Made by a program: the position numbers and the translations under genes. The notes below the pieces were generated by a model. It worked only from the letters and a program-made list of their open reading frames with translations, did no database searches and was not told where the DNA came from. This document shows, piece after piece, positions 1 to 64,000 of a stretch of 64,000 nucleotides of DNA. Within the stretch, counting starts at the first letter, position 1. Each line of letters starts with the position of its first letter. The DNA is taken from positions 1 to 64,000 of the IMG/VR virus record IMGVR_UViG_3300047160_002053, one strand, 5' to 3'. Source of the DNA: a virus.

Positions 1-1
1 G

Positions 2-904
2 GCCAACGTAGAAAAGGGCACTCCTGAATGGGATTTTTTCTCAAAAGCCAACATGATGTGCGTAGACGAAAGCCATACTTGGGGAGCAGAGACTCTTGAA
101 GCAGTTTGCCACGGCATTCTTTCTGAAGTGCCTTATAGATTTTTCATGTCCGGAACACAGACCCGTGGAGATGGCGGCGAAAAGCTTTTGCAAAGCATTA
201 TCGGCCAGACGGTCCATACACTGTCCACGTCTGAGGCTATTAAGGGCGGATTTATTTCCGATCACGATTTCCTAATCGTTGATATTGAATCTTCAGACCC
301 AAATCGTAGCTCTGCGGATATCTTGGAAATGAAGCGCATTCATTTCCTTCGCAATAGAAATATCGCGGCTTTCATCGCAAAACTAGCAAACGCATCAGCG
401 GCCAAAGGCGAGCAGACGCTTGTTTTGGTTGAAGAATTGAGTCAGATTGCGATGTTGATCCCGCTTCTAAATTGTACCTACGCCTATGCCCATTCCGAAA
501 AGAATGCCAAGAAGCTAAACGAACTCCACGCGAATACTGGCGTCCTACTTGAAAAAGTAGATCGCGCAGCGTCCGTTGAAAAATTCAATAAGAACCAGGC
601 CAAAGTCCTAATCGGCACTTCCTGCATCGCAACTGGTACAAATATTTACCCTATGCGTTATACGTGTAACTGGGTAGGCGGATCTTCTGAGATCAAAACC
701 AAGCAAGGTGCGGTTGGTCGCACAGTGCGTCTATTTGAACAAAACGAATTTGCCCATCTGTGTCAAAAACCAGCGATGAAAACCGTTGTAGACTTCAATG
801 TTTACGACATTTTTGTGCTGAAAAAACACCTTGAAGAACGCTGTCTTTTTTACCGAGATTCGGGCACCGCTATTCGCCGCATCAAAATAAAACGAAGCGC
901 GTAA
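2..904 (+). CDS. Superfamily II DExH helicase (UvsW-like), 5' truncated by the window
   Basis: Frame is open from the window edge. Motif II CVDESH, motif III MSGT, motif V ATGTNIY, motif VI-like QGAVGRTVR. Confidence 0.85.
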   Translation, partial: ANVEKGTPEWDFFSKANMMCVDESHTWGAETLEAVCHGILSEVPYRFFMSGTQTRGDGGEKLLQSIIGQTVHTLSTSEAIKGGFISDHDFLIVDIESSDPNRSSADILEMKRIHFLRNRNIAAFIAKLANASAAKGEQTLVLVEELSQIAMLIPLLNCTYAYAHSEKNAKKLNELHANTGVLLEKVDRAASVEKFNKNQAKVLIGTSCIATGTNIYPMRYTCNWVGGSSEIKTKQGAVGRTVRLFEQNEFAHLCQKPAMKTVVDFNVYDIFVLKKHLEERCLFYRDSGTAIRRIKIKRSA

Positions 905-966
905 GTACCGATATGATATATAGATTCTGAAACCTTACAAAATAGGTTAAGAAGGAATCTAGTATC

Positions 967-2073
967 GTGGCAAAGTACAAAAAACAAGAGGGTTTCGACG
1001 ACTCTTTCTATAAGCTTGCAAAGGAAGTCACGGCAGCTATCGACCGGAATAAAACCGACGACGATGAGAAGCTGAACTCCACCGAAGCACAGAAACGTCA
1101 GGTCGAAGAACTCTTGGACGCTGAAATCAAGTTCCGTGAAGTCATCTTGAAGTATCGCCAATCCACGGAGATCTACAAGAAGTTCGTGCAGAAAGTTTGT
1201 GACGTGAACAAGAATATCTTGTCCGCTCGTCCGTATTTCCGCGAAACAGCCGTGACTTTTAGTAAGAAGATCACTCCCTGCATCAAAGCTGCATCGAACA
1301 AAGAAAGTACGGGCACCAGAGAGACGATCAAACAGGGCGTGGAAGACCTGAAAAAATTCAATATCAACTTCCAACTCATCAAATTTATTCGAGATAATTG
1401 GCTTGGGCCATTTCCAAAACGTGCCGAACAGCTTTATATTCGCGTCGAAACCGCAAGACGCATTCTGATCGAAAATAACATGCCATTGGCCATCAATCGC
1501 GCCAAGCTTTTCTATCGTAAGACACCAAAATCTCATCTATCGCTCATGGACATGATCGGAATCTGTGGCATGGGCCTCGCTGCAGGCATCGACAAGTGGT
1601 GTGGAACTTACTCGCCAGTCTTTCGTTCCGTATGTATTGGTCGAATGGTTGGAAATCTTATTGACTCTTATTCGGAAACTATGTTACATTTCTACCCATC
1701 GGATAAACGTATCCTTTACAAGGCTCATACGATCCGTGGTCGAAAAGGCATCGACGAAATCCATGCACTAACCGCTGCCGTCAATCAGTCGTTCAAAGAC
1801 GACGAGAAAGAGGGCAAATCAATACCCAAAAATGAGGTAACGGTGAGCGAATTAAGTTATCTGATGAGCGCGTCCAGCACGGTCAGCGCGGATCAGACCA
1901 TTCAGGTGAACGACGAAGGTGAATTCGGCGTTTATGACTTTACACCGGACGAAAATCAGGATATAGAAGGTGACTACATCGCTCGTGAAGAAACTGCAGA
2001 GATGTTGGCTTATGCAGCAAAACTACCACTTTTACACAGAAAAATTTTGAAACTCAAGGGGATCAAAATATGA
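967..2073 (+). CDS. RNA polymerase sigma70-family factor
   Basis: Region-2-like ARRILIENNMPLAINRAK...LSLMDMIGICGMGLAAGIDKW. The C-terminal LPLLHRKILKL resembles the start of region 4, then the protein ends. Confidence 0.8.
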   Translation: MAKYKKQEGFDDSFYKLAKEVTAAIDRNKTDDDEKLNSTEAQKRQVEELLDAEIKFREVILKYRQSTEIYKKFVQKVCDVNKNILSARPYFRETAVTFSKKITPCIKAASNKESTGTRETIKQGVEDLKKFNINFQLIKFIRDNWLGPFPKRAEQLYIRVETARRILIENNMPLAINRAKLFYRKTPKSHLSLMDMIGICGMGLAAGIDKWCGTYSPVFRSVCIGRMVGNLIDSYSETMLHFYPSDKRILYKAHTIRGRKGIDEIHALTAAVNQSFKDDEKEGKSIPKNEVTVSELSYLMSASSTVSADQTIQVNDEGEFGVYDFTPDENQDIEGDYIAREETAEMLAYAAKLPLLHRKILKLKGIKI

Positions 2074-2375
2074 AATCAATCAATAAGTATATCGTTGAAA
2101 CGTACAAAGAAGACCGCGCTCTGAAGGCCGAAGTTAAAAACGGCTTTGCTATGGTCCAACAAAAAGTCACCGTCAAAGGCCTGAAGCTTTTGGCTGATGC
2201 TGTAATCACTATGGGTGGAACTGCCCTGGAGATTCCCGCAGGATCTGTGGTTTTTATTAAAGAAGGCGCTCTTCAGTCTCAGCCTTGGGCTAAAGCGGCT
2301 TTTTCTGCAGAGGGAGTGGAAGGCGATTTTATGATCGTTGAGCCAAACTTTGTAGAGTTTGTGAGCCAAAAATGA
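2070..2375 (+). CDS. GroES-like co-chaperonin (divergent)
   Basis: 101 aa. Pattern matches the Cpn10 layout: N-terminal strand, mobile-loop-like KNGFAM, IPAGSVVF, C-terminal EGDFMIV. Confidence 0.45.
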   Translation: MKSINKYIVETYKEDRALKAEVKNGFAMVQQKVTVKGLKLLADAVITMGGTALEIPAGSVVFIKEGALQSQPWAKAAFSAEGVEGDFMIVEPNFVEFVSQK

Positions 2376-3349
2376 GAATTCTCCGTGTAGGTGATCCGCA
2401 TATTCGTCCTGCGAATATTGACGAAGCCAATCGTCTGATGGGTTTCGTGAAACAAATCGTTCTCGGTGGAAAAATCGACCGCCTAGAGATTCTTGGTGAT
2501 CTTTTCCATACGCACGCAGTTATTCGCCTTGAGGTTCTGGAATTCTGGAATACTTGGCTTCAGGTTTTCCGAGATATCGTTGAAACCGTCGTCCTTGTTG
2601 GTAATCACGATATGAGCGGCGACCACAATTCTCGCAGTCACGCTTTGATTGCGTTTAAGAGGTTACAAAATGAAAAGCTCAGAATTATTGACTCCCCAAC
2701 TGCAATTGGACCATTTGTCTATGCCCCATACATCCACGGAGAATCTGCGTTTAAGGATGCAGTACGGGCAGCTACTCGTCCAGAATCCAAGGTTCTCGTG
2801 TGTCATCAGACCTTCTCTGGATCTCAGTATGACAACGGATTCTACGCTAAAGATGGATTCAACCCAGACGATCTCCCATTCGATAAAATCATCTCTGGAC
2901 ACATTCACAAAGAGCAGATTTTCGCAAACGGCAAAGTCGATTATCCTGGCACCCCTAAATGGGATTCTATTTCTGATGCTAATGAGCGTAAGGGCCTCTG
3001 GCTCTACGAACACACAGAAGACGGAAAAGTCCTCTCGCGAGATTTGATTCCTACTGACAAAGTGTGTCAGCCCATCGTGTCATATACGTGGAATGAGGGC
3101 GACGACATGCCGACGATTCCTGAAGGGTCTCGCGCACTTGTCGAGATTATTGGCTCAGGAGACTTCATTACGAAGGCGAAGACAAAGCTCAAAGGTAAGG
3201 CTTCTGTAAGCTCCAAAGTAACAGACAAAGTGCAAAAAAGAGAGCGCAGGAATATAAATTCACTTGAAAATTTCATTTTGAACCATTATATTGGAACTAT
3301 GGATCGCCAAGAATTGCTCAGCTATGCTAAGGAGATCGGGATTGTCTGA
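2372..3349 (+). CDS. SbcD/Mre11-like nuclease (gp47-like)
   Basis: Metallophosphoesterase motifs GDPH, GDLFH, GNHD, CHQ, GHIH. An SbcC partner lies downstream. Confidence 0.85.
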   Translation: MRILRVGDPHIRPANIDEANRLMGFVKQIVLGGKIDRLEILGDLFHTHAVIRLEVLEFWNTWLQVFRDIVETVVLVGNHDMSGDHNSRSHALIAFKRLQNEKLRIIDSPTAIGPFVYAPYIHGESAFKDAVRAATRPESKVLVCHQTFSGSQYDNGFYAKDGFNPDDLPFDKIISGHIHKEQIFANGKVDYPGTPKWDSISDANERKGLWLYEHTEDGKVLSRDLIPTDKVCQPIVSYTWNEGDDMPTIPEGSRALVEIIGSGDFITKAKTKLKGKASVSSKVTDKVQKRERRNINSLENFILNHYIGTMDRQELLSYAKEIGIV

Positions 3350-3776
3350 CGAAAAAACGTCCCAGCAAACGGTGCGCGAAATGGCCAAACTTGCATTGGC
3401 TTCAAATCGCATTTCTGACGTTCAGGAAAAAAACCTGAAGATGTACCCGTTTGTCTTTTTCAATGGCGTCTTATCTGCCAATATTGATTACGACTTCACG
3501 AACAATCAACATGTTGAGACCGAAGAGAAGGTGAACTCTGAAGAAGACGTGAAAAAAGGCAAGGAAAAGCTTGAAATCAAATACAAGTTCAACAAGCTTA
3601 CGACCGAACATTTCCACGTTACATACCGACTCTCTATTGCCAAAGACGCCGAAAATGAAAACCTCGAAAAACGCTTCGATATTCTGACAAAAGCCATTCG
3701 CGGCCTTTTCTGGAATGAGACGAAAGTGAAGGTTTTCTTCAATAACGAATTGAAATACGAGAGTAAAGATGTCTGA
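3342..3776 (+). CDS. Hypothetical protein
   Basis: AAGGAG RBS before TTG at 3342, in frame with the track ORF 3291..3776. Confidence 0.6.
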   Translation: MSDEKTSQQTVREMAKLALASNRISDVQEKNLKMYPFVFFNGVLSANIDYDFTNNQHVETEEKVNSEEDVKKGKEKLEIKYKFNKLTTEHFHVTYRLSIAKDAENENLEKRFDILTKAIRGLFWNETKVKVFFNNELKYESKDV

Positions 3777-4419
3777 CGAAAAATTGCCCACAGTAATTGA
3801 AGATGCGGTTTCGGATATGACCGAAAAAGACCTTGAACTCGTTCAAAAGTTTAAGGACGAAGGTCTTCCTAATATCGCTACGGTTGACGCCGAGAAGATG
3901 GAGCGCATGATGAGCCTCTATTTGTCTGGCAAGCCCTATACGCAGATTTCAATGGTCATGAATATCAGCAAATCAATGGTCCTCTATCTCTCGGATCGCT
4001 ATCAATGGTTTGAACTGAAAAAAGCCTATATCACAGAGCTAGAAAGCATTTCCCGCGCACGGCTGGCCGAATTTAATTTGGTTAACCAGGACTTCCTTCT
4101 TCAGTTAGCGCACATGTTTCAGAAGAAGATCGGCAGTAAGGTAACTAAGTACCTGGCTACTGATAATGAGGCATTCGCCAACTCGGTAGACCCAAAAGAT
4201 GTTGACAAATATCTCAAGGTTGTCGATACTTTGCAGCGCACCATCTCGGGCAAGAATCCCCCTCCTTCTGCTCCTGCCGTAGGTTTGAACCTGGGCGACG
4301 GAGTGACTATCGTCAAGAAAGGCGATAATGAGGTTGAAATTACGCCAAAATCGCGTGTAATCGGGGATATACTGAAAGAATTTGCGGATTCTCGAAGAGA
4401 AGAAGAAAAAAAGAAATAA
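3769..4419 (+). CDS. HTH protein, possible terminase small subunit
   Basis: SLYLSGKPYTQISMVMNISKSMV...RYQW is an HTH followed by Trp and then helical segments, as in TerS N-termini. Confidence 0.4.
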   Translation: MSDEKLPTVIEDAVSDMTEKDLELVQKFKDEGLPNIATVDAEKMERMMSLYLSGKPYTQISMVMNISKSMVLYLSDRYQWFELKKAYITELESISRARLAEFNLVNQDFLLQLAHMFQKKIGSKVTKYLATDNEAFANSVDPKDVDKYLKVVDTLQRTISGKNPPPSAPAVGLNLGDGVTIVKKGDNEVEITPKSRVIGDILKEFADSRREEEKKK

Positions 4420-4466
4420 GTTGTGATATACACATTGAAATAGCCCAGTGAGGCGAAGGAGAGAAA

Positions 4467-5468
4467 ATGAAAGTTTTGACTAAAATTGCAGTAGGTGCCT
4501 TGCTCGCCGCTGTCCTGGCTTTGGTTCCGTTGACGGCAACCTCGAAGGCCGCGAGTCAGAGTAAGCCGCAGGTTAAAAAGATCGTTTTGAACAGCGATAA
4601 TACGCTAGTTCTGAATGACGTTATTACGGGCGAATCCGTAGCAACAGTTATCAGTAAAGCAAAAGAGCTTGACTCTTCGGGCAATTTACTTGGAAAAGTC
4701 GGTGTTGCTCGCAAGCCGATCTATATGTACGTTCGCAGTCCTGGTGGAGAGATCCAATCCGGTCTTGAGATGCTTGAGGCTTTGAAAGGCTTGAATCGTC
4801 CGGTTAACACGATCACCGCGTTTGGTGCGTCGATGGCTTTCCAAACTGTTCAACAGCTTGGTAAACGCTATATCACTCGTTCTGGTGTTTTGATGAGCCA
4901 CAGAGCTAAAGGTGGATTCGAGGGTGAATTCGGCGGTCAACGTCCGAGCCAAATCGACAGCCGCAAAACTTTGTGGGAATCTCGTTTGGATGAAATGGAT
5001 CAAGATACTGTTAATCGCACAAACGGCAAACAGACTATGGCTTCATACCAAAAGGCTTATGCTTCTGAGATGTGGGTTACTGGAACTCAAGCAGTTGAGC
5101 AAGGTTACGCAGATGAAGTTGTGCAAGTTTCCTGTGACGACAGCTTGTCTGGAGTTACTACTCATCACATCAATTTCATGGGCTTGATCAACATCGACTA
5201 CGATCTTGACAATTGCCCGCTCAATAGCGCTCCTATGAACATCCGTATCTCTCGCATCTTGACTAACAAAGGTATGATGTCGATGGACGATTTCATGGCT
5301 AAGAAAGGCGAATTTGGCTCTTCTTGCTTGGTTGCTTCTGGCACCGACAAAGAAAAAGTTTGCGCGTCTGATACTAGCCTGACTATGGAATCGCTGATCA
5401 AAGCTAAAGAGCAATTCCGTTCGCAATACAACAACATCCAGGGCCGTATTCAACCATACGGAATCTAA
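4467..5468 (+). CDS. ClpP-like serine protease with N-terminal signal peptide
   Basis: SPGG, GASMA (catalytic Ser), LMSH (His), AVEQGYADEV. Sec-type leader MKVLTKIAVGALLAAVLALVPLTA. Confidence 0.8.
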   Translation: MKVLTKIAVGALLAAVLALVPLTATSKAASQSKPQVKKIVLNSDNTLVLNDVITGESVATVISKAKELDSSGNLLGKVGVARKPIYMYVRSPGGEIQSGLEMLEALKGLNRPVNTITAFGASMAFQTVQQLGKRYITRSGVLMSHRAKGGFEGEFGGQRPSQIDSRKTLWESRLDEMDQDTVNRTNGKQTMASYQKAYASEMWVTGTQAVEQGYADEVVQVSCDDSLSGVTTHHINFMGLINIDYDLDNCPLNSAPMNIRISRILTNKGMMSMDDFMAKKGEFGSSCLVASGTDKEKVCASDTSLTMESLIKAKEQFRSQYNNIQGRIQPYGI

Positions 5469-5469
5469 G

Positions 5470-5724
5470 ATGCCACTGATTGTTTACGCATGTTCATGCG
5501 GACATTCTGAGAAAAAATTCATGAGGCAGGCCAAAGATGCGCCTGCCTCTTTTCCTTGTACAACTTGCAATTCATCTCAGATGAAAAAACAGTTGTCTTC
5601 TCCAAGTTCTTCGTCTAAGATAGTAGTTGATAACGGAGTCCAGGCTCGCGCCGTGGAAATCGTGCCAGACATTATCGAGATCAATAAAGCACGATCTGAA
5701 AAAGACTACAGGAACGAGGATTAA
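5470..5724 (+). CDS. FmdB-like zinc-ribbon protein
   Basis: MPLIVYACSCGH...CTTC pattern. Confidence 0.65.
   Translation: MPLIVYACSCGHSEKKFMRQAKDAPASFPCTTCNSSQMKKQLSSPSSSSKIVVDNGVQARAVEIVPDIIEINKARSEKDYRNED
5523..5554 (+). terminator. Putative intrinsic terminator after the exported ClpP gene
   Basis: 9-bp stem GAGGCAGGC/GCCTGCCTC, 9-nt loop, followed by TTTTT. Confidence 0.5.
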
Positions 5725-7788
5725 ATGCTCAAACTGAAAAATCTTACGCTCAGCGGTATTGGTCGCTTTGTGAAAGAACAGTCTATCGAATTCACTACAC
5801 TTGGATCATTGGTTCAGGTGGACGGTGAAAACAGGAACACTAATGGTTCGTCGGGTTCAGGAAAAAGTACGCTTTTTAATGCTCTGGACTATCTTTTGGG
5901 TCTTAATGACCTTCCGACTACTGTGCTCCAATCTCGTCTCACTAAAGATCCGATTTCTGTCATTGGTACATTCGATTGGGATGGCCAAGAAGTCGTAATT
6001 GAACGCTCCAAGAAGGGATTCAGCATCTCGGTCGCCGGACAGGTTGTTGAAGGCTCTAGCAAGCTTACAGAAGAGAAGCTTGACCAAATCCTTGGCATGT
6101 CCAGGGATCTATTCAGAAAAATCCTACATAAACGTCAAAAAGAAGGCGGTTTCTTCCTAGATTTCACGCCAAAGCAAATGTATGCGTTTTTGACCGATTG
6201 TCTCAATTTGAAAGAAGAGCAAAAGAAGCTCGATATCGTTGAGGCCAAATTGAAAGAGTTAGAAACTAAAAAAAGCGCTGGACAACAGATGGTTTTGACG
6301 CTACAGTCTAGCTTGAGTGCTACCCAGGAATCCATTTTGGCTTTGGGACTGCCTCCGATTAGAGACATACACCAACCAGTCGTTTTAGAACTGAAAGGAA
6401 AGTACGATGACTCAAAAAAGAAGCACGAAGAAGTCGAACAAAGGCACCGCGTCGAAGCGCAAGAACTCGAAGCGCGTCGTCCGCAAACAAAAGTCGAAGC
6501 CTACGATGTACGGAAACAAGAAGCTCTCGCAAGCCGACAAAGAGAGCTTGAACGCGCTTGTACCGATTCAGCAACCGCTGAACGTACCCGTGTTAGTCGA
6601 GTCAATCAAGACATCTCTGCGCTCTCTACTGAGCGGTATCGTCTCGGCTCTATCGTCCGCGAAGGCGAAAACGCTAAAGTTTCTGCGTCTCAATTAGCAT
6701 CTGAGATCAAAAAGATCAGGGACGCCATTTGCCCGACCTGCGAACAGAGTTGGGTGACGGATACTGCCAAACTCAAAGAGACAGAACTTCTGACCAAGCT
6801 AGCGAAGCTCAAGGAAGCTATCCAGAGCGGTGCATTGGCCACGGAAGCCCTCAAAAAGGCAGAGGCTGACCTTTTGGCTAAGCAGACTGAGGCTATTCCT
6901 GTAGAAGATCCTGAAGTGCCTAAAATGCGCCAGGAGATCCTTCAGATCGAGGCTGAAATTAAGGCCGAGAAACTTAACGCAGCTAATCATATCGCATTGC
7001 AAAACGCAGCAAATAGCAGCATTTTGCAGCATTTTGCAGCAGAGCAGTCATCTCTTCGCGCACGACAAATGCAAGAAGCAGAGCAGGCCCGTGGTCAGAT
7101 GGACGTTGATCGCCGCGCATTTGAAGCTGCAGCTATGAAACTGAAAGCTTTCAATGACGCGCACGCTAGATATGAAACTGCATTGAAAAATATGAAAGAA
7201 AACGAAGGCCAATATCAATCCAACCTCTCTTTGGCCAAAACAAATCTGGCAGCGACCGAAAAAGAATATGCGAAAGCCGAAGAACTTCGCAAGGTAACAA
7301 AGGCCCATATTTCTTCTTCGTTTGACGAAGCCCTTGAAACCATTGGGGATGCTGCCACGAAACTTATTCGTTGCATTCCTAATATGTCTAATGCTACAAT
7401 TCAATTTGAAGGTCAAAAAGAGACTAAAGACGGAAAAATCAAAGAAGAAGTCAATGCTGTGATAAGCATGGATGGGTTCATTGGAATTCCGATCAAATCC
7501 TTGTCGGGCGGAGAACGCTCGTCTGTCGATTTGGCTGTTGATCTCTCGGTCATTGACTTTGTAGAAAGTAAATCGGCCAAAGGTATTGACGTTTTTATTC
7601 TTGACGAACCGTTCACAGGACTGGATACTGTAAGTGTCGAAATGGCACTAGAAGTATTGAAGAACTCGAACTCAAACAAGCGACTCATCGTGGTAGACCA
7701 TAATCCAGAGGTCAAACAGATGGTTAGCAATAGATTGGTTGTTGTGCGTGAAGGTGACACGAGCAATGTCCAAAGTCAGGAGCAATAA
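5725..7788 (+). CDS. SbcC/Rad50-like SMC ATPase (gp46-like)
   Basis: Walker A GSSGSGKS, long coiled coil with CPTC zinc hook, signature LSGGE, Walker B ILDEP. Confidence 0.9.
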   Translation: MLKLKNLTLSGIGRFVKEQSIEFTTLGSLVQVDGENRNTNGSSGSGKSTLFNALDYLLGLNDLPTTVLQSRLTKDPISVIGTFDWDGQEVVIERSKKGFSISVAGQVVEGSSKLTEEKLDQILGMSRDLFRKILHKRQKEGGFFLDFTPKQMYAFLTDCLNLKEEQKKLDIVEAKLKELETKKSAGQQMVLTLQSSLSATQESILALGLPPIRDIHQPVVLELKGKYDDSKKKHEEVEQRHRVEAQELEARRPQTKVEAYDVRKQEALASRQRELERACTDSATAERTRVSRVNQDISALSTERYRLGSIVREGENAKVSASQLASEIKKIRDAICPTCEQSWVTDTAKLKETELLTKLAKLKEAIQSGALATEALKKAEADLLAKQTEAIPVEDPEVPKMRQEILQIEAEIKAEKLNAANHIALQNAANSSILQHFAAEQSSLRARQMQEAEQARGQMDVDRRAFEAAAMKLKAFNDAHARYETALKNMKENEGQYQSNLSLAKTNLAATEKEYAKAEELRKVTKAHISSSFDEALETIGDAATKLIRCIPNMSNATIQFEGQKETKDGKIKEEVNAVISMDGFIGIPIKSLSGGERSSVDLAVDLSVIDFVESKSAKGIDVFILDEPFTGLDTVSVEMALEVLKNSNSNKRLIVVDHNPEVKQMVSNRLVVVREGDTSNVQSQEQ

Positions 7789-8123
7789 TGTCACACACAG
7801 AAACCATCGAACAGGAGCTACGACAGTTTCTCGAAGATTCTCAGAACCTTTCGAGACAGGATAAGTACACGCAACTGAAAGCTATCTTTGATAAGCACTT
7901 TGCGATGGAAAAAGTTGATCATATGTTGACAGGCGGAGATTTCCATGATATTGTCTCCTACGCTAAAGGGCAGTTTGCTCACTTGACATTGCCAGTTAAG
8001 CTTGGTAAGAAAGAACTCTACCCTACAGATGTTCCGCACGTAATGATGATTGAAGCAGTGATTTCATATCTTAACAAAAACAAATTGCTCAAGCGATTAG
8101 TAAAGCTTGACTATCAGAGGTAA
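7788..8123 (+). CDS. Hypothetical protein
   Basis: Translationally coupled ORF with RBS. Confidence 0.65.
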   Translation: MSHTETIEQELRQFLEDSQNLSRQDKYTQLKAIFDKHFAMEKVDHMLTGGDFHDIVSYAKGQFAHLTLPVKLGKKELYPTDVPHVMMIEAVISYLNKNKLLKRLVKLDYQR

Positions 8124-8125
8124 CT

Positions 8126-8299
8126 ATGGACGCAAAATTACGCAGAACCGCAATGATTAACTCAGGTCTTTTAGCCTTTTCATTTCTTTCAACGACCCTT
8201 CAAATGGCAACTTCGGGCCATCCCGTTGTCGCTCTGATCGGCGCAATTGCTACCGGCCTGACCGTTAAAGATGTTGTTGATTTTTACAACGCAAAATAA
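8126..8299 (+). CDS. Small two-helix membrane protein (57 aa), not in the ORF track
   Basis: MDAKLRRTAMINSGLLAFSFLSTTLQMATSGHPVVALIGAIATGLTVKDVVDFYNAK. GAGG RBS; fills the gap between neighbours. Confidence 0.65.
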   Translation: MDAKLRRTAMINSGLLAFSFLSTTLQMATSGHPVVALIGAIATGLTVKDVVDFYNAK

Positions 8300-8311
8300 G
8301 GAGAACTAACA

Positions 8312-8593
8312 ATGGCTCAATACGATTTGGAAAATAAACTGTTCAAACTTCCTGGCGGACAAGAATTCAAAGACGAAGTTGATCGTCTTTCTGTGCCCCA
8401 GCTGGAAGCTCGCATTTCTCGTATGCAAAAAGATCTTGATGACTCGGAAGAGCACAAGAAAAATAACGAAGCTTTGAACAAGGTTAAAAACGAGAAAGCA
8501 GAACTCGAAGGTCCTTACAATGACGTGAAGAAAGCTGTCAAAGTTAAGACCAAATATATCATCGAATTGATTAAGGAAAAAGGCGGACAGTAA
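8312..8593 (+). CDS. Hypothetical coiled-coil protein
   Basis: Strong AAGGAG RBS; heptad pattern. Confidence 0.7.
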   Translation: MAQYDLENKLFKLPGGQEFKDEVDRLSVPQLEARISRMQKDLDDSEEHKKNNEALNKVKNEKAELEGPYNDVKKAVKVKTKYIIELIKEKGGQ

Positions 8594-8817
8594 TGCGCTG
8601 TCCCCAATGTGTGATTGAAAACACAGTGGATCGAAACTGGAGAGGATGGACTTCTCGTATTGAATCTCCATCAACATGGACATTTACTGTCCAGTGCATC
8701 AATGGTCATTTGTTCAATGTGAGAAACGGTATTCCGACAATCGTAAAGCTTGCCGGTAAGCCGTTAAAGGTAGAAATTCCTAATGTCAAGCAATTTAGCT
8801 TCAGAAAGAATCCTTAG
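8593..8817 (+). CDS. Small putative zinc-binding protein
   Basis: CPQC...CINGH; coupled TAATG start. Confidence 0.55.
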   Translation: MRCPQCVIENTVDRNWRGWTSRIESPSTWTFTVQCINGHLFNVRNGIPTIVKLAGKPLKVEIPNVKQFSFRKNP

Positions 8818-9412
8818 CCTAGACATGTCTACCAAGACTGGATGGGCACTCGTGGTGAGCGAGAAGGATTCGTATACCCTAGAAGAGTACGGACAGATCC
8901 CACAAATGCCGGAACCCGCAGGACAATATCCTGGTAACTTCATTGACTGGGCCTACGCTTTATATGCTCATATTGTGAGCCTCGTAGATCGTCTGGCACC
9001 CGATGTTTTGGTTATCGAGGAAACGGCATCTGGATCAAAGAATATTTATTCGCAGAAAATTCTCGAATGGCTACACTTTTTAGTTGCAAAAATGATTAAA
9101 GAGAGTAGAATGCGTGCTGTATATCTCATGACGGAACAGTGGAGACGTGAAACTGGATGCGTCATGTCAAAAGAAGAGAAGAAGAAAAACAAACAGGTTC
9201 GCGAATACAAAAAATCGCACGATGTCTCTATTGCCTATGATAAAGATGGTAAGAGAATCGGACTTGTAGGTCGTAAGCATGTGAACGTAAGACGTGCGAA
9301 CGAGGTCTTTGGAGAGTTTCTAAGGGAACCCCTTCGCAAGAAGGACGAAGATACTGCCGACTCCCTAATGTTGGCCTATGCCTACCACTTACGAAGGATG
9401 AGAACTGTATGA
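8783..9412 (+). CDS. RuvC-like Holliday junction resolvase
   Basis: ILSLDMSTKTGWA, LVIEE and DTADSLMLA give the RNase H-fold acidic catalytic residues. Confidence 0.75.
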   Translation: MSSNLASERILSLDMSTKTGWALVVSEKDSYTLEEYGQIPQMPEPAGQYPGNFIDWAYALYAHIVSLVDRLAPDVLVIEETASGSKNIYSQKILEWLHFLVAKMIKESRMRAVYLMTEQWRRETGCVMSKEEKKKNKQVREYKKSHDVSIAYDKDGKRIGLVGRKHVNVRRANEVFGEFLREPLRKKDEDTADSLMLAYAYHLRRMRTV

Positions 9413-10404
9413 GTAATAATTACTTCGGTGAAGATGAAGAAAGCGAATTTCGCGACATTCCAGACGAGGTAGCCAATCTCGATGAACGTGGTGCCGTACA
9501 AGCTCCTCCAGCACACGTTGCTTCTCAGCGTATCGCCCAGCGCGTGAATCCTCAGCCCTCGCCTATTGAACAAGCAATAACGGAAGACTACGAAGAAGCA
9601 CAGGAAATGATTACGGATGAGGATGAAGATTTTAGCACTGTTTTAAGCGATGCTCGCCTTCGTCTTGAACAGGGTAAACTCTATGAAATGATCATGAACC
9701 ATGACATTTTCAATGGAGTAGAAGCTGATGATCGCGCTATCAAGCACGTTCAGAAACAAATTCGCAATTTTGCCAAAGAGCAGATGGAAATCATGCTTGG
9801 AATGCGTCAGGAAGCCCCTAAAGTCCAGGCAATGTCCATTGAAAATTTCCCATTCAACGATGTTGAGGTTTTGGTTCTCAAGACTATGGCCTCTACCTTC
9901 AGTAAAGGTAAAACCGAGTCTCCGGAAGCTCAAACATTCTCAGGTATCGAACAGCCGCGACGCGCTGCTGGTCTAAATACAATCGGCGCTCCTAAGAAAG
10001 CTGCACCGGCTCCTTTGGCTCCGAAACCGGCAGCTAAGCCTGCTCCTGCTCAGAAACCGCTTGCTCAGAAACCTGCAGCGCCTGTTAAGCGTGACTCGAA
10101 CCGCGAAGCTATCATCAATAGGATTTTAGCCGAGGAAGGAATCACTCGCGAACAATATGAAGCAGTATTTCCGACCGATTATTCCGCATTAAATAAGCCT
10201 TTCGATCAGATGTCAGAAGAAGAAGTTAAGGAGCGCGCTCGTCAAATGCACAAGCGTTCTCCTGGACAAGTGAAAAATAGTCAAGCTATCCCAATGCCTA
10301 CCCAGGATCAGGAAAACATGTTGCACGCACAAAGGGTGCAAGCAGCATCAGCAAACCCACAAATGCAAGGTCTAATGAACCTTCTTTTAACACAGAAAAA
10401 GTAA
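9409..10404 (+). CDS. Hypothetical protein with Pro/Ala/Lys-rich linker
   Basis: 331-aa ORF, ATGA-coupled. Confidence 0.75.
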   Translation: MSNNYFGEDEESEFRDIPDEVANLDERGAVQAPPAHVASQRIAQRVNPQPSPIEQAITEDYEEAQEMITDEDEDFSTVLSDARLRLEQGKLYEMIMNHDIFNGVEADDRAIKHVQKQIRNFAKEQMEIMLGMRQEAPKVQAMSIENFPFNDVEVLVLKTMASTFSKGKTESPEAQTFSGIEQPRRAAGLNTIGAPKKAAPAPLAPKPAAKPAPAQKPLAQKPAAPVKRDSNREAIINRILAEEGITREQYEAVFPTDYSALNKPFDQMSEEEVKERARQMHKRSPGQVKNSQAIPMPTQDQENMLHAQRVQAASANPQMQGLMNLLLTQKK

Positions 10405-10427
10405 GTTAACCATAAGGAGAAAGACAC

Positions 10428-10979
10428 ATGTCTAACCAAGCAGATAAACGTACCGCAGCGCAACGCATTGATGATATGGAGCGTGGCCTTATGGCCCTCT
10501 ATCAGACCGCAGACAACATGGCTCGCGATCTGATGACTATCAAAGAAGCAATCAAATTGCTGGGCAATAAGCTCGATGCAGTTGTGAAGGCTTCCAATCG
10601 CGGTGAACAACTCAACGACGAAGTGATCTCGAAGATCATGGTTGAGAACAACATCGAAGAATTGAAAGAAAAGGTTCAAAACCTTGTCAATCAAGGCATT
10701 CTTCAGGCCGCTGAAGAAGTTAGCGCAAACTCGTTCGTTGTTGGTCGCGAAGTTGACGAAAATGGTCAAGTTCAAAACCCTCGTATGCAGTTCGTGGTTT
10801 CGGCCCTTGCTGAAAATGTGAAAGCGAAGTTCCCTGGCGCGAAAGCTGGCCAAACGCTTGAGCTTGAAGAAGGCAAGTGGAAATTTGAGATTCTGGAAGT
10901 CTACAACCTCGTTGTTCCTTCCGCTCCTCAAGAAGCACAACCTGCACAGGCCGAAGAATCGACCGAAGCAAAGTCCTAA
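10428..10979 (+). CDS. Hypothetical protein
   Basis: AAGGAG RBS; 183 aa. Confidence 0.75.
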   Translation: MSNQADKRTAAQRIDDMERGLMALYQTADNMARDLMTIKEAIKLLGNKLDAVVKASNRGEQLNDEVISKIMVENNIEELKEKVQNLVNQGILQAAEEVSANSFVVGREVDENGQVQNPRMQFVVSALAENVKAKFPGAKAGQTLELEEGKWKFEILEVYNLVVPSAPQEAQPAQAEESTEAKS

Positions 10980-10991
10980 TAGGGGACTAAC

Positions 10992-12665
10992 ATGAGTAAA
11001 TCTAAGAAACTCGCTAAGAAGGCCGAAGATGATTCGGCCCAGAAGAAGCGGGAGATTTTAGAGATTTACACAGGTTTGGTTGAGTCTGGCACTTATTTCC
11101 CAAGCTTGCTTGATTTGAAGCAAGCCGGAATTACCCGCGAGACAATGCGCCATCACTTTGGTAAACTCTCAAGCCTCCGCTCTTTCGCCAAAGAAATGAT
11201 GCCTGACTCTTTTGATGGGTCAGTCAATATCGAAGAATATGTTTCGGATGAATATCTAGCGTATCTTGATAAAGAAATCAGAAAATACAAACGTTTCGTG
11301 ATCACCACGGCTGTCTCTGGCCAAAAGGTCCATGCGCGTTTTATCGAATCTATTCGTAACTACTGTAAAGTCAACAAGGCTAAGCTGTTGATCTTGCCTT
11401 CTCATGACCCTGCCCATAACTTGGACCAGGAAATTGACTGGCACTTCGATCCTACGGTTCTGTCTGATGACTTGATCTTTGAAGAAACTCCGCTTAACTC
11501 GAATTTCTTCATCTCCGGCATTCGTGTCACAGCGAAACAAATCAATCCTATTACGGGCTTGAACGAGATTTCGCAAGTCAAAGGTAGCTTCGTTTCGGCA
11601 TCGCCAAAACAGTTCCTTGAATATGATCCTGTATCGGCTAATAAGCTGCCGCACGCCCGTATGACGACTGGTGCCTGTACGCTCCCGAACTACAAATCCT
11701 CTCGCGGTAATTCTCTGCGCACTAGCTATCTTGCAGAGAATCAGCATACGATTGGCGCTGTTGTAGTCGAGATCGAAGACAAAAATATCTATCATTTTCG
11801 TCAGATTCAATCTGCAGATAACGGTTCGTTCTGTGATCTTGGTAAGGAATACACTCCTACCAAAGTCAAGAAGCTGTCAGGTAAAGATGCTCCGGTACTT
11901 GTGATGGGTGACTATCACGCTGGCGAGCACGATGACTCTGCAGTAGAGGCATGGATTGAAGTCATCAATGAACTAGGAATTCAAGAAGTTGTGTTTCATG
12001 ACATGTTCAATGGAGCTTCCATTAACCATCATGAAGAGCACGATGTTCTGCTTCGCGCAGAGCGTATCCGTAAGGGTCTTGACTCTCTTGAGACTGAACT
12101 CACTCTTACTTCACATGAATTTGACCGAATCCTTGGTCTAAGATCAGTAAAGACTGGCGTTGTTGTGAAATCAAATCACGATGACTTCATTGACCGATGG
12201 GTTCGCCCATATAAGTTTGCTTATGATCCGCGAAATGCCGAATTCGGCACGCTTTTGGCCGCTGAAGTGATCAGGGCGTCTAAGGAAGGAATCCGTCTGG
12301 ACTTCTTCAAGACTGCTCTACATCTAAATGGCGCACCAAAGAACATGGATAAGCTTCGCTGGCTTGGAACTGACGACGATTATACGGTCGGCGACATCCA
12401 TCTAGGAGCACATGGCGACCGCGCAGCAAACGGTTCTCGTGGGTCAATCAAGGGATTGGCAAAATCTTACCCAAAATGCGTTGTTGGCCATTCCCACACA
12501 CCTGGCATCTTCAAAGGTGCATTCCAGGTAGGAACGACCAGTTTACTTCGTTTGGGCTACAACAAGGGTCCTTCTTCATGGGTTCATTGTTCCTGCCTTG
12601 TGTACAGAAATGGACAAAGACAGCTGATCAATTCGATCAATGGAGCGTGGAAACTTAATGGCTAA
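10992..12665 (+). CDS. Calcineurin-like metallophosphoesterase with N-terminal HTH-like region
   Basis: C-terminal GDYH, FHDMFNG, SNHDD, AHGD, GHSH. N-terminal GITRETMRHHFG. Confidence 0.7.
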   Translation: MSKSKKLAKKAEDDSAQKKREILEIYTGLVESGTYFPSLLDLKQAGITRETMRHHFGKLSSLRSFAKEMMPDSFDGSVNIEEYVSDEYLAYLDKEIRKYKRFVITTAVSGQKVHARFIESIRNYCKVNKAKLLILPSHDPAHNLDQEIDWHFDPTVLSDDLIFEETPLNSNFFISGIRVTAKQINPITGLNEISQVKGSFVSASPKQFLEYDPVSANKLPHARMTTGACTLPNYKSSRGNSLRTSYLAENQHTIGAVVVEIEDKNIYHFRQIQSADNGSFCDLGKEYTPTKVKKLSGKDAPVLVMGDYHAGEHDDSAVEAWIEVINELGIQEVVFHDMFNGASINHHEEHDVLLRAERIRKGLDSLETELTLTSHEFDRILGLRSVKTGVVVKSNHDDFIDRWVRPYKFAYDPRNAEFGTLLAAEVIRASKEGIRLDFFKTALHLNGAPKNMDKLRWLGTDDDYTVGDIHLGAHGDRAANGSRGSIKGLAKSYPKCVVGHSHTPGIFKGAFQVGTTSLLRLGYNKGPSSWVHCSCLVYRNGQRQLINSINGAWKLNG

Positions 12666-12668
12666 AAC

Positions 12669-13085
12669 ATGGACCGATTTGTTGACGAACTTAATAAATC
12701 TAGTCAGGCCTTGGTAGAGGCCGAAAATAGACTGTTGTCCATCAGGGCGGCTGTTCACGCGGTCGAAAAAGATTTAGCCATATTGAACTCGGTTGAAGCG
12801 AATTTACTCGAAAACATGCGAGTAATGAAGCGAAGACGAATGATCGTATTGGCTCATGAATTTCGTAAAGCAATGAAGGATCTTGAAACTTGCAGGGCTA
12901 GAATGGCCTTCTTGAGGATTGATCTCGACAATAACTTGCGAATCATGCACAATACAGAAATGGACCGCAACAAGGTGAAGGCAAGATTTGACGCTGCTTA
13001 CGAACGCGTTCATAATCCGCCGAACAACGTGATACCTTTTAGGAAAAAAGTGATACCTTTTAGGAAAAAAGATGGAAAAGAATGA
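12669..13085 (+). CDS. Hypothetical coiled-coil protein
   Basis: 138-aa ORF in operon context. Confidence 0.65.
   Translation: MDRFVDELNKSSQALVEAENRLLSIRAAVHAVEKDLAILNSVEANLLENMRVMKRRRMIVLAHEFRKAMKDLETCRARMAFLRIDLDNNLRIMHNTEMDRNKVKARFDAAYERVHNPPNNVIPFRKKVIPFRKKDGKE
13029..13070 (+). repeat. Perfect 21-bp tandem duplication
   Basis: GTGATACCTTTTAGGAAAAAA twice, encoding VIPFRKK twice. Confidence 0.95.
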
Positions 13086-13290
13086 TTCGCAGAAACGAGT
13101 ATTAGAAGAAGAGGATTATGTACGAGCGCCTAAGTTCGGCAATTCTCTCGCACGCTTCGTTGCACGACACTCTGATGGCGTAGAGAATGCTACTATCGCA
13201 CGTTTACTCATGATCCCCGAAGAGCAAGTGGAGCAGCTTTATCTTGAAGCTGTACAGATGCTCAGAGAGGACATGGTAGATGAAGATTGA
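13072..13290 (+). CDS. Small hypothetical protein, possible HTH (sigma region-4-like)
   Basis: ENATIARLLMIPEEQVEQLYLEAVQMLR resembles a region-4 HTH. Confidence 0.45.
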   Translation: MEKNDSQKRVLEEEDYVRAPKFGNSLARFVARHSDGVENATIARLLMIPEEQVEQLYLEAVQMLREDMVDED

Positions 13291-13840
13291 AGTTTATTCT
13301 GACGGATCAGGTACGAGCGCTTCATTACCGGCTGGCTATGGCTGGGTTATCGTTATTGATGGTAATAAGTATTCCGAAGGCTATGGTCGAATCGACCAAG
13401 GCACTAACAACGATGCCGAGCTTGAGGGTGCCATTCAAGGCCTAGCAAACGTCTTAAAACTTCGCAATGAAAATTCTTTACTGATCGAGGCTCACGAAGT
13501 CACTCTGGTTTCGGACTCTCAGATCGTTCTTGGCTGGACTGACGGGTCTTACCGTTTTAAGCAAGCGGCCAAAATGCACAAATACGAGCAATTGCAATAT
13601 CTTGTGCGAAAGCTCAACGTTAAGACCCGCTGGGTCGAAGGACACACGGGCGACGAGCATAACGAACGTTGCGATAAGCTCGCTCATCTTGGTCGAACTG
13701 GCGAAGAGAAAAAAGCCAAGAAAAGAGCTGTACAAAAAGTTCCAGTTCAGATAGTATATGATTTGATTGCTTTAGTTGATGATAAAGATCTTGCAGCAAC
13801 CATGATGGAAGAATTCAACAAGCGTCTGGAGAATCTATGA
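13280..13840 (+). CDS. rnhA: Ribonuclease HI
   Basis: VYSDGS, TNNDAEL, SDSQ, WVEGHTG, NERCDKLA. Confidence 0.92.
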   Translation: MKIEVYSDGSGTSASLPAGYGWVIVIDGNKYSEGYGRIDQGTNNDAELEGAIQGLANVLKLRNENSLLIEAHEVTLVSDSQIVLGWTDGSYRFKQAAKMHKYEQLQYLVRKLNVKTRWVEGHTGDEHNERCDKLAHLGRTGEEKKAKKRAVQKVPVQIVYDLIALVDDKDLAATMMEEFNKRLENL

Positions 13841-14487
13841 GCCAACTTTTTATGCCTTTCGACTCGGAAACGGGTGGACTGAACGAAAATAAAGCCGACC
13901 TTTTGACTTGGTACGGCGCTATCATGACTGAGGACTATCAGATCCTCGATGAATTGTATCTCAAGCTCAAGCCGGATGATCGCCTTCCTATTGCAGAAGC
14001 TGGTGCTTTGAAAGTCAACGGAATCAATATCCAAGCTCACTTGGCTGATCCTGAAACCGTGACTTATACGGAAGGTAAGGCTCGCCTGGAAGCCATGATT
14101 CGCAAGCACTTGAAACGCAACGGACGCTACTCGAACATCACTCCTATGGGTTATAACTGCCCGTTTGACGTGCGCTGGACCCAGAAGCATCTGTTCCCTC
14201 AAGAAATCTGGGAAAGCCTTCTTCATTACAAAACTCACGACGTTATGGCTGTTGTTGATGCTCTTAAAAAATACGGGATCTTTCCGAAGACTTTAGGCTC
14301 TCTTGGCACCGTCGTTGAATATTTGGCTATTCCTACTCGAAATGCCCACAACGCCAAAGAAGATACTTTGATGACTATTGACGTTGACAAGAAGCTTGGC
14401 GAACTCTTCCGCAAATTCCGCGAAGGCTCTGCGAGCACTGGCGGCGGACCTTCTCAAGATTTGATCTCTTTGCTTGAGGCGGAATAA
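13837..14487 (+). CDS. DEDDh 3'-5' exonuclease (DnaQ-like)
   Basis: FDSETGGL, GYNCPFD, AHNAKED. Confidence 0.85.
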   Translation: MSQLFMPFDSETGGLNENKADLLTWYGAIMTEDYQILDELYLKLKPDDRLPIAEAGALKVNGINIQAHLADPETVTYTEGKARLEAMIRKHLKRNGRYSNITPMGYNCPFDVRWTQKHLFPQEIWESLLHYKTHDVMAVVDALKKYGIFPKTLGSLGTVVEYLAIPTRNAHNAKEDTLMTIDVDKKLGELFRKFREGSASTGGGPSQDLISLLEAE

Positions 14488-15032
14488 TGAAATTGATCAT
14501 CGCGGGAAGCCGAAATATTATTCTGGAACCGTTTCAGGTACAGGAACTTGTATCTAAATTCGGACTATTTCCAGAACAGGTAGTTTCTGGATGCGCTCGC
14601 GGTGTCGATAAATCTGGCGAAAAATACGCAGAAGCGTATGGAATCGCTGTTGCGGAATTTCCTGCTGATTGGAGTCAAGGAAAGGGCGCTGGAATCGTTC
14701 GTAATCGTGAAATGGCTAAGTATGGCGACGCATTATTGTTGATCTGGGACGGCCAGTCGTCAGGCTCAAAGAACATGAAACAACACATGAAGAATTTTGG
14801 AAAGCCTATCTACGAGCACGTAATGGAACCAAATGAGCCGGATTATGTTGGCTACAACAACGTGTTTCAATTTGGAAAATTCAAAGGCCAAAAGATCGAG
14901 GACACCGAGAGCAACTATTTGGTTTGGTGTCTTGGAAATCTAAAATTTCACAATCCCGAATTTAAGAAATGTCTTGAAAAAGAAATTCTAAAAAGAATGG
15001 GATACACAGAGGAAGTTAAAGATGAGACATAG
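14487..15032 (+). CDS. SLOG/YspA-like protein with C-terminal FGKxKG domain
   Basis: IIAGSR, VSGCARGVD, AGIVRNREM, WDGQSSGS. Tail FQFGKFKGQKIEDTESNYLVW. Confidence 0.75.
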   Translation: MKLIIAGSRNIILEPFQVQELVSKFGLFPEQVVSGCARGVDKSGEKYAEAYGIAVAEFPADWSQGKGAGIVRNREMAKYGDALLLIWDGQSSGSKNMKQHMKNFGKPIYEHVMEPNEPDYVGYNNVFQFGKFKGQKIEDTESNYLVWCLGNLKFHNPEFKKCLEKEILKRMGYTEEVKDET

Positions 15033-15390
15033 AATGGTATCCGGCACTGGCCTCGGAAATCCTGAACCCGCAAAACTCATGAATCAAGGCAATCTCAACA
15101 TGCAATTTGCAGATGACGCGCTCGCGACATATTTCAAGAATTCCGGCGCTGATTACCAAGTCGAATCTGACAAGGTAGCCATCGGGATCGAACCGTCGTA
15201 TCAAGGTGATCCGCTTTTGATCATTGAGATCAATCGTGACAAATCGAAGTCTTATATTCAACGCGGCAAGTCTTTTGGTCCCTATGGATCGCAAGTCGTA
15301 CAGAAAACCAGCGTTTATGGCGAATATAAGCGCAAGAGCAAGTTCGTGAAATTCGTGGACAAATGGCATGAAGTCCTCTTTAGTAAATGA
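15022..15390 (+). CDS. Hypothetical protein
   Basis: ORF in operon context. Confidence 0.55.
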   Translation: MRHRMVSGTGLGNPEPAKLMNQGNLNMQFADDALATYFKNSGADYQVESDKVAIGIEPSYQGDPLLIIEINRDKSKSYIQRGKSFGPYGSQVVQKTSVYGEYKRKSKFVKFVDKWHEVLFSK

Positions 15391-15565
15391 TCTAAACGAC
15401 ATTGCGCAAGAAATTAAGCAACGAATTCATGCGTATGCCGACAAGCACGGTATTTCCTTTGAGGAAGCCCAAAAACGTGCTAAGCTCGTTATTGATGGGC
15501 AACCGATAAGGATTGAGGATGGACCTGGAGAAGCTGATCAAAATTCTGAATCTGACGACATCTGA
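15368..15565 (+). CDS. Small hypothetical protein
   Basis: Overlaps both neighbours; plausible composition. Confidence 0.45.
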   Translation: MKSSLVNDLNDIAQEIKQRIHAYADKHGISFEEAQKRAKLVIDGQPIRIEDGPGEADQNSESDDI

Positions 15566-15884
15566 TTCAGATGGCGAAGCTCTTGCTGCGATCCGTACTG
15601 CGAATTCACTCCTGAAAAAATCTGGTAAGACCTGGGAAGACATGTTTAAGGCCGTTCCGAAGCCTGAGAAACCCTACCGATGGAACACCGCACCGATGAA
15701 GTTCAGCCCGAGCTTCTTCACTCAAATCATGGAGTGTAAAGATTTTACTAGCAGTTTGAATCAAGATGCGATAGACTGGCTCAATAAGGTGATCCGGTTC
15801 TACAATAAACACAAGTTTCTGCCGGAAGATGCCTGGATGAACGTGCGAGATTTGTGGCACGTTTTTAGGGAGAAAGACCGATGA
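15519..15884 (+). CDS. Hypothetical protein, DUF2786-like N-terminus
   Basis: LEKLIKILNLTTSDSDGEALAAIRTANSLLKK. Confidence 0.55.
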   Translation: MDLEKLIKILNLTTSDSDGEALAAIRTANSLLKKSGKTWEDMFKAVPKPEKPYRWNTAPMKFSPSFFTQIMECKDFTSSLNQDAIDWLNKVIRFYNKHKFLPEDAWMNVRDLWHVFREKDR

Positions 15885-16369
15885 AAACTACAGATAAAAT
15901 GGTTTTATTTTGGGGCGGAAAATTCTCGCAATGGTATCCCCACAAGATGACTATCGACGGTATCGAATATAATTGCTGTGAGCAATACATGATGGCTCAG
16001 AAAGCCATTCTTTTCCAAGATCAAAAAGCTCTCACGCTTATTATGGCCGCAAAAGATCCTCGCGATCAAAAGCGTTTCGGACGCATGGTTGAAAATTTCA
16101 ACGGCCCTATGTGGGATCGCATCGCTCAAGATGTCGTATACCGAGCCAACCTCGAAAAATTCTCAAACGATGAAGAAATGAAAAAATATATTCTCGCGAC
16201 CGATGATAAAGAAATCGTCGAAGCATCTCCCTATGATAAAATCTGGGGAATCGGTCTCGGTGAAGAAGATCCTCGTGCTCTTGATAAAGCTCAATGGCAA
16301 GGAACTAACTTCCTGGGAGAAGCGCTGATGCGCGTGCGCGAGACTTTGAAAAAAGGCGGTGTTCTGTGA
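15881..16369 (+). CDS. NADAR (YbiA-like) family protein
   Basis: FSQWY, CCEQYMMAQKA, QKRFGR, IVEASPYDKIWGIG, GTNFLGEALMRVR. Confidence 0.92.
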   Translation: MKTTDKMVLFWGGKFSQWYPHKMTIDGIEYNCCEQYMMAQKAILFQDQKALTLIMAAKDPRDQKRFGRMVENFNGPMWDRIAQDVVYRANLEKFSNDEEMKKYILATDDKEIVEASPYDKIWGIGLGEEDPRALDKAQWQGTNFLGEALMRVRETLKKGGVL

Positions 16370-16527
16370 GCGGTGTTTCAATCTATCGCAATACGGTTCG
16401 AGTCCTCGCTACCCTTGGTTTCGGTCTTATCCAGTATGAATTCGTTCCGTTCGGAGCGCTTTCTGGTTTGATCGGTGGACTCATTATCGCCGCTATCTGG
16501 ATTTGCAGAGAACAGGACCCTAAATGA
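16366..16527 (+). CDS. Small membrane protein (53 aa), not in the ORF track
   Basis: GTGA overlap with the NADAR stop. MSGVSIYRNTVRVLATLGFGLIQYEFVPFGALSGLIGGLIIAAIWICREQDPK. Confidence 0.6.
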   Translation: MSGVSIYRNTVRVLATLGFGLIQYEFVPFGALSGLIGGLIIAAIWICREQDPK

Positions 16528-16664
16528 TTGCCTTCAGGCTCCGTTTTTACGGATGTTTGATATGGCTCGTTGATGGCGCTATCCACGGTCAATGGGCATC
16601 GGTCGTAGGTTCCGCTTTGTTCCTGGCGGCTCTACTTTATGAATTCTTTCAAGAGGTAAAATGA
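16524..16664 (+). CDS. Small membrane protein (46 aa), not in the ORF track
   Basis: ATGA overlap. MIAFRLRFYGCLIWLVDGAIHGQWASVVGSALFLAALLYEFFQEVK. Confidence 0.55.
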   Translation: MIAFRLRFYGCLIWLVDGAIHGQWASVVGSALFLAALLYEFFQEVK

Positions 16665-16777
16665 AACATTTCTTTTTACACTTCCCATTTTGTTTGGTAT
16701 CCTGTACCCTAATCCATCTTGTCGATGCGAAATGGCACCTTTTTGAGCATCTCTTTAGGATTTTAGGAATTCTATGA
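16661..16777 (+). CDS. Small hydrophobic protein (38 aa), not in the ORF track
   Basis: GAGG RBS; ATGA overlaps at both ends (its stop overlaps the dnaE start). Confidence 0.5.
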   Translation: MKHFFLHFPFCLVSCTLIHLVDAKWHLFEHLFRILGIL

Positions 16778-19700
16778 AAATTAGCCCTCATACACACGCA
16801 GAAAGCCCGCTTACCGGATCAACCCTAGGCACCTTGGTTAAACAGGCCAAGAAGCTGGGTCGCACGCATTTTGCCTACACTGATCATGGACATCTTTCTT
16901 CTGCGCTCAAAGCCTACAATCAGGCCAAGAAAGAGGGTCTGAAGTTCATTCCTGGTATCGAAATCTATTTCAAGGACACCGCTTGCCCGCATGTCGCCGG
17001 TACTCCTGCCGACCGTTGTAAATATTTTACAACAACGATCTACGCTCAAGATCAACAAGCCTATCAAAAGCTTTGTCAGATGGTCTCGCGCACCGATATG
17101 CCTACTGTTGAGATCTACGAAGAACGTCAACAGCTATGGCGCTGGGAAGATCTGAAAGAGATCGCCAAATTCAACGTACAGGTCGTCTTAGCTGGCGTCC
17201 ATTGCATGGTTGGTAAGGCAATGCTCGCCGGTAAAGCCGATGTTGCCGAGAAAGTTCTGGTTCAACTCAAAGAAATCTTTGGGGATCGTCTGTCGATGGC
17301 TATTTTGGCTGAGCCGTACCTGAAACAGTTCAACCAAGTAATTCAAATTCATTATGCAGATGGAACCAAGGATTCGATCTTGGCTTCGGATACGGTTTCT
17401 ACCGACAAAGCCCGTAACATTCGTGTCTCTGATCTATTGGAAGCTAAACATCACACGATGATTAAATCCAAGAACTCCGGAATGATGCACACCGAAGTCA
17501 ACAAGGAATTCACTAAGGTCACGCTCCACAAAGGTTTCTTGCCTTTGCCTGGCGGCGATGCGACTTTGAAAGTCAATCGTCTTTATTGCGCTCTTGCCGC
17601 TAAACATAGCATTCGACTCCTAGTCACGGATTACGCATATTACGCTCAAAAAGAGGACAAAATCGTTCAAACAATGCGTCTTGAGGGCAATAATAAGCTC
17701 CAACCTAACTTCCACATGAAAAATGAAGAAGAAGTTATGGAGTATTTGACCAAAACATTGGGAAGATTGCCCGAAGTTGCTGCTGGAATCATCAAAAACA
17801 ATGAGACATGGGCAGAAAAGTTCTCAAATTTCAGTCTTTCATACAAATGGCGTCTTGCCGAAGTTGATGGCTCCGCGATCCAAAAAATCATGGCGATTGT
17901 GAAAGAGAACGGACGTATGAAGTGGGACGATCCCAAGTACGTTGCGCGCCTTAAAGAAGAGATCGACGTTATTCATCGCAACGGCGTATATGACCTTGCT
18001 CCGTATTTCCTGCCTATCCGCGATGTTTTGAATTTCTATAAAGAACAAGGACAGTTGACTGGTCCTGGCCGTGGATCTGCCGGTGGATCTTTGCTTTGCT
18101 ATCTAATGGGAATCACTCAGATCGACCCATTCGATTTTGATTTGCCTTTCCAGCGCTTCTTCTCGATGGTTCGTATTAAAGGGAAAAAGCTTCCCGATAT
18201 CGACGTTGACCTGGAAGAGCGTGAACTTTTGGTTGGTGCTGACGGTCACTCGGGCTATTTGTATGGCCGCTGGGGTAACAAAGCTGCTCAGATCTCCACG
18301 CGCACGACTATTCGTCTTAAATCGGCCATCCTGGACACGAATCGTTATTTTAAGGGCAAGGTCGAGGACTCGATTGCGGCCTTCTCCAAGGGCCTTCCTA
18401 CGCCTCCACAGGGTGTTTCTGACCATCAATTCGTGTTTGGGTACGAAGACACCGACGAGAACCATATCGACGGCCTGATCGAAGTCTCAGAGGAGCTTAA
18501 AAAGTATGCCACAGAGCGTCCGGAAGAATGGGAAATCGTCAGCAAAGCTATGGGTCTCACAAGAGCCTATTCAAAGCACGCCTCGGCATTCGTGATTTCG
18601 GATGAACCTATTCAGAATATTATCCCGACAAAAGACGGTAACATCACCCAGTACGAAGCCAAAGAGACGGAAGAAGCTGGACTGATCAAGTACGACTTCC
18701 TCGTTGTTAAGCAGCTAAAAGATATTCGAGTTTGCCTTGATTTGATCAACAAGCGTAACGGCGTGAAGAAGACCGTGGGCTATTTTGATCATGAAGGTCA
18801 AGAGAATTACATTTGGAAACTTCCGCACGCTCCTGAAGCCTATAAAGCTATCTGGGGTGGCGATACTGAGACGATGTTCCAGATCAACACTGCTTCCATG
18901 AAGCCTTACGTGATCGACATGTTGCCTCAAAACATCATGGATTTAGCTACACTGCTTGCCCTGGTTCGTCCTGGTCCATTGGACTTCATTGATCCGACTA
19001 CAGGTCGCAATATGACCGAAGAATACATGCTTCGTCGTAGGGGTGAATCTGAGCCCGATATTAAAGAAATGGCCGATTTATTGCCAGAAACCTATGGAAT
19101 TTTGGCATTCCAAGAGCAACTTGGTAAGATCGCACGCGATTTGGCTGGTTTTCCAGGTGAAGAAGCTGAACTTTTGCGTGAAAACATGGCCAAAAAGAAG
19201 ATGAAAGCCCTCATGGACATGAAGCCAGCCTTCATGGAAGGCGCTCAGAAGCGAGTTTCGCCTGAGATCGCTGAAAGCATTTGGGAACGAATGGTCACAT
19301 TCGGTCGTTACGGTTTCTCGGTTATCCACGCCGTCGAGTACGCGCACATCACTTACGCTTGTATGTTCCTCAAACACTTTTACAAGCTCGAATGGTGGGC
19401 TGCAGTTCTTACGAATGCTGAAGAAAAAGAGATCACGGGTAAGTTCTGGCCTTACGTGAAAGATATGGTTAGTCCTCCTGACATCAATTTGTCTTCGGAC
19501 ACGATGGCGGTTGACTACGCAAATGGACTTATTCGTTCTAAGATGGGCGTTATCCGTGGCATGGGCGAGAAGACTATTCAGCCAATCGTTGACGGTCGTC
19601 CGTACAAAGATGTGCAGGATTTCGTGAATAAAGGCGTTGCCGGTGATTCTTTGGCCCATAAGCTGATTCACGTTGGCGTTCTTGATTCATTGTTCCCGCC

Positions 19701-20316
19701 TCGCTCGAACCTGATTGAGAAATTGAAAATGTATCAGCAAGCGGTATGCAATCATGAGTTTGCTGAAAAAGTTAAGAAGGCTCAAGAAACTGGCAAGAAG
19801 ATGCGTGCGCTCCAGCCAAAGGAAGGGGTTGTTCCGGAAGAATACCTGAATATCCATCCTGTGAAAGACGCTGCTCTCAAAAAGTCAGTCTTGCCTTCGC
19901 TTCCGATTGATCTTTATAGTCTTGGAGCTAAATATTCGAGCGTGCTTGATAGCTTCAGTGATCGTCCTGCGGTCATGTCGAAAAATGGCTACAGAACCCT
20001 CTTGCTTAATGGCGAGAGACTGCGTAGGCTGGATGAGATGGACGGTCACTCTATTCAAGAGGACATCTACGTTGCAGCTACATGTTTTGTGATTGAAGCG
20101 AAAGAATTTCCATACGCAAAGAACACCAAGCGTGCATTGAAGATGATTCTTGACGCAGATGGCTACGTTTCGGAAAAGGTCTTGTGGCCTGAGTATGAAT
20201 CGGGCAAGCTCGTCTATCCATCGACCCTTAAAAAGGGCGCTATCGTTACCGTCTTCTTCCGCAAGAAAGTGGGACGCAAGGACTTGTCTGTAATGAATAT
20301 AGTGGTGGAGACTTGA
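16774..20316 (+). CDS. dnaE: DNA polymerase III alpha subunit (C family)
   Basis: PHP domain (HTH, TDHG, PGIE), GPGRGSAGGSLLCYLMGIT, PDIDVD, KYDFL, RPGP, FQEQ, YGFSVIHA. Confidence 0.95.
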   Translation: MKISPHTHAESPLTGSTLGTLVKQAKKLGRTHFAYTDHGHLSSALKAYNQAKKEGLKFIPGIEIYFKDTACPHVAGTPADRCKYFTTTIYAQDQQAYQKLCQMVSRTDMPTVEIYEERQQLWRWEDLKEIAKFNVQVVLAGVHCMVGKAMLAGKADVAEKVLVQLKEIFGDRLSMAILAEPYLKQFNQVIQIHYADGTKDSILASDTVSTDKARNIRVSDLLEAKHHTMIKSKNSGMMHTEVNKEFTKVTLHKGFLPLPGGDATLKVNRLYCALAAKHSIRLLVTDYAYYAQKEDKIVQTMRLEGNNKLQPNFHMKNEEEVMEYLTKTLGRLPEVAAGIIKNNETWAEKFSNFSLSYKWRLAEVDGSAIQKIMAIVKENGRMKWDDPKYVARLKEEIDVIHRNGVYDLAPYFLPIRDVLNFYKEQGQLTGPGRGSAGGSLLCYLMGITQIDPFDFDLPFQRFFSMVRIKGKKLPDIDVDLEERELLVGADGHSGYLYGRWGNKAAQISTRTTIRLKSAILDTNRYFKGKVEDSIAAFSKGLPTPPQGVSDHQFVFGYEDTDENHIDGLIEVSEELKKYATERPEEWEIVSKAMGLTRAYSKHASAFVISDEPIQNIIPTKDGNITQYEAKETEEAGLIKYDFLVVKQLKDIRVCLDLINKRNGVKKTVGYFDHEGQENYIWKLPHAPEAYKAIWGGDTETMFQINTASMKPYVIDMLPQNIMDLATLLALVRPGPLDFIDPTTGRNMTEEYMLRRRGESEPDIKEMADLLPETYGILAFQEQLGKIARDLAGFPGEEAELLRENMAKKKMKALMDMKPAFMEGAQKRVSPEIAESIWERMVTFGRYGFSVIHAVEYAHITYACMFLKHFYKLEWWAAVLTNAEEKEITGKFWPYVKDMVSPPDINLSSDTMAVDYANGLIRSKMGVIRGMGEKTIQPIVDGRPYKDVQDFVNKGVAGDSLAHKLIHVGVLDSLFPPRSNLIEKLKMYQQAVCNHEFAEKVKKAQETGKKMRALQPKEGVVPEEYLNIHPVKDAALKKSVLPSLPIDLYSLGAKYSSVLDSFSDRPAVMSKNGYRTLLLNGERLRRLDEMDGHSIQEDIYVAATCFVIEAKEFPYAKNTKRALKMILDADGYVSEKVLWPEYESGKLVYPSTLKKGAIVTVFFRKKVGRKDLSVMNIVVET

Positions 20317-20341
20317 CAAAATGAGACAAAGGGAGTATCTT
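20313..20341 (+). promoter_or_regulatory. Sigma70-type promoter
   Basis: TTGACA-17 bp-TATCTT. Confidence 0.6.
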
Positions 20342-21124
20342 TTAGGTATGAGTGTGATTTTATGCACAATTCTTGCAGGATGTCTCGGGAAGGCACCGGC
20401 ACCAAAGCCGACATACCCTCCTGTGCAAAAACCTGCAACCGTGCGAAAAGTTTGCTCTACTCCGAAACCGGCAGTGATCGCGGTCATTGATACTGGACTC
20501 GGCCTAAATACTGAGTCTGCAAAAGCTCACCTTTGTAAATTTGGCCATAAAGACTTTACAAGCCTTCAAACCTACACGAATTTTCCGAATACCATCAATC
20601 CTGTTCCCACGGACGAACATGGACATGGCACGAATATTGCGGGACTCATCGACAAGTATGCTGGCGAGCGTAATTATTGCATGGTAATTCTCAAATATTA
20701 CAGTCCCTTATCCACTCAAGAAGATAATCTGGCCAACACTGTGAGGGCGATTGAGTACGCAATGAATATTGGCGTAAAGTACATCAATTATTCTGGCGGC
20801 GGCATGGAATTCTCTTTGATCGAGAACAGAGCCGTGAAGAAATTTTTAGATAAGGGTGGAAAATTTATTGCTGCGGCGGGCAATGAAGGAAAAGATATTG
20901 ATGTTTTTCCTTTCTATCCAGCCAAAGACGATAAGCGAGTGATTTCCGTAGGGAATTTGAACAGAAACGGTCAAATTGCTGAGACATCGAACTATGGCGA
21001 AAGCGTAACTCGATGGGAGCGCGGAACTGCTATGACTGGATTTGGCGTTACGATGACCGGAACCAGTCAAGCTACAGCCGTTGCTGCTGGAAAAATAATC
21101 AACGAAACAGAATGTGATAAATAA
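20321..21124 (+). CDS. Subtilisin-like (S8) serine protease, probable lipoprotein; start may be ATG 20348
   Basis: Triad VIDTG, HGHGT, GTSQA; oxyanion AAGN; lipobox LAGC followed by a Pro-rich tether. Confidence 0.85.
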   Translation: MRQREYLLGMSVILCTILAGCLGKAPAPKPTYPPVQKPATVRKVCSTPKPAVIAVIDTGLGLNTESAKAHLCKFGHKDFTSLQTYTNFPNTINPVPTDEHGHGTNIAGLIDKYAGERNYCMVILKYYSPLSTQEDNLANTVRAIEYAMNIGVKYINYSGGGMEFSLIENRAVKKFLDKGGKFIAAAGNEGKDIDVFPFYPAKDDKRVISVGNLNRNGQIAETSNYGESVTRWERGTAMTGFGVTMTGTSQATAVAAGKIINETECDK

Positions 21125-21127
21125 ATC

Positions 21128-21156
21128 TTGCAATCCATTTCAAAATAAGATATAAA
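21128..21156 (+). promoter_or_regulatory. Sigma70-type promoter
   Basis: TTGCAA-17 bp-TATAAA, followed by AGGAG RBS and ATG 21177. Confidence 0.55.
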
Positions 21157-21176
21157 CGTCCCAATAGGAGAAAATC

Positions 21177-21947
21177 ATGTCATTAAAAGCTACTCTCGAA
21201 GAAATCAAGAAAGTTAAAGGCCACGCCGAGGAAAACCTCGACAATGCGCCGCCTGAAACACTAAACGCTCGCCGTGGACGTAAGGCAAATGCCATTGAAA
21301 GTCTCAAGCGTCTCAAGCGTGATTACAAGCGCGATATGCTTGACAGCGCCGTATTCCTCGTTGCTGTTGGCTCTGGCCGCGAAGACTTTGCGAACATCGT
21401 TTCTACCGAGAACAAATGGTTTTCTGCAAACCCTGAAGTGTTCTATACAGATCTCGCTAACCGTGTTCCGACTACTTTGTATCTTGGAAAGACCGGCATC
21501 AGCGACATCTTTGAAGTTATCGGTCGTCACTTGGAAGATAAAATGAACGAGCTTGATCTGATCGAATACAATCAACTCATTTTCAAAGCTCAGTACGCTC
21601 AAAAGATCAACTCGAAAGAAGAATTGGCTACACTGTTGAAGCGCGCAATCAATAACCAAATCGGATCTGAGATCGTGGCGATTCAAGCCGTTGATTCTTT
21701 GGTTGGTGAAGCTATCGAACGTAGCCACGGAGATGCGATTACTCCTATCGTTCTCTCTACTGGCGATGAAGAACTTGCATTGGAATTGGTTCGCGACTTC
21801 AAAACTTCTGGACAGCCTGTTCAGTTGGTTGGTATCGGTGAAGTCTCTGATAAATTAAAACTTGACGGAATTATGCTTCTGGAAGATACTAGCAAGAAGT
21901 CGATCAAATCCGTCCTCGGCAGCATGAAAAAGCTGGTCAGGAAATAA
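21177..21947 (+). CDS. Hypothetical protein
   Basis: 256 aa; strong RBS. Confidence 0.75.
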   Translation: MSLKATLEEIKKVKGHAEENLDNAPPETLNARRGRKANAIESLKRLKRDYKRDMLDSAVFLVAVGSGREDFANIVSTENKWFSANPEVFYTDLANRVPTTLYLGKTGISDIFEVIGRHLEDKMNELDLIEYNQLIFKAQYAQKINSKEELATLLKRAINNQIGSEIVAIQAVDSLVGEAIERSHGDAITPIVLSTGDEELALELVRDFKTSGQPVQLVGIGEVSDKLKLDGIMLLEDTSKKSIKSVLGSMKKLVRK

Positions 21948-21949
21948 TC

Positions 21950-22258
21950 ATGAAAAAACAAGCTAAAGTTAAAAAGCAGACAAAGGCTCAGGCTAAAAAA
22001 CAGATTGAGCGCTTGAGAAAGGCAACTGGCCAAGGATATTCTGGTCCACTTATCGAAGTTAGCCAAAAAGAAGGAGCAAATGGAGTTATGACCGGAGCCA
22101 ATACTCTTTTGCTGGTTGATGGAAAACCTTTGAAAGGTGCGCAGTCTTTTGCGTTTGAAGTGAGCGCAAAAGGAGTAGCTAAAGCTACCATCACTTTAGT
22201 TGGTCGTTTTAAGATCAACGGAAAAATTCTAACCAAAACTGTTAAATTGTACAAATAA
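21950..22258 (+). CDS. Basic hypothetical protein
   Basis: Lys-rich N-terminus, beta-rich C-terminus. Confidence 0.65.
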   Translation: MKKQAKVKKQTKAQAKKQIERLRKATGQGYSGPLIEVSQKEGANGVMTGANTLLLVDGKPLKGAQSFAFEVSAKGVAKATITLVGRFKINGKILTKTVKLYK

Positions 22259-22300
22259 ACCCAACAAACCTGCCTACGGGCGTCTAAAAAGGGAGATAAA

Positions 22301-23422
22301 ATGAAAATCGGTAAAGCAAAGTATGGTATTACGCAGAAGAAGTATTTCAAGCTGAAGGACGGCGAAAGCACTTTCCGTATCCTTCCGCCGCTTGGTGATC
22401 TGGCTGACGACGGTCGTTGGAGCGTCTTCTACAAAGTTCACTATGGCTACAAGAACAGCAAAGGTAAACTTCGCGTGTTCCAATCGAGCCTGGTTAAAAA
22501 CCGCAAGACAAAAATGGTCGAGGTTCCGGATGCAGCTGCAGAGCGCATCGACACCCTGAAAGCAAAGCTTCAGGAAGCTAAAGATGCCGGTCAAAAGGCC
22601 GTTGTCGAGAAGCTTGGACCTTTGGTTTCTGGTCAAAAGCCTATGTACAATTTGGACTCTAACCACTATATGAACGTGGTTGATGAGCAAGGAAATATCG
22701 GTGTTTTGAAACTCCGTCACCGCGCTAAGCAGGTTCTTGATGACGAAATCAAGGCATTGCGCGAAAAAGGTATCGACCCGTTGTCGGTTGACAATGGCCG
22801 TTATTTCGTGTTTCGTCGCTCGGGATCTGGTCTTGAGACTTCTTTCGCGGTTCGCGTTAAGAAAGAAAAGATCACTGTTGATGGCGTCGGCGAAGTTGAA
22901 CGTGATTTGGTTCACAAGCTCAACAATGAACTGATCAGCCGCCTTGGTGAAGAAGCTGATCAACTCGATAAACTTTACAAAGAAGTTTCTTCGGACGACA
23001 TCGCTCGTATCGTGAAAGCTTCGGATCTTTTGACTGGTATCTCGCCGGTTATTGACGAGATCTTTGACAATCAAGGTGACAGTGGATCGTCGTCTTCGAG
23101 TGACGATGAAGATTACGGAGATGAAGATGATTCTTCAGATTCTAAGTCTTCTTCCGCTGCTTCTTCGAGCAATGACGAAGCCGCTGCAGCTGCTGCTAAA
23201 GCAAAAGCTGACGCAGAAGCTAAAGCTCGTATCGAAGCTGTTCAAGCTGAACAAGCTGCTGCTGCAAAGGCTAAAGCCGATGCCGAAGCAAAAGCCGCTG
23301 CAACTGCTGCCGCTGCTAAAACTGAAACTAAAACCGAAACCAAGAGCGGAAGCACTCAAACGACTGCCGAAGCTGTTGGAGACATGAGCGACGATGAATT
23401 CTTGAAATCGCTTGGTCTGTAA
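22301..23422 (+). CDS. Single-stranded DNA-binding protein (T4 gp32-like)
   Basis: FRILPP motif, HYMNVV, acidic/Ala-Lys linker, acidic-hydrophobic tail SDDEFLKSLGL; near recA. Confidence 0.75.
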   Translation: MKIGKAKYGITQKKYFKLKDGESTFRILPPLGDLADDGRWSVFYKVHYGYKNSKGKLRVFQSSLVKNRKTKMVEVPDAAAERIDTLKAKLQEAKDAGQKAVVEKLGPLVSGQKPMYNLDSNHYMNVVDEQGNIGVLKLRHRAKQVLDDEIKALREKGIDPLSVDNGRYFVFRRSGSGLETSFAVRVKKEKITVDGVGEVERDLVHKLNNELISRLGEEADQLDKLYKEVSSDDIARIVKASDLLTGISPVIDEIFDNQGDSGSSSSSDDEDYGDEDDSSDSKSSSAASSSNDEAAAAAAKAKADAEAKARIEAVQAEQAAAAKAKADAEAKAAATAAAAKTETKTETKSGSTQTTAEAVGDMSDDEFLKSLGL

Positions 23423-23432
23423 GGGGTAGTTT

Positions 23433-23954
23433 GTGAGCGATCAAAAGTCTACATCTTTAATGGTACTGCCAGCTTTCGGGCGGGCACCCGAGTTGAAGAT
23501 GGAAATGAAAAATATCAGAGAAGCAGAACTGCGCCTTATTGAGGCAAAGACTGTAAATCCGGTTACTTACGTGGAATTGGAGCATACCTTCAATGAAGCA
23601 TACCGTGATCTGAAGAAACATATCGCTTCTATCGGGTATTCGCTCTCAATGGCCCAGAAGTCTCTTGAGGATGCCAAGGCCGACGTAATCCTTGGCTCCT
23701 ATGCCGAAGCAATGAAAGACAAACCAAAGAGTCATGACACTTTAGATATGCGAAATGCCTATCTGACACGCGATGTTAATTACTCTGCGGCCCTGGAAAG
23801 AATTGCTCAGCTAAAAGCTCTAGAAGCAAACATGGATGGAAAAATCAAAGTAATGGAAAACGTCTGCCGATACATGCGAAAGCAAATGGATCTTATCCTG
23901 CGCTCCGGATTGTCATCGAGAGACTACTATATTTCACAAGGAAAAAAAGTATGA
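23433..23954 (+). CDS. Helical protein, possible UvsY-like recombination mediator
   Basis: Coiled-coil character and size; lies between SSB and recA (positional inference). Confidence 0.35.
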   Translation: MSDQKSTSLMVLPAFGRAPELKMEMKNIREAELRLIEAKTVNPVTYVELEHTFNEAYRDLKKHIASIGYSLSMAQKSLEDAKADVILGSYAEAMKDKPKSHDTLDMRNAYLTRDVNYSAALERIAQLKALEANMDGKIKVMENVCRYMRKQMDLILRSGLSSRDYYISQGKKV

Positions 23955-24148
23955 CAAACGATACAGAGCAATTGACAGTAGACTTGAAGAACGAAATGGC
24001 CAAGCTGGAACAGAATCTGGCCAAACTCGAAGACACCGTGAAGCGCCTGTCTTTTGTTATGCGAGAGGTTTCTTATGTCATCGGAGCGAAAAGAACGTTT
24101 CAAAGTGACGATAACGGACAGAGTGACGGGCGAGAAAACCGTCTTTAA
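23951..24148 (+). CDS. Small coiled-coil protein
   Basis: ATGA-coupled. Confidence 0.5.
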   Translation: MTNDTEQLTVDLKNEMAKLEQNLAKLEDTVKRLSFVMREVSYVIGAKRTFQSDDNGQSDGRENRL

Positions 24149-24260
24149 CGTCCATTCCGCAGGATTTCAATTTAATATGAGGGTAGTTGGCCAGAAACCA
24201 GAAGTGGTTCGGATGGTCCTTGATTATCCGAGGATGAAAAATGGAAAACGAAAAGCTTGA
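24075..24260 (+). CDS. Small hypothetical protein
   Basis: GAGG RBS before ATG 24075. Confidence 0.45.
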   Translation: MSSERKERFKVTITDRVTGEKTVFNVHSAGFQFNMRVVGQKPEVVRMVLDYPRMKNGKRKA

Positions 24261-24522
24261 TTCATTGATGGTTACTGCACTCGAAGCACTAAAACTCTTT
24301 GTCGATAAAGAGCGAGTCGTAATGAATGGTCAGGTCTACATCAAGTTGGGTACTCATAACCCAAAGATGGAAGACGAAGCGATGTGGCGTATCAATGAAG
24401 CAAAACATGCTTTGGAAGATGTGCCGGAACTGGCGACTCTCATGGAGATTCGTCTTTTGGAAATGAAACAATTTGACGCCCACAAGCGTCTTAGCGCAAT
24501 TAGAGGTACAAAAAATGGGTAA
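24241..24522 (+). CDS. Hypothetical protein
   Basis: GAGGA RBS. Confidence 0.6.
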   Translation: MENEKLDSLMVTALEALKLFVDKERVVMNGQVYIKLGTHNPKMEDEAMWRINEAKHALEDVPELATLMEIRLLEMKQFDAHKRLSAIRGTKNG

Positions 24523-25558
24523 CAAATGGCTCAAGCAACTGCGTGCGTATGATGATGCAGTCAATCCCGAATACGATTCGTATGCGGCTGAAAACTGCCT
24601 TTACACGCCAAGTCCTTATTTTAACTGGATCTTTGCAAACAAGTCGAACGGAATCCCTAAGAATTCGTCGGTCTTGTTCTTCTCCGAGCAAAAGGCCGGT
24701 AAGTCGTTGTCGATCTACGCAATGGTTCTGGAAATGCAACGTCGCGATCCCGAAGGTATTGCTATCGTGTTCAATACAGAACTTCGCGGTGCCTTGCAAG
24801 GCGGTGTGTTCCCTGAGATTGATCAGGATCGCATGATTATTTACGACACAAATCTCCCGCAAGAGATCTTTGACCGTATCGAAAACGACATCAAAGCAAT
24901 GGTTCAAGACGGAATGCCGTTACGGATTCTGGCGATTGACTCCCTTTCTAATATCATTGGGGTTAAACGTGCCAACGCAGAATCGGCTACCGATCACTTG
25001 GTTGGCGACCACGCTCTTACGATTCAGATCGGCTTGTCTAAGCTGGTTCCTTTCTGTAAGCGCAATAAGATCCTTCTGATTGCTACGTCTCAAATGCGTG
25101 ACAAGATGGACGCTTCTAAGTACGAATCCAAGGTCAAAATGGAAGCTTCGTGGGCGACTAAGCACGCTTTCGAGTATTTCATCAGCCTGAAACGCGCTGG
25201 TGCTGCCGAAGACCGTGCCGATATCGAAGGAAAGACCTTTGAGGAAGACATTAAGGATGCTCGTGACAACAAGCTTTTGACTGGTCACAAGATCTACGTC
25301 AAAATGGAAGCCTCATCTCTTGGTCCTCAAGGACGCTCTGGTGTCTTTACTATGGACTACGAAAAAGGCATTATCAATCAACATGAAGAGATCTTCTTCC
25401 TTGGTAAGTCTTGCGGAATCATTACGACTCCGAATAACCGTACCTACAATTACGGCGGCAAGTCTTACAACGGTAAAAAGGAAATGGCGCTTGCCATTCG
25501 AGATGACCAAAAGTTGGCGTCTGCAATCCTCGAAGAAATCAAGAAATTAGACGAATAA
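24515..25558 (+). CDS. RecA/UvsX-like recombinase
   Basis: GIPKNS, Walker A variant SEQKAGKS, FNTE, Walker B LAIDSL, TSQMRDK. Start placed at ATG 24515 after GAGG. Confidence 0.85.
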   Translation: MGNKWLKQLRAYDDAVNPEYDSYAAENCLYTPSPYFNWIFANKSNGIPKNSSVLFFSEQKAGKSLSIYAMVLEMQRRDPEGIAIVFNTELRGALQGGVFPEIDQDRMIIYDTNLPQEIFDRIENDIKAMVQDGMPLRILAIDSLSNIIGVKRANAESATDHLVGDHALTIQIGLSKLVPFCKRNKILLIATSQMRDKMDASKYESKVKMEASWATKHAFEYFISLKRAGAAEDRADIEGKTFEEDIKDARDNKLLTGHKIYVKMEASSLGPQGRSGVFTMDYEKGIINQHEEIFFLGKSCGIITTPNNRTYNYGGKSYNGKKEMALAIRDDQKLASAILEEIKKLDE

Positions 25559-25563
25559 GTTAT

Positions 25564-25750
25564 GTAGCGGCGGCGTTTGTACCGCTGACTTCGCCATTGA
25601 TCCAGAAACAGAGCGAGCGTGGGTGATTACCACAATATCCGCTCTGTGCGAAGCCGTCCTACTGGAGGTTGCCTAAAAGCCCAGCGCGTGGATGACAAGA
25701 TGGACCAGAGAGTACAAGTCCTGGTGCGATAGTCCCGAGGGTTCCGCTAC
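25564..25750 (+). ncRNA. Candidate structured non-coding RNA (~187 nt), family unknown
   Basis: The only long intergenic gap in the + block, and GC-rich. Closing stem GTAGCGG/CCGCTAC, several internal helices, 3' U-rich tract. Confidence 0.65.
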
Positions 25751-25767
25751 TTCTTTTTGAGGAATTT

Positions 25768-26724
25768 ATGAAAATCGAACGTCCACAAGCAGATAGCAAG
25801 AAAATTTCATCGAAGGACGACTTTGAGCTTTGCTATTTGCGTCATCAGTACCTACGCAGAGTGGATTATAACCCAACAGCTGCAGAAATGGCACCCTACA
25901 ATAAGATCGTGTCCATCCAGGCTAGAAAGACCTTCTATGCCTATGCAAATCTGTTCAAGCTTGTTGGCATGGAGTTAGAAGATCTGAATAGTATTGGCCA
26001 TGTTCATCTCGTGAGCTTTCTAGGGCTATATAGCTTTCGCGTACCCGAAAAGCTCCGTGAATTTGTGGTTGCACAGGTCATCAAAACCGGCAAACTTCCT
26101 CCTGCTTGGGTTCAAGACGCAAAAAACAAGGCAAATCTGACTCTGTTCCTGAAACAGCGTATGCAGGATGTCGTCCGTATCTGCCAGCAGAAAGCTCGCA
26201 ATATCAAAGGCCAGCCTACAGAAGAATTCTATGTTTTCTATGGCCCCAAGCGTCCACCAAAGAATCCTCGTGAATTGATCGACAACTACGAGAAAATGGG
26301 CTTTAGAAAGCTCGATATCGCGTCATTTAAGACGATTCGCAAGCGCGTCATGAAGCTTGATGACGAGGATGCGATCACGAAGACCGGCAATCAAGAAAAA
26401 CCATTCGAGATCTTGAAATTCGCAGGTTCATACTATATTTCTGTTCCACTTGACCATCGCGATCTAACTGTTCACGATTTTGCTGGCGCAGACATGGACC
26501 CTTATGATAGTATTCATAATAAGAACCCAGAGCAGTTGTACCTAGAGCAAGCTGACCAGGAACAGTTCGAGGAAAAGAAAGCGAACTTTGATTCCCAATC
26601 AACTAAGCGAAAAGAGACGATTATCAGACACTTCATCCGTAAGCACAAGGGAGATCCTAGGTTTAAGGAAGAATTGCAAACTGCTAGAAAGTTCCTAAAG
26701 GAATTAAGAGCAAATGCTGAATAA
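25768..26724 (+). CDS. Divergent sigma-factor-like protein
   Basis: YNKIVSIQARKTF...GMELEDLNSIGHVHLVSFLGLY...LTLFLKQRMQDVVR resembles sigma region 2; later NPEQLYLEQ. Confidence 0.45.
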   Translation: MKIERPQADSKKISSKDDFELCYLRHQYLRRVDYNPTAAEMAPYNKIVSIQARKTFYAYANLFKLVGMELEDLNSIGHVHLVSFLGLYSFRVPEKLREFVVAQVIKTGKLPPAWVQDAKNKANLTLFLKQRMQDVVRICQQKARNIKGQPTEEFYVFYGPKRPPKNPRELIDNYEKMGFRKLDIASFKTIRKRVMKLDDEDAITKTGNQEKPFEILKFAGSYYISVPLDHRDLTVHDFAGADMDPYDSIHNKNPEQLYLEQADQEQFEEKKANFDSQSTKRKETIIRHFIRKHKGDPRFKEELQTARKFLKELRANAE

Positions 26725-27067
26725 TTCAGAATTCAATCAACTGCTTGTTGCGTGGAAATATTCCTACGGAGAAAAGAGATTAGCCTCTAATGGAGATGAG
26801 TATTTTGTAGTTCCTGTAAATCCACAGAAACGTAGAAATATGTTCATAATTTTGATTGAAACTCTGATGAATAAATATAGCTACACGAAAGAAGATTTGA
26901 ATTGTGACTTTATTCGCGTTATGATTATAAATGCTTGCGTAAGTAACAAAGTAAAAGTTGAAGCATTGCGACAATGGAAAAATGCAGTTCAAAGAGATTT
27001 AGACGACGCAATGGCAATAACATTTTTTCAAGATATTTTTCCAAAAAGAGAAGACGATGTTGACTGA
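26714..27067 (+). CDS. Hypothetical protein, paralog A
   Basis: Shares WK.xYGE...G.EY..VP...RRNM...YTKEDL with the next gene. Confidence 0.7.
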   Translation: MLNNSEFNQLLVAWKYSYGEKRLASNGDEYFVVPVNPQKRRNMFIILIETLMNKYSYTKEDLNCDFIRVMIINACVSNKVKVEALRQWKNAVQRDLDDAMAITFFQDIFPKREDDVD

Positions 27068-27584
27068 GAGCCAACTTGAACTTTTGTTCACCGAATGGAA
27101 GATGGAATACGGGGAGCCTGCCACGTCTAAACGTGGTACGGAATACTGGCGTGTTCCTTCGGATTCAGGGCCTCGACGCAACATGCTTAACATTCTGTTC
27201 CAAATTCTCACTTCCAAGCACGGCTATACGAAAGAAGACCTTCTGATGACGACGGTGAAAAACCGCATCATTTCGGAATGCTTTTGGGCCGATGGCATGA
27301 CCAAAGATCAGAAAGAGCGCAAAATAGGCGCAATCAATAGCGATTATCTGATCGTGATCAAGCTCTTTTTCAACAACCCAGAGGAAGAGAAATTAAAACC
27401 TACCGAAACTACGTTTGTTCGTGATACAATAACTGAGTATGCCGCTGCTGAGCCTGATTATGGTACGCCAGAAGTCCAAAAGCTCGATCCAGAGGCAGAA
27501 TCACGTCGCACTGGGATCGCATTACCTACTGCGGTGGAAGATGAAGATTTTATGAAATTGCTGGAAGGATCATCAGATGAGTGA
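27057..27584 (+). CDS. Hypothetical protein, paralog B
   Basis: Same motifs as paralog A, plus an acidic C-terminal extension. Confidence 0.75.
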   Translation: MLTESQLELLFTEWKMEYGEPATSKRGTEYWRVPSDSGPRRNMLNILFQILTSKHGYTKEDLLMTTVKNRIISECFWADGMTKDQKERKIGAINSDYLIVIKLFFNNPEEEKLKPTETTFVRDTITEYAAAEPDYGTPEVQKLDPEAESRRTGIALPTAVEDEDFMKLLEGSSDE

Positions 27585-28764
27585 ATTAAAAGATGATGTC
27601 CTCAAGGTAATTGCAGAAGTAGCGGAAACTGAAAAGCTCAAGCAGGAAACTCAGGCCAAGAAAGCCATCCTGGATAAAAAACGCATTGATAATCAACTGG
27701 AAGCCTTGCAACAGAACGAGCGAGAGCTTGAACTAGCAAGACAGGCAGATTACGGTGCCTTGTCAAAAGAACGTGTGGCCGAAATCGTTATTGACAACGA
27801 CGCCTACATGGACGCAGCTAAGAATCCGATTCCTTTTATCTGCAAGACCTTCGATGGCGTTGTACCGTTTTTCAGGAAAAACTTCATCCTTGTGGGCGCT
27901 CGTACTGGTGAAGGTAAATCGACTGCGGTCGCAAATATTGCCTATACTGTCCTGACAAAAAAGAATCCGGTTAACGGTAAAGGATACCGCGTTCTCGTGA
28001 TTACGAACGAGGAACGCGCAGAAGACTTCTATAACCGCGTCACGTCCCTGATTAAGGGTTGGCACTATACGAACCACTCTGAGTTCACTGAAGAGCAACG
28101 AAAAGAATTTCGCCGCATGATTCCTGTATTGGCTAATGGCGGACGCTTGACGGTCGTGGATAATAACCATAACGGTTCCCACGGTGTCACGACCACTCTT
28201 GAGGGTATCGAGAGCATCTTCGACTCGCTTTTGGCTAAGAAAGAGTATTACGATATCGTCCTGATCGACTACTACCAAAATATCATCTCGTCCAAGAAAG
28301 ACGCCTACATGAAGGAAAACGATGTTCAGGCAAAGCTTACGCGCATGATGGACCGATACAAGAACATCTATCCTGCTCCGATTGTCATGATGGCGCAGAT
28401 TATGCCTCCAGACAAAGACGACAAGACTCCATTCCAGTACCGCATCAAAGGCCGTAAGATCATCATGGACGCTACGACTTTCGCAGTTGAGATGGTCCGT
28501 GACTCCAAAAACCTCTGCACCTATTGGCATATTCATAAGTCACGTTTTACAAACTACGTCGGCGAGAAAAAGACGACGGCATACAATAATGGTAAATTTG
28601 AGCCATACACGACTGAATGGGCCGAAAAGGTCCAGAAAATGGCTTACGAACGCAAAGCGCGTGAGATTAACGAAACCATCGACAAGTCCAATGGATTGCC
28701 CGATGTGTTTAAGGATGAAAATAAAAATGGTTCAGGAACTTCAAGCTCTAATGAAGGCTCTTGA
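27577..28764 (+). CDS. DnaB-like replicative helicase
   Basis: GARTGEGKS, ITNEE, VLIDYYQ, MAQ, KSRF. Confidence 0.85.
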   Translation: MSELKDDVLKVIAEVAETEKLKQETQAKKAILDKKRIDNQLEALQQNERELELARQADYGALSKERVAEIVIDNDAYMDAAKNPIPFICKTFDGVVPFFRKNFILVGARTGEGKSTAVANIAYTVLTKKNPVNGKGYRVLVITNEERAEDFYNRVTSLIKGWHYTNHSEFTEEQRKEFRRMIPVLANGGRLTVVDNNHNGSHGVTTTLEGIESIFDSLLAKKEYYDIVLIDYYQNIISSKKDAYMKENDVQAKLTRMMDRYKNIYPAPIVMMAQIMPPDKDDKTPFQYRIKGRKIIMDATTFAVEMVRDSKNLCTYWHIHKSRFTNYVGEKKTTAYNNGKFEPYTTEWAEKVQKMAYERKAREINETIDKSNGLPDVFKDENKNGSGTSSSNEGS

Positions 28765-29023
28765 GGTAGGCAATAACTACCCAAACAGTCAGCTATCTCA
28801 AGGCGCGACGCTTCAAATAGAAGATTTGGAAGTCACGCTGAAATGTGTTACGTTTGAATGCGCAATTTTCATGACGGATAGACAATTTAACCGTTTTTTG
28901 AAAAACTTAGAAAAGCGCAATATTCACTATGCTTTAATAACTAAAAATCCACGTCATTTGCTGGATTGGAATAAAAAACTACGAATTAAGGGTAGAACCC
29001 TGAAATTCAGAACGAGGTCTTAA
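28727..29023 (+). CDS. Hypothetical protein
   Basis: Likely start ATG 28727 within the track ORF 28487..29023. Confidence 0.5.
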   Translation: MVQELQALMKALEVGNNYPNSQLSQGATLQIEDLEVTLKCVTFECAIFMTDRQFNRFLKNLEKRNIHYALITKNPRHLLDWNKKLRIKGRTLKFRTRS

Positions 29024-29024
29024 T

Positions 29025-29333
29025 ATGGAAATCAAATTGGTTGAAACGGAAGTGCAGAAAATCAATCTGGGTGAGGGCGACGTTCTCGTCACCACAATTA
29101 AGTCGGATGAAATCGACATGGCTTCCATGAATAGCCTTGGAGACCAGCTTCGCAAGATCTTCCCTAATAACAAGGTAATCGTTATGGGCGTTGGCTCAGA
29201 AGGAGACATCAAGTTTACTGTTGCAAAAGATGCCGCAGCTAAGGTAAGCTCTGGATGTGGGACTGGTCCTGCCAATTACTGCTCTGATTGCTCATGTGGC
29301 AAGAAAGAGCGATACGAAGGGAACGAAGGATGA
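29025..29333 (+). CDS. Hypothetical protein with C-terminal Cys cluster
   Basis: CGTGPANYCSDCSC. Confidence 0.65.
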   Translation: MEIKLVETEVQKINLGEGDVLVTTIKSDEIDMASMNSLGDQLRKIFPNNKVIVMGVGSEGDIKFTVAKDAAAKVSSGCGTGPANYCSDCSCGKKERYEGNEG

Positions 29334-29662
29334 AACTTCTTCAATTGACTGATTTTTACGATAAACAGAGCGCCGAATACCTAGTGGTCGAAAAGGTCCG
29401 CCATATTCAAAAGCACTCTCAAGAGTTCATGAACATCAAATCTGAAGAACAAGAAGTGACCTCGACTCCTGGTTTCCTGGGTCGTCTGTTTGGCGAGAAG
29501 CCTAAGACTACGACGGAAACCGTTGAAATCAGTCGCGAAAAAGTTACACGCACTGGATCATGCGTATTCTTCGATGACGGCCACACAATTGTCTTGGAAT
29601 CTCCCGAAGAAATTGCTAGACTGTTAGTGGATGGATCGAAAACAACCGAAGTGAAAGGATAA
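29330..29662 (+). CDS. Hypothetical protein
   Basis: ATGA-coupled start at 29330. Confidence 0.6.
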   Translation: MKLLQLTDFYDKQSAEYLVVEKVRHIQKHSQEFMNIKSEEQEVTSTPGFLGRLFGEKPKTTTETVEISREKVTRTGSCVFFDDGHTIVLESPEEIARLLVDGSKTTEVKG

Positions 29663-29666
29663 TAAA

Positions 29667-30056
29667 ATGGATATCTCTCGTGAATTGCGCGAAGAACTTA
29701 AATCTCTCTCGAAGGAAGTCTTTGGGGTTTCTAGCAAATGGCAGAAGCTCATGGAATACGACCATGTTTTGACCCACAAAGTCAAAGAAACGGTCCCTGG
29801 TGAGAACGGTGAGCCGGACACCGAGCGTGAAGTCGAAGTTCCTTTGTATGCTCCTGGCACAACCAAAGTGAAGCAGTCGGTTCGCAAGTATCGCACGCCT
29901 GAAGAAGTTCTTGAGTTGCTCAAGGGTTTCAAGGCTAAGCGTGACGAGTTCATCGCCCAAATGAAAGCTCAGCAAGAAGCTGCTAAGGCAAAAGCTGCCG
30001 AAGAAGCTCAAGCGAAAAAGGTCCAAGAAGAGCTTGCTGGCTCTGCTTTGACATGA
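29667..30056 (+). CDS. Hypothetical protein
   Basis: RBS; operon context. Confidence 0.7.
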   Translation: MDISRELREELKSLSKEVFGVSSKWQKLMEYDHVLTHKVKETVPGENGEPDTEREVEVPLYAPGTTKVKQSVRKYRTPEEVLELLKGFKAKRDEFIAQMKAQQEAAKAKAAEEAQAKKVQEELAGSALT

Positions 30057-30328
30057 GACTTTCAGATGAACAGGTCAAGCAAGACCTCAAAAATTTAGTA
30101 AAAGAAATCGGCGGATTCGGGTCCGGTGTAAATGGAGAGCTTTTTGCAGAAAAAGCCATGGAGTCTCATCGAGATCCATACGTTCAGGTTCTGGCCCGTG
30201 TCATTCGTAATCTTGATAATTACGTTAGTGTTCTGGAAGAGCGGATCGCAGCTCTTGAAGAAGAACTTGAAGTGGAAGTGCCGGACGAGCTTTACGATTC
30301 TTTATCAGAAGAGAATGTGAAAGATTAA
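30053..30328 (+). CDS. Hypothetical protein
   Basis: ATGA-coupled. Confidence 0.6.
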   Translation: MRLSDEQVKQDLKNLVKEIGGFGSGVNGELFAEKAMESHRDPYVQVLARVIRNLDNYVSVLEERIAALEEELEVEVPDELYDSLSEENVKD

Positions 30329-30589
30329 ATGGATCACCTGCGTTTTCTCATGCAAACTATTTCGTCATATCTAGAAATGGGTATGACGGTCTATCTTTTG
30401 GATGAAGACGCAGAAAGGTTGTCTAATATTCACGGGCACTTTTTGTCACCGAACTTAACAATCGGTAGCTTTAAGCCCACTGGTCGTGGCATGATACATC
30501 ACGACGTAACCGTTGCAGTGAATCCGCCAGATAACGGGTTCAATGACTGGAAACAGATCTCCAGGATAAACGTAAGGATTGACATGTAA
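30329..30589 (+). CDS. Hypothetical protein
   Basis: Abuts both neighbours. Confidence 0.55.
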   Translation: MDHLRFLMQTISSYLEMGMTVYLLDEDAERLSNIHGHFLSPNLTIGSFKPTGRGMIHHDVTVAVNPPDNGFNDWKQISRINVRIDM

Positions 30590-31491
30590 TGCACACAGAT
30601 GGACAAAAACTCCTCAATTTAATGTTCAGACCTGGGGAGACGGTCTCGGTTAGCCACAACAAATATGGCTACCATAGCATTCCTTTGTCCGAAGCCTTGC
30701 AAGATAAGATCGTGACGCTCGTTCCTACAGAAGAATCATGCGCAAAACGGGGCATCGAATGGTGCCCTGAAAACTTCGATAAATCCCACACGGACGACCT
30801 GACCCTGGTAGCCCTGAACCCTATCAAGGGCTTTCGTGAGGATTTGAACTGTACCGCTTTCCGTAACTTTCTGGTCGAAATGGACTATGGACCTCTCGAT
30901 CAGCAGCTAGCTTATGCAAAGACGATTGGACTGCCTTATTCAGCGGTCATTTTCTCTGGTAATAAATCGCTCCACTTCCTAATCAGCCTCGACACTGACA
31001 TCCCGACCGAGAAGGATTGGCGCACTATGGCAGAATGGACTTTGGCCATCGCTACGGCGGCTGACCAAAACACCAAGAACCCGTCCCGTCAGATCCGTAT
31101 TCCAGGCGCTTACCGTGAGCCTGGTAAGCAGCAAATGATGTACGAATGGAAAGGGGTTACTCCCATAAAAGAATTCGCTGCGTGGCTTGCAGCGCATCCA
31201 GACGCGAAGCCTAAAGCTCCTGAGAAACGCCATATCGCTAAGGGTAAGCCTAGCATGGATAACGTGAAGCTATGGGCAAAACAACGCCTTGCGGCAGGAT
31301 TGGACCCTCATAAGGGCCGAAATAAGCAATGGTTTGCGATTGCTTGCGAATTTGCCTTGGCAGGCTATTCAGAAGATGATACACTCGACGTACTCTCAGA
31401 ATTTTTTACTCCTGACCGCACGTTCCGAGAAAGAGAGTGGAAGACCTCAATCAAGAGTGCCTTCAAATATATTTATTCGAGGAAGTCATGA
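30589..31491 (+). CDS. AEP-superfamily primase with PriCT-like C-terminus
   Basis: LVEMD, FSGNKSLH, KNPSRQIRIPG, GRNKQWFAIACEF. Confidence 0.75.
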   Translation: MHTDGQKLLNLMFRPGETVSVSHNKYGYHSIPLSEALQDKIVTLVPTEESCAKRGIEWCPENFDKSHTDDLTLVALNPIKGFREDLNCTAFRNFLVEMDYGPLDQQLAYAKTIGLPYSAVIFSGNKSLHFLISLDTDIPTEKDWRTMAEWTLAIATAADQNTKNPSRQIRIPGAYREPGKQQMMYEWKGVTPIKEFAAWLAAHPDAKPKAPEKRHIAKGKPSMDNVKLWAKQRLAAGLDPHKGRNKQWFAIACEFALAGYSEDDTLDVLSEFFTPDRTFREREWKTSIKSAFKYIYSRKS

Positions 31492-31628
31492 TAAAAAAGA
31501 TCAAGCGCATCCGAAAGCGCAGAAAGATCCGGAAGAAGCCGGTCGTGAAGCGAGAACTTCCGAAAGAGATTCCGCCAGCTTTCATTATCAATAACATTCC
31601 CACTAACGTACCGCAGGTGAGACTATGA
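31488..31628 (+). CDS. Small basic protein
   Basis: ATGA-coupled; MIKKIKRIRKRRKIRKK. Confidence 0.45.
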   Translation: MIKKIKRIRKRRKIRKKPVVKRELPKEIPPAFIINNIPTNVPQVRL

Positions 31629-31858
31629 ACCATCCGAAATTTACACTCGAAGCTACGAATGATTTCTACAATCCGTTCCAGTTGCGCGAGCATATTACGG
31701 CAATTGATCCTGCAGATAATCAGACCAAAGTGATGAGTCAGGTTGTTGGCCGCTATAAACGCCTGGAAGAAGCATTCTTGGATATGGCAATGCGATCCGG
31801 CCAGCCCGTAATCATCGCAGTGTCTCAGAATCCTATTGACAACACGTTTACTGTGTGA
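31625..31858 (+). CDS. Hypothetical protein
   Basis: ATGA-coupled. Confidence 0.55.
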   Translation: MNHPKFTLEATNDFYNPFQLREHITAIDPADNQTKVMSQVVGRYKRLEEAFLDMAMRSGQPVIIAVSQNPIDNTFTV

Positions 31859-31864
31859 GATTTT
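31836..31864 (+). promoter_or_regulatory. Possible sigma70-type promoter
   Basis: TTGACA-17 bp-GATTTT with a TG extension; the -10 is weak. Confidence 0.35.
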
Positions 31865-31883
31865 AGAAAGAAAGAGGATTTTC

Positions 31884-32606
31884 ATGAACGACGCCAACCA
31901 CAAACTCGACCATACTCTCAAGGCCAAATCGGAAGATCCGATCTGGCACATGCACGAGTACGACGTAGATCTCGCATCGAACCATATCTATCTGTTCGGC
32001 GCTGAGGCCTACAATACAGGTAACGGTGGAACCCATGACGAAGAGCCTGGCGTGGAATTCATCATGGCAAACAGATTTATCCGTAACCTGAATCTCTGTA
32101 TGCGCGTAAATCCTGATACTCCTATCGTGATCCACATGAAAACGAATGGCGGCTATTGGGAAGAAGGCATGGCTATCTATGACGCTATTAAGTCGTGCCC
32201 GTACCCTGTTACGATCCTGAATTACACTCACGCACGCTCAATGTCGAGCTTGATCTTTCAGGCCGCAAATAAGCGCGTGATGATGCCTCATTCGACGTTT
32301 ATGTTCCACGACGGTACTCTGGGCGTAGATGGAACCGTGAAGCAAGTTGCATCGGCTGTTGAGTTTGGAAAGATCCAAGATCAGCAGATGATGAAAATTT
32401 ATCTTGACTCCATGAAAGCAAATGGTAAATTTATGCACCGTAGCCGCAAGTTCATTCAGGCGTGGCTGCGCGAACAAATGGACAAAAAAGAAGACGTGTA
32501 CCTCACTGCGAAAGACGCTGTTGAGTATGGGTTTGCCGACAAGATCTTTGATTACAACTGGGCAGATCTTACCAAATACACGCCTGAAGAGTTGGCTAGG
32601 GGATAA
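31884..32606 (+). CDS. clpP: ClpP-like protease (cytoplasmic)
   Basis: TNGG, GMAIYDAIK, ARSMS (Ser), FMFH (His), EDVYLTAKDAVEYGFADKI. Confidence 0.85.
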   Translation: MNDANHKLDHTLKAKSEDPIWHMHEYDVDLASNHIYLFGAEAYNTGNGGTHDEEPGVEFIMANRFIRNLNLCMRVNPDTPIVIHMKTNGGYWEEGMAIYDAIKSCPYPVTILNYTHARSMSSLIFQAANKRVMMPHSTFMFHDGTLGVDGTVKQVASAVEFGKIQDQQMMKIYLDSMKANGKFMHRSRKFIQAWLREQMDKKEDVYLTAKDAVEYGFADKIFDYNWADLTKYTPEELARG

Positions 32607-32608
32607 GT

Positions 32609-32905
32609 ATGATGGATGATATGAACGATATCGAGAAGCTTCTGTGGATCGAAAAACGTTTTGGAATCACCAAGACTTTGGAAGAGAAGCATCCCTCGAA
32701 CGATAAGGTTGAAGCCCTGGAGCAGGAGCTTAACAGTATTCTTTCGCGCTACCGTGAAGAATACAAGATCACCATGCCTATGCCTCGCATTCGCATGTGG
32801 CTGACCGATAACAAGATGAATTTCCTATTTTTTGATCGTAAGTCTGGCAAACGTATCTTGCTGGGTAACTGGCTCTCAAACAAGGAAGATTTCTATGAAC
32901 GCTGA
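32609..32905 (+). CDS. Hypothetical protein
   Basis: Operon context. Confidence 0.6.
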   Translation: MMDDMNDIEKLLWIEKRFGITKTLEEKHPSNDKVEALEQELNSILSRYREEYKITMPMPRIRMWLTDNKMNFLFFDRKSGKRILLGNWLSNKEDFYER

Positions 32906-33317
32906 AGAAGTTAGAAACAAGGTGAGAGAAAGCATTAACTTAGCGCTTCGTCCTTTGATCGGGACCAAGATGGATGCGACTGCCAAGATGCGCGCAAAGG
33001 CCGTGATCATGGACGTATTGGCGCATTATTACAACGATGGGACGATTGATGAGATCCCCCTGATTGATATTAACCACGAAACCGAGTTGGCATACTTGAC
33101 CAACGCTATTAGAAACATGTATTTGGAGATTGATGGTACTGAGGACGAACAGACCAGACTCGCACTTGCTCGTGAAATGAGCGGATACTCTATGCGTGCG
33201 AATGAACTGCGCCGTCAGATGGAAGGCTTAGGCCAGAATTCGATTCAGATCTTCCTCAAAAATCCCAATACCTATGAGCCATTTGTTTGGTACGGGAGAT
33301 CTCAGTATGAAAACTGA
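32895..33317 (+). CDS. Hypothetical protein
   Basis: AAGGA RBS; start ATG 32895. Confidence 0.6.
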   Translation: MNAEEVRNKVRESINLALRPLIGTKMDATAKMRAKAVIMDVLAHYYNDGTIDEIPLIDINHETELAYLTNAIRNMYLEIDGTEDEQTRLALAREMSGYSMRANELRRQMEGLGQNSIQIFLKNPNTYEPFVWYGRSQYEN

Positions 33318-34053
33318 AGTTGAAAACGTAGTTGTCACCGAAGAAAAGCCGGTGGAACTTGTAGCGAAACACACGGAGTTCGAGACGAAGTATCGTGTCG
33401 ATCCTGCAACCTTGACTGATTTCAAACAAATCGCAGATAAACTGCCTGGATTGGAGAAATTTATTTATGTCGAAGGTCCAGACACGTACTATACGAATGA
33501 GCACATCACGAAGAAATTTGACGCTTTCGCAGAAACGCTTGGTGAAAAAGCACGAGCAGCTTTTGAACAGCTACTTACCGACACAATTTCGCAATTTCCA
33601 CCTTTTATGCGATACCGCCGTCCTTCTCACGGTCTTGACGGGGATCGAAAAGAACTTACCACCAAGTATAAGCAATCTGGTTCAAAAAATAACATTCAAA
33701 GGGAAGAAAAAAACATTAGAGTTGACAAGGTTGACGAAGATACGATCATGAAATTCGTATCCGATCTTGGATATAAGCTTAATTTTTCGATCTGGAAGAC
33801 CTGCCACATCTACAATTTCTCAGATGCGACAATCGTATTCTATACGGTTTATGACACGACCAATGGAAAGTCGTCGAAGATCGACACGTTCGTTGAGATC
33901 GAAGTCTCCGAAGAGAAAGTCTCCGAGATGACAGAGAAGCAGGCTTTTGATATTATTGAGAAGTACGAAAAGGCCCTGGAAACTGTTGGTCTTTCTGCAC
34001 GCTCTCGTTTACGCAAATCATTGTTTGAAATGTACCGAAGGGAAGTCAAATGA
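33307..34053 (+). CDS. CYTH-domain (triphosphate tunnel metalloenzyme) protein
   Basis: N-terminal EFETK (ExExK), DTYY, MRYR, REE, C-terminal FVEIE. Confidence 0.75.
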   Translation: MKTEVENVVVTEEKPVELVAKHTEFETKYRVDPATLTDFKQIADKLPGLEKFIYVEGPDTYYTNEHITKKFDAFAETLGEKARAAFEQLLTDTISQFPPFMRYRRPSHGLDGDRKELTTKYKQSGSKNNIQREEKNIRVDKVDEDTIMKFVSDLGYKLNFSIWKTCHIYNFSDATIVFYTVYDTTNGKSSKIDTFVEIEVSEEKVSEMTEKQAFDIIEKYEKALETVGLSARSRLRKSLFEMYRREVK

Positions 34054-34322
34054 GTAAGTCAGATACAATCGACATTCCAGTATGGGCAGGACATGGCACG
34101 GGCCGATTAGTTCGTCGCGACGCATTGCCGCAGGAACATCCCTGGTCCACGTACAATTACATCAAAAATGAGCTTAAACTCAAGCCCGAAGACTATGGTG
34201 TTTTTGATCGAAAGACCGAGATTATCCGTGAAGAACTGGCCGGTAAAACCAATAGTGAACTGAAAACTATGGTAGCCGAACTTCGCCTACAGATTGAGGC
34301 GATGGAAAGAGCAGGTTTCTAA
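34050..34322 (+). CDS. Hypothetical protein
   Basis: ATGA-coupled. Confidence 0.6.
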   Translation: MSKSDTIDIPVWAGHGTGRLVRRDALPQEHPWSTYNYIKNELKLKPEDYGVFDRKTEIIREELAGKTNSELKTMVAELRLQIEAMERAGF

Positions 34323-34540
34323 TGAGCAACATAGAAATGTGCGATATGTGTATGGAGCACTACTGTACTCACTGTGAGCGTGGACGTGATTGCTACGAAT
34401 GTGGACAGGAAAAGTGCGAATCCTGCGATAATTCCGAATGTCCTGAGTGTGGAGAAGCAATTTGTGAATCTTGTCTTGCTTCGCACCTGGAAGATTGTTA
34501 TGATGAAGAAGAAAACGAAACCGAAGACGATTGCGAATAG
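34322..34540 (+). CDS. Cys-rich acidic microprotein
   Basis: Six CxxC pairs in 72 aa. Confidence 0.6.
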   Translation: MSNIEMCDMCMEHYCTHCERGRDCYECGQEKCESCDNSECPECGEAICESCLASHLEDCYDEEENETEDDCE

Positions 34541-34552
34541 AAAGGACTTAAT

Positions 34553-35542
34553 ATGAGTGAAATCGACGACGCAGCAGAATGGGCCGCAGCAGCGGAAACC
34601 TACGAAAAGCCTGAAGAATCTAACAAGAGACGTAACCGATCTCCTGATTTCTTATACGAAGATGATGACGAGAAGAAGCCTGGCCAACCGAACCAGTACG
34701 CACTGTACGGCGGCGGCTACATGGCTACGACTCCTACGATCAAAACGCTTCCCCCTGGCGTTTATGATATCACTGCCGATAACCGTGGCGTTTATGTCGT
34801 TCCTGCACTTCCGCCGTCTGGCCTCCTGTTGGAATTGCCTGAGATGCGTTCTGAGGAAGTGATCCGTGTTGTGGATAATTTCTGGGCATCGGAAAAGGAC
34901 TATAAGGAAGGAAACCAATTCGTGATCGGCGGCGCTCAATTCAAGGCCGGTGTCATGATCTATGGTCCTCCTGGTTCTGGTAAATCCTGCACCATCAAAT
35001 TGATCTCGAAGAAGCTCGTTGAAAAGGGCGGAACGGTGTTCTTTGCATCGACCAATCCCGAAGTAGTTATGAGCTGGCTTGAAGATTTCGCTCGCGTTGA
35101 GCCGAATCGTAAGAGCATCGTGATCCTTGAAGACGTTGATTCTTTGATCGACCGTTTTGGCGAGGCTCATTACCTGGAAATGTTGGATTCGGCGAAGACC
35201 ATCGACAACGTGCTCTTCATCGCTACGACCAACTATCCTGAGAAGTTGGACCCGCGCATTTACAATCGTCCTGGCCGTTTTAGCCATGTGATCAAGATCG
35301 GTCTTCCGACTGACAATGCTCGCCGCGCATTCTTACAGGCCGTGTTGAAAGATCATAAAGATGTGGATTTCATCGTGGAAAACTCTAAGAACTTCACGAT
35401 TGACCACTTGTCCGCACTGCTTAATGCCGTGTACCGCGAGAAGAAGCCTTTGGAACAGGAAATCAAGCGTCTTCGTACCTTGTTCCGCGTGCCGAAGTCT
35501 GACGAGCGCACTATGGGTATCAGCCTGACGGACAACGACTAA
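34553..35542 (+). CDS. AAA+ ATPase
   Basis: YGPPGSGKS, ILEDVD, ATTNYPEKLDPRIYNRPGRF (second region of homology). Confidence 0.9.
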   Translation: MSEIDDAAEWAAAAETYEKPEESNKRRNRSPDFLYEDDDEKKPGQPNQYALYGGGYMATTPTIKTLPPGVYDITADNRGVYVVPALPPSGLLLELPEMRSEEVIRVVDNFWASEKDYKEGNQFVIGGAQFKAGVMIYGPPGSGKSCTIKLISKKLVEKGGTVFFASTNPEVVMSWLEDFARVEPNRKSIVILEDVDSLIDRFGEAHYLEMLDSAKTIDNVLFIATTNYPEKLDPRIYNRPGRFSHVIKIGLPTDNARRAFLQAVLKDHKDVDFIVENSKNFTIDHLSALLNAVYREKKPLEQEIKRLRTLFRVPKSDERTMGISLTDND

Positions 35543-35543
35543 A

Positions 35544-35642
35544 ATGAGCTTCCCTATGTTTTGCCTGGCGATGTTCCTCGTAATGACGGGACATCCAGGC
35601 TTTGCAGTATTGCTTATTTTATTGACCTGGAGAAGCGAATGA
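35544..35642 (+). CDS. Small membrane peptide (32 aa), not in the ORF track
   Basis: MSFPMFCLAMFLVMTGHPGFAVLLILLTWRSE; its stop overlaps ATG 35639. Confidence 0.5.
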   Translation: MSFPMFCLAMFLVMTGHPGFAVLLILLTWRSE

Positions 35643-36433
35643 AATACCCAATAGACCCACAGACCGCAGAGACTATGTTTGGCCATTTGGTTACGCACGA
35701 GCGTACCCAGCGGCAGCTTATTACTGCAATGTCGGGTCTATTGATGGAAGCAATAGCTACCTCTGACGGCGATCAAGAATGGGTTGTAGAGGCTAAAAAG
35801 CTCTTCAAGACCCAGAAAATGATCAAAGCTGAACATGAGACTCGTCTTTTTAACCAAAAGAATGGGCACGCTGAGAATCATACCGTTAAGGTGGAAACTT
35901 CCGTGGCACCCGAGACTATTCAGCCTATCCAGGGCGCACCGATCATTATGCCTGGCGCTCAAATTGATCCGCAAACGAACCATGAATTGAACAAGATGGA
36001 AGAGAGCTTCGGCGGTGAAATGTCCGAAGAAGAGCTTGAAAGAATGTTCAATCAACGTCCTGCAATCCGCGCAACATCCGAAAACGCTGGCCCTAAGCAT
36101 GTCGATTTATCGAAGAAGAATCCGTTTAAGGGTATGACGCTTCAGGAAATCGAATCCTGGGAAGCAGCACAGAATAATTCCAATGACATCTACAAGATCA
36201 AAGCCCGTGTCCAAAACTTGGCCGTGGGTATCTCTGGCGGCAATTTAACGGCTGTCGGAGAGATGATGGTTAATTCTTTCGTTCACGTTCTGCGCGATCT
36301 CTATGAATTCGCAGACTACTTGCCAGATGCTGAACAACGTATTAGACTGGTAGAAAGAATTCGCAAGCACGAAGGTATGCCTGGAACACTGATCGCGGCG
36401 GCCTCTGCGGGCGTGAAAGTGAGCAAAAAATGA
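35639..36433 (+). CDS. Hypothetical protein
   Basis: GGAG RBS before ATG 35639 (track start 35561). Confidence 0.7.
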   Translation: MKYPIDPQTAETMFGHLVTHERTQRQLITAMSGLLMEAIATSDGDQEWVVEAKKLFKTQKMIKAEHETRLFNQKNGHAENHTVKVETSVAPETIQPIQGAPIIMPGAQIDPQTNHELNKMEESFGGEMSEEELERMFNQRPAIRATSENAGPKHVDLSKKNPFKGMTLQEIESWEAAQNNSNDIYKIKARVQNLAVGISGGNLTAVGEMMVNSFVHVLRDLYEFADYLPDAEQRIRLVERIRKHEGMPGTLIAAASAGVKVSKK

Positions 36434-36741
36434 CCGGCAAAGAACTTCGCACGTTTTTTAAGCGTTTCAAATACATGAAGAATAAATTTTCGGTACAATT
36501 CAAGGCCAATGGCATGGCTAGAATCACAGCATCTGCTTTCTTGATAGACGTGACTACCGGAAAGCGTAAGCTATTCACGGATCAGCGCACGTTGGCTTAT
36601 AAAGACTTCAGCGAATTCGAGCTTCTGAACTACATGCGAAACTGGATCTTAAACGTATCCATGCATGAAGTTGATGAGAAGATCCTGTTCGATGGCAAAC
36701 GCATCTTTGATCCACACAAAGTTTGGAATCACTTATGGTAA
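36430..36741 (+). CDS. Hypothetical protein
   Basis: ATGA-coupled. Confidence 0.6.
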   Translation: MTGKELRTFFKRFKYMKNKFSVQFKANGMARITASAFLIDVTTGKRKLFTDQRTLAYKDFSEFELLNYMRNWILNVSMHEVDEKILFDGKRIFDPHKVWNHLW

Positions 36742-37712
36742 AATTCAATCTCGGCTGGGGCAATAGTGTTGCTGTCCGCGAGGCATTTCTTAACACCTAT
36801 CAGGGCAACATGATTGTATTCTCATACGACCGCCTGATGAATATGGATTATCCCACTCACGAGGGCGATCCTGCTTTGGTTGAATTGACCAAACAGGTCG
36901 TGAAGCGTCAGACTGGCCAGGATTACAAGCACCTGTTCTTAGTCAACGGCGCTACTGGCGGCGTCGTTATTGCGCTCCGTGCCTATGCTCAGCAGGGTTA
37001 CGAATTTGCTATGACTCGCAAGGCTCCTTTTTATGTCCGATATCCAAAAATGGTCGAAGCATCTGGTCTTAAGCATATCGAATTCACGCACCGATACCCT
37101 ATTCTTAAAACTTGTTTTTTACTAGATCTTCCGTCAAATCCTCTTGGGCTCCAGGATGAGTTGGCTATTCCTGGCGCTCCGCAGATCCTGGATGGCGTGT
37201 ATTACAACAATGTTTATATGCCATGGAGACCGATTTCCCTTCCCATGCACAAAACCATGATCGGTTCCTACTCAAAGCTACTTGGGATCAATGGTATTCG
37301 CGTAGGATGGCTTGCAACGAACGATGACGAGCTAGCTGTTCAGTATGCTCAGCTTGTAACTTCCGAGTATTGTGGCCTATCCCAGGCCTCTACGGACATC
37401 CTAAAAATCGCCCTACATGGGTATGATTGGGATCTGTTTGAGCAATCGGCCAGATTTAAACTAGATTGTAACCGTGAAGAATTCTCGAAACTTGAGAAAT
37501 ACTTCGGCGACACGCCTGTTCGGGACGTTGGAATGTTCTTCTATGGACCAATGGATTCTACGGCGCAGGCTCTATTCACGAAAGCAGGTATCTCTTGGAC
37601 TCCAGGATCGTCCATGGGGACCAATGATAGCTTCGCAAGATTCAATCTTGGCCAAAGTAATGCGGTGATTCGTGACGCTGTTGCGGCGGTTTTGAAGGCT
37701 GATCGCACATGA
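36735..37712 (+). CDS. PLP-dependent fold-type I aminotransferase/lyase
   Basis: NGAT, PSNP, DGVY, SYSKLLGINGIRVGW (PLP lysine), terminal ARFN. Confidence 0.85.
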   Translation: MVKFNLGWGNSVAVREAFLNTYQGNMIVFSYDRLMNMDYPTHEGDPALVELTKQVVKRQTGQDYKHLFLVNGATGGVVIALRAYAQQGYEFAMTRKAPFYVRYPKMVEASGLKHIEFTHRYPILKTCFLLDLPSNPLGLQDELAIPGAPQILDGVYYNNVYMPWRPISLPMHKTMIGSYSKLLGINGIRVGWLATNDDELAVQYAQLVTSEYCGLSQASTDILKIALHGYDWDLFEQSARFKLDCNREEFSKLEKYFGDTPVRDVGMFFYGPMDSTAQALFTKAGISWTPGSSMGTNDSFARFNLGQSNAVIRDAVAAVLKADRT

Positions 37713-37975
37713 AATTCAAGATTGGCGACCGAGTAGAAGTGATAAGTGCAGAAGATACTGGAACAGTCATCAATATCTATAAAAATGATGACAATGAAAT
37801 TATCGTTGCCGTCGAGATGGATCATCCAGAAAAGTTTGAACCCGTTCTACCAAAAGAATACCAGCACATTAAGACGGCTAAGCGTTGCGTTTGCCATACG
37901 ACTGAAGACGATGTTCGTCTATTAATTGGTCGTGGGTCTAAAGAATGGTCTACTCTGTGGGATTCCAATGAGTAA
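37709..37975 (+). CDS. Small SH3/KOW-like protein
   Basis: MKFKIGDRV...GTV. Confidence 0.6.
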   Translation: MKFKIGDRVEVISAEDTGTVINIYKNDDNEIIVAVEMDHPEKFEPVLPKEYQHIKTAKRCVCHTTEDDVRLLIGRGSKEWSTLWDSNE

Positions 37976-38210
37976 GTTCAAGCGCGGCGACCGTATTCAG
38001 TCTATCGAGAGACCAGACATCATAGGTACTATCACGCACATTGAAGAGACTGGAATGGCCTACATCGTTCTGGACAGTTTCATTACGATCAAAAATTTCC
38101 CTCCTTTGAAAGAGGGATACATCACGGCAGAAGTCGAAGCTGTCTTTAAGCTAATCGAGAAATCTGACTGGGCATCTATCTGGGATGACGCAGCGGAAGA
38201 AGATAAATAA
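37968..38210 (+). CDS. Small SH3/KOW-like protein
   Basis: MSKFKRGDRI...GTI. Confidence 0.6.
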   Translation: MSKFKRGDRIQSIERPDIIGTITHIEETGMAYIVLDSFITIKNFPPLKEGYITAEVEAVFKLIEKSDWASIWDDAAEEDK

Positions 38211-38240
38211 AGTTAGATATGGATCGCTATATCTAACTTT
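38209..38240. terminator. Bidirectional terminator between the convergent blocks
   Basis: 14-bp stem AAAGTTAGATATGG-ATCG-CTATATCTAACTTT at the strand switch. Confidence 0.75.
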
Positions 38241-38246
38241 TATGCC

Positions 38247-39233
38247 TTACTTGAGCTTAGTTTCTTGAGCCATACGGCGCATTGCATCCGGAATATAAGC
38301 TGACACTCGTCCATCACCAATGCCCGTACTGGAAGCGTCTTCATTTTGAGAGAAGAATGCGTGCATACATTGTGGAAGGTTCTGGGGTGTTTTCCCGAAC
38401 ATAGCGTCGAAGAGTTGATTGTGGTGCGTAGAGATTTTTTCATTGATAAACTTCATCGGGCGGACAATCCACCATTTTGGTCCAAAGACCTGCGCGTGCG
38501 TGTAAAGGTTCTTCATGGTGATATCTCGGACATACCAGAGACCGTTGTCTTTCGTGTACAGGACTGGCGAAAATGCCCAGTACCATCCACCCAAAAGAAG
38601 CCAGTGAGCCCAAAACAAGGCTTTGTATTGCCATCCCAGGTGATATCCTAGTGCAAGCAGGGCAGAAGTCGTATAGAATTGCGGACCTGCCATAGGCTGG
38701 CCGATACCGTAAGCGTCCGAGTCAGGACAGTAGTTTACACCGAAGTTGTTACAGCGCGTAGAAACCCATCCATTGTTTGAATCGGTCGTCGAGCAAGTAC
38801 CGAGATTCTTCAGGTAATTCTTGATGGCTTTTCTGATGATGTCATCGTCAGCCTTGTAGAATTGGTTGGCGAATCCGAACGCAGATACGACATCTCCAGA
38901 CACGAAATCTAGGTTTTCAGTGTTGTCTTCATTATAACGACGTAGGAAGTTTCCATTCGAGTCGAAGAGCTTCTGATAGCCAGATTCTTGAATGAAATTG
39001 TACATGGTGAAGGCACCATGGTTATCATCATTGTTCAGGAAGATGCCATCGTTACGGGTAGCCAAACCAAGAGCGACCGGAATGTCGGCATGGACCGGAT
39101 CTGGCTTATTTGCGACGTACTGGAACACAAACAAGCGCCAATAAAGATGAACTAGCGGGTATAGTGCCATCACGAGAAGTTGAAAAGGATATCCGAACAG
39201 AAGAAAAATTAACCAACGAACTAGAGCTTTCAT
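38247..39233 (-). CDS. Hypothetical protein with N-terminal membrane anchor
   Basis: 328 aa; hydrophobic N-terminus; last gene of the virion block. Confidence 0.75.
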   Translation of the reverse strand: MKALVRWLIFLLFGYPFQLLVMALYPLVHLYWRLFVFQYVANKPDPVHADIPVALGLATRNDGIFLNNDDNHGAFTMYNFIQESGYQKLFDSNGNFLRRYNEDNTENLDFVSGDVVSAFGFANQFYKADDDIIRKAIKNYLKNLGTCSTTDSNNGWVSTRCNNFGVNYCPDSDAYGIGQPMAGPQFYTTSALLALGYHLGWQYKALFWAHWLLLGGWYWAFSPVLYTKDNGLWYVRDITMKNLYTHAQVFGPKWWIVRPMKFINEKISTHHNQLFDAMFGKTPQNLPQCMHAFFSQNEDASSTGIGDGRVSAYIPDAMRRMAQETKLK

Positions 39234-39355
39234 GACAATCCAAGGGCGTGGCCCATGAGTTTGAGGAATTCTGAGATACAGTAACCCCAGAAAATAAAAA
39301 GCCCTACTAACAAAATCAGCAGGGCATCAGAACCATTAGGATCTTTGTTTTCCAT
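39230..39355 (-). CDS. Small single-TM protein (41 aa), not in the ORF track
   Basis: MENKDPNGSDALLILLVGLFIFWGYCISEFLKLMGHALGLS; coupled on both sides. Confidence 0.55.
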   Translation of the reverse strand: MENKDPNGSDALLILLVGLFIFWGYCISEFLKLMGHALGLS

Positions 39356-39873
39356 TACCAGCCAGCGAGAGGAGTAAATCCGCCCGATGCAGGGAAAGAT
39401 CCAGTAACAGTGGCAGGCAATACGCCCGATGCGAATCCAGCCTGAGCTTGGTGAATAAACAATCCAGTAGAGGGAGCGTTAAAAGCATTCTCTACGTTTG
39501 CAGTCGTATCTTGGATGTAAGCAAGCCAATAAGTCGTTCCCTGAACCAGATTGATAGGAGCAGTAAGAGCGTGATACGTTGGTCCGCCGCCTGCAGTCGA
39601 TACGCCAGCATAGTTTGCTGTGGTAACGACAGAGCTTTGTCCGAGCAACGCTGAAGGTAAGCCAGATACGCTGGTGTAGATTCCCATGACGCTTTTAATG
39701 CCTGCAGTTTGAGCAGATTTGAAGCAACTCATCGTAGTGATCGTACAGTTATTCTGTGCAGTAAACTGAACAAAATGCAAATCATTCGCAGACATACTGA
39801 ATGCAGTACCGGCAGTCGAGAAGACACCGATTTTTAATCCAGGGTTAAATTCAGCAATTGAAATTTTAGCCAT
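39355..39873 (-). CDS. Putative virion/tail accessory beta protein
   Basis: G/S/T/A-rich; LVQGTTYWLA motif. Confidence 0.6.
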   Translation of the reverse strand: MAKISIAEFNPGLKIGVFSTAGTAFSMSANDLHFVQFTAQNNCTITTMSCFKSAQTAGIKSVMGIYTSVSGLPSALLGQSSVVTTANYAGVSTAGGGPTYHALTAPINLVQGTTYWLAYIQDTTANVENAFNAPSTGLFIHQAQAGFASGVLPATVTGSFPASGGFTPLAGW

Positions 39874-39881
39874 ATAAATCC

Positions 39882-40343
39882 TTAGTCGTTCGCAGACCAG
39901 CTTGCAATCGGGACGCGAAAATAAACAGCAGTGAAAACACCATTGTTCGTAACGGCGTTACCGTTAGCAGGAGTCAGGTCGTTAGTTGCAGACGAGTAAT
40001 CATCCGCAAAGTAAATCAGGTTAGCATTCGTGGCCGTACAAACGACCATGTAGCCCGCACCGGACGCCAAATTCTCACCGTATGTCCCAACGAATTGGCC
40101 AGCCTGAGTAGAAGTTGCGTTGATAGGAAGATAGCTTGCATCGACCAATAAACCATTAGGCAAAGTCAAAGAAGCAAGAACACCCTGAACCGTACCGGAC
40201 GTAAAATATCCGTATGCGACTAGGAACTTTCCTTCACGGACCCATTGGAATTGAACCGGACTAGCCGTACCAAATCCAGTCAGCGTGGGCGTCCACGACT
40301 GAGGATCTTTATTTAAAACAAATACGCCGCTAGTTTTTAGCAT
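39882..40343 (-). CDS. Putative tail fibre tip-like protein
   Basis: SWTPTLTG...WVREGK...LTLPNG pattern seen in fibre C-terminal domains. Confidence 0.55.
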   Translation of the reverse strand: MLKTSGVFVLNKDPQSWTPTLTGFGTASPVQFQWVREGKFLVAYGYFTSGTVQGVLASLTLPNGLLVDASYLPINATSTQAGQFVGTYGENLASGAGYMVVCTATNANLIYFADDYSSATNDLTPANGNAVTNNGVFTAVYFRVPIASWSAND

Positions 40344-40355
40344 GAAAGACCTCTA

Positions 40356-41024
40356 TTAGAACCAAGCAGCAGAGAGCGACAAACCCAAGTATGCTTCGAT
40401 CTTGTTAACGTAGCTCAGCAAGCGTGCGCCAGTCACGTATTTCGCATCGTAAGATGCAGACGGAATAGCTTTTGCGCGGCTGATCGCAACGGTTGGCGAA
40501 CCAGATTGCAGGGCAGTCAAGACTGGAGTCATGGTGTCCAGAACCGATTCAGTTTTACCGTCTTGGGTGATTCCCAAAGCGATATTTTCTGCGTTGAATT
40601 GAATTAACAGATTCGTGCTGAAATTTTGAATGCCTTCCACCTGAGCTTTGATTGCTGCCATCTGTGCATTTGCAGTATAGGCAACGGCTTCAGCAGAATT
40701 CGATTGAATCGAATCCCACTTAGTTTGAACTTGCTGAGCAATCGAAGGATCGCCAGTAGGTTCCGAAGTGGTAACGTTCACCATTTGCGTTTCAGGTTGA
40801 CCTTGGCCATCCAAAACGGGATTGCCCTGATCGTCAAGAACAGGTTGAGAGACTTGCGTTGTAACGTCATGCATAGGAACTGCTTCAGGGTCCGCATTGA
40901 ACCATAAAGTTAGCTGAATGTCTGCACTGTTTCCTTGATAGGAAGCAGTGAGAGCTTTCGCCCATGCGTCAATCGAGGGAAGATCGACGTTGAAAGTTTT
41001 CCAAGGTAATTGAATTGAATACAT
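40356..41024 (-). CDS. Putative tail fibre assembly/accessory protein
   Basis: Follows the fibre genes; PVLDDQGNPVLDGQG repeat. Confidence 0.5.
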   Translation of the reverse strand: MYSIQLPWKTFNVDLPSIDAWAKALTASYQGNSADIQLTLWFNADPEAVPMHDVTTQVSQPVLDDQGNPVLDGQGQPETQMVNVTTSEPTGDPSIAQQVQTKWDSIQSNSAEAVAYTANAQMAAIKAQVEGIQNFSTNLLIQFNAENIALGITQDGKTESVLDTMTPVLTALQSGSPTVAISRAKAIPSASYDAKYVTGARLLSYVNKIEAYLGLSLSAAWF

Positions 41025-41034
41025 CGTATTCTCC

Positions 41035-43680
41035 TTATTGTTCTTCTACAGTTAAGATACGGCTTTGTGCGGCAGTGCTAACTGCCGAGCTTGCCGGACT
41101 TCTCCAGTAAACCGCAATCGTGTGCGTTCCAGGAGAAAGGTTAAAGATACCATCAAACGGTGAGTATGCCGCAGTCGTTGCCGTAACGCCTTGTGCATCG
41201 AATACCTGAACACCATCAATAAATAGAGCAGTGTTAACGCCGTTAGATCCGTTCGAGGTCATCTGAACGTTGTACGAGATACGAACGCGGTTGCCCTTGA
41301 TCTTGATTTTGACCATCATATCTGGCATCGGCACGTATGTCGCGCTAGAAGTCGAAGGCGATACCGATTGGCCAGTTGCCTGAGCCCACGCTTTTGGCGT
41401 AGGGGCATTAATGACTGCAGTCGTATTGCGGTTATCCGAGATGCTTTGCGAACCGACCAAAGTCGAATTCATGATGTCGTTGTTAGCGAACTTATAAGCA
41501 TGGATCGGAGTAATGATATTGATATTTTGGATCTGAATACCAGGAGTACCAGACGTTTTTGCAATCGTAACCGTATGGAAACCAAGAGTCAGTCCGGTGA
41601 ATTCGACGCGGCAAGGAGCGCGAGCGGTAGTCGTGGTCGAGGTATAGATACCCGAGCCCGAGTTAACCATGTTACTACGTGCGACACCAGTAGAATTCAA
41701 TGCGCCGTCAACAGTGACAGAGTACGCATAGGTTCCTCCGGATTGTCCCCACATGGAAATGTTAAATCCAGTTCCGAAGAAAGTGAAATTAACGTTGTCG
41801 CCGTTTGTACCAGAGTTAGACGTGTTACCAGTCGTACTTGCATTATCTACGCCGATAATAGACCAGCCAGCGCCAGTATATGTGAATTCACGAACTGGCG
41901 ACTTAAGCAAGACACCAGTAGGCATCTGCGTGTTATCAGTAGTCGAAGTTGCAGTCGTACCGTCATAGTTTGCGAAGTTATTGAAATCCGCAAGTTCGAC
42001 CGTTCCTGAAGGAAGCGTAGGCTTCTTAGGTTGATAGATGGCAAACTTAACGATACCAGGAGCATTCAGGGATGCACTTCCATTGCTGAGTTTCAATGTG
42101 TGGGTTCCGTAAGGAAGACCAGACGCCAATTTAACCCAAACAGGATTCTGAGTAGTCGTATAAGTAGTGGTTCCGATTGAGGCACCGCCATCAATCGAAT
42201 AAGTCATGCTGCGCGTGAAGCCTGTTGCGGTTTGTTGCAACATAACGTCGATACCAGTTCCGATGAAAACCAAAAGCGTGAAGTTGGCGGTTCCAGAAAG
42301 AACCGACAATGCTTCACCGATGTTCGGATCAATGATACCGTTTAGAGAAGAAAGAGTAGTCAGGTTATCAGAAAGCGTGAATGCTTTGTTCGCAGCAGAA
42401 GATCCGAGCGACATAAAATCATCAGAACGCGAGCTTCCGAATTCACGGAAATGAACGATCTGTGCGATCTCTTCATTCTGGTGATTCGTATTCGTGAAGG
42501 TCAGCGAAGTAGCATCGACCGCCTGGAAAGCCGTACCGATAGTTCCGTCGCCATTTTGGTAAACGAGAGTACGTCCACCTTTAGTTCCGGTGATACCAGC
42601 ATTGTAAGCAAAAGTCACTGCCGAAGCGGTAGTGTATTTTTTACCCTGAATATATGCAATACCAGGATTTACTTGAACGTTTGCAGCGGTAGTATTGACT
42701 GTGATAACTTCAATGCTTTGTACGCGAGCAGCAGCAGTAGCCGAGTTAGCACGGATCTTAACGGTGTGAACGCCAAGAGTCAAGCCAGAAGCAACGTTGA
42801 TACCTTGGAAGGTATCGTAGTTACGATTCGTCAAAGCACTGCTGTAAGTGGTTCCAGTCCAGATATTCGATCCTTCTGCGCCGCCGTCAACAGATACGCG
42901 GAAATCGTTAGCGACCGAGTACGTTTGGAAACCAATGTTTAAGCCGGTTCCATAGAAAGTAACTTCCATGAAATCGTTTAGAACGGCGAAAGAAACACCT
43001 GCACCAGAAGCGTCGCCGCTTGAAAGGATCGCTCCACCGAAGCGGATCTGTCCGAAAATATCTCCGATAACGCCATAAATCGGCTCTAGGTTAGGACCAA
43101 ATTCACCTTGAATTTGGTACGCACCAGGGACCGGCATACGATCAAAACCAATCTGCGCTTTCAAGTTCGACGAAAGATCGGTGATGGATGCACGGTTCGT
43201 GATCGAAGAATAGAAAGTACCTGCGGCTGGAGTTCCAGTCGTAGAGGTAGCCGACATCAAAGAAGTCTGGTTAATGACTGCCTGGAATGAATTTCCTTGT
43301 GCTTCGTACAATTGGACAAAGCGATTGTCCATTGCGAATTCGGCTTCTTTTTTGAGGCCTAGAAGGAATGCTTGAATGTTCAGGTTGATATTAATCGGGC
43401 TGTTAAGCGTGATCTGACTAGAATAGCCGTTAGATCCAATGGCCGTGAACGTATAGTCGTTCGTGGAGCCCAGGCGCAATTTTTTACCGTCAACGAATAG
43501 CCAGAATTGATCTGGTTGATTCACTGTGTCAACGCTAAAAGAAAGGTTGATGACGGTCTGGCTCGCAGTCGAAACTGCGTAATAGCTAGACATTACAGGC
43601 TGTTGCGGCGCAAACGGCAGATCCTGATTGGTCTGCTTTTTGACGTTCGCTTTTGAATTTAAACTCTGAGTAACAGGCAT
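41035..43680 (-). CDS. Tail fibre/receptor-binding protein A
   Basis: 881 aa; three F.GTG...VDG...GL..G.HT(V/L) beta modules; paralog of the next gene. Confidence 0.7.
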   Translation of the reverse strand: MPVTQSLNSKANVKKQTNQDLPFAPQQPVMSSYYAVSTASQTVINLSFSVDTVNQPDQFWLFVDGKKLRLGSTNDYTFTAIGSNGYSSQITLNSPININLNIQAFLLGLKKEAEFAMDNRFVQLYEAQGNSFQAVINQTSLMSATSTTGTPAAGTFYSSITNRASITDLSSNLKAQIGFDRMPVPGAYQIQGEFGPNLEPIYGVIGDIFGQIRFGGAILSSGDASGAGVSFAVLNDFMEVTFYGTGLNIGFQTYSVANDFRVSVDGGAEGSNIWTGTTYSSALTNRNYDTFQGINVASGLTLGVHTVKIRANSATAAARVQSIEVITVNTTAANVQVNPGIAYIQGKKYTTASAVTFAYNAGITGTKGGRTLVYQNGDGTIGTAFQAVDATSLTFTNTNHQNEEIAQIVHFREFGSSRSDDFMSLGSSAANKAFTLSDNLTTLSSLNGIIDPNIGEALSVLSGTANFTLLVFIGTGIDVMLQQTATGFTRSMTYSIDGGASIGTTTYTTTQNPVWVKLASGLPYGTHTLKLSNGSASLNAPGIVKFAIYQPKKPTLPSGTVELADFNNFANYDGTTATSTTDNTQMPTGVLLKSPVREFTYTGAGWSIIGVDNASTTGNTSNSGTNGDNVNFTFFGTGFNISMWGQSGGTYAYSVTVDGALNSTGVARSNMVNSGSGIYTSTTTTARAPCRVEFTGLTLGFHTVTIAKTSGTPGIQIQNINIITPIHAYKFANNDIMNSTLVGSQSISDNRNTTAVINAPTPKAWAQATGQSVSPSTSSATYVPMPDMMVKIKIKGNRVRISYNVQMTSNGSNGVNTALFIDGVQVFDAQGVTATTAAYSPFDGIFNLSPGTHTIAVYWRSPASSAVSTAAQSRILTVEEQ

Positions 43681-43699
43681 CTTAACCCTCTTGTATCAT

Positions 43700-43709
43700 A
43701 TCTAAGATT
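43700..43709 (-). promoter_or_regulatory. Candidate late promoter AATCTTAGAT
   Basis: Intergenic, 19 nt upstream of ATG 43680; the motif recurs. Confidence 0.5.
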
Positions 43710-43713
43710 GCGA

Positions 43714-46700
43714 TTAGGCTTCTTCCACCAGCAACGAGCGGCCAGTGCCGTTAGCCGTAAGTGTTCCCGATGCAGTTGTCCAGAAGATATCGTATTTATG
43801 GATACCAGGAGAAACGTATGCGTAATAGACCAAAGTGGTCGTCTCGCTAGATCCTCCAGTAATCTGGTTATAAATAGGCGATCCATCGACATAGAAGCCA
43901 AATGCAGGTGCAGCGTTAGTGGTTGCCCAGTTAACGTACATAGTAATTTTAACACGTCCGCTCTTATTGGTATGAGTCACAGACAGATCTGGGACTGGAA
44001 CCATCAGAGATGAACTGGTCGTTGGGCTTGAGTTCGTACCGAAAGCCTGTGCAACGTTTTTGGTCTGCAAGTTGCTATCTTTGATCGGAGTCGTTTTTCT
44101 CAAATCTGCCAAAGGCGCAGATCCAATAGGAAGTGAGTTCTGACCACTGTATAGCGAATTATTGCGAACGTTATGGATAGGCGTAACGATATCGACACCT
44201 TCGTAGCCAAACGAAGTGGCTGCATTCTGAGTTAACACAACAAGGTGCAAACCAAGAGCAAGTCCAGAAACGCGCAGACCGTTACCGAAAGATCCGGTTC
44301 CGTTCGAGGTAGCGACACCAGTCGTTCCGACAAATGAAGTCCAGTTTCCGTAGAAGCTAGTCGTGGCTCCCAAAGTACCAGTCAAGTTAGCGACACCATC
44401 AACAGTCACGTTGAAAGTATTGGACGCGACCGGCGTAGACATACGAAGATCGAATCCAGTTCCGTAGAAGTAGAAACGAACAGTATTCGCAGCAGCTGCA
44501 CCTATGAAACGAATGCCCTCGATAGAACCTGCGGTTCCACCTTGAGAAGAAGGAGCTTCCGTATTCCATGTTCCAGTATAGATGTGCTCACGAACTGCTC
44601 CGCGACGAAGCATACCAGTTCCGATAAATTCGGCACCAGGAGTCGCGTTAGCAACGAAAGTTGCCATCACATTGTATTCGGCAAGTTCAATTGCGCCAGT
44701 AGGAAGCGTAGGCTTCTTAGGTTGGTAAGCAGTGAAGTATTTGAACACGCGGCTGTTAGAAGCAGAAGTAGAACGAAGTAATTTAACAGTGTGGGTTCCG
44801 TAAGGAAGACCAGACACAAGTTTTTGAGTTCTAACGCGGTTAACAACCGATAAACTATCCAAACTTCCAATGGTAGTTCCGTCAACGATAACTGAACAAA
44901 CATCGGCAGTAGAAGTATTGTCTTCATAAATGGTCAGATCGCAACCTGTTCCAACGAACGTGAACGTGATAAAGTTACCAGTTCCGACAGGGAATGCTCC
45001 ATCGGCTTGGTTTGTTCCCGAGTTGTTCGAGATGTTACGACCGACCATAGCGGTGATACCATCTTCTAGAGTGAAAGCACGGTCAACGCTTGCTCCTGGA
45101 GCAGAGAAATCATCCGAACGGTTCGCGCCGAATTCACGGAAGTAGTAATTATGGTATGCTTCTTCGTTACTGTGATCTGCTGCAGTCATGTTCAGCTGAG
45201 ATCCAACAGGATTCAAAGCCTTCCCGATAGTTCCATCAGATTTCTGATAAATCAATACGCGACCGCCACGGCTACCAAGGGTTCCCGTGTCGAAAGAAGA
45301 TGCATATGCAGAAGAAACTTGCGATGCCAGAGACAGTTTTTGGCCCGAAACGTAAGAAACGCCAGGGTTAACCGCAATAGCGGTAGTTTCTGTTAGGACG
45401 TTAAATCCGTAAACAGTGATACCCGAAGTGCTGTTGTTACGGAGTTTAACCGTGTGAACACCAAGGGTCAAACCAGACACCAAGTTCAATTGTTGATACG
45501 TGTTGTATCCACGAGCAGCTGCGACAGCTGAATAGTTCCCGTAGATATTTGCACCTTCAGTTCCACCGTCAACCGTAACGCGAATGTCACGACCAGTAGT
45601 TCCTGCGAACGTAAACATGTTCAGGCCAGTTCCGTAGAACACTACTTCAACGTAATCGTTAGCAACATTCGTGAAAGGTCCGTTACCGTTAGTATCTACG
45701 ACGTTTGCCCAGTTTCCACCGACAAAACGAACTTGACCAAACAAATCGCCGACAGATCCCCAGACTTGTTCGCCAGAAGAGCCGAATTCGTTGTTGATAC
45801 CGTAGATCACTTGGGTAAGAATACGATCTTCACCCATACGCGCTTTCAAGTCCTGAGACAGATCAGGAATTGCGGCGCGATTAGAAACTTGCGAATAATA
45901 AGCGCCAGCAGCAGGAACGCCAGTCGTGGTCGTAGGATTTAAAACAGAGTTCTGAGAAATAAACGATTGGAAACCGTTAGTCATGATCTCTTGTTGCGAA
46001 GAGATATTGGTCGTATTGATGGTCGAGTTGTCAACGATTTGAGTACGTTGGAACACTTCAACCGACAAGTTATACTTGCTGTAGTCACGATCCAAAAGAA
46101 TCGACGTAGAGGAAAGTTCAGTGAAAGATGCATCCGGAGTCAAAGTCGAGTTGACAAATCGCGGGATCTTCTGACCGTTAACCCAAACTTCGATAGCCGA
46201 AGCGGTTGTACCAGCATAGACACCAACGGCGTACTGCCAAGTCAGTTGCAGAGAAGTCTTGCCGCCAGACGATCCAACCGTACAGTTGATCGGCGTACCA
46301 ACGCTGTTTGTGAATGCATAGGCAGAGTTAGCGATACCGCCAGACGTTCCAGAAGTAGTCTTCTGCATGAACGCTTTGTACATGATAAGATTCGAGATAC
46401 CCGAACCAGACGTTTGGTTTGCGAAGAAACGCAAGTACAGTGAAGTACCAGCAGACAAAAGAGAAGTCGAGTTCTCAGTGTCGGTTTCGTTCGTGTTGCG
46501 AACACCAACGGTCGTAAAGTTCGTATTGTCATTCGACGCAACAAAACCAATAACAGGGGTCGTATTCGGAGTAAAGATATTCGAGTTTGCAGTCGAGTTA
46601 TCTTTATAGTCAACCAAGACATCGGAGAACGTCGAAGCGCCGAAAGCGGCAGAAATTGCTGCTCCATCCACTGCGAAGTTGTAGATATCTTTGGTGTAAA

Positions 46701-47574
46701 CGGCTTGCGAAATGTTTGCAGATGCCGAAACCAAATTGGTCGGGAAAGCTGCTTCAAGCGTATAAGACGTTTGCGAAGAGATCGAAGCGATCTTGCGAAC
46801 GACTCCACCCGAAACGATCACGTCACCAGCTGCGACCGTGAATGCAGGAGCGGCAGATGCCGTTGCAGCAGTTCCGGTAGTCGAAACGGTTTTCGATGCG
46901 TCATACGACATCGTGTACATGGCTTTGGCAGCGTTGAACACTGCGTTAGTGCCAGACGAGTTGATCGAGCTATTTGCGTTCGTAGAGCTTTCAGTGAAAA
47001 GATCAGTGAAAGATGCGCGGTAAAGAAGAGAATCTAGATCGTCACCGACTCCAGAGCCAGATCCACCAGAACCTGCGGAACCGAGTCGAGCCGATTGGCC
47101 AGCATTAAATGCTGCACCGTTACGGAAATAAAGACGTTGAGTACCGTCACCAGCGTCAACGCGCTTTGCGATCAAGAACACTTCTTGATTCGCTGCGCTA
47201 ACTGCCGGAAGTGCGTTACCTGCGGTGATAATCGAAACCGTCGCAGTTCCTGCGGTACGGTCGATCACGGCGATCATCATGTCGCCAGAGCTTACGAAGT
47301 TTTGCGAAGTCGATCCCAAAGAAATAACTTGGGGCACTGCGCCAGAAACCTTCTGGTTCAGAGTCAGTTTAAGAGCTTCAGAGAATTGAACCTGAGTTCC
47401 AGTGAACGTGATGGTTCCACCGTCCGTCAGGAGGGCGTTACGGTCTTCAAATAGCTTAGCGATCTCGCCATCAATACGAGGAAGCAACACGCTCAACTGT
47501 TCGTTGGCATTGTTCCCGATCATTGCGAGGGCTGATCTATTAACTACCTGTCTTGAATCTAATTGTGTAGGCAT
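43714..47574 (-). CDS. Tail fibre/receptor-binding protein B
   Basis: 1286 aa; the C-terminal two-thirds is colinear with protein A. Confidence 0.7.
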   Translation of the reverse strand: MPTQLDSRQVVNRSALAMIGNNANEQLSVLLPRIDGEIAKLFEDRNALLTDGGTITFTGTQVQFSEALKLTLNQKVSGAVPQVISLGSTSQNFVSSGDMMIAVIDRTAGTATVSIITAGNALPAVSAANQEVFLIAKRVDAGDGTQRLYFRNGAAFNAGQSARLGSAGSGGSGSGVGDDLDSLLYRASFTDLFTESSTNANSSINSSGTNAVFNAAKAMYTMSYDASKTVSTTGTAATASAAPAFTVAAGDVIVSGGVVRKIASISSQTSYTLEAAFPTNLVSASANISQAVYTKDIYNFAVDGAAISAAFGASTFSDVLVDYKDNSTANSNIFTPNTTPVIGFVASNDNTNFTTVGVRNTNETDTENSTSLLSAGTSLYLRFFANQTSGSGISNLIMYKAFMQKTTSGTSGGIANSAYAFTNSVGTPINCTVGSSGGKTSLQLTWQYAVGVYAGTTASAIEVWVNGQKIPRFVNSTLTPDASFTELSSTSILLDRDYSKYNLSVEVFQRTQIVDNSTINTTNISSQQEIMTNGFQSFISQNSVLNPTTTTGVPAAGAYYSQVSNRAAIPDLSQDLKARMGEDRILTQVIYGINNEFGSSGEQVWGSVGDLFGQVRFVGGNWANVVDTNGNGPFTNVANDYVEVVFYGTGLNMFTFAGTTGRDIRVTVDGGTEGANIYGNYSAVAAARGYNTYQQLNLVSGLTLGVHTVKLRNNSTSGITVYGFNVLTETTAIAVNPGVSYVSGQKLSLASQVSSAYASSFDTGTLGSRGGRVLIYQKSDGTIGKALNPVGSQLNMTAADHSNEEAYHNYYFREFGANRSDDFSAPGASVDRAFTLEDGITAMVGRNISNNSGTNQADGAFPVGTGNFITFTFVGTGCDLTIYEDNTSTADVCSVIVDGTTIGSLDSLSVVNRVRTQKLVSGLPYGTHTVKLLRSTSASNSRVFKYFTAYQPKKPTLPTGAIELAEYNVMATFVANATPGAEFIGTGMLRRGAVREHIYTGTWNTEAPSSQGGTAGSIEGIRFIGAAAANTVRFYFYGTGFDLRMSTPVASNTFNVTVDGVANLTGTLGATTSFYGNWTSFVGTTGVATSNGTGSFGNGLRVSGLALGLHLVVLTQNAATSFGYEGVDIVTPIHNVRNNSLYSGQNSLPIGSAPLADLRKTTPIKDSNLQTKNVAQAFGTNSSPTTSSSLMVPVPDLSVTHTNKSGRVKITMYVNWATTNAAPAFGFYVDGSPIYNQITGGSSETTTLVYYAYVSPGIHKYDIFWTTASGTLTANGTGRSLLVEEA

Positions 47575-47595
47575 CTTAATCCTCTATATATCACA

Positions 47596-47925
47596 TTACG
47601 GAGCGCGGTCGATGCGGAAATCTACGCGATCTCCAACAACCAAGTCTACGGTAAACATTAACTGGGTTCTGGGTGCGCTTCCGACATAAGTGTAGTCAAA
47701 AAGCGGCTCCATGCGATCTCCATTTAAGTAAACCTGAAGTTCTGCAGCGGTATAGGTCTGAGATCCAGGAATAGTAACAGCCGTACCAGCGGTCACGGGA
47801 CCGTTGATTTGGTTTGCGCCCGCACCGGACGCAACAACCGTTAAACTCTGGTCGTAGATGGTGATCGTCGAACTTTCTTGGAAAGAACGAGAAACTCCAC
47901 CTGACAATCTCAGGAAACTACCCAT
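47596..47925 (-). CDS. Small virion protein
   Basis: LQVYLNG...DY module shared with 50657..53356. Confidence 0.6.
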   Translation of the reverse strand: MGSFLRLSGGVSRSFQESSTITIYDQSLTVVASGAGANQINGPVTAGTAVTIPGSQTYTAAELQVYLNGDRMEPLFDYTYVGSAPRTQLMFTVDLVVGDRVDFRIDRAP

Positions 47926-49913
47926 TAAGCAATTCCTCTAAATTGGGGTCCAGTGAACAAGAAGGCTCCTAATCCTGTAACGACACCGACAGCAATCTGT
48001 GCTTCGTTCGTCGTATTGGCCAAAGAAGCACCCAAAACTTGAGCGCCTGCAGAGCCGAGGAAAACTTCGCGTCCGATGTTCGAGTTACCGAACGATCCAG
48101 GAGCAGAAGTGCCAACCAAATTCACGGTAACGCTACCGCCTGCAGAAACTGCAGAGCTAGAGTTAACCCAACCAATAACAACCCATTTGTTGTCCGAAGA
48201 AGCGTCTTTGTCGGCTTTGTAAACGCGGCCAACAGTCTCGCCAAGATCGAACATCGCCATGCGAACCAAGAACGTAGTGTTCGCGGCCATAGCTTCACCG
48301 GCAACGAAGGATTGCTTCAGAGACGGTGCGTATTGAACTGCAGCTGCCGAGCCAGATCCACCAGTGATCGTTGCTTGGTCGTATGCAGTTGATTTAACGC
48401 GAATTGCGTTCGAGGAAATCTCCAAAGAGGTTCCATCGACGTTCGCTTTGACTTTCGTTCCAGAGCCGCCAGTGATAGCGCCTGCAGCGTCGTAAGTCGT
48501 AGAGACAATTTTATTCTCGTCAACCGAGTTCGCAGCGAGTTTTGCAAGGGTGATTCCCAAGTCTTTAACGCGCAACGCATTCGCGTTGATTTCAATGGTT
48601 GAAGCGTCAACATTGACAGCAAGACCAGAGGCACCCTGACCGATTGCTCCGCCAGCGGCGAGCTTAACAGCCAATTCGTTCAAACCAGTGATCTGCAACG
48701 AAGGGTTCGACGCTTCCAGGTTGATAGTCAACTGACCAGCAACGTTACCAGGATTTGTGGACTTTAACCCACTGCTGGTAGCCAAGTCAACTGAAAAAGT
48801 GGACCCGCTGAAAGTAATCATGTCACCGCCGATCAAACCGGCGATAGGATTATAAAATGCGAAGTTAATCGGATCAGTTCCGACAGTAGTCACGGTTCCG
48901 TATTCAACGAAAACTTGACCTGCTTGCGAACCTTGTTGAACCGTAACCCACGCGCCGTTGAATTCATCAATCGGAGTGAGAGAGTCCATGTCCGCAGAAC
49001 GTGCCCACGCGCCCGAGGCAACAACGTAGATACCGTTGTCTGGAGCATTGGTTTGGTTCTTAACGAGAACGCGATCACCGGCCACAAGAGCAACAGTGTC
49101 AACGGTCTGCGTACCGCTCAACGTCAAGTTTGCGGTCGAAGCTGCCTTGACAGGAGCTTTCGGTGTCAAACCATTCAGGCGAGCGTTCATGTACGCAAGA
49201 GTAACTGCGTCTTGCGATGCAGAAGGATCTGCTAAGTTAGTAGCTCGGAATCCACCGAACGACTGGGCAGCTGCGAAAGCATTAACACCAGAAGTCAGGA
49301 TTGCTTGTTCGTAACGAACTGCGTCGCCAGCAACAGCTGCAGCGGCCAAGTTCGTAAGTTTGAATCCACCCATCGACTGAGCAGCTGCGAATGCACGCGA
49401 ACCATCTTGTTGGATCGAAGTATTGACCTGGCCAAGATTCACGTCTGCGTCTGGCATCGTGATTGTACGAGTCGTGCTTGCGGTAATACCGGAAGCATCG
49501 AAAGCGATTTGCTTCGTGTTATCTAGTGTATTTTTGATGCGGAACGTGCCATCAAAAGCCGAAGAAGCAGTCGAGGAACCGAGAGCACTATCAATACCGG
49601 CAAGAGCGCCTTTAAGCGTCAAGTCACCATTGGTAAAGTTCGTGTACGAGTTGTTATCACCGATCAGAGTCGAACCAGCCGTTCCGCCAGTGCTAGATCC
49701 AAGCTGCGTTTTGGTGAAATAGATGGTATTGTGAGTATGATACGTTGCGTCAACATCAGAACCGTTTTGCAGAGACAGTAAACGACCGAGGATCGTGTCT
49801 GTCAGCGTATTAGTTCCGGTGCTAAGTGCGCCGACAACGAGGGTATTTACAGAGAGATCAACTTGTCTCTGAATACCGCCAATTAACTGGGAGAGTTTTG
49901 AGATATTTGCCAT
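47925..49913 (-). CDS. Tail fibre protein
   Basis: ASTANLTLSGTQTVD...GDRVLVKNQT...NGIYV...W.RS.D fibre motif; TNLADP...DAVT repeats. Confidence 0.8.
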   Translation of the reverse strand: MANISKLSQLIGGIQRQVDLSVNTLVVGALSTGTNTLTDTILGRLLSLQNGSDVDATYHTHNTIYFTKTQLGSSTGGTAGSTLIGDNNSYTNFTNGDLTLKGALAGIDSALGSSTASSAFDGTFRIKNTLDNTKQIAFDASGITASTTRTITMPDADVNLGQVNTSIQQDGSRAFAAAQSMGGFKLTNLAAAAVAGDAVRYEQAILTSGVNAFAAAQSFGGFRATNLADPSASQDAVTLAYMNARLNGLTPKAPVKAASTANLTLSGTQTVDTVALVAGDRVLVKNQTNAPDNGIYVVASGAWARSADMDSLTPIDEFNGAWVTVQQGSQAGQVFVEYGTVTTVGTDPINFAFYNPIAGLIGGDMITFSGSTFSVDLATSSGLKSTNPGNVAGQLTINLEASNPSLQITGLNELAVKLAAGGAIGQGASGLAVNVDASTIEINANALRVKDLGITLAKLAANSVDENKIVSTTYDAAGAITGGSGTKVKANVDGTSLEISSNAIRVKSTAYDQATITGGSGSAAAVQYAPSLKQSFVAGEAMAANTTFLVRMAMFDLGETVGRVYKADKDASSDNKWVVIGWVNSSSAVSAGGSVTVNLVGTSAPGSFGNSNIGREVFLGSAGAQVLGASLANTTNEAQIAVGVVTGLGAFLFTGPQFRGIA

Positions 49914-49936
49914 TTTAAATCCTTAATCGAACGATC

Positions 49937-50197
49937 CTATTTAAGATTAGCCTGCTTAGGCTTCCTGCCTTTTTTGGCAGGTATTTTCGCGGCCTTAGCC
50001 GGTTTTTGTTCTAAACCATCAATTTGAAAGGCGATTTTTGCGCTCATCCCGTATATATTCAGGAAGGCATTCATTTTATTCGCCGCTTCATCGCAAATGT
50101 CCTTGCAACGATCCCCAAGCTGCTGGGACAGGTTTTTAACCTCTGCCATTGGCATCTTAGAAATGTCAACTTTGCGCTCTCTGTCTTTCAAATCCAT
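49937..50197 (-). CDS. Hypothetical protein
   Basis: AAGGGAG RBS before ATG 50197. Confidence 0.6.
   Translation of the reverse strand: MDLKDRERKVDISKMPMAEVKNLSQQLGDRCKDICDEAANKMNAFLNIYGMSAKIAFQIDGLEQKPAKAAKIPAKKGRKPKQANLK
49939..49948 (-). promoter_or_regulatory. Candidate late promoter AATCTTAAAT
   Basis: 25 nt upstream of ATG 49913. Confidence 0.45.
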
Positions 50198-50207
50198 AAG
50201 CTCTCCC

Positions 50208-50657
50208 TTACAGTCTTCCGACCAATTCAATAGCTAATTTAATGTCGCGCAGCGTTGAAGTGAATTCGTTACGGACGAAAACGCCCACGAAAACCACAAA
50301 ATCGCCATCAACGAATCCGCCTACGCCAATTTCTGGCTTAGCATTCGTCAAATTTCCGTCCTTTCCAATCCAAAGAGGATCTCCGAGATTGAAAGAAGGA
50401 AAAGTCACATCTTCCAAACGACCAGTATCTTGCACGCCGCCTGTAGCAGATGCAGGAATGATTACGTTGGTAAGACCAACAAACGCGAGAACGTTCGCTT
50501 CATTGGAAACGTCAACCGTTACCAGTTGACTATTCGTGTTAATAGCCGCAGGCGTACCTTTGACCATAGAAGAGCCGGAAGCATTTGTAAAATTGCTTGC
50601 GACTCCCTTGACCGAGCCCTTCGCCTGAGCATTCAAAAAGTAGGGCGAGTAACTCAT
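50208..50657 (-). CDS. Virion protein, capsid-fibre/decoration-like
   Basis: Beta-rich FVGL...G...GDPLWIGKDGNLT; resembles the C-terminus of 47925..49913. Confidence 0.5.
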   Translation of the reverse strand: MSYSPYFLNAQAKGSVKGVASNFTNASGSSMVKGTPAAINTNSQLVTVDVSNEANVLAFVGLTNVIIPASATGGVQDTGRLEDVTFPSFNLGDPLWIGKDGNLTNAKPEIGVGGFVDGDFVVFVGVFVRNEFTSTLRDIKLAIELVGRL

Positions 50658-53356
50658 TAGATTACCCACCATTGAGTTCCGTCACTGACCATAGTCACTG
50701 TGACGAATTGCGAACTGATCACGAGAGTATTTGCTCCGTCGATCAATTGAGCGCCAAAAGCTTGGATCGTAACTGCGTTGACAGATGCGTCGATCTTCTT
50801 GAAGAAGAAGACTTGACCTGTAGCCGAACTTGCAGTCGGAAGACTGAACAAGATCGAACCTGAAGTAGCATCGCCGAGCAACACGTTGTCGCTCGTCATT
50901 ACGGTGTAGTTTCCAGTCTTAGTGGAAATTGCAACGGGTCCACCGATTGCATCGGCACCAGCAGGACCAGTAGGTCCAGGAGGTCCTTGAGGACCGACAC
51001 CGCCTCCGCCGCCTCCACCTGCGCCGCCGCCTCCGCCATTGATGCGGAATTCGAGTTCGTCGCCGATTTCAAGCTGTTGAAGAATCATGATCTCATTTGA
51101 AGCAGTACCAGATGCACCAACTTCAGACCAGTCGATTCCCAAACGGAGATATTGACCATTCAAGAACACCATCAACGCGCCAGATCCTACAGTGTAATAC
51201 TGCGTGATCGAAGCAAGACGAGTGTTCGGAGGAAGATTGATTACAGTGTTAACCGACACAGGTCCGGTCAAGGACGTAGGCGGAGTAGCACCAGAAGCCA
51301 CGATATCGACGTTTTCATCGTAAGTCGGGCTGTTAAGAGAAGCAAGGATTGCACCGAAAGCGCTATCAAGTTTTTTGATTGCTTTCGTGAGATTATCACC
51401 GTCATTGACGATGTAGTTACCATCTCCAGAACCGTTCTGAACAATAGTGATTGCGAACGGAGCAGGAATATTGAAATTCACCGCATTTGCCGTAGCACCG
51501 CCAGAATTATTAGTAACGCGAACCGTATTTTGGTTCGGATTCGGACGAACAGCTGCTGTAAAATCAGGCTGGAATGTTCCAGACAATGCAGATGCAAGCT
51601 GCGACGCAACTTGCGCGTCAGTCATTCCAGTCGTAATGTCCCATTCGATTCCAACATGGTCAGCCAAAGGAGCAGGGTCAGTTCCGCCGCCATCTTTGTT
51701 AACCCAAACGTAATATTTACGAGCATCAGCTGCAGAGTTGATGAAGAAATATTGATTCGACGACATCGTTGCGGCAGATCCACAAAGAACATCTGTGATT
51801 TCAGGCAACGCACCAGGATTCACCGCAGAGGAGTATTGGGGTTTGCTAGACGTTTCTAGCGGAGCACCGATATACTGCAGGATCTGTTTAGGGAATCCAT
51901 CGTCGATATCTTCCGACTCACCCATTTCAAGTTCTGTGCCGATGAATCGTACATAGACTCGCGGAATGACGCCGCCGTTATCCGCACGATGCAAGAACCA
52001 GAACACGTCCTGTCCTTGCGGTACGCTTGCGCGATCCGCAATGTAAATATCGCGGTTCGAGCTAGGTGTAGCCGAAGTGCTGTAGCTTCCGAATGCGTAT
52101 TTAGCTTTCGCTCCGCCAGCGCCGGTAGACGTGCCCGCGAAAGGAATAGTCAATGTGACTTGGCTCAGAGAATCAACGGATTGGATTTGGTAGTATCCGG
52201 CAACGGTGTCTGCGCCCAGCTTAATCCAGTCACCAGCTTGCAACGGGCCAGTCCATGCAATGGAACCAACCGAAGTGACAACTGCTGACGAATTCGTGAA
52301 GATCAGGTTAGGAGAAATTTGTACGTCGCGAACCAAAGTCACATAGGCGACTTCGTTATCTGCGAGAGTAATGTCGGTAGAGGTAGGATTCGCCGTGAAT
52401 TTGTATTTCAGACGCGAACCTACGATATTCAAGAAAATATCTTCGTCCCAATTGATGAGACCGGCAGTATCCGCAGAATGCGTGATCGTGCCTGCGCCCG
52501 TAGTAATCGTGTTACCAAGATCAGTGCGCAACGAATCAATGGAACCTGCCGAACCTGGCGAGTACCAATAGACCGTACCTTTGATTTCCTGGAGTGCCGT
52601 CATGATAGCATTCATCCAGTCTTTCAAAGTCATGAGCATCTTATCGCCGCCGTGGAACGGATTGATCGAGTTCGACGAAGACGTAGAAGGATTTTCAGTA
52701 CGACCTTCTGCTTGAGCGGTCCACGGATAAACGTAGAACGGATTCGGAGAAGCGCCGCCAGTTCCAAGACGGAACAGCATCCAGCGTGCATCGGTGATGC
52801 TTTGAACGTTATTGCCTGAATCGGTAGTTACTGTGGCAATAGGAAGAACGTTCGATGCAAAGGTGCTAGTCGTGATCTTAATGCGGTAGCGAAGAATCTG
52901 AGCACGAGGAGCATTTTTGGTAGTTTCGTTATTGGTAGTCGGGTTCCAGATGTACACTTGTGACGAGGTAGTGTCGTCGATGAAGCGTTCATATTCCAGA
53001 CCAACGTAGTTGATCGCAGAAGGCGCGAAAGCACCGTCAACGATAGTGTTCGTCGCGGAGTTCAGCTGCTGAGCAGGAGTGCCAACAGGAACGAGATAAA
53101 AAGTACCGGACTGGCTCGAAGAGACATGGAACACTGCGCCAGGATCAACGATGAGTTGAAGACCCGATGCCGCACCGCCGATAGCTCCGGCCATAGAAAT
53201 TTCAAAACCGCGAAGGAGATAACCCTGCGAAGTTCCGGTTACAAACGATTGAATTAACTGATCGAAGTCATTGGACGCAGCTGATTCGAGAGCGCGCATG
53301 TCTGGGACATCGACCCTCTGCTGACTAATCCAATTAACACGTCTTTGAACGCCCAT
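50657..53356 (-). CDS. Baseplate/tail-associated protein with short collagen-like repeat
   Basis: 899 aa; poly-Gly then GPQGPPGPTGPAGAD; C-terminal fibre-type domain. Confidence 0.7.
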   Translation of the reverse strand: MGVQRRVNWISQQRVDVPDMRALESAASNDFDQLIQSFVTGTSQGYLLRGFEISMAGAIGGAASGLQLIVDPGAVFHVSSSQSGTFYLVPVGTPAQQLNSATNTIVDGAFAPSAINYVGLEYERFIDDTTSSQVYIWNPTTNNETTKNAPRAQILRYRIKITTSTFASNVLPIATVTTDSGNNVQSITDARWMLFRLGTGGASPNPFYVYPWTAQAEGRTENPSTSSSNSINPFHGGDKMLMTLKDWMNAIMTALQEIKGTVYWYSPGSAGSIDSLRTDLGNTITTGAGTITHSADTAGLINWDEDIFLNIVGSRLKYKFTANPTSTDITLADNEVAYVTLVRDVQISPNLIFTNSSAVVTSVGSIAWTGPLQAGDWIKLGADTVAGYYQIQSVDSLSQVTLTIPFAGTSTGAGGAKAKYAFGSYSTSATPSSNRDIYIADRASVPQGQDVFWFLHRADNGGVIPRVYVRFIGTELEMGESEDIDDGFPKQILQYIGAPLETSSKPQYSSAVNPGALPEITDVLCGSAATMSSNQYFFINSAADARKYYVWVNKDGGGTDPAPLADHVGIEWDITTGMTDAQVASQLASALSGTFQPDFTAAVRPNPNQNTVRVTNNSGGATANAVNFNIPAPFAITIVQNGSGDGNYIVNDGDNLTKAIKKLDSAFGAILASLNSPTYDENVDIVASGATPPTSLTGPVSVNTVINLPPNTRLASITQYYTVGSGALMVFLNGQYLRLGIDWSEVGASGTASNEIMILQQLEIGDELEFRINGGGGGAGGGGGGGVGPQGPPGPTGPAGADAIGGPVAISTKTGNYTVMTSDNVLLGDATSGSILFSLPTASSATGQVFFFKKIDASVNAVTIQAFGAQLIDGANTLVISSQFVTVTMVSDGTQWWVI

Positions 53357-53388
53357 TTAACTACCCTTTAGATTTTAGATACTACCAA

Positions 53389-53398
53389 ATATAAGATT
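53389..53398 (-). promoter_or_regulatory. Candidate late promoter AATCTTATAT
   Basis: Intergenic, 32 nt upstream of ATG 53356. Confidence 0.5.
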
Positions 53399-53473
53399 GT
53401 CATGTTGCTGGTCCTTCCAAAATCGGTTGCCTACACCCTATTTATCATATAAGATGGTCTTAGGATGCAGCTG

Positions 53474-53483
53474 AATCTTAAAT
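53474..53483 (+). promoter_or_regulatory. Candidate late promoter AATCTTAAAT
   Basis: Intergenic, 24 nt upstream of TTG 53508. Confidence 0.5.
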
Positions 53484-53507
53484 GTGTCCTAGACAGAGGA
53501 GTTTTCC

Positions 53508-53951
53508 TTGGGTAAATCGAAACGTGGCTTCAAAGAACGCACCAGAGAACAAGAGCTGAAATTTGAAAACAAGGAGTTTCGCCGCCGAGAAAGAGACAAA
53601 GACCATCAAATTCTCATGTTAAAACGCGAGGTTAGCTCGCTTCGTAAGCAGCTTGCCAGGATCGACCTGGATCGCTATAGCCATATCCGCGACATCGTGG
53701 AAGAGCATTATCATGAAGAAGAACAACAGGTTACAGCTTTAGACGGGCTCAAATCCCTTAAAGAACAGTGGAAGTGCCATGAGTGTGGCAACGGCTATCT
53801 GGAGATCTACGTCTATAATCGTCAAGACGGTACTTTCTATTACCGCGTCTGTAACAATTGTCCTAATCGAACCAAATCGCAGAAATACGATCCGGATACA
53901 GTGCAGGGCATCATGAAAGACCTTACAAAACCTGCGAAAAACACTAAATAG
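53508..53951 (+). CDS. Coiled-coil plus zinc-ribbon protein
   Basis: GAGGAG RBS; CHECG...CNNC. Confidence 0.7.
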   Translation: MGKSKRGFKERTREQELKFENKEFRRRERDKDHQILMLKREVSSLRKQLARIDLDRYSHIRDIVEEHYHEEEQQVTALDGLKSLKEQWKCHECGNGYLEIYVYNRQDGTFYYRVCNNCPNRTKSQKYDPDTVQGIMKDLTKPAKNTK

Positions 53952-53963
53952 TTGAATTGTTTG

Positions 53964-53985
53964 GCCTTTTTTGAGAAAAAAAGGC
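53964..53985. terminator. Possible terminator hairpin
   Basis: GCCTTTTTT-GAGA-AAAAAAGGC inverted repeat. Confidence 0.4.
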
Positions 53986-54014
53986 TTCACATTCCCCTCC
54001 GACCATGCTACTAT
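53986..54014 (+). promoter_or_regulatory. Sigma70-type promoter with extended -10
   Basis: TTCACA-17 bp-TACTAT, preceded by TG. Confidence 0.55.
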
Positions 54015-54033
54015 GGTATTGATTGGAGGTCGA

Positions 54034-54585
54034 ATGACATTTGAAACAATAATTCTCATGGCGGCAAAGAAGGCCGCAGTTTCCGGAGCGCTGCTCCTCG
54101 CGATCTGTACGCATGAAAGTGGTTTGAAAAATATCACTGTTCCTCATGACGGCGGAAGTCCTTCCTATGGAATCTGCCAAATTAAGTTTGAAACGGCCAA
54201 GATGGTCGGTTTCACCGGCCAAGAAAAAGATCTGATGAAGCCGGAAGTCAACGCAAAGTGGGCCGCTGAATATCTGAAGTTCCAAAAAGAACGATATGGC
54301 GGAGAATGGCTCAAGGCAGTTGCTGCTTACAATTCTGGAACGTACAATCCATCGTCCAAAGTTCCTGGCTGTCCTCGAAATCTTCAGTATGTAAAAAATG
54401 TTCAACGAAAGTTGGCAGAGGACTTGCAACAAAAGCTGCAATGTGGTACAAAGAAAATAGTCCTACCTCAAATTAGTATTTGTGTGTGGGAAAAACAGTG
54501 GACGGAGTGCGAATCTCCGCCTAGAAAGAAAACAAATGAAAGCCATCATGGTGATGGACCTAGAGCTAAATCAGCCGTCCCGTAA
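54034..54585 (+). CDS. Lytic transglycosylase (SLT domain)
   Basis: AICTHESG (catalytic Glu), SYGICQI, AAYNSG. GGAGG RBS before ATG 54034. Confidence 0.85.
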   Translation: MTFETIILMAAKKAAVSGALLLAICTHESGLKNITVPHDGGSPSYGICQIKFETAKMVGFTGQEKDLMKPEVNAKWAAEYLKFQKERYGGEWLKAVAAYNSGTYNPSSKVPGCPRNLQYVKNVQRKLAEDLQQKLQCGTKKIVLPQISICVWEKQWTECESPPRKKTNESHHGDGPRAKSAVP

Positions 54586-55126
54586 GGTTATTCAACTCGG
54601 GGCAGCAGTGTTCAATCCGCGTAACGGCGTATTGATTGAAAGGCTCGAACTATATGTGAATCCAGAAGAGCCGATTGATCCATTTATCACGGATCTTACT
54701 GGTATTCGCGACTCAGACGTGCGCGGAGGCTGTACTGTAAAAGAAGCCTACGAAGAATTGAAACGACTGCACAAAAAACATAAGTGCTTCGTTAATCCGA
54801 TGGTTTGGGGATCAGGAGTCAGAAACGATTCGATTGCTCTTTATGAAGGCTATCGAGAATTCTGTCTTCAGCGCGGCGAAGAGCCTGACGCGGAAAATTA
54901 TTTTGGATTTAGAGTCCTAGACGTGAAAACTGTCTATCAAAGTGTTCAGATATTTGAAGACAGTCAATATTCCGGTGGATTAAAAGACTGTATGAAAAAA
55001 CTAGGCCTTACGTTTGAGGGTGATCCTCACAGGGCCATAACCGATGCGATCAATACGTTTCGCCTCTGGTATCATCTTATGAGGATTTTTCACGATGGAA
55101 AAGTCGCCCAAAAAAAGCGGATTTGA
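54536..55126 (+). CDS. DEDDh 3'-5' exonuclease
   Basis: MDLE, IQLGA, LTGI, WG...D, HRAITDA. Confidence 0.85.
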   Translation: MKAIMVMDLELNQPSRKVIQLGAAVFNPRNGVLIERLELYVNPEEPIDPFITDLTGIRDSDVRGGCTVKEAYEELKRLHKKHKCFVNPMVWGSGVRNDSIALYEGYREFCLQRGEEPDAENYFGFRVLDVKTVYQSVQIFEDSQYSGGLKDCMKKLGLTFEGDPHRAITDAINTFRLWYHLMRIFHDGKVAQKKRI

Positions 55127-55196
55127 CCGAGAACTTATTATCATCCTCGTTTCATTAGCAGCCCTAGCTGTGGCTATTTCTATGAATTTTCGTTAA
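55095..55196 (+). CDS. Possible single-TM peptide (33 aa)
   Basis: MEKSPKKSGFDRELIIILVSLAALAVAISMNFR; GAGGA upstream. Confidence 0.35.
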   Translation: MEKSPKKSGFDRELIIILVSLAALAVAISMNFR

Positions 55197-55618
55197 GAGC
55201 GATCTAGCGCGAAAAGCGGGATCGTACCTTCAAAATTGAAGTTCATCTTGTAGGTAGATTTCGTAGCTGCTACGTGGCTTTCTTGCGTCACTTTTGCTTG
55301 CGGAATGAACAGAATATCTTCGCCAGTTGAACGGTCCTGAATACGGATCGAAATGTACGGAGAAGCCAAAAGATCGACGAACAAGGGACGCAGGCTCTGA
55401 GCTTGCAATCCGCCGCTATTTTTAACGCGAAGTCCTTGGACTCCACCTTTGATAGAAATTCGAGTAGGCGCGATTTCTTGCGCATATCCCACGTCAATTC
55501 CATAGATCGGAGTTTCGCCGTAATCAACAGTCAAAGAAATAGACTGAACCGTCTTATAGACTTGGTTGTTGATGTAAAGCTTAATATGTGCGCCAGTAAG
55601 GATAATCGGTGCAGCCAT
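55193..55618 (-). CDS. Tail tube-like protein
   Basis: 141 aa; beta pattern VQSISLTVDYGETPIYGID...EIAP. Confidence 0.6.
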   Translation of the reverse strand: MAAPIILTGAHIKLYINNQVYKTVQSISLTVDYGETPIYGIDVGYAQEIAPTRISIKGGVQGLRVKNSGGLQAQSLRPLFVDLLASPYISIRIQDRSTGEDILFIPQAKVTQESHVAATKSTYKMNFNFEGTIPLFALDRS

Positions 55619-57510
55619 TATTCACCCCAGATAGTTGGGTTCTCAGAGTATGGAGTACCCCATTTTCCCAATCCGATATCGTTTGGATATAAGATTGTGA
55701 AAACAATGTTGATGCCCGAAGCGGCGACCTGATTGATCAAATCTTCAGCATAAATACGGCCAGAAACAACGTCCGTAATATAGAACGGATAGTCTAGTCC
55801 ATCACGCGAAATGTCAGGAGCAGATTTAGCTGCCACAAGAGCAACGTCGGTTCCGTTAGCATGGAACGTTTTCACGTTATAAGCAGGACTAATCAACAGC
55901 GTGTTGTTTGAAGGACGAGCAATATAAGGAATTGGACCTTCTTGTTCCTGCGTGCCGTAGCCGAGGATGATATTGCCCTGTTCATCAGGAAATTCGCTAG
56001 AATCAGCAACTTGGATTACGCGAGGCATGGTTCCGTCGAGATCCTGTTGCAAAGTAGTGCCGATATCAGAAACCGTGAAAGGTTGAGAGGTATCGTACAT
56101 GTAAGGACCAGGCTGACCAGGAGCAAGAGAAGCCATATCGCCCAATGGACCAGAAGCAGAGATAGCTGCAGATCCAGAATAGGTTCCAACCATAGTTGCG
56201 GTCGCATCATTCACAAAAACATTCAAAACATTCTTGTTTGCAAAGGCTTTCAAAGTAGAATAGGTAGAATTGATCGCAACGGCCATATTGGTCACTGTAT
56301 CATTTACCGTAGCACCATTCGTAAAATTTACGCCCTGTTGAATAAGCGCAGTCGTAGTCAAATTGAAAGTATCGCCAGAATTTGGTTGAGCATTAAGTTC
56401 AAACGAAACCATAGGCGGCTCATGCAAGTGCGCAGAACCTTCGCGTCCACGACGAATAACTTTCGTTGCGGCAGGCAAGAAGATCTGAAGCATACGGGCC
56501 GAAGACTGATAGACCGCTGCATAAGACAGACGACTATTTAGAGTCTTACGAATTGGATCGAAAAACAAAATAGCATCGTCAGCGCCTTGAGTCACGATGC
56601 CAGAAGTACCGAGAGGGTTAACGATTTCAAAATAAGAAGATCCGACAGGTCCACCAACAGAATCGACGATTGTGTACGATCCTTCATTGGATGAAGCGGA
56701 GAACCCGCCGCCGTAAATATTGACATAGTTTCCAGAAGAAACTTTACCCAAGTTAGGGTTAGCTCCACCAGTCCAAGTAAAACGAATGACGCCGCCAGGC
56801 TGAAGAGAAAGAGTCCATTGAGTAGACATGTTTCCGCCAGCTGCGACTGCTGCATCGAACTTCAGTTCATTTTGTGCGCGACCGCCAAGGATCGTAACGC
56901 TGGAGGCGGGACCGATAGTATCTGACAAGATCTCGACGTAAGGACCGTTACCGTCATCCTTGGCAATCGCAGTTCCGGCATAGCCGAGACGACGAAGTTC
57001 TTTAGTAATAGAATCGGCTACTTCCTGAGCAGTTGCTGCAGCAATAGAAGCGAATTCAGACGTATGGAAAGTGATCGGCACAGTTACATGGTCATCGAAA
57101 TTGATGATCAAAGTGTCGCCGTCTTTCAGGTTATAGGGCTCAAATGCTCGTGCTTGGTTAGAAGCGCGGACGAATTCATCGCCGAAAATAGCGTTCAAAA
57201 GATTATTGATGAGATCGCGAACTTGCTTACGGTTCTTAACCTCGATACCGATCTGACGAAAAACATCATCCGATAGACCAACAGAAGGAGGGCGAACGAT
57301 ACCGTGTTCGGCAAGACGCTCATCCAAATAACGACCTGAAGCAGTAGAAATATAAAGCTGGTCATTCACTGCTCGAACGTTGTCGATCAATGGTGCAGCG
57401 GCACCTGTAGCCAATGCTTGCAAAATCGCATCGACCGAAGGTCCTTTAATGTAAGGATTGAGGTAGCTCCTCAACCTTTTATACTGTTCTTCAGGAGTTG
57501 TTACTGCCAT
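55618..57510 (-). CDS. Baseplate wedge protein
   Basis: ISTASGRYLD...GIVRP..LSDDVFR motif typical of wedge (gpI-like) subunits. Confidence 0.7.
   Translation of the reverse strand: MAVTTPEEQYKRLRSYLNPYIKGPSVDAILQALATGAAAPLIDNVRAVNDQLYISTASGRYLDERLAEHGIVRPPSVGLSDDVFRQIGIEVKNRKQVRDLINNLLNAIFGDEFVRASNQARAFEPYNLKDGDTLIINFDDHVTVPITFHTSEFASIAAATAQEVADSITKELRRLGYAGTAIAKDDGNGPYVEILSDTIGPASSVTILGGRAQNELKFDAAVAAGGNMSTQWTLSLQPGGVIRFTWTGGANPNLGKVSSGNYVNIYGGGFSASSNEGSYTIVDSVGGPVGSSYFEIVNPLGTSGIVTQGADDAILFFDPIRKTLNSRLSYAAVYQSSARMLQIFLPAATKVIRRGREGSAHLHEPPMVSFELNAQPNSGDTFNLTTTALIQQGVNFTNGATVNDTVTNMAVAINSTYSTLKAFANKNVLNVFVNDATATMVGTYSGSAAISASGPLGDMASLAPGQPGPYMYDTSQPFTVSDIGTTLQQDLDGTMPRVIQVADSSEFPDEQGNIILGYGTQEQEGPIPYIARPSNNTLLISPAYNVKTFHANGTDVALVAAKSAPDISRDGLDYPFYITDVVSGRIYAEDLINQVAASGINIVFTILYPNDIGLGKWGTPYSENPTIWGE
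55687..55696 (-). promoter_or_regulatory. Candidate late promoter AATCTTATAT
   Basis: Within the 3' end of the upstream gene, 68 nt before the tail-tube-like start. Confidence 0.35.
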
Positions 57511-57513
57511 TTG

Positions 57514-60500
57514 TTATGTTCCATTCTGGCTGACAGAGATGTCAAGCACAGGGTCGATAATACGCGCTTTTTCCGAAGGAGCAATGAAAATAATATCATG
57601 AGTGCTGTCGTACTGAGGCGAATCAATTGCCATTGCACGGACACCAGGAATTGCGTTAACCGCAGAAACGATGGCGCTGAATGCGATAGGTTGACCGACA
57701 GGATTCGAGTTCACAAGAGAGCTAACCGAAGTACGGACTTGCTCTGCAGTTTGCGCAAACGGAACGCCAGTATTGATGCGAATAACAACAGAAACTTGAA
57801 TACGACGAGTTAGAGGCTCACGAGAGAAGATCTCAGCACCGGCAGCGCCGACACCAGGATAAGTCGTTGGATCGCGAGGATCGCCGTAAATGATACGGTT
57901 AGCTTCTGCAATCAAGCCAGTATTGTAGCGATAAGAGTCAAGACCCTTACGAATAGTCGTATTGAAATCCATTTTTGACAATGAAGTCAATTGTACACCG
58001 GCTGCCTCGTCAATTTTCGAGTATTGAGCGTTCGTATCGAACGTAATCAATGAACGGAAAGGTGCGCCAGGCTGTTGCGAAGCGAACAAGACATGCTTGT
58101 AACCGCTATATGCGACGCCTTCTTCAACGTAAACAGAAGTCTCACGACCGTTCAGGCTGACGTTAGTCAAAGGTGCCAAAGTGCCAGTGATGACTGCAGT
58201 ATCGCGGTCGATAACATCAGAAACCACATAAGAACCTGCGTTCTGAGTAGTCAGAGTATCGCCAGTAGCAACAAACAAATCTCCAGCAACAGTTGCTTCG
58301 TACTCATAGAATTGAATTTGTGGTCTGTGAACCTGCAATCCATTCGGAGTAGTAACAAATACCGCAGCTTCGTTTACCGCAGAAGGGTTGATCGCTTCCA
58401 AGAACGTGCGACGGCCTTGTTGGACAAGGTTTACAGTGAAAGGAGCCGGAACGTTTACGTTCGAGGCGTCGGTAGTTTCTTGGAGACCCGTTGTCGTAAC
58501 AGTTGTAACACCATTAGATGCAGAAGCAGTCAATCCGGTCGCGGCACCGACAGCAAGTGCGGCTTTAGCCGCCACGGAAACTGCCGTGTCACCGCTCAAA
58601 ATTGACACTTGGATGCCTGTTCTACCAACGACAGCTGGGTCTGAATTAGATCCGTTAACATTGAACCAAACATAGTACAAGTTCACGTCACCAGCCGATT
58701 GGATCAGGAAGTAAGTACCTGCTCCGCCGATAGTGAAGTTAGAACCTGCTGGCATGACGAGATTCGTGATCTCGGCAAGTGCTGCACCAGTGCGAAGAAC
58801 CATGAATTGGCCTTGGTTCGCAGCGTTGAAGTCAACACCCAGAGTTAGGATGTCGCCTGCGCGTGCGTTCTCGAAGTTAGGCTGAGTGCCAACTCCGTTC
58901 CAGTTCAAATATAGAGAATGATTAGAAGCGTTTACCTTGATCGAAGTCGTAGCATCGTAGCCAACAGAAATGGCGTTCAAAGGAAGCGTCACTTCTTCTT
59001 CAACCGTATTTGCATTTTCATACCATACAGAATTGTTGTAACGACGGATAACGCGGAACTTACCTTGGTTCAGAACCGTGAAAGGTGCTCCGACGATCAT
59101 GGTATCGCCTTCAGAAACTTCCGTAGAAGCGCTGAAATCACCAGCAACAAAAGCATCGCCGACAAGGTTCGCACTAGAAACTGTTACAGTACCAGTTCCC
59201 GCGTATGCGAGAGCAGTAGACTGATCTGGGCCAGTTGCAGTAACAGTAACTATGTTACCATTTGAAGACGAAGTAACGTTCGGAAGAGTTCCGATAACCG
59301 CAGACAAATTTGCTGCAGTATCAGCTGCAGTAGCTCCGATTGCGAAATCGGTTCCTGCAACAAGGTTAGAAGTTCCGATGGTAAAAGTATCACCGGCAGT
59401 AGAATTTGTACCAAAAGTGAAAGTGCCAGACGAGAATTCATCAACCGCATTCGGGTTCAAGACACGAAGAGTTGTTCCATCGTCAGAAACTCCGGTAACA
59501 GGGAATGTTCCGTTATTATCTGCTTGAGGCAAACCAGAAATAGTCACGAGATCGCCGATAGACAATTCGTTGAAGTTTGCAGCGCCAGTCAAGATCAAGT
59601 ATTCAGCTTCCGAAGTTCCAGAAACTTTAGAAACGTTGATCGTTCCGCCTCCAGCGTCATTGAAATTCACTGCAGTTTTAATGAACTGAGGCGATGCGTT
59701 ATCACCAGTCCAAGACAAGCAGGCAAGAGCGCCTTGTTTTTCCACACGGAAAGTGCGGTTTTGAGTACGCAAATGATGACGAGGTTTACCGAAGTAGCGT
59801 TGGTTCAGAGCACGGCTCAGCAATTTAATTGTCGAGAATCCGACAGCCGGAACATTGCTTAAAACAGTAATAGAAGTGTTCGATGAGAACAAAGCTTCTT
59901 TACGCTGAGTGTTTGTTGCTTGCAAGCGGAACCATTGATCAGAATGGATACCTTGTGCTGCAACTTTATCAACAGAGACTGAAGCAAGTTGATTATCCAC
60001 ACGAGTAGCGGTATCAAGAACAGGTACTTCATATCCGTTAGCCAATCCACCGATGATTTGGATAGATCCATCAGATCCCAAAGTATCGGTAGCAAGTTCA
60101 AGCTTAGATCCGCGATCAACAACTCCAACGGTAGCGACGGTCGTCAGACCAGTTACCGCGAGAACCGAGATCAAACGACGAACTTGGTCCATCGTAGTAG
60201 GAACTAGGCGCAATTCTTCGCCATTGTTAAATGCGTATCCTTGATCAGAAGGAAGTGACAAAGATTTTTTGAATGTAAAATTAGGAGATCCGCCAAGATT
60301 TGACGAAGCAATCCAGTTGATACCGTCTTTCAAAAATACAGATTCATATTGGAATCCGCTATCTTCATAAGTAGAAAGAGCGATAGTGCCAGTTCCGTTT
60401 GCAGGAGGATTTGGATCGTTAACCAAAGTAGCAGTGAAATAGTCACCCAAGTTTGCTGCGACATAAGCCTGAATATCAGCTGCGGTAGTAGTTGCAGACT

Positions 60501-63500
60501 GATAGAAAGTAATCGCACCAGCGACTAAAGTTGCCTTATTATTTTCTGCGACAGCTGATCCAGTAGGACGCTGAACAGAGAACGAAGTCGCTGTAGGAGT
60601 GAATCCTGCTTGAGTAGAAACGCGGAAAACTCCGTCATTCGCTTCATTGAATTCAGTAGACTTGGTGATATTTACATATTCTCCACCAGTCAAAGATCCC
60701 AATGCAGGGGCAGTTCCAGTTCCGTTCCAAGTATAAGTAACTTGGTCGATACCAGCTGCAGGAGTATTTGGAGTAACTGAAATATTCCATTCAGTAGACG
60801 CATCAATAGATGTTCCTACCGATGGACCAGATTTCAAGTTAATACGAACGTTAACATTTTCGTCAACAGTGATTACGCTTGAAACGTCAAAATTAGGAAC
60901 AGAAGGATTAGAGTAACCAACATTGATGAACTCACCCGAACGACCCCATGGAGTAGCACGATAAAGGATAGCATTATCATTGCCAGTAGGGTTCAATACT
61001 TTACGAGCTTGCATTAACACTTTGAAGTTAGAAAAATCAAAGCTTGCACCGAAAGCAGACGAGAAATTGGCAGTAGCGCCAGAATCAACGTCGTAAGCAT
61101 TAAAGTTGTTTGGGTTATTGATATTGGTAGTGTTCGTGATAGCGCGACGGTAGAACGGAACCTCGAACGACTTAGAAGTCGTATCGTTGTCAACAACTAC
61201 AACGGCAGTATCACTATGACCAAAATCAAGCGGATTAGCAATATAAAAACGGTCAAAATCACGAAGACGACGGATCAATGGCTGATTGTTGATTCCGATA
61301 GTTCCAGAAGTAACTGATTTTTCTTGTACGTTCTCACCGTATGGCTGAGCATCACGAATAGTTCCGTAAGGATGCAAGAAAGCAACAAGTTCGTTAGGAT
61401 CGCGAGCGCTCAAGTCGATTGCAGGCGGGAACGAAGTAATGTAAGAATCAATTGGATCTGCGTGAACGCCGCCTGAAGCTGCAAGCAAACGAGTGTGAAT
61501 AAACAATGGGAAGCTAGCTTCCGTGTCACCGCTATCATAGAACGCAATCAAAGAATCTTTAGAAGTGTCAGACTCACCAACAGGCAAGTTCAACAACTTA
61601 CCTTGGGTATCAGCAGTAACGATCAGAAGAGATCCGCTTGCGTCTTTAGTGCGAGAACGAACAACGATAAATTGCTCTTCTTGAACGCTAAAGATCAAGC
61701 TATTAGTTTGAGCTTGAAGCTCTGTCGCAATTTGGTCAAGAGTCTTAACGCCAGTAGTGACGCGGAACTTCTGAGGAGCCAAAGTAGAACGGAGAACTAC
61801 GAAACCTTCTGAGAACAATACGCCAGGAGTAGCTGCGATAGCTGCATATTCCGAAGCAGTAACTTCGATGTCAAGAGTGCTATTAGTACGTGCGTAAACA
61901 CGGCCTTCGATACGGTCAGATGCTACAAGCTCTGCGGACCATACGATAACGTAATCGCCGACAAGAACATTTTGGAATGCAGTTGAAACTGTAGAAGTAT
62001 AACGGATGCGATCTGGAGCTACTGCAGAAACTGCAAGAAGCGTATTTCCAGCAACGCCGTTATTGATAATTTGACCAGGATTGTCGATCAACATCCAGAC
62101 GTGAGCGTCTTGAGTGAAAGTGATAGATCCACCAGGAATCTCGTCAGATTGAATACGAGCTTCAGTTTGATCAGAACCTGCAGTCAATTGATCGCCAGCA
62201 ACAAGTGGAGTAACAAGCTTAAATTGAGCAGTGTTACGGTCAAGTTGATAATCAGACTGTTTACCGATAGAAGACAGGCCAATCAATTGGCTGAACATTC
62301 CCTTGGTAACAAGAGTAGAAGTAGGATCAATGACGATAGATGCGCGGTTATTTGCGCCAAGGTTCGATGTGATCTCAAGAGTCGTTCCAACAACAGTGGT
62401 CGTAACGCCCGTAAGTTTCGCATTCAAAACCTGCGCCCAAGCATCAAGAGAATTCGTCGCAGCAACTTGAGTATACAAGCCAGTAGCGATGAAATCTGCG
62501 TCAGTAATAGTGTAAGTGATAAAACCAGTGTTATCGACAGACAGAATCAAAGTGTCGCCTGTAACGATAGTTGCAGACCACAATTGTTGACTTTGAGTGA
62601 AGATAGAAGCAGTCTTTCCGTCTTTAGAAAGAGGGATCTTGTTCTTATACAAACGAAGAGTTTGAATTTGGTTAGAAGGAAATTCTAATTGAACAGCTGC
62701 ATCACGACCAGAAGTCGTGGTTGGAGTAACAACTTGAATAGTGTCGTTACCTTCATAGTTTGCACGGATAACAACGTATTGTCCGCCGCCTGCAGTCGTA
62801 GCTTCAAATCCCAAAGTAGTGTTTGCGTTAATCGAAGCTGTAACCTCGAACGCAGTCGCTCCACCTGGAGAACGGAAATCGCTATTAGCAAAAGTGTGTT
62901 GATAAATCTGCTCACCGACTTGAACGGCAAGAGTGTCTCCACCTACAAGGTCATAAGGTGCAGCGTTTGTAGTTTCTAAGAAAGCTTTTGCAACAGGAGC
63001 TTGGCGTCCGCCAGTAGCAAGTTGGAAATACTGTTCTCCGCCCAAAGCAGAGTCAACGATTGCTTCAAGACCTACGCCAGCGGTTTTAGCTTCGTAGATA
63101 GCGCCATTGTCGATGTAAAGGATAGAACCTTCAGTCGAAGAAATAATAGAAGAAGAAACGATAGATGCGCCTGGTTCATCAGAAGCCGTAGCATCTTGAA
63201 CTGCAGCTTTGATTGCGGTCGGAGTTCCGAGACCAATCGAAGCTAGTGCCTGTTTAATACGAACGCGAAGCTGATCATCAGTTTCAGAATCCGCACCAGT
63301 AGTAAAAGGGAGTGGATTCGTAACAGAAGCTCCTGCGAAAGGAGGAGTTGCGAACGACTTGATCGCTCCACGAGGAACGTTTCCAGAAGATCCAGGCTGT
63401 TGAGCCGCTACTTGAACATTTTCAACGGTAGTTTCACCGTCAAGGATAACTGCCGCAGTAACTACTGAATATTGAATATCAGGAGATGCGCCAGCTGCAG

Positions 63501-63999
63501 GAGAAAGAACGATAGTATTCGCAGGAATAGAGCGGTTTCCACCTTGAGCCAAAATAACCGTCTCGCCGACGTTATGGAATTTAGTGGTAGCCGTATTCAA
63601 ATTGATGACGTAATATCCGCCAACAGGAGTGATCGAAGAATATGCGATTGGACCTTCAACGTTAGGAGTCGAACGGCCAATGTAAATTGAGCCCGAAGCC
63701 GGAAAAGCGGAAGCATCAGAAACCTTGATCTGAGTCGAACCAATGTTCGGAGGGTTAGCGCCCGCGTAAACTTTAGTCGAGATCTTTTGGAACGATGTGT
63801 CAGTAATAGTTACAAGACCACTTGCAGGTTTTGCGGTGATCGGAGTAACTCGATTCTCTTCAGCCAAACGCTTCAAGGCGTCGCCGGTAGCTCTATCTAC
63901 CGAGAAATCGCGAAGAATCTGGAAAACGTCGCCAGACGAACGAGCGACCATCAAAGCTACGACTTCGTAGAACGAAGTTACAGCTGAGCCTACGTTAAA
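57514..63999 (-). CDS. Giant baseplate J-like wedge protein, 5' truncated by the window
   Basis: ATGDAL, GADSETDDQLRVRI and the C-terminal VSAVNAIPGV are gpJ hallmarks. The frame is open to the window edge. Confidence 0.8.
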   Translation of the reverse strand, partial: FNVGSAVTSFYEVVALMVARSSGDVFQILRDFSVDRATGDALKRLAEENRVTPITAKPASGLVTITDTSFQKISTKVYAGANPPNIGSTQIKVSDASAFPASGSIYIGRSTPNVEGPIAYSSITPVGGYYVINLNTATTKFHNVGETVILAQGGNRSIPANTIVLSPAAGASPDIQYSVVTAAVILDGETTVENVQVAAQQPGSSGNVPRGAIKSFATPPFAGASVTNPLPFTTGADSETDDQLRVRIKQALASIGLGTPTAIKAAVQDATASDEPGASIVSSSIISSTEGSILYIDNGAIYEAKTAGVGLEAIVDSALGGEQYFQLATGGRQAPVAKAFLETTNAAPYDLVGGDTLAVQVGEQIYQHTFANSDFRSPGGATAFEVTASINANTTLGFEATTAGGGQYVVIRANYEGNDTIQVVTPTTTSGRDAAVQLEFPSNQIQTLRLYKNKIPLSKDGKTASIFTQSQQLWSATIVTGDTLILSVDNTGFITYTITDADFIATGLYTQVAATNSLDAWAQVLNAKLTGVTTTVVGTTLEITSNLGANNRASIVIDPTSTLVTKGMFSQLIGLSSIGKQSDYQLDRNTAQFKLVTPLVAGDQLTAGSDQTEARIQSDEIPGGSITFTQDAHVWMLIDNPGQIINNGVAGNTLLAVSAVAPDRIRYTSTVSTAFQNVLVGDYVIVWSAELVASDRIEGRVYARTNSTLDIEVTASEYAAIAATPGVLFSEGFVVLRSTLAPQKFRVTTGVKTLDQIATELQAQTNSLIFSVQEEQFIVVRSRTKDASGSLLIVTADTQGKLLNLPVGESDTSKDSLIAFYDSGDTEASFPLFIHTRLLAASGGVHADPIDSYITSFPPAIDLSARDPNELVAFLHPYGTIRDAQPYGENVQEKSVTSGTIGINNQPLIRRLRDFDRFYIANPLDFGHSDTAVVVVDNDTTSKSFEVPFYRRAITNTTNINNPNNFNAYDVDSGATANFSSAFGASFDFSNFKVLMQARKVLNPTGNDNAILYRATPWGRSGEFINVGYSNPSVPNFDVSSVITVDENVNVRINLKSGPSVGTSIDASTEWNISVTPNTPAAGIDQVTYTWNGTGTAPALGSLTGGEYVNITKSTEFNEANDGVFRVSTQAGFTPTATSFSVQRPTGSAVAENNKATLVAGAITFYQSATTTAADIQAYVAANLGDYFTATLVNDPNPPANGTGTIALSTYEDSGFQYESVFLKDGINWIASSNLGGSPNFTFKKSLSLPSDQGYAFNNGEELRLVPTTMDQVRRLISVLAVTGLTTVATVGVVDRGSKLELATDTLGSDGSIQIIGGLANGYEVPVLDTATRVDNQLASVSVDKVAAQGIHSDQWFRLQATNTQRKEALFSSNTSITVLSNVPAVGFSTIKLLSRALNQRYFGKPRHHLRTQNRTFRVEKQGALACLSWTGDNASPQFIKTAVNFNDAGGGTINVSKVSGTSEAEYLILTGAANFNELSIGDLVTISGLPQADNNGTFPVTGVSDDGTTLRVLNPNAVDEFSSGTFTFGTNSTAGDTFTIGTSNLVAGTDFAIGATAADTAANLSAVIGTLPNVTSSSNGNIVTVTATGPDQSTALAYAGTGTVTVSSANLVGDAFVAGDFSASTEVSEGDTMIVGAPFTVLNQGKFRVIRRYNNSVWYENANTVEEEVTLPLNAISVGYDATTSIKVNASNHSLYLNWNGVGTQPNFENARAGDILTLGVDFNAANQGQFMVLRTGAALAEITNLVMPAGSNFTIGGAGTYFLIQSAGDVNLYYVWFNVNGSNSDPAVVGRTGIQVSILSGDTAVSVAAKAALAVGAATGLTASASNGVTTVTTTGLQETTDASNVNVPAPFTVNLVQQGRRTFLEAINPSAVNEAAVFVTTPNGLQVHRPQIQFYEYEATVAGDLFVATGDTLTTQNAGSYVVSDVIDRDTAVITGTLAPLTNVSLNGRETSVYVEEGVAYSGYKHVLFASQQPGAPFRSLITFDTNAQYSKIDEAAGVQLTSLSKMDFNTTIRKGLDSYRYNTGLIAEANRIIYGDPRDPTTYPGVGAAGAEIFSREPLTRRIQVSVVIRINTGVPFAQTAEQVRTSVSSLVNSNPVGQPIAFSAIVSAVNAIPGVRAMAIDSPQYDSTHDIIFIAPSEKARIIDPVLDISVSQNGT

Positions 64000-64000
64000 A

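Follow-up and report, generated by a model that had tools for sequence, protein, structure and literature searches.

Comparison with related phages indicates that, in an uncultured soil phage, the spacer between a UvsX/RecA-like recombinase gene and its downstream neighbour, p2, holds a real, conserved and pseudoknotted RNA without a match in Rfam. Judging from its sequence and position, this 187-base RNA may be a cis-acting 5′ leader of p2, which plausibly encodes a sigma-like protein; we give this reading a probability of roughly 0.45, i.e. slightly under one in two. The DNA analyzed (hereafter, the window) is a stretch of 64,000 nucleotides from an IMG/VR virus record of 104 kb, and the features discussed are listed in Table 1.

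Genomic setting and the downstream gene

The element belongs to a replication module, marked by DNA polymerase, SbcC-like, primase and clamp-loader genes, in the genome of a large tailed phage, with a DnaB-like helicase gene two genes further downstream of p2. The G+C content of the spacer (53%) exceeds that of the window (46%) and of the remaining spacers (31-48%), in agreement with the initial annotation, which had singled it out as unusually rich in G+C. The same annotation had also called it the only long gap in its block of genes. This is roughly correct; however, a crude tiling by ORFs shows another gap of ~246 nt at 16528-16773, upstream of the DNA polymerase gene (16774-20316). Thus, the gap studied here is not the sole long one. 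A separate tally of spacer lengths based on ORFs was unreliable, as structured spacers contain open frames by chance. There is no Rfam match in that second spacer.

Sequence searches with p2 against Pfam, PHROG and PDB sequences gave no match, and a Foldseek search of its AlphaFold (AF2) model (built from 18 homologues; pLDDT 78) against the PDB returned nothing. VIA-align, on the other hand, superimposed residues 34-147 of p2 on sigma domain 2 of many chains with Z values of 5.4-7.0, which are middling for a helical domain. The best of these were the N-terminal domain of SigE (Z 7.0) and sigma70 (Z 6.7), and other matches included SigB, RpoS, sigma32 and ECF sigmas. In addition, a viral cluster found in the ESM Atlas carries Sigma70_r2 in 81% of its members, with a score of 0.94. 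The earlier description of this gene as sigma-like is therefore backed by the structural match (Z ~7) and by the Atlas cluster, but not by sequence profiles or Foldseek, and we regard it as plausible on the basis of the predicted model. For another ORF of the window that had been called a sigma gene (967-2073), Pfam gave nothing at E ≤ 0.01, and hhalign showed no resemblance between its profile and that of p2.

The p2 family is widespread: it comprises 293 homologues at E ≤ 1e-40, with complete phage genomes of ~165 kb from soils, bogs and freshwater, and the closest homologues (P0002-P0008) share 60-82% identity with p2. A conserved, complex RNA directly in front of such a gene, whose product resembles a divergent sigma factor, would be a control point of the phage transcription programme.

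Table 1. Positions of the RNA, its parts and the flanking genes in the window
Feature	Position	Strand	Details
Recombinase gene, UvsX/RecA-like	24473-25558	+	upstream gene; phrog_97, E = 2.8e-23
Spacer	25559-25767	n/a	between the recombinase gene and p2
P1, closing helix	25564-25570 with 25744-25750	+	7 bp; same in L069; in L105, 3 of 7 pairs changed on both sides, all pair
P2, hairpin	25571-25587	+	directly 3′ of the P1 5′ strand; stem 25571-25575/25583-25587, loop 25576-25582
P3, helix	25589-25653	+	25589-25594/25648-25653; encloses internal loop 25595-25607 and P4
P4, variable inner hairpin	25608-25615 with 25640-25647	+	plus GTGG 25619-25622/CCAC 25630-25633
Pseudoknot	25601-25605 with 25662-25666	+	UCCAG in the P3 internal loop with CUGGA
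Middle region	25655-25694	+	helix 25655-25659/25690-25694; surrounds CUGG(A) 25662-25666 and second CCAG 25681-25684
P6, hairpin	25704-25725	+	stem 25704-25708/25721-25725, 12-nt loop; stem and loop same in L069
3′ tail and P1 3′ strand	25726-25743 and 25744-25750	+	25680-25750 has 97% identity with L069
U-rich linker	25751-25770	+	Shine-Dalgarno GAGGA 25759-25763; ATG 25768
p2	25768-26724	+	318 aa; N-terminal helical domain resembles sigma region 2 (model)

Fold of the RNA and its conservation in two relatives

All of the complementary segments reported in the initial annotation were recovered where it had placed them. They had been read either as a multibranch RNA with a kissing contact between two loops or as a nested rod. 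In the branched fold, the P6 loop (25712-25718) faces the P2 loop (25576-25582) across 7 bp, one of them G-U, while the rod draws on long-range complementarities such as that of ATCCA (25600-25604) with TGGAT (25689-25693). We also recognized a pseudoknot between the P3 internal loop and the middle region. Its downstream CUGG (25662-25665) has two possible CCAG partners, since the copy at 25681-25684 offers a local alternative to the pseudoknot partner; covariation favours the long-range one (see below). For the switch with two competing folds that the initial annotation had suggested, these CCAG copies are candidate elements.

For a single sequence, the folding energy is not special. The minimum free energy (MFE) is −65.8 kcal/mol vs. 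−62.3 ± 4.7 for dinucleotide shuffles (z = −0.75 on the + strand; z = −1.25 on the minus strand), so that the folding-energy comparison proposed in the initial annotation went against the element, and the case consequently rests on its relatives. A loose descriptor of the helices and the kissing contact was discarded as uninformative, as it matched nearly every record scanned.

Scans for the neighbouring proteins in collections of viruses, metagenomes and genomes yielded ~140 loci; this set excludes the contigs of P0002-P0008, i.e. of the closest p2 homologues (60-82% identity). The scan of genome contigs contributed two loci only, both with other types of spacer. Conservation and covariation, which had been suggested as a check, were found in two relatives, namely: a close one, L069, and a distant one, L105. 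As these are the only two loci of the window's subtype in the set, the number of covariation events is small.

At the level of sequence, the RNA could be aligned with that of L069 only (blastn-short, 1.6 Mb of loci). The p2 of L069 is 57% identical to that of the window. The two RNAs share 87% identity overall, rising to 100% over the 5′ 27 nt and 97% over the 3′ 71 nt, and the flanks are less alike than the RNA (68% for the adjacent p2 coding sequence and 61% for the upstream flank); this high identity could partly reflect recent exchange. All of the ~16 substitutions leave the helices of the branched model intact, each being either compensatory or located in a loop. Two pairs of P3 carry double substitutions (U-A to C-G and C-G to U-A), and in the middle region C25659 is replaced by U, which keeps a G-U pair with G25690, the remaining changes there being confined to the loop at 25667-25680. 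P4 (25608-25647) is swapped for a 4-bp hairpin with a GAAA loop and is thus a variable arm. In the pseudoknot, U25601 to C is accompanied by A25666 to G, which gives CCCAG/CUGGG and preserves all 5 bp. That same change at 25601 turns the ATCCA/TGGAT pairing of the rod into a C-A mismatch. As a separate observation, the 125 nt upstream of the RNA in L069 (150-275) hold more GC-rich hairpins and are a possible second structured element; on this short contig there is no recombinase gene directly before them.

The L105 element (301-447) has the same layout as that of the window and has only short motifs in common with it: a 5′ GGCGGCG, a loop with CCAG, a GAUAG and, ahead of the 3′ end, UUCCGCC. 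Its correspondence to the window RNA was thus assigned by architecture. P2 is retained in both relatives, with one G-C pair becoming an extra G-U pair in L105, and two pairs of the L105 P6 stem (399-402/416-419) are changed on both sides. The loop-loop pairing of L105 (316-322 with 406-412) differs from that of the window at four of the seven positions and still forms seven of seven pairs. In both RNAs, the partner of the P2 loop is the stretch at positions 4-10 in the P6 loop; a pairing of 7 bp is attained by shuffled loops with P = 0.023 for the window and P = 0.019 for L105. A counterpart of the pseudoknot is present as CCAGG/CCUGG (338-342/358-362). Thus, the compensatory changes in L069 and L105 support the multibranch fold with its kissing contact.

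The G-U pairs can form on the gene (+) strand only. From the end of P1 to the ATG there are 17 nt (window), 23 nt (L069) and 16 nt (L105), and a U-run follows P1 in all three. In the MFE structure of the window, this U-run and the Shine-Dalgarno GAGGA (together 25751-25764) may form a weak pairing of 5 bp, with G-U among them; the pairing resembles that of fourU thermometers, and several relatives show a similar arrangement of U-run and AGGA. A scan of the flanks found no sigma-70-type promoter and no canonical compact terminator, and therefore the RNA is probably transcribed with the operon. On the + strand, the terminator scan was empty; P1 plus TTCTTTTT is a long-range closure rather than a compact hairpin.

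The initial annotation had linked the RNA to no known family, and the search of Rfam agrees with this. Searched with Rfam 15, the whole window had no match at gathering score. The sole Rfam alignment at E ≤ 10, to CyVA-1 (RF02965) at 25562-25635, is at the level of chance, with 15.3 bits where the gathering score is 41.4 (E = 1.8). Models of riboswitches/aptamers and ribozymes in Rfam did not match the window RNA, and the 6S models had no match at E ≤ 10 in 25400-25900. ARAGORN called 0 tRNA or tmRNA genes in the window, and the tRNA model RF00005, run over the phage's own genome, matched only 96765-96837 and not 25564-25750; the former is the one canonical tRNA of the phage record (minus strand, 64 bits) and lies outside the window. 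The idea of a Y RNA was dropped, as no TROVE/Ro60 protein was found in the same genome. blastn against GenBank phages gave no match, an exact 20-mer scan of viral contigs gave 0 matches, and a degenerate search with the 5′ pattern returned unrelated GC-rich loci only. The sequencing runs that bear the sequence are soil DNA metagenomes only, with contigs identical to the window and without variants; no RNA runs with the sequence are listed among them.

The same position in other phages

In most relatives, a structured element with paired ends lies upstream of the p2 homologue, in the position occupied by the window RNA (referred to below as the slot), while a minority (e.g. L010, L019, L023, L055 and L092) are without one. 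We refer to one large group of these elements as R1. Its members have a P1 helix (often UUGGCGG/CCGCCAA), a 2-nt linker, a P2 hairpin and a terminal 5-bp hairpin with a loop of 7-8 nt that abuts the 3′ strand of P1; in many members, the P2 loop holds a whole inserted domain. With its 7-bp end stem, linker of 2 nt, hairpin and second hairpin of 5 bp by the 3′ strand, R1 has the layout of a tRNA. In most loci, the 3′ end of the RNA is 15-24 nt from the start codon.

R1 is well supported by covariation. In a MAFFT alignment of 16 sequences, the three helices are 97.8% paired and 14 of 18 pairs are changed on both sides, values that 0 of 500 shuffles reach; slid controls are 18-42% paired. With a covariance model for which eight other members served as the seed, 22 elements were recovered, distributed over 20 loci and invariably on the strand of p2; 14 of the 22 are non-seed. 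When the elements are aligned to this model, 99.4% of P1 is paired and seven of its seven pairs show changes on both sides; for the terminal hairpin, the values are 100% and four of five. R1 is an RNA family absent from Rfam, and it shows that tRNA-shaped RNAs can be reused in phage operons.

Several loci carry tRNAs or tRNA-scoring elements in the slot. A 90-nt element in L091 (1014-1103), which has a 26-nt insertion, scores 35.9 bits against the Rfam tRNA gathering score of 29, and its P1, which is that of the R1 family, is aligned as the tRNA acceptor stem. ARAGORN calls a tRNA-Thr in L120 (1096-1166), and L104 (345-416) has a weak tRNA-Sec-like match with a canonical T-arm. Rfam searches over the window and 26 loci matched only the tRNA-type elements of L091 and L104 and, by chance, one snoRNA. 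Separately, a tRNA-like 3′ module with a 7-bp end stem, a T-arm-like hairpin and a terminal CCA is seen ~110 nt upstream of p2 in L020, L022 and L137; it follows a conserved element that is also found in L024, and ARAGORN does not call it.

Copies of R1 also occur in other arrangements. Tandem pairs of different R1 RNAs stand upstream of the p2 homologue in L013 (3709-3894 and 3902-4052) and L034 (1162-1315 and 1329-1467), an arrangement reminiscent of an array of small RNA genes. The R1 RNA of L099 and of L268 is 0.6-1 kb upstream of p2, with ORFs in between. A second copy in the complete genome G002, which is that of L041 (38690-38834, minus strand; L271 2191-2335), lies in a divergent intergenic region 18 nt before an unrelated 70-aa ORF. 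In L076, L080 and L103, a short conserved element (closed by UUGGG...CCCAA, with GGUUCC and GCGGAUUAA inside) is found between the R1 RNA and the p2 start; this element may be another small structured motif.

The relation of the window RNA to R1 is more distant. With filters off, the R1 model had no match at E ≤ 10 in 25564-25750; nor did it match anywhere in the genome from which the window comes, and nhmmer profiles built from the relatives found nothing in the window. As the model does not detect the window RNA, we do not count it as a member of R1. The model recovers the exact coordinates of the L105 element, though only at E = 0.13, but not the element of L069. The window RNA nevertheless shares with R1 the slot, the strand, the position 15-24 nt before the p2 start, a closing helix followed directly by a GC-rich hairpin, and the 5′ GGCGGCG. 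It differs from R1 in having no 5-bp terminal hairpin next to P1: an 18-nt tail (25726-25743) parts P6 from P1, and no stable hairpin forms there. L105 is a possible intermediate. By sequence and layout, the window RNA may thus be a separate subtype, perhaps distantly related to R1.

For both the window RNA and R1, there is no Rfam family. A 2023 study (PMC10690425) predicted 10,006 structured RNAs in viral contigs of IMG/VR, thousands of them covarying, and this set includes tRNA-like motifs and motifs directly upstream of genes; a search of its text gave no entry linked to a recombinase or sigma context.

Possible functions and comparison with known systems

As a leader of p2, the RNA would be made from the + strand as a compact, pseudoknotted part of the replication-gene operon transcript. 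P1 would tie its two ends together, enclosing P2, the variable P3/P4 arm, the middle region and P6, with the P2 and P6 loops paired to each other and the internal-loop CCAG paired to the downstream CUGG. With P1 closing 17 nt upstream of the ATG, both the U-rich linker and the Shine-Dalgarno sequence would be left single-stranded, and the folded body would set the amount of sigma-like protein. It might do so as a protective or processing module at the 5′ end of the mRNA, as an operator or switch that responds to a bound factor or to competing CCAG/CUGG pairings, or through P1 and the U-run as a weak attenuator.

The R1 spacing, which is 15-24 nt in most loci, is kept even before a different gene, and thus a cis-acting leader module fits this arrangement best. 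On the other hand, the R1 copies distant from p2, the tandem pairs and the tRNAs of the slot mean that a stand-alone RNA gene fits as well as a leader. Such a gene would encode a stable small RNA, descended from or mimicking a tRNA, that an enzyme such as RNase P or RNase E cuts from the operon transcript and that acts in trans, with the site serving as a conserved slot for small RNAs. The tRNA-Thr of L120, the tRNA-scoring element of L091, the tRNA-like layout of R1, and the copies that occur in tandem or are parted from p2 by ORFs all speak for it, and the contact between the P2 and P6 loops of the window recalls, by analogy, the elbow formed by the D-loop and T-loop. Trans action, however, needs no tight spacing to a start codon, and the window RNA itself is matched neither by the tRNA model nor by ARAGORN or R1, and has neither a CCA nor a hairpin abutting the 3′ strand of P1. 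We therefore consider a stand-alone RNA somewhat unlikely, albeit the strongest rival of the leader reading.

The other readings are less probable. The U-run after P1 in the window, L069 and L105, the very high conservation of unpaired stretches and the rivalry of two CCAG copies for one CUGG would suit a riboswitch or attenuator, in which P1 next to the U-run stops transcription before p2 or the alternative pairings switch the fold. Given that no Rfam riboswitch matches, that the terminator scan was empty, that many slot relatives have no U-run and that the architecture varies among relatives more than is usual for an aptamer, such a device is improbable. Small ribozymes are often found at intergenic sites of phage operons. 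The compact pseudoknotted fold, its invariant unpaired nucleotides and its intergenic location in such an operon would be in keeping with a new self-cleaving ribozyme that parts the recombinase and sigma-like mRNAs; with no Rfam ribozyme match and no cleavage-site signature identified, we think it very unlikely. Equally slim is the chance that the spacer has no RNA function, being a DNA-level element (an origin or a recombination site) or a recently exchanged spacer. Its location in the replication module, the unexceptional MFE and the near-identity of L069, which could reflect recent transfer, are compatible with this, but compensatory changes and strand-specific G-U pairs preserve the pairing, and neither repeats nor an AT-rich unwinding element were seen in the spacer sequence. 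The nested rod had been proposed in the initial annotation as a 6S-like decoy of RNA polymerase; in its favour are the length of ~187 nt, the sigma-like neighbour, and ATCCA/TGGAT together with other long-range complementarities. As the rod pairing is broken by the C-A mismatch in L069 and there is no Rfam match, the 6S reading is not supported; the covariation backs the branched pseudoknotted fold instead, and we hold this to be the least probable reading of all.

With regard to known systems, the RNA resembles 6S RNA (RF00013 and variants) in length and in a link to transcription through the neighbouring sigma-like gene, but is branched and pseudoknotted rather than a rod. The leader of the T4 gene 32 mRNA consists of a pseudoknot and an unstructured U/A-rich operator. 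The window RNA is far larger and more complex and has no sequence similarity to it, and p2 is not a single-stranded DNA-binding protein (SSB) by the searches run; what the two have in common is the pseudoknot, a U-rich single-stranded stretch with the ribosome-binding site, and a place in a phage replication/recombination module.

Precedents for tRNA-like structures next to mRNAs are the t-elements of plant mitochondria and tRNA-mRNA co-transcripts, such as that of the E. coli tufB operon. The window RNA, at 187 nt, is unlike a tRNA in having no anticodon arm, T-loop, CCA or hairpin abutting the 3′ strand. It is like tRNAs and t-elements in its 7-bp end stem, the hairpin after the 5′ strand, the contact between two loops and its location just upstream of an mRNA start, to which the tRNA and tRNA-scoring elements in the slot of L120 and L091 can be added. 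One could speculate that the window RNA and R1 have diverged within a single new class of pseudoknotted leaders derived from tRNA, which would couple expression of the sigma-like factor to the tRNA-processing or translation machinery of the host or serve as a new ribozyme or switch; we consider this doubtful. If it is true, large soil phages place tRNA-derived leaders before a sigma-like factor, and occasionally before other genes, and RNase P and tRNA-binding factors are candidate partners in this coupling.
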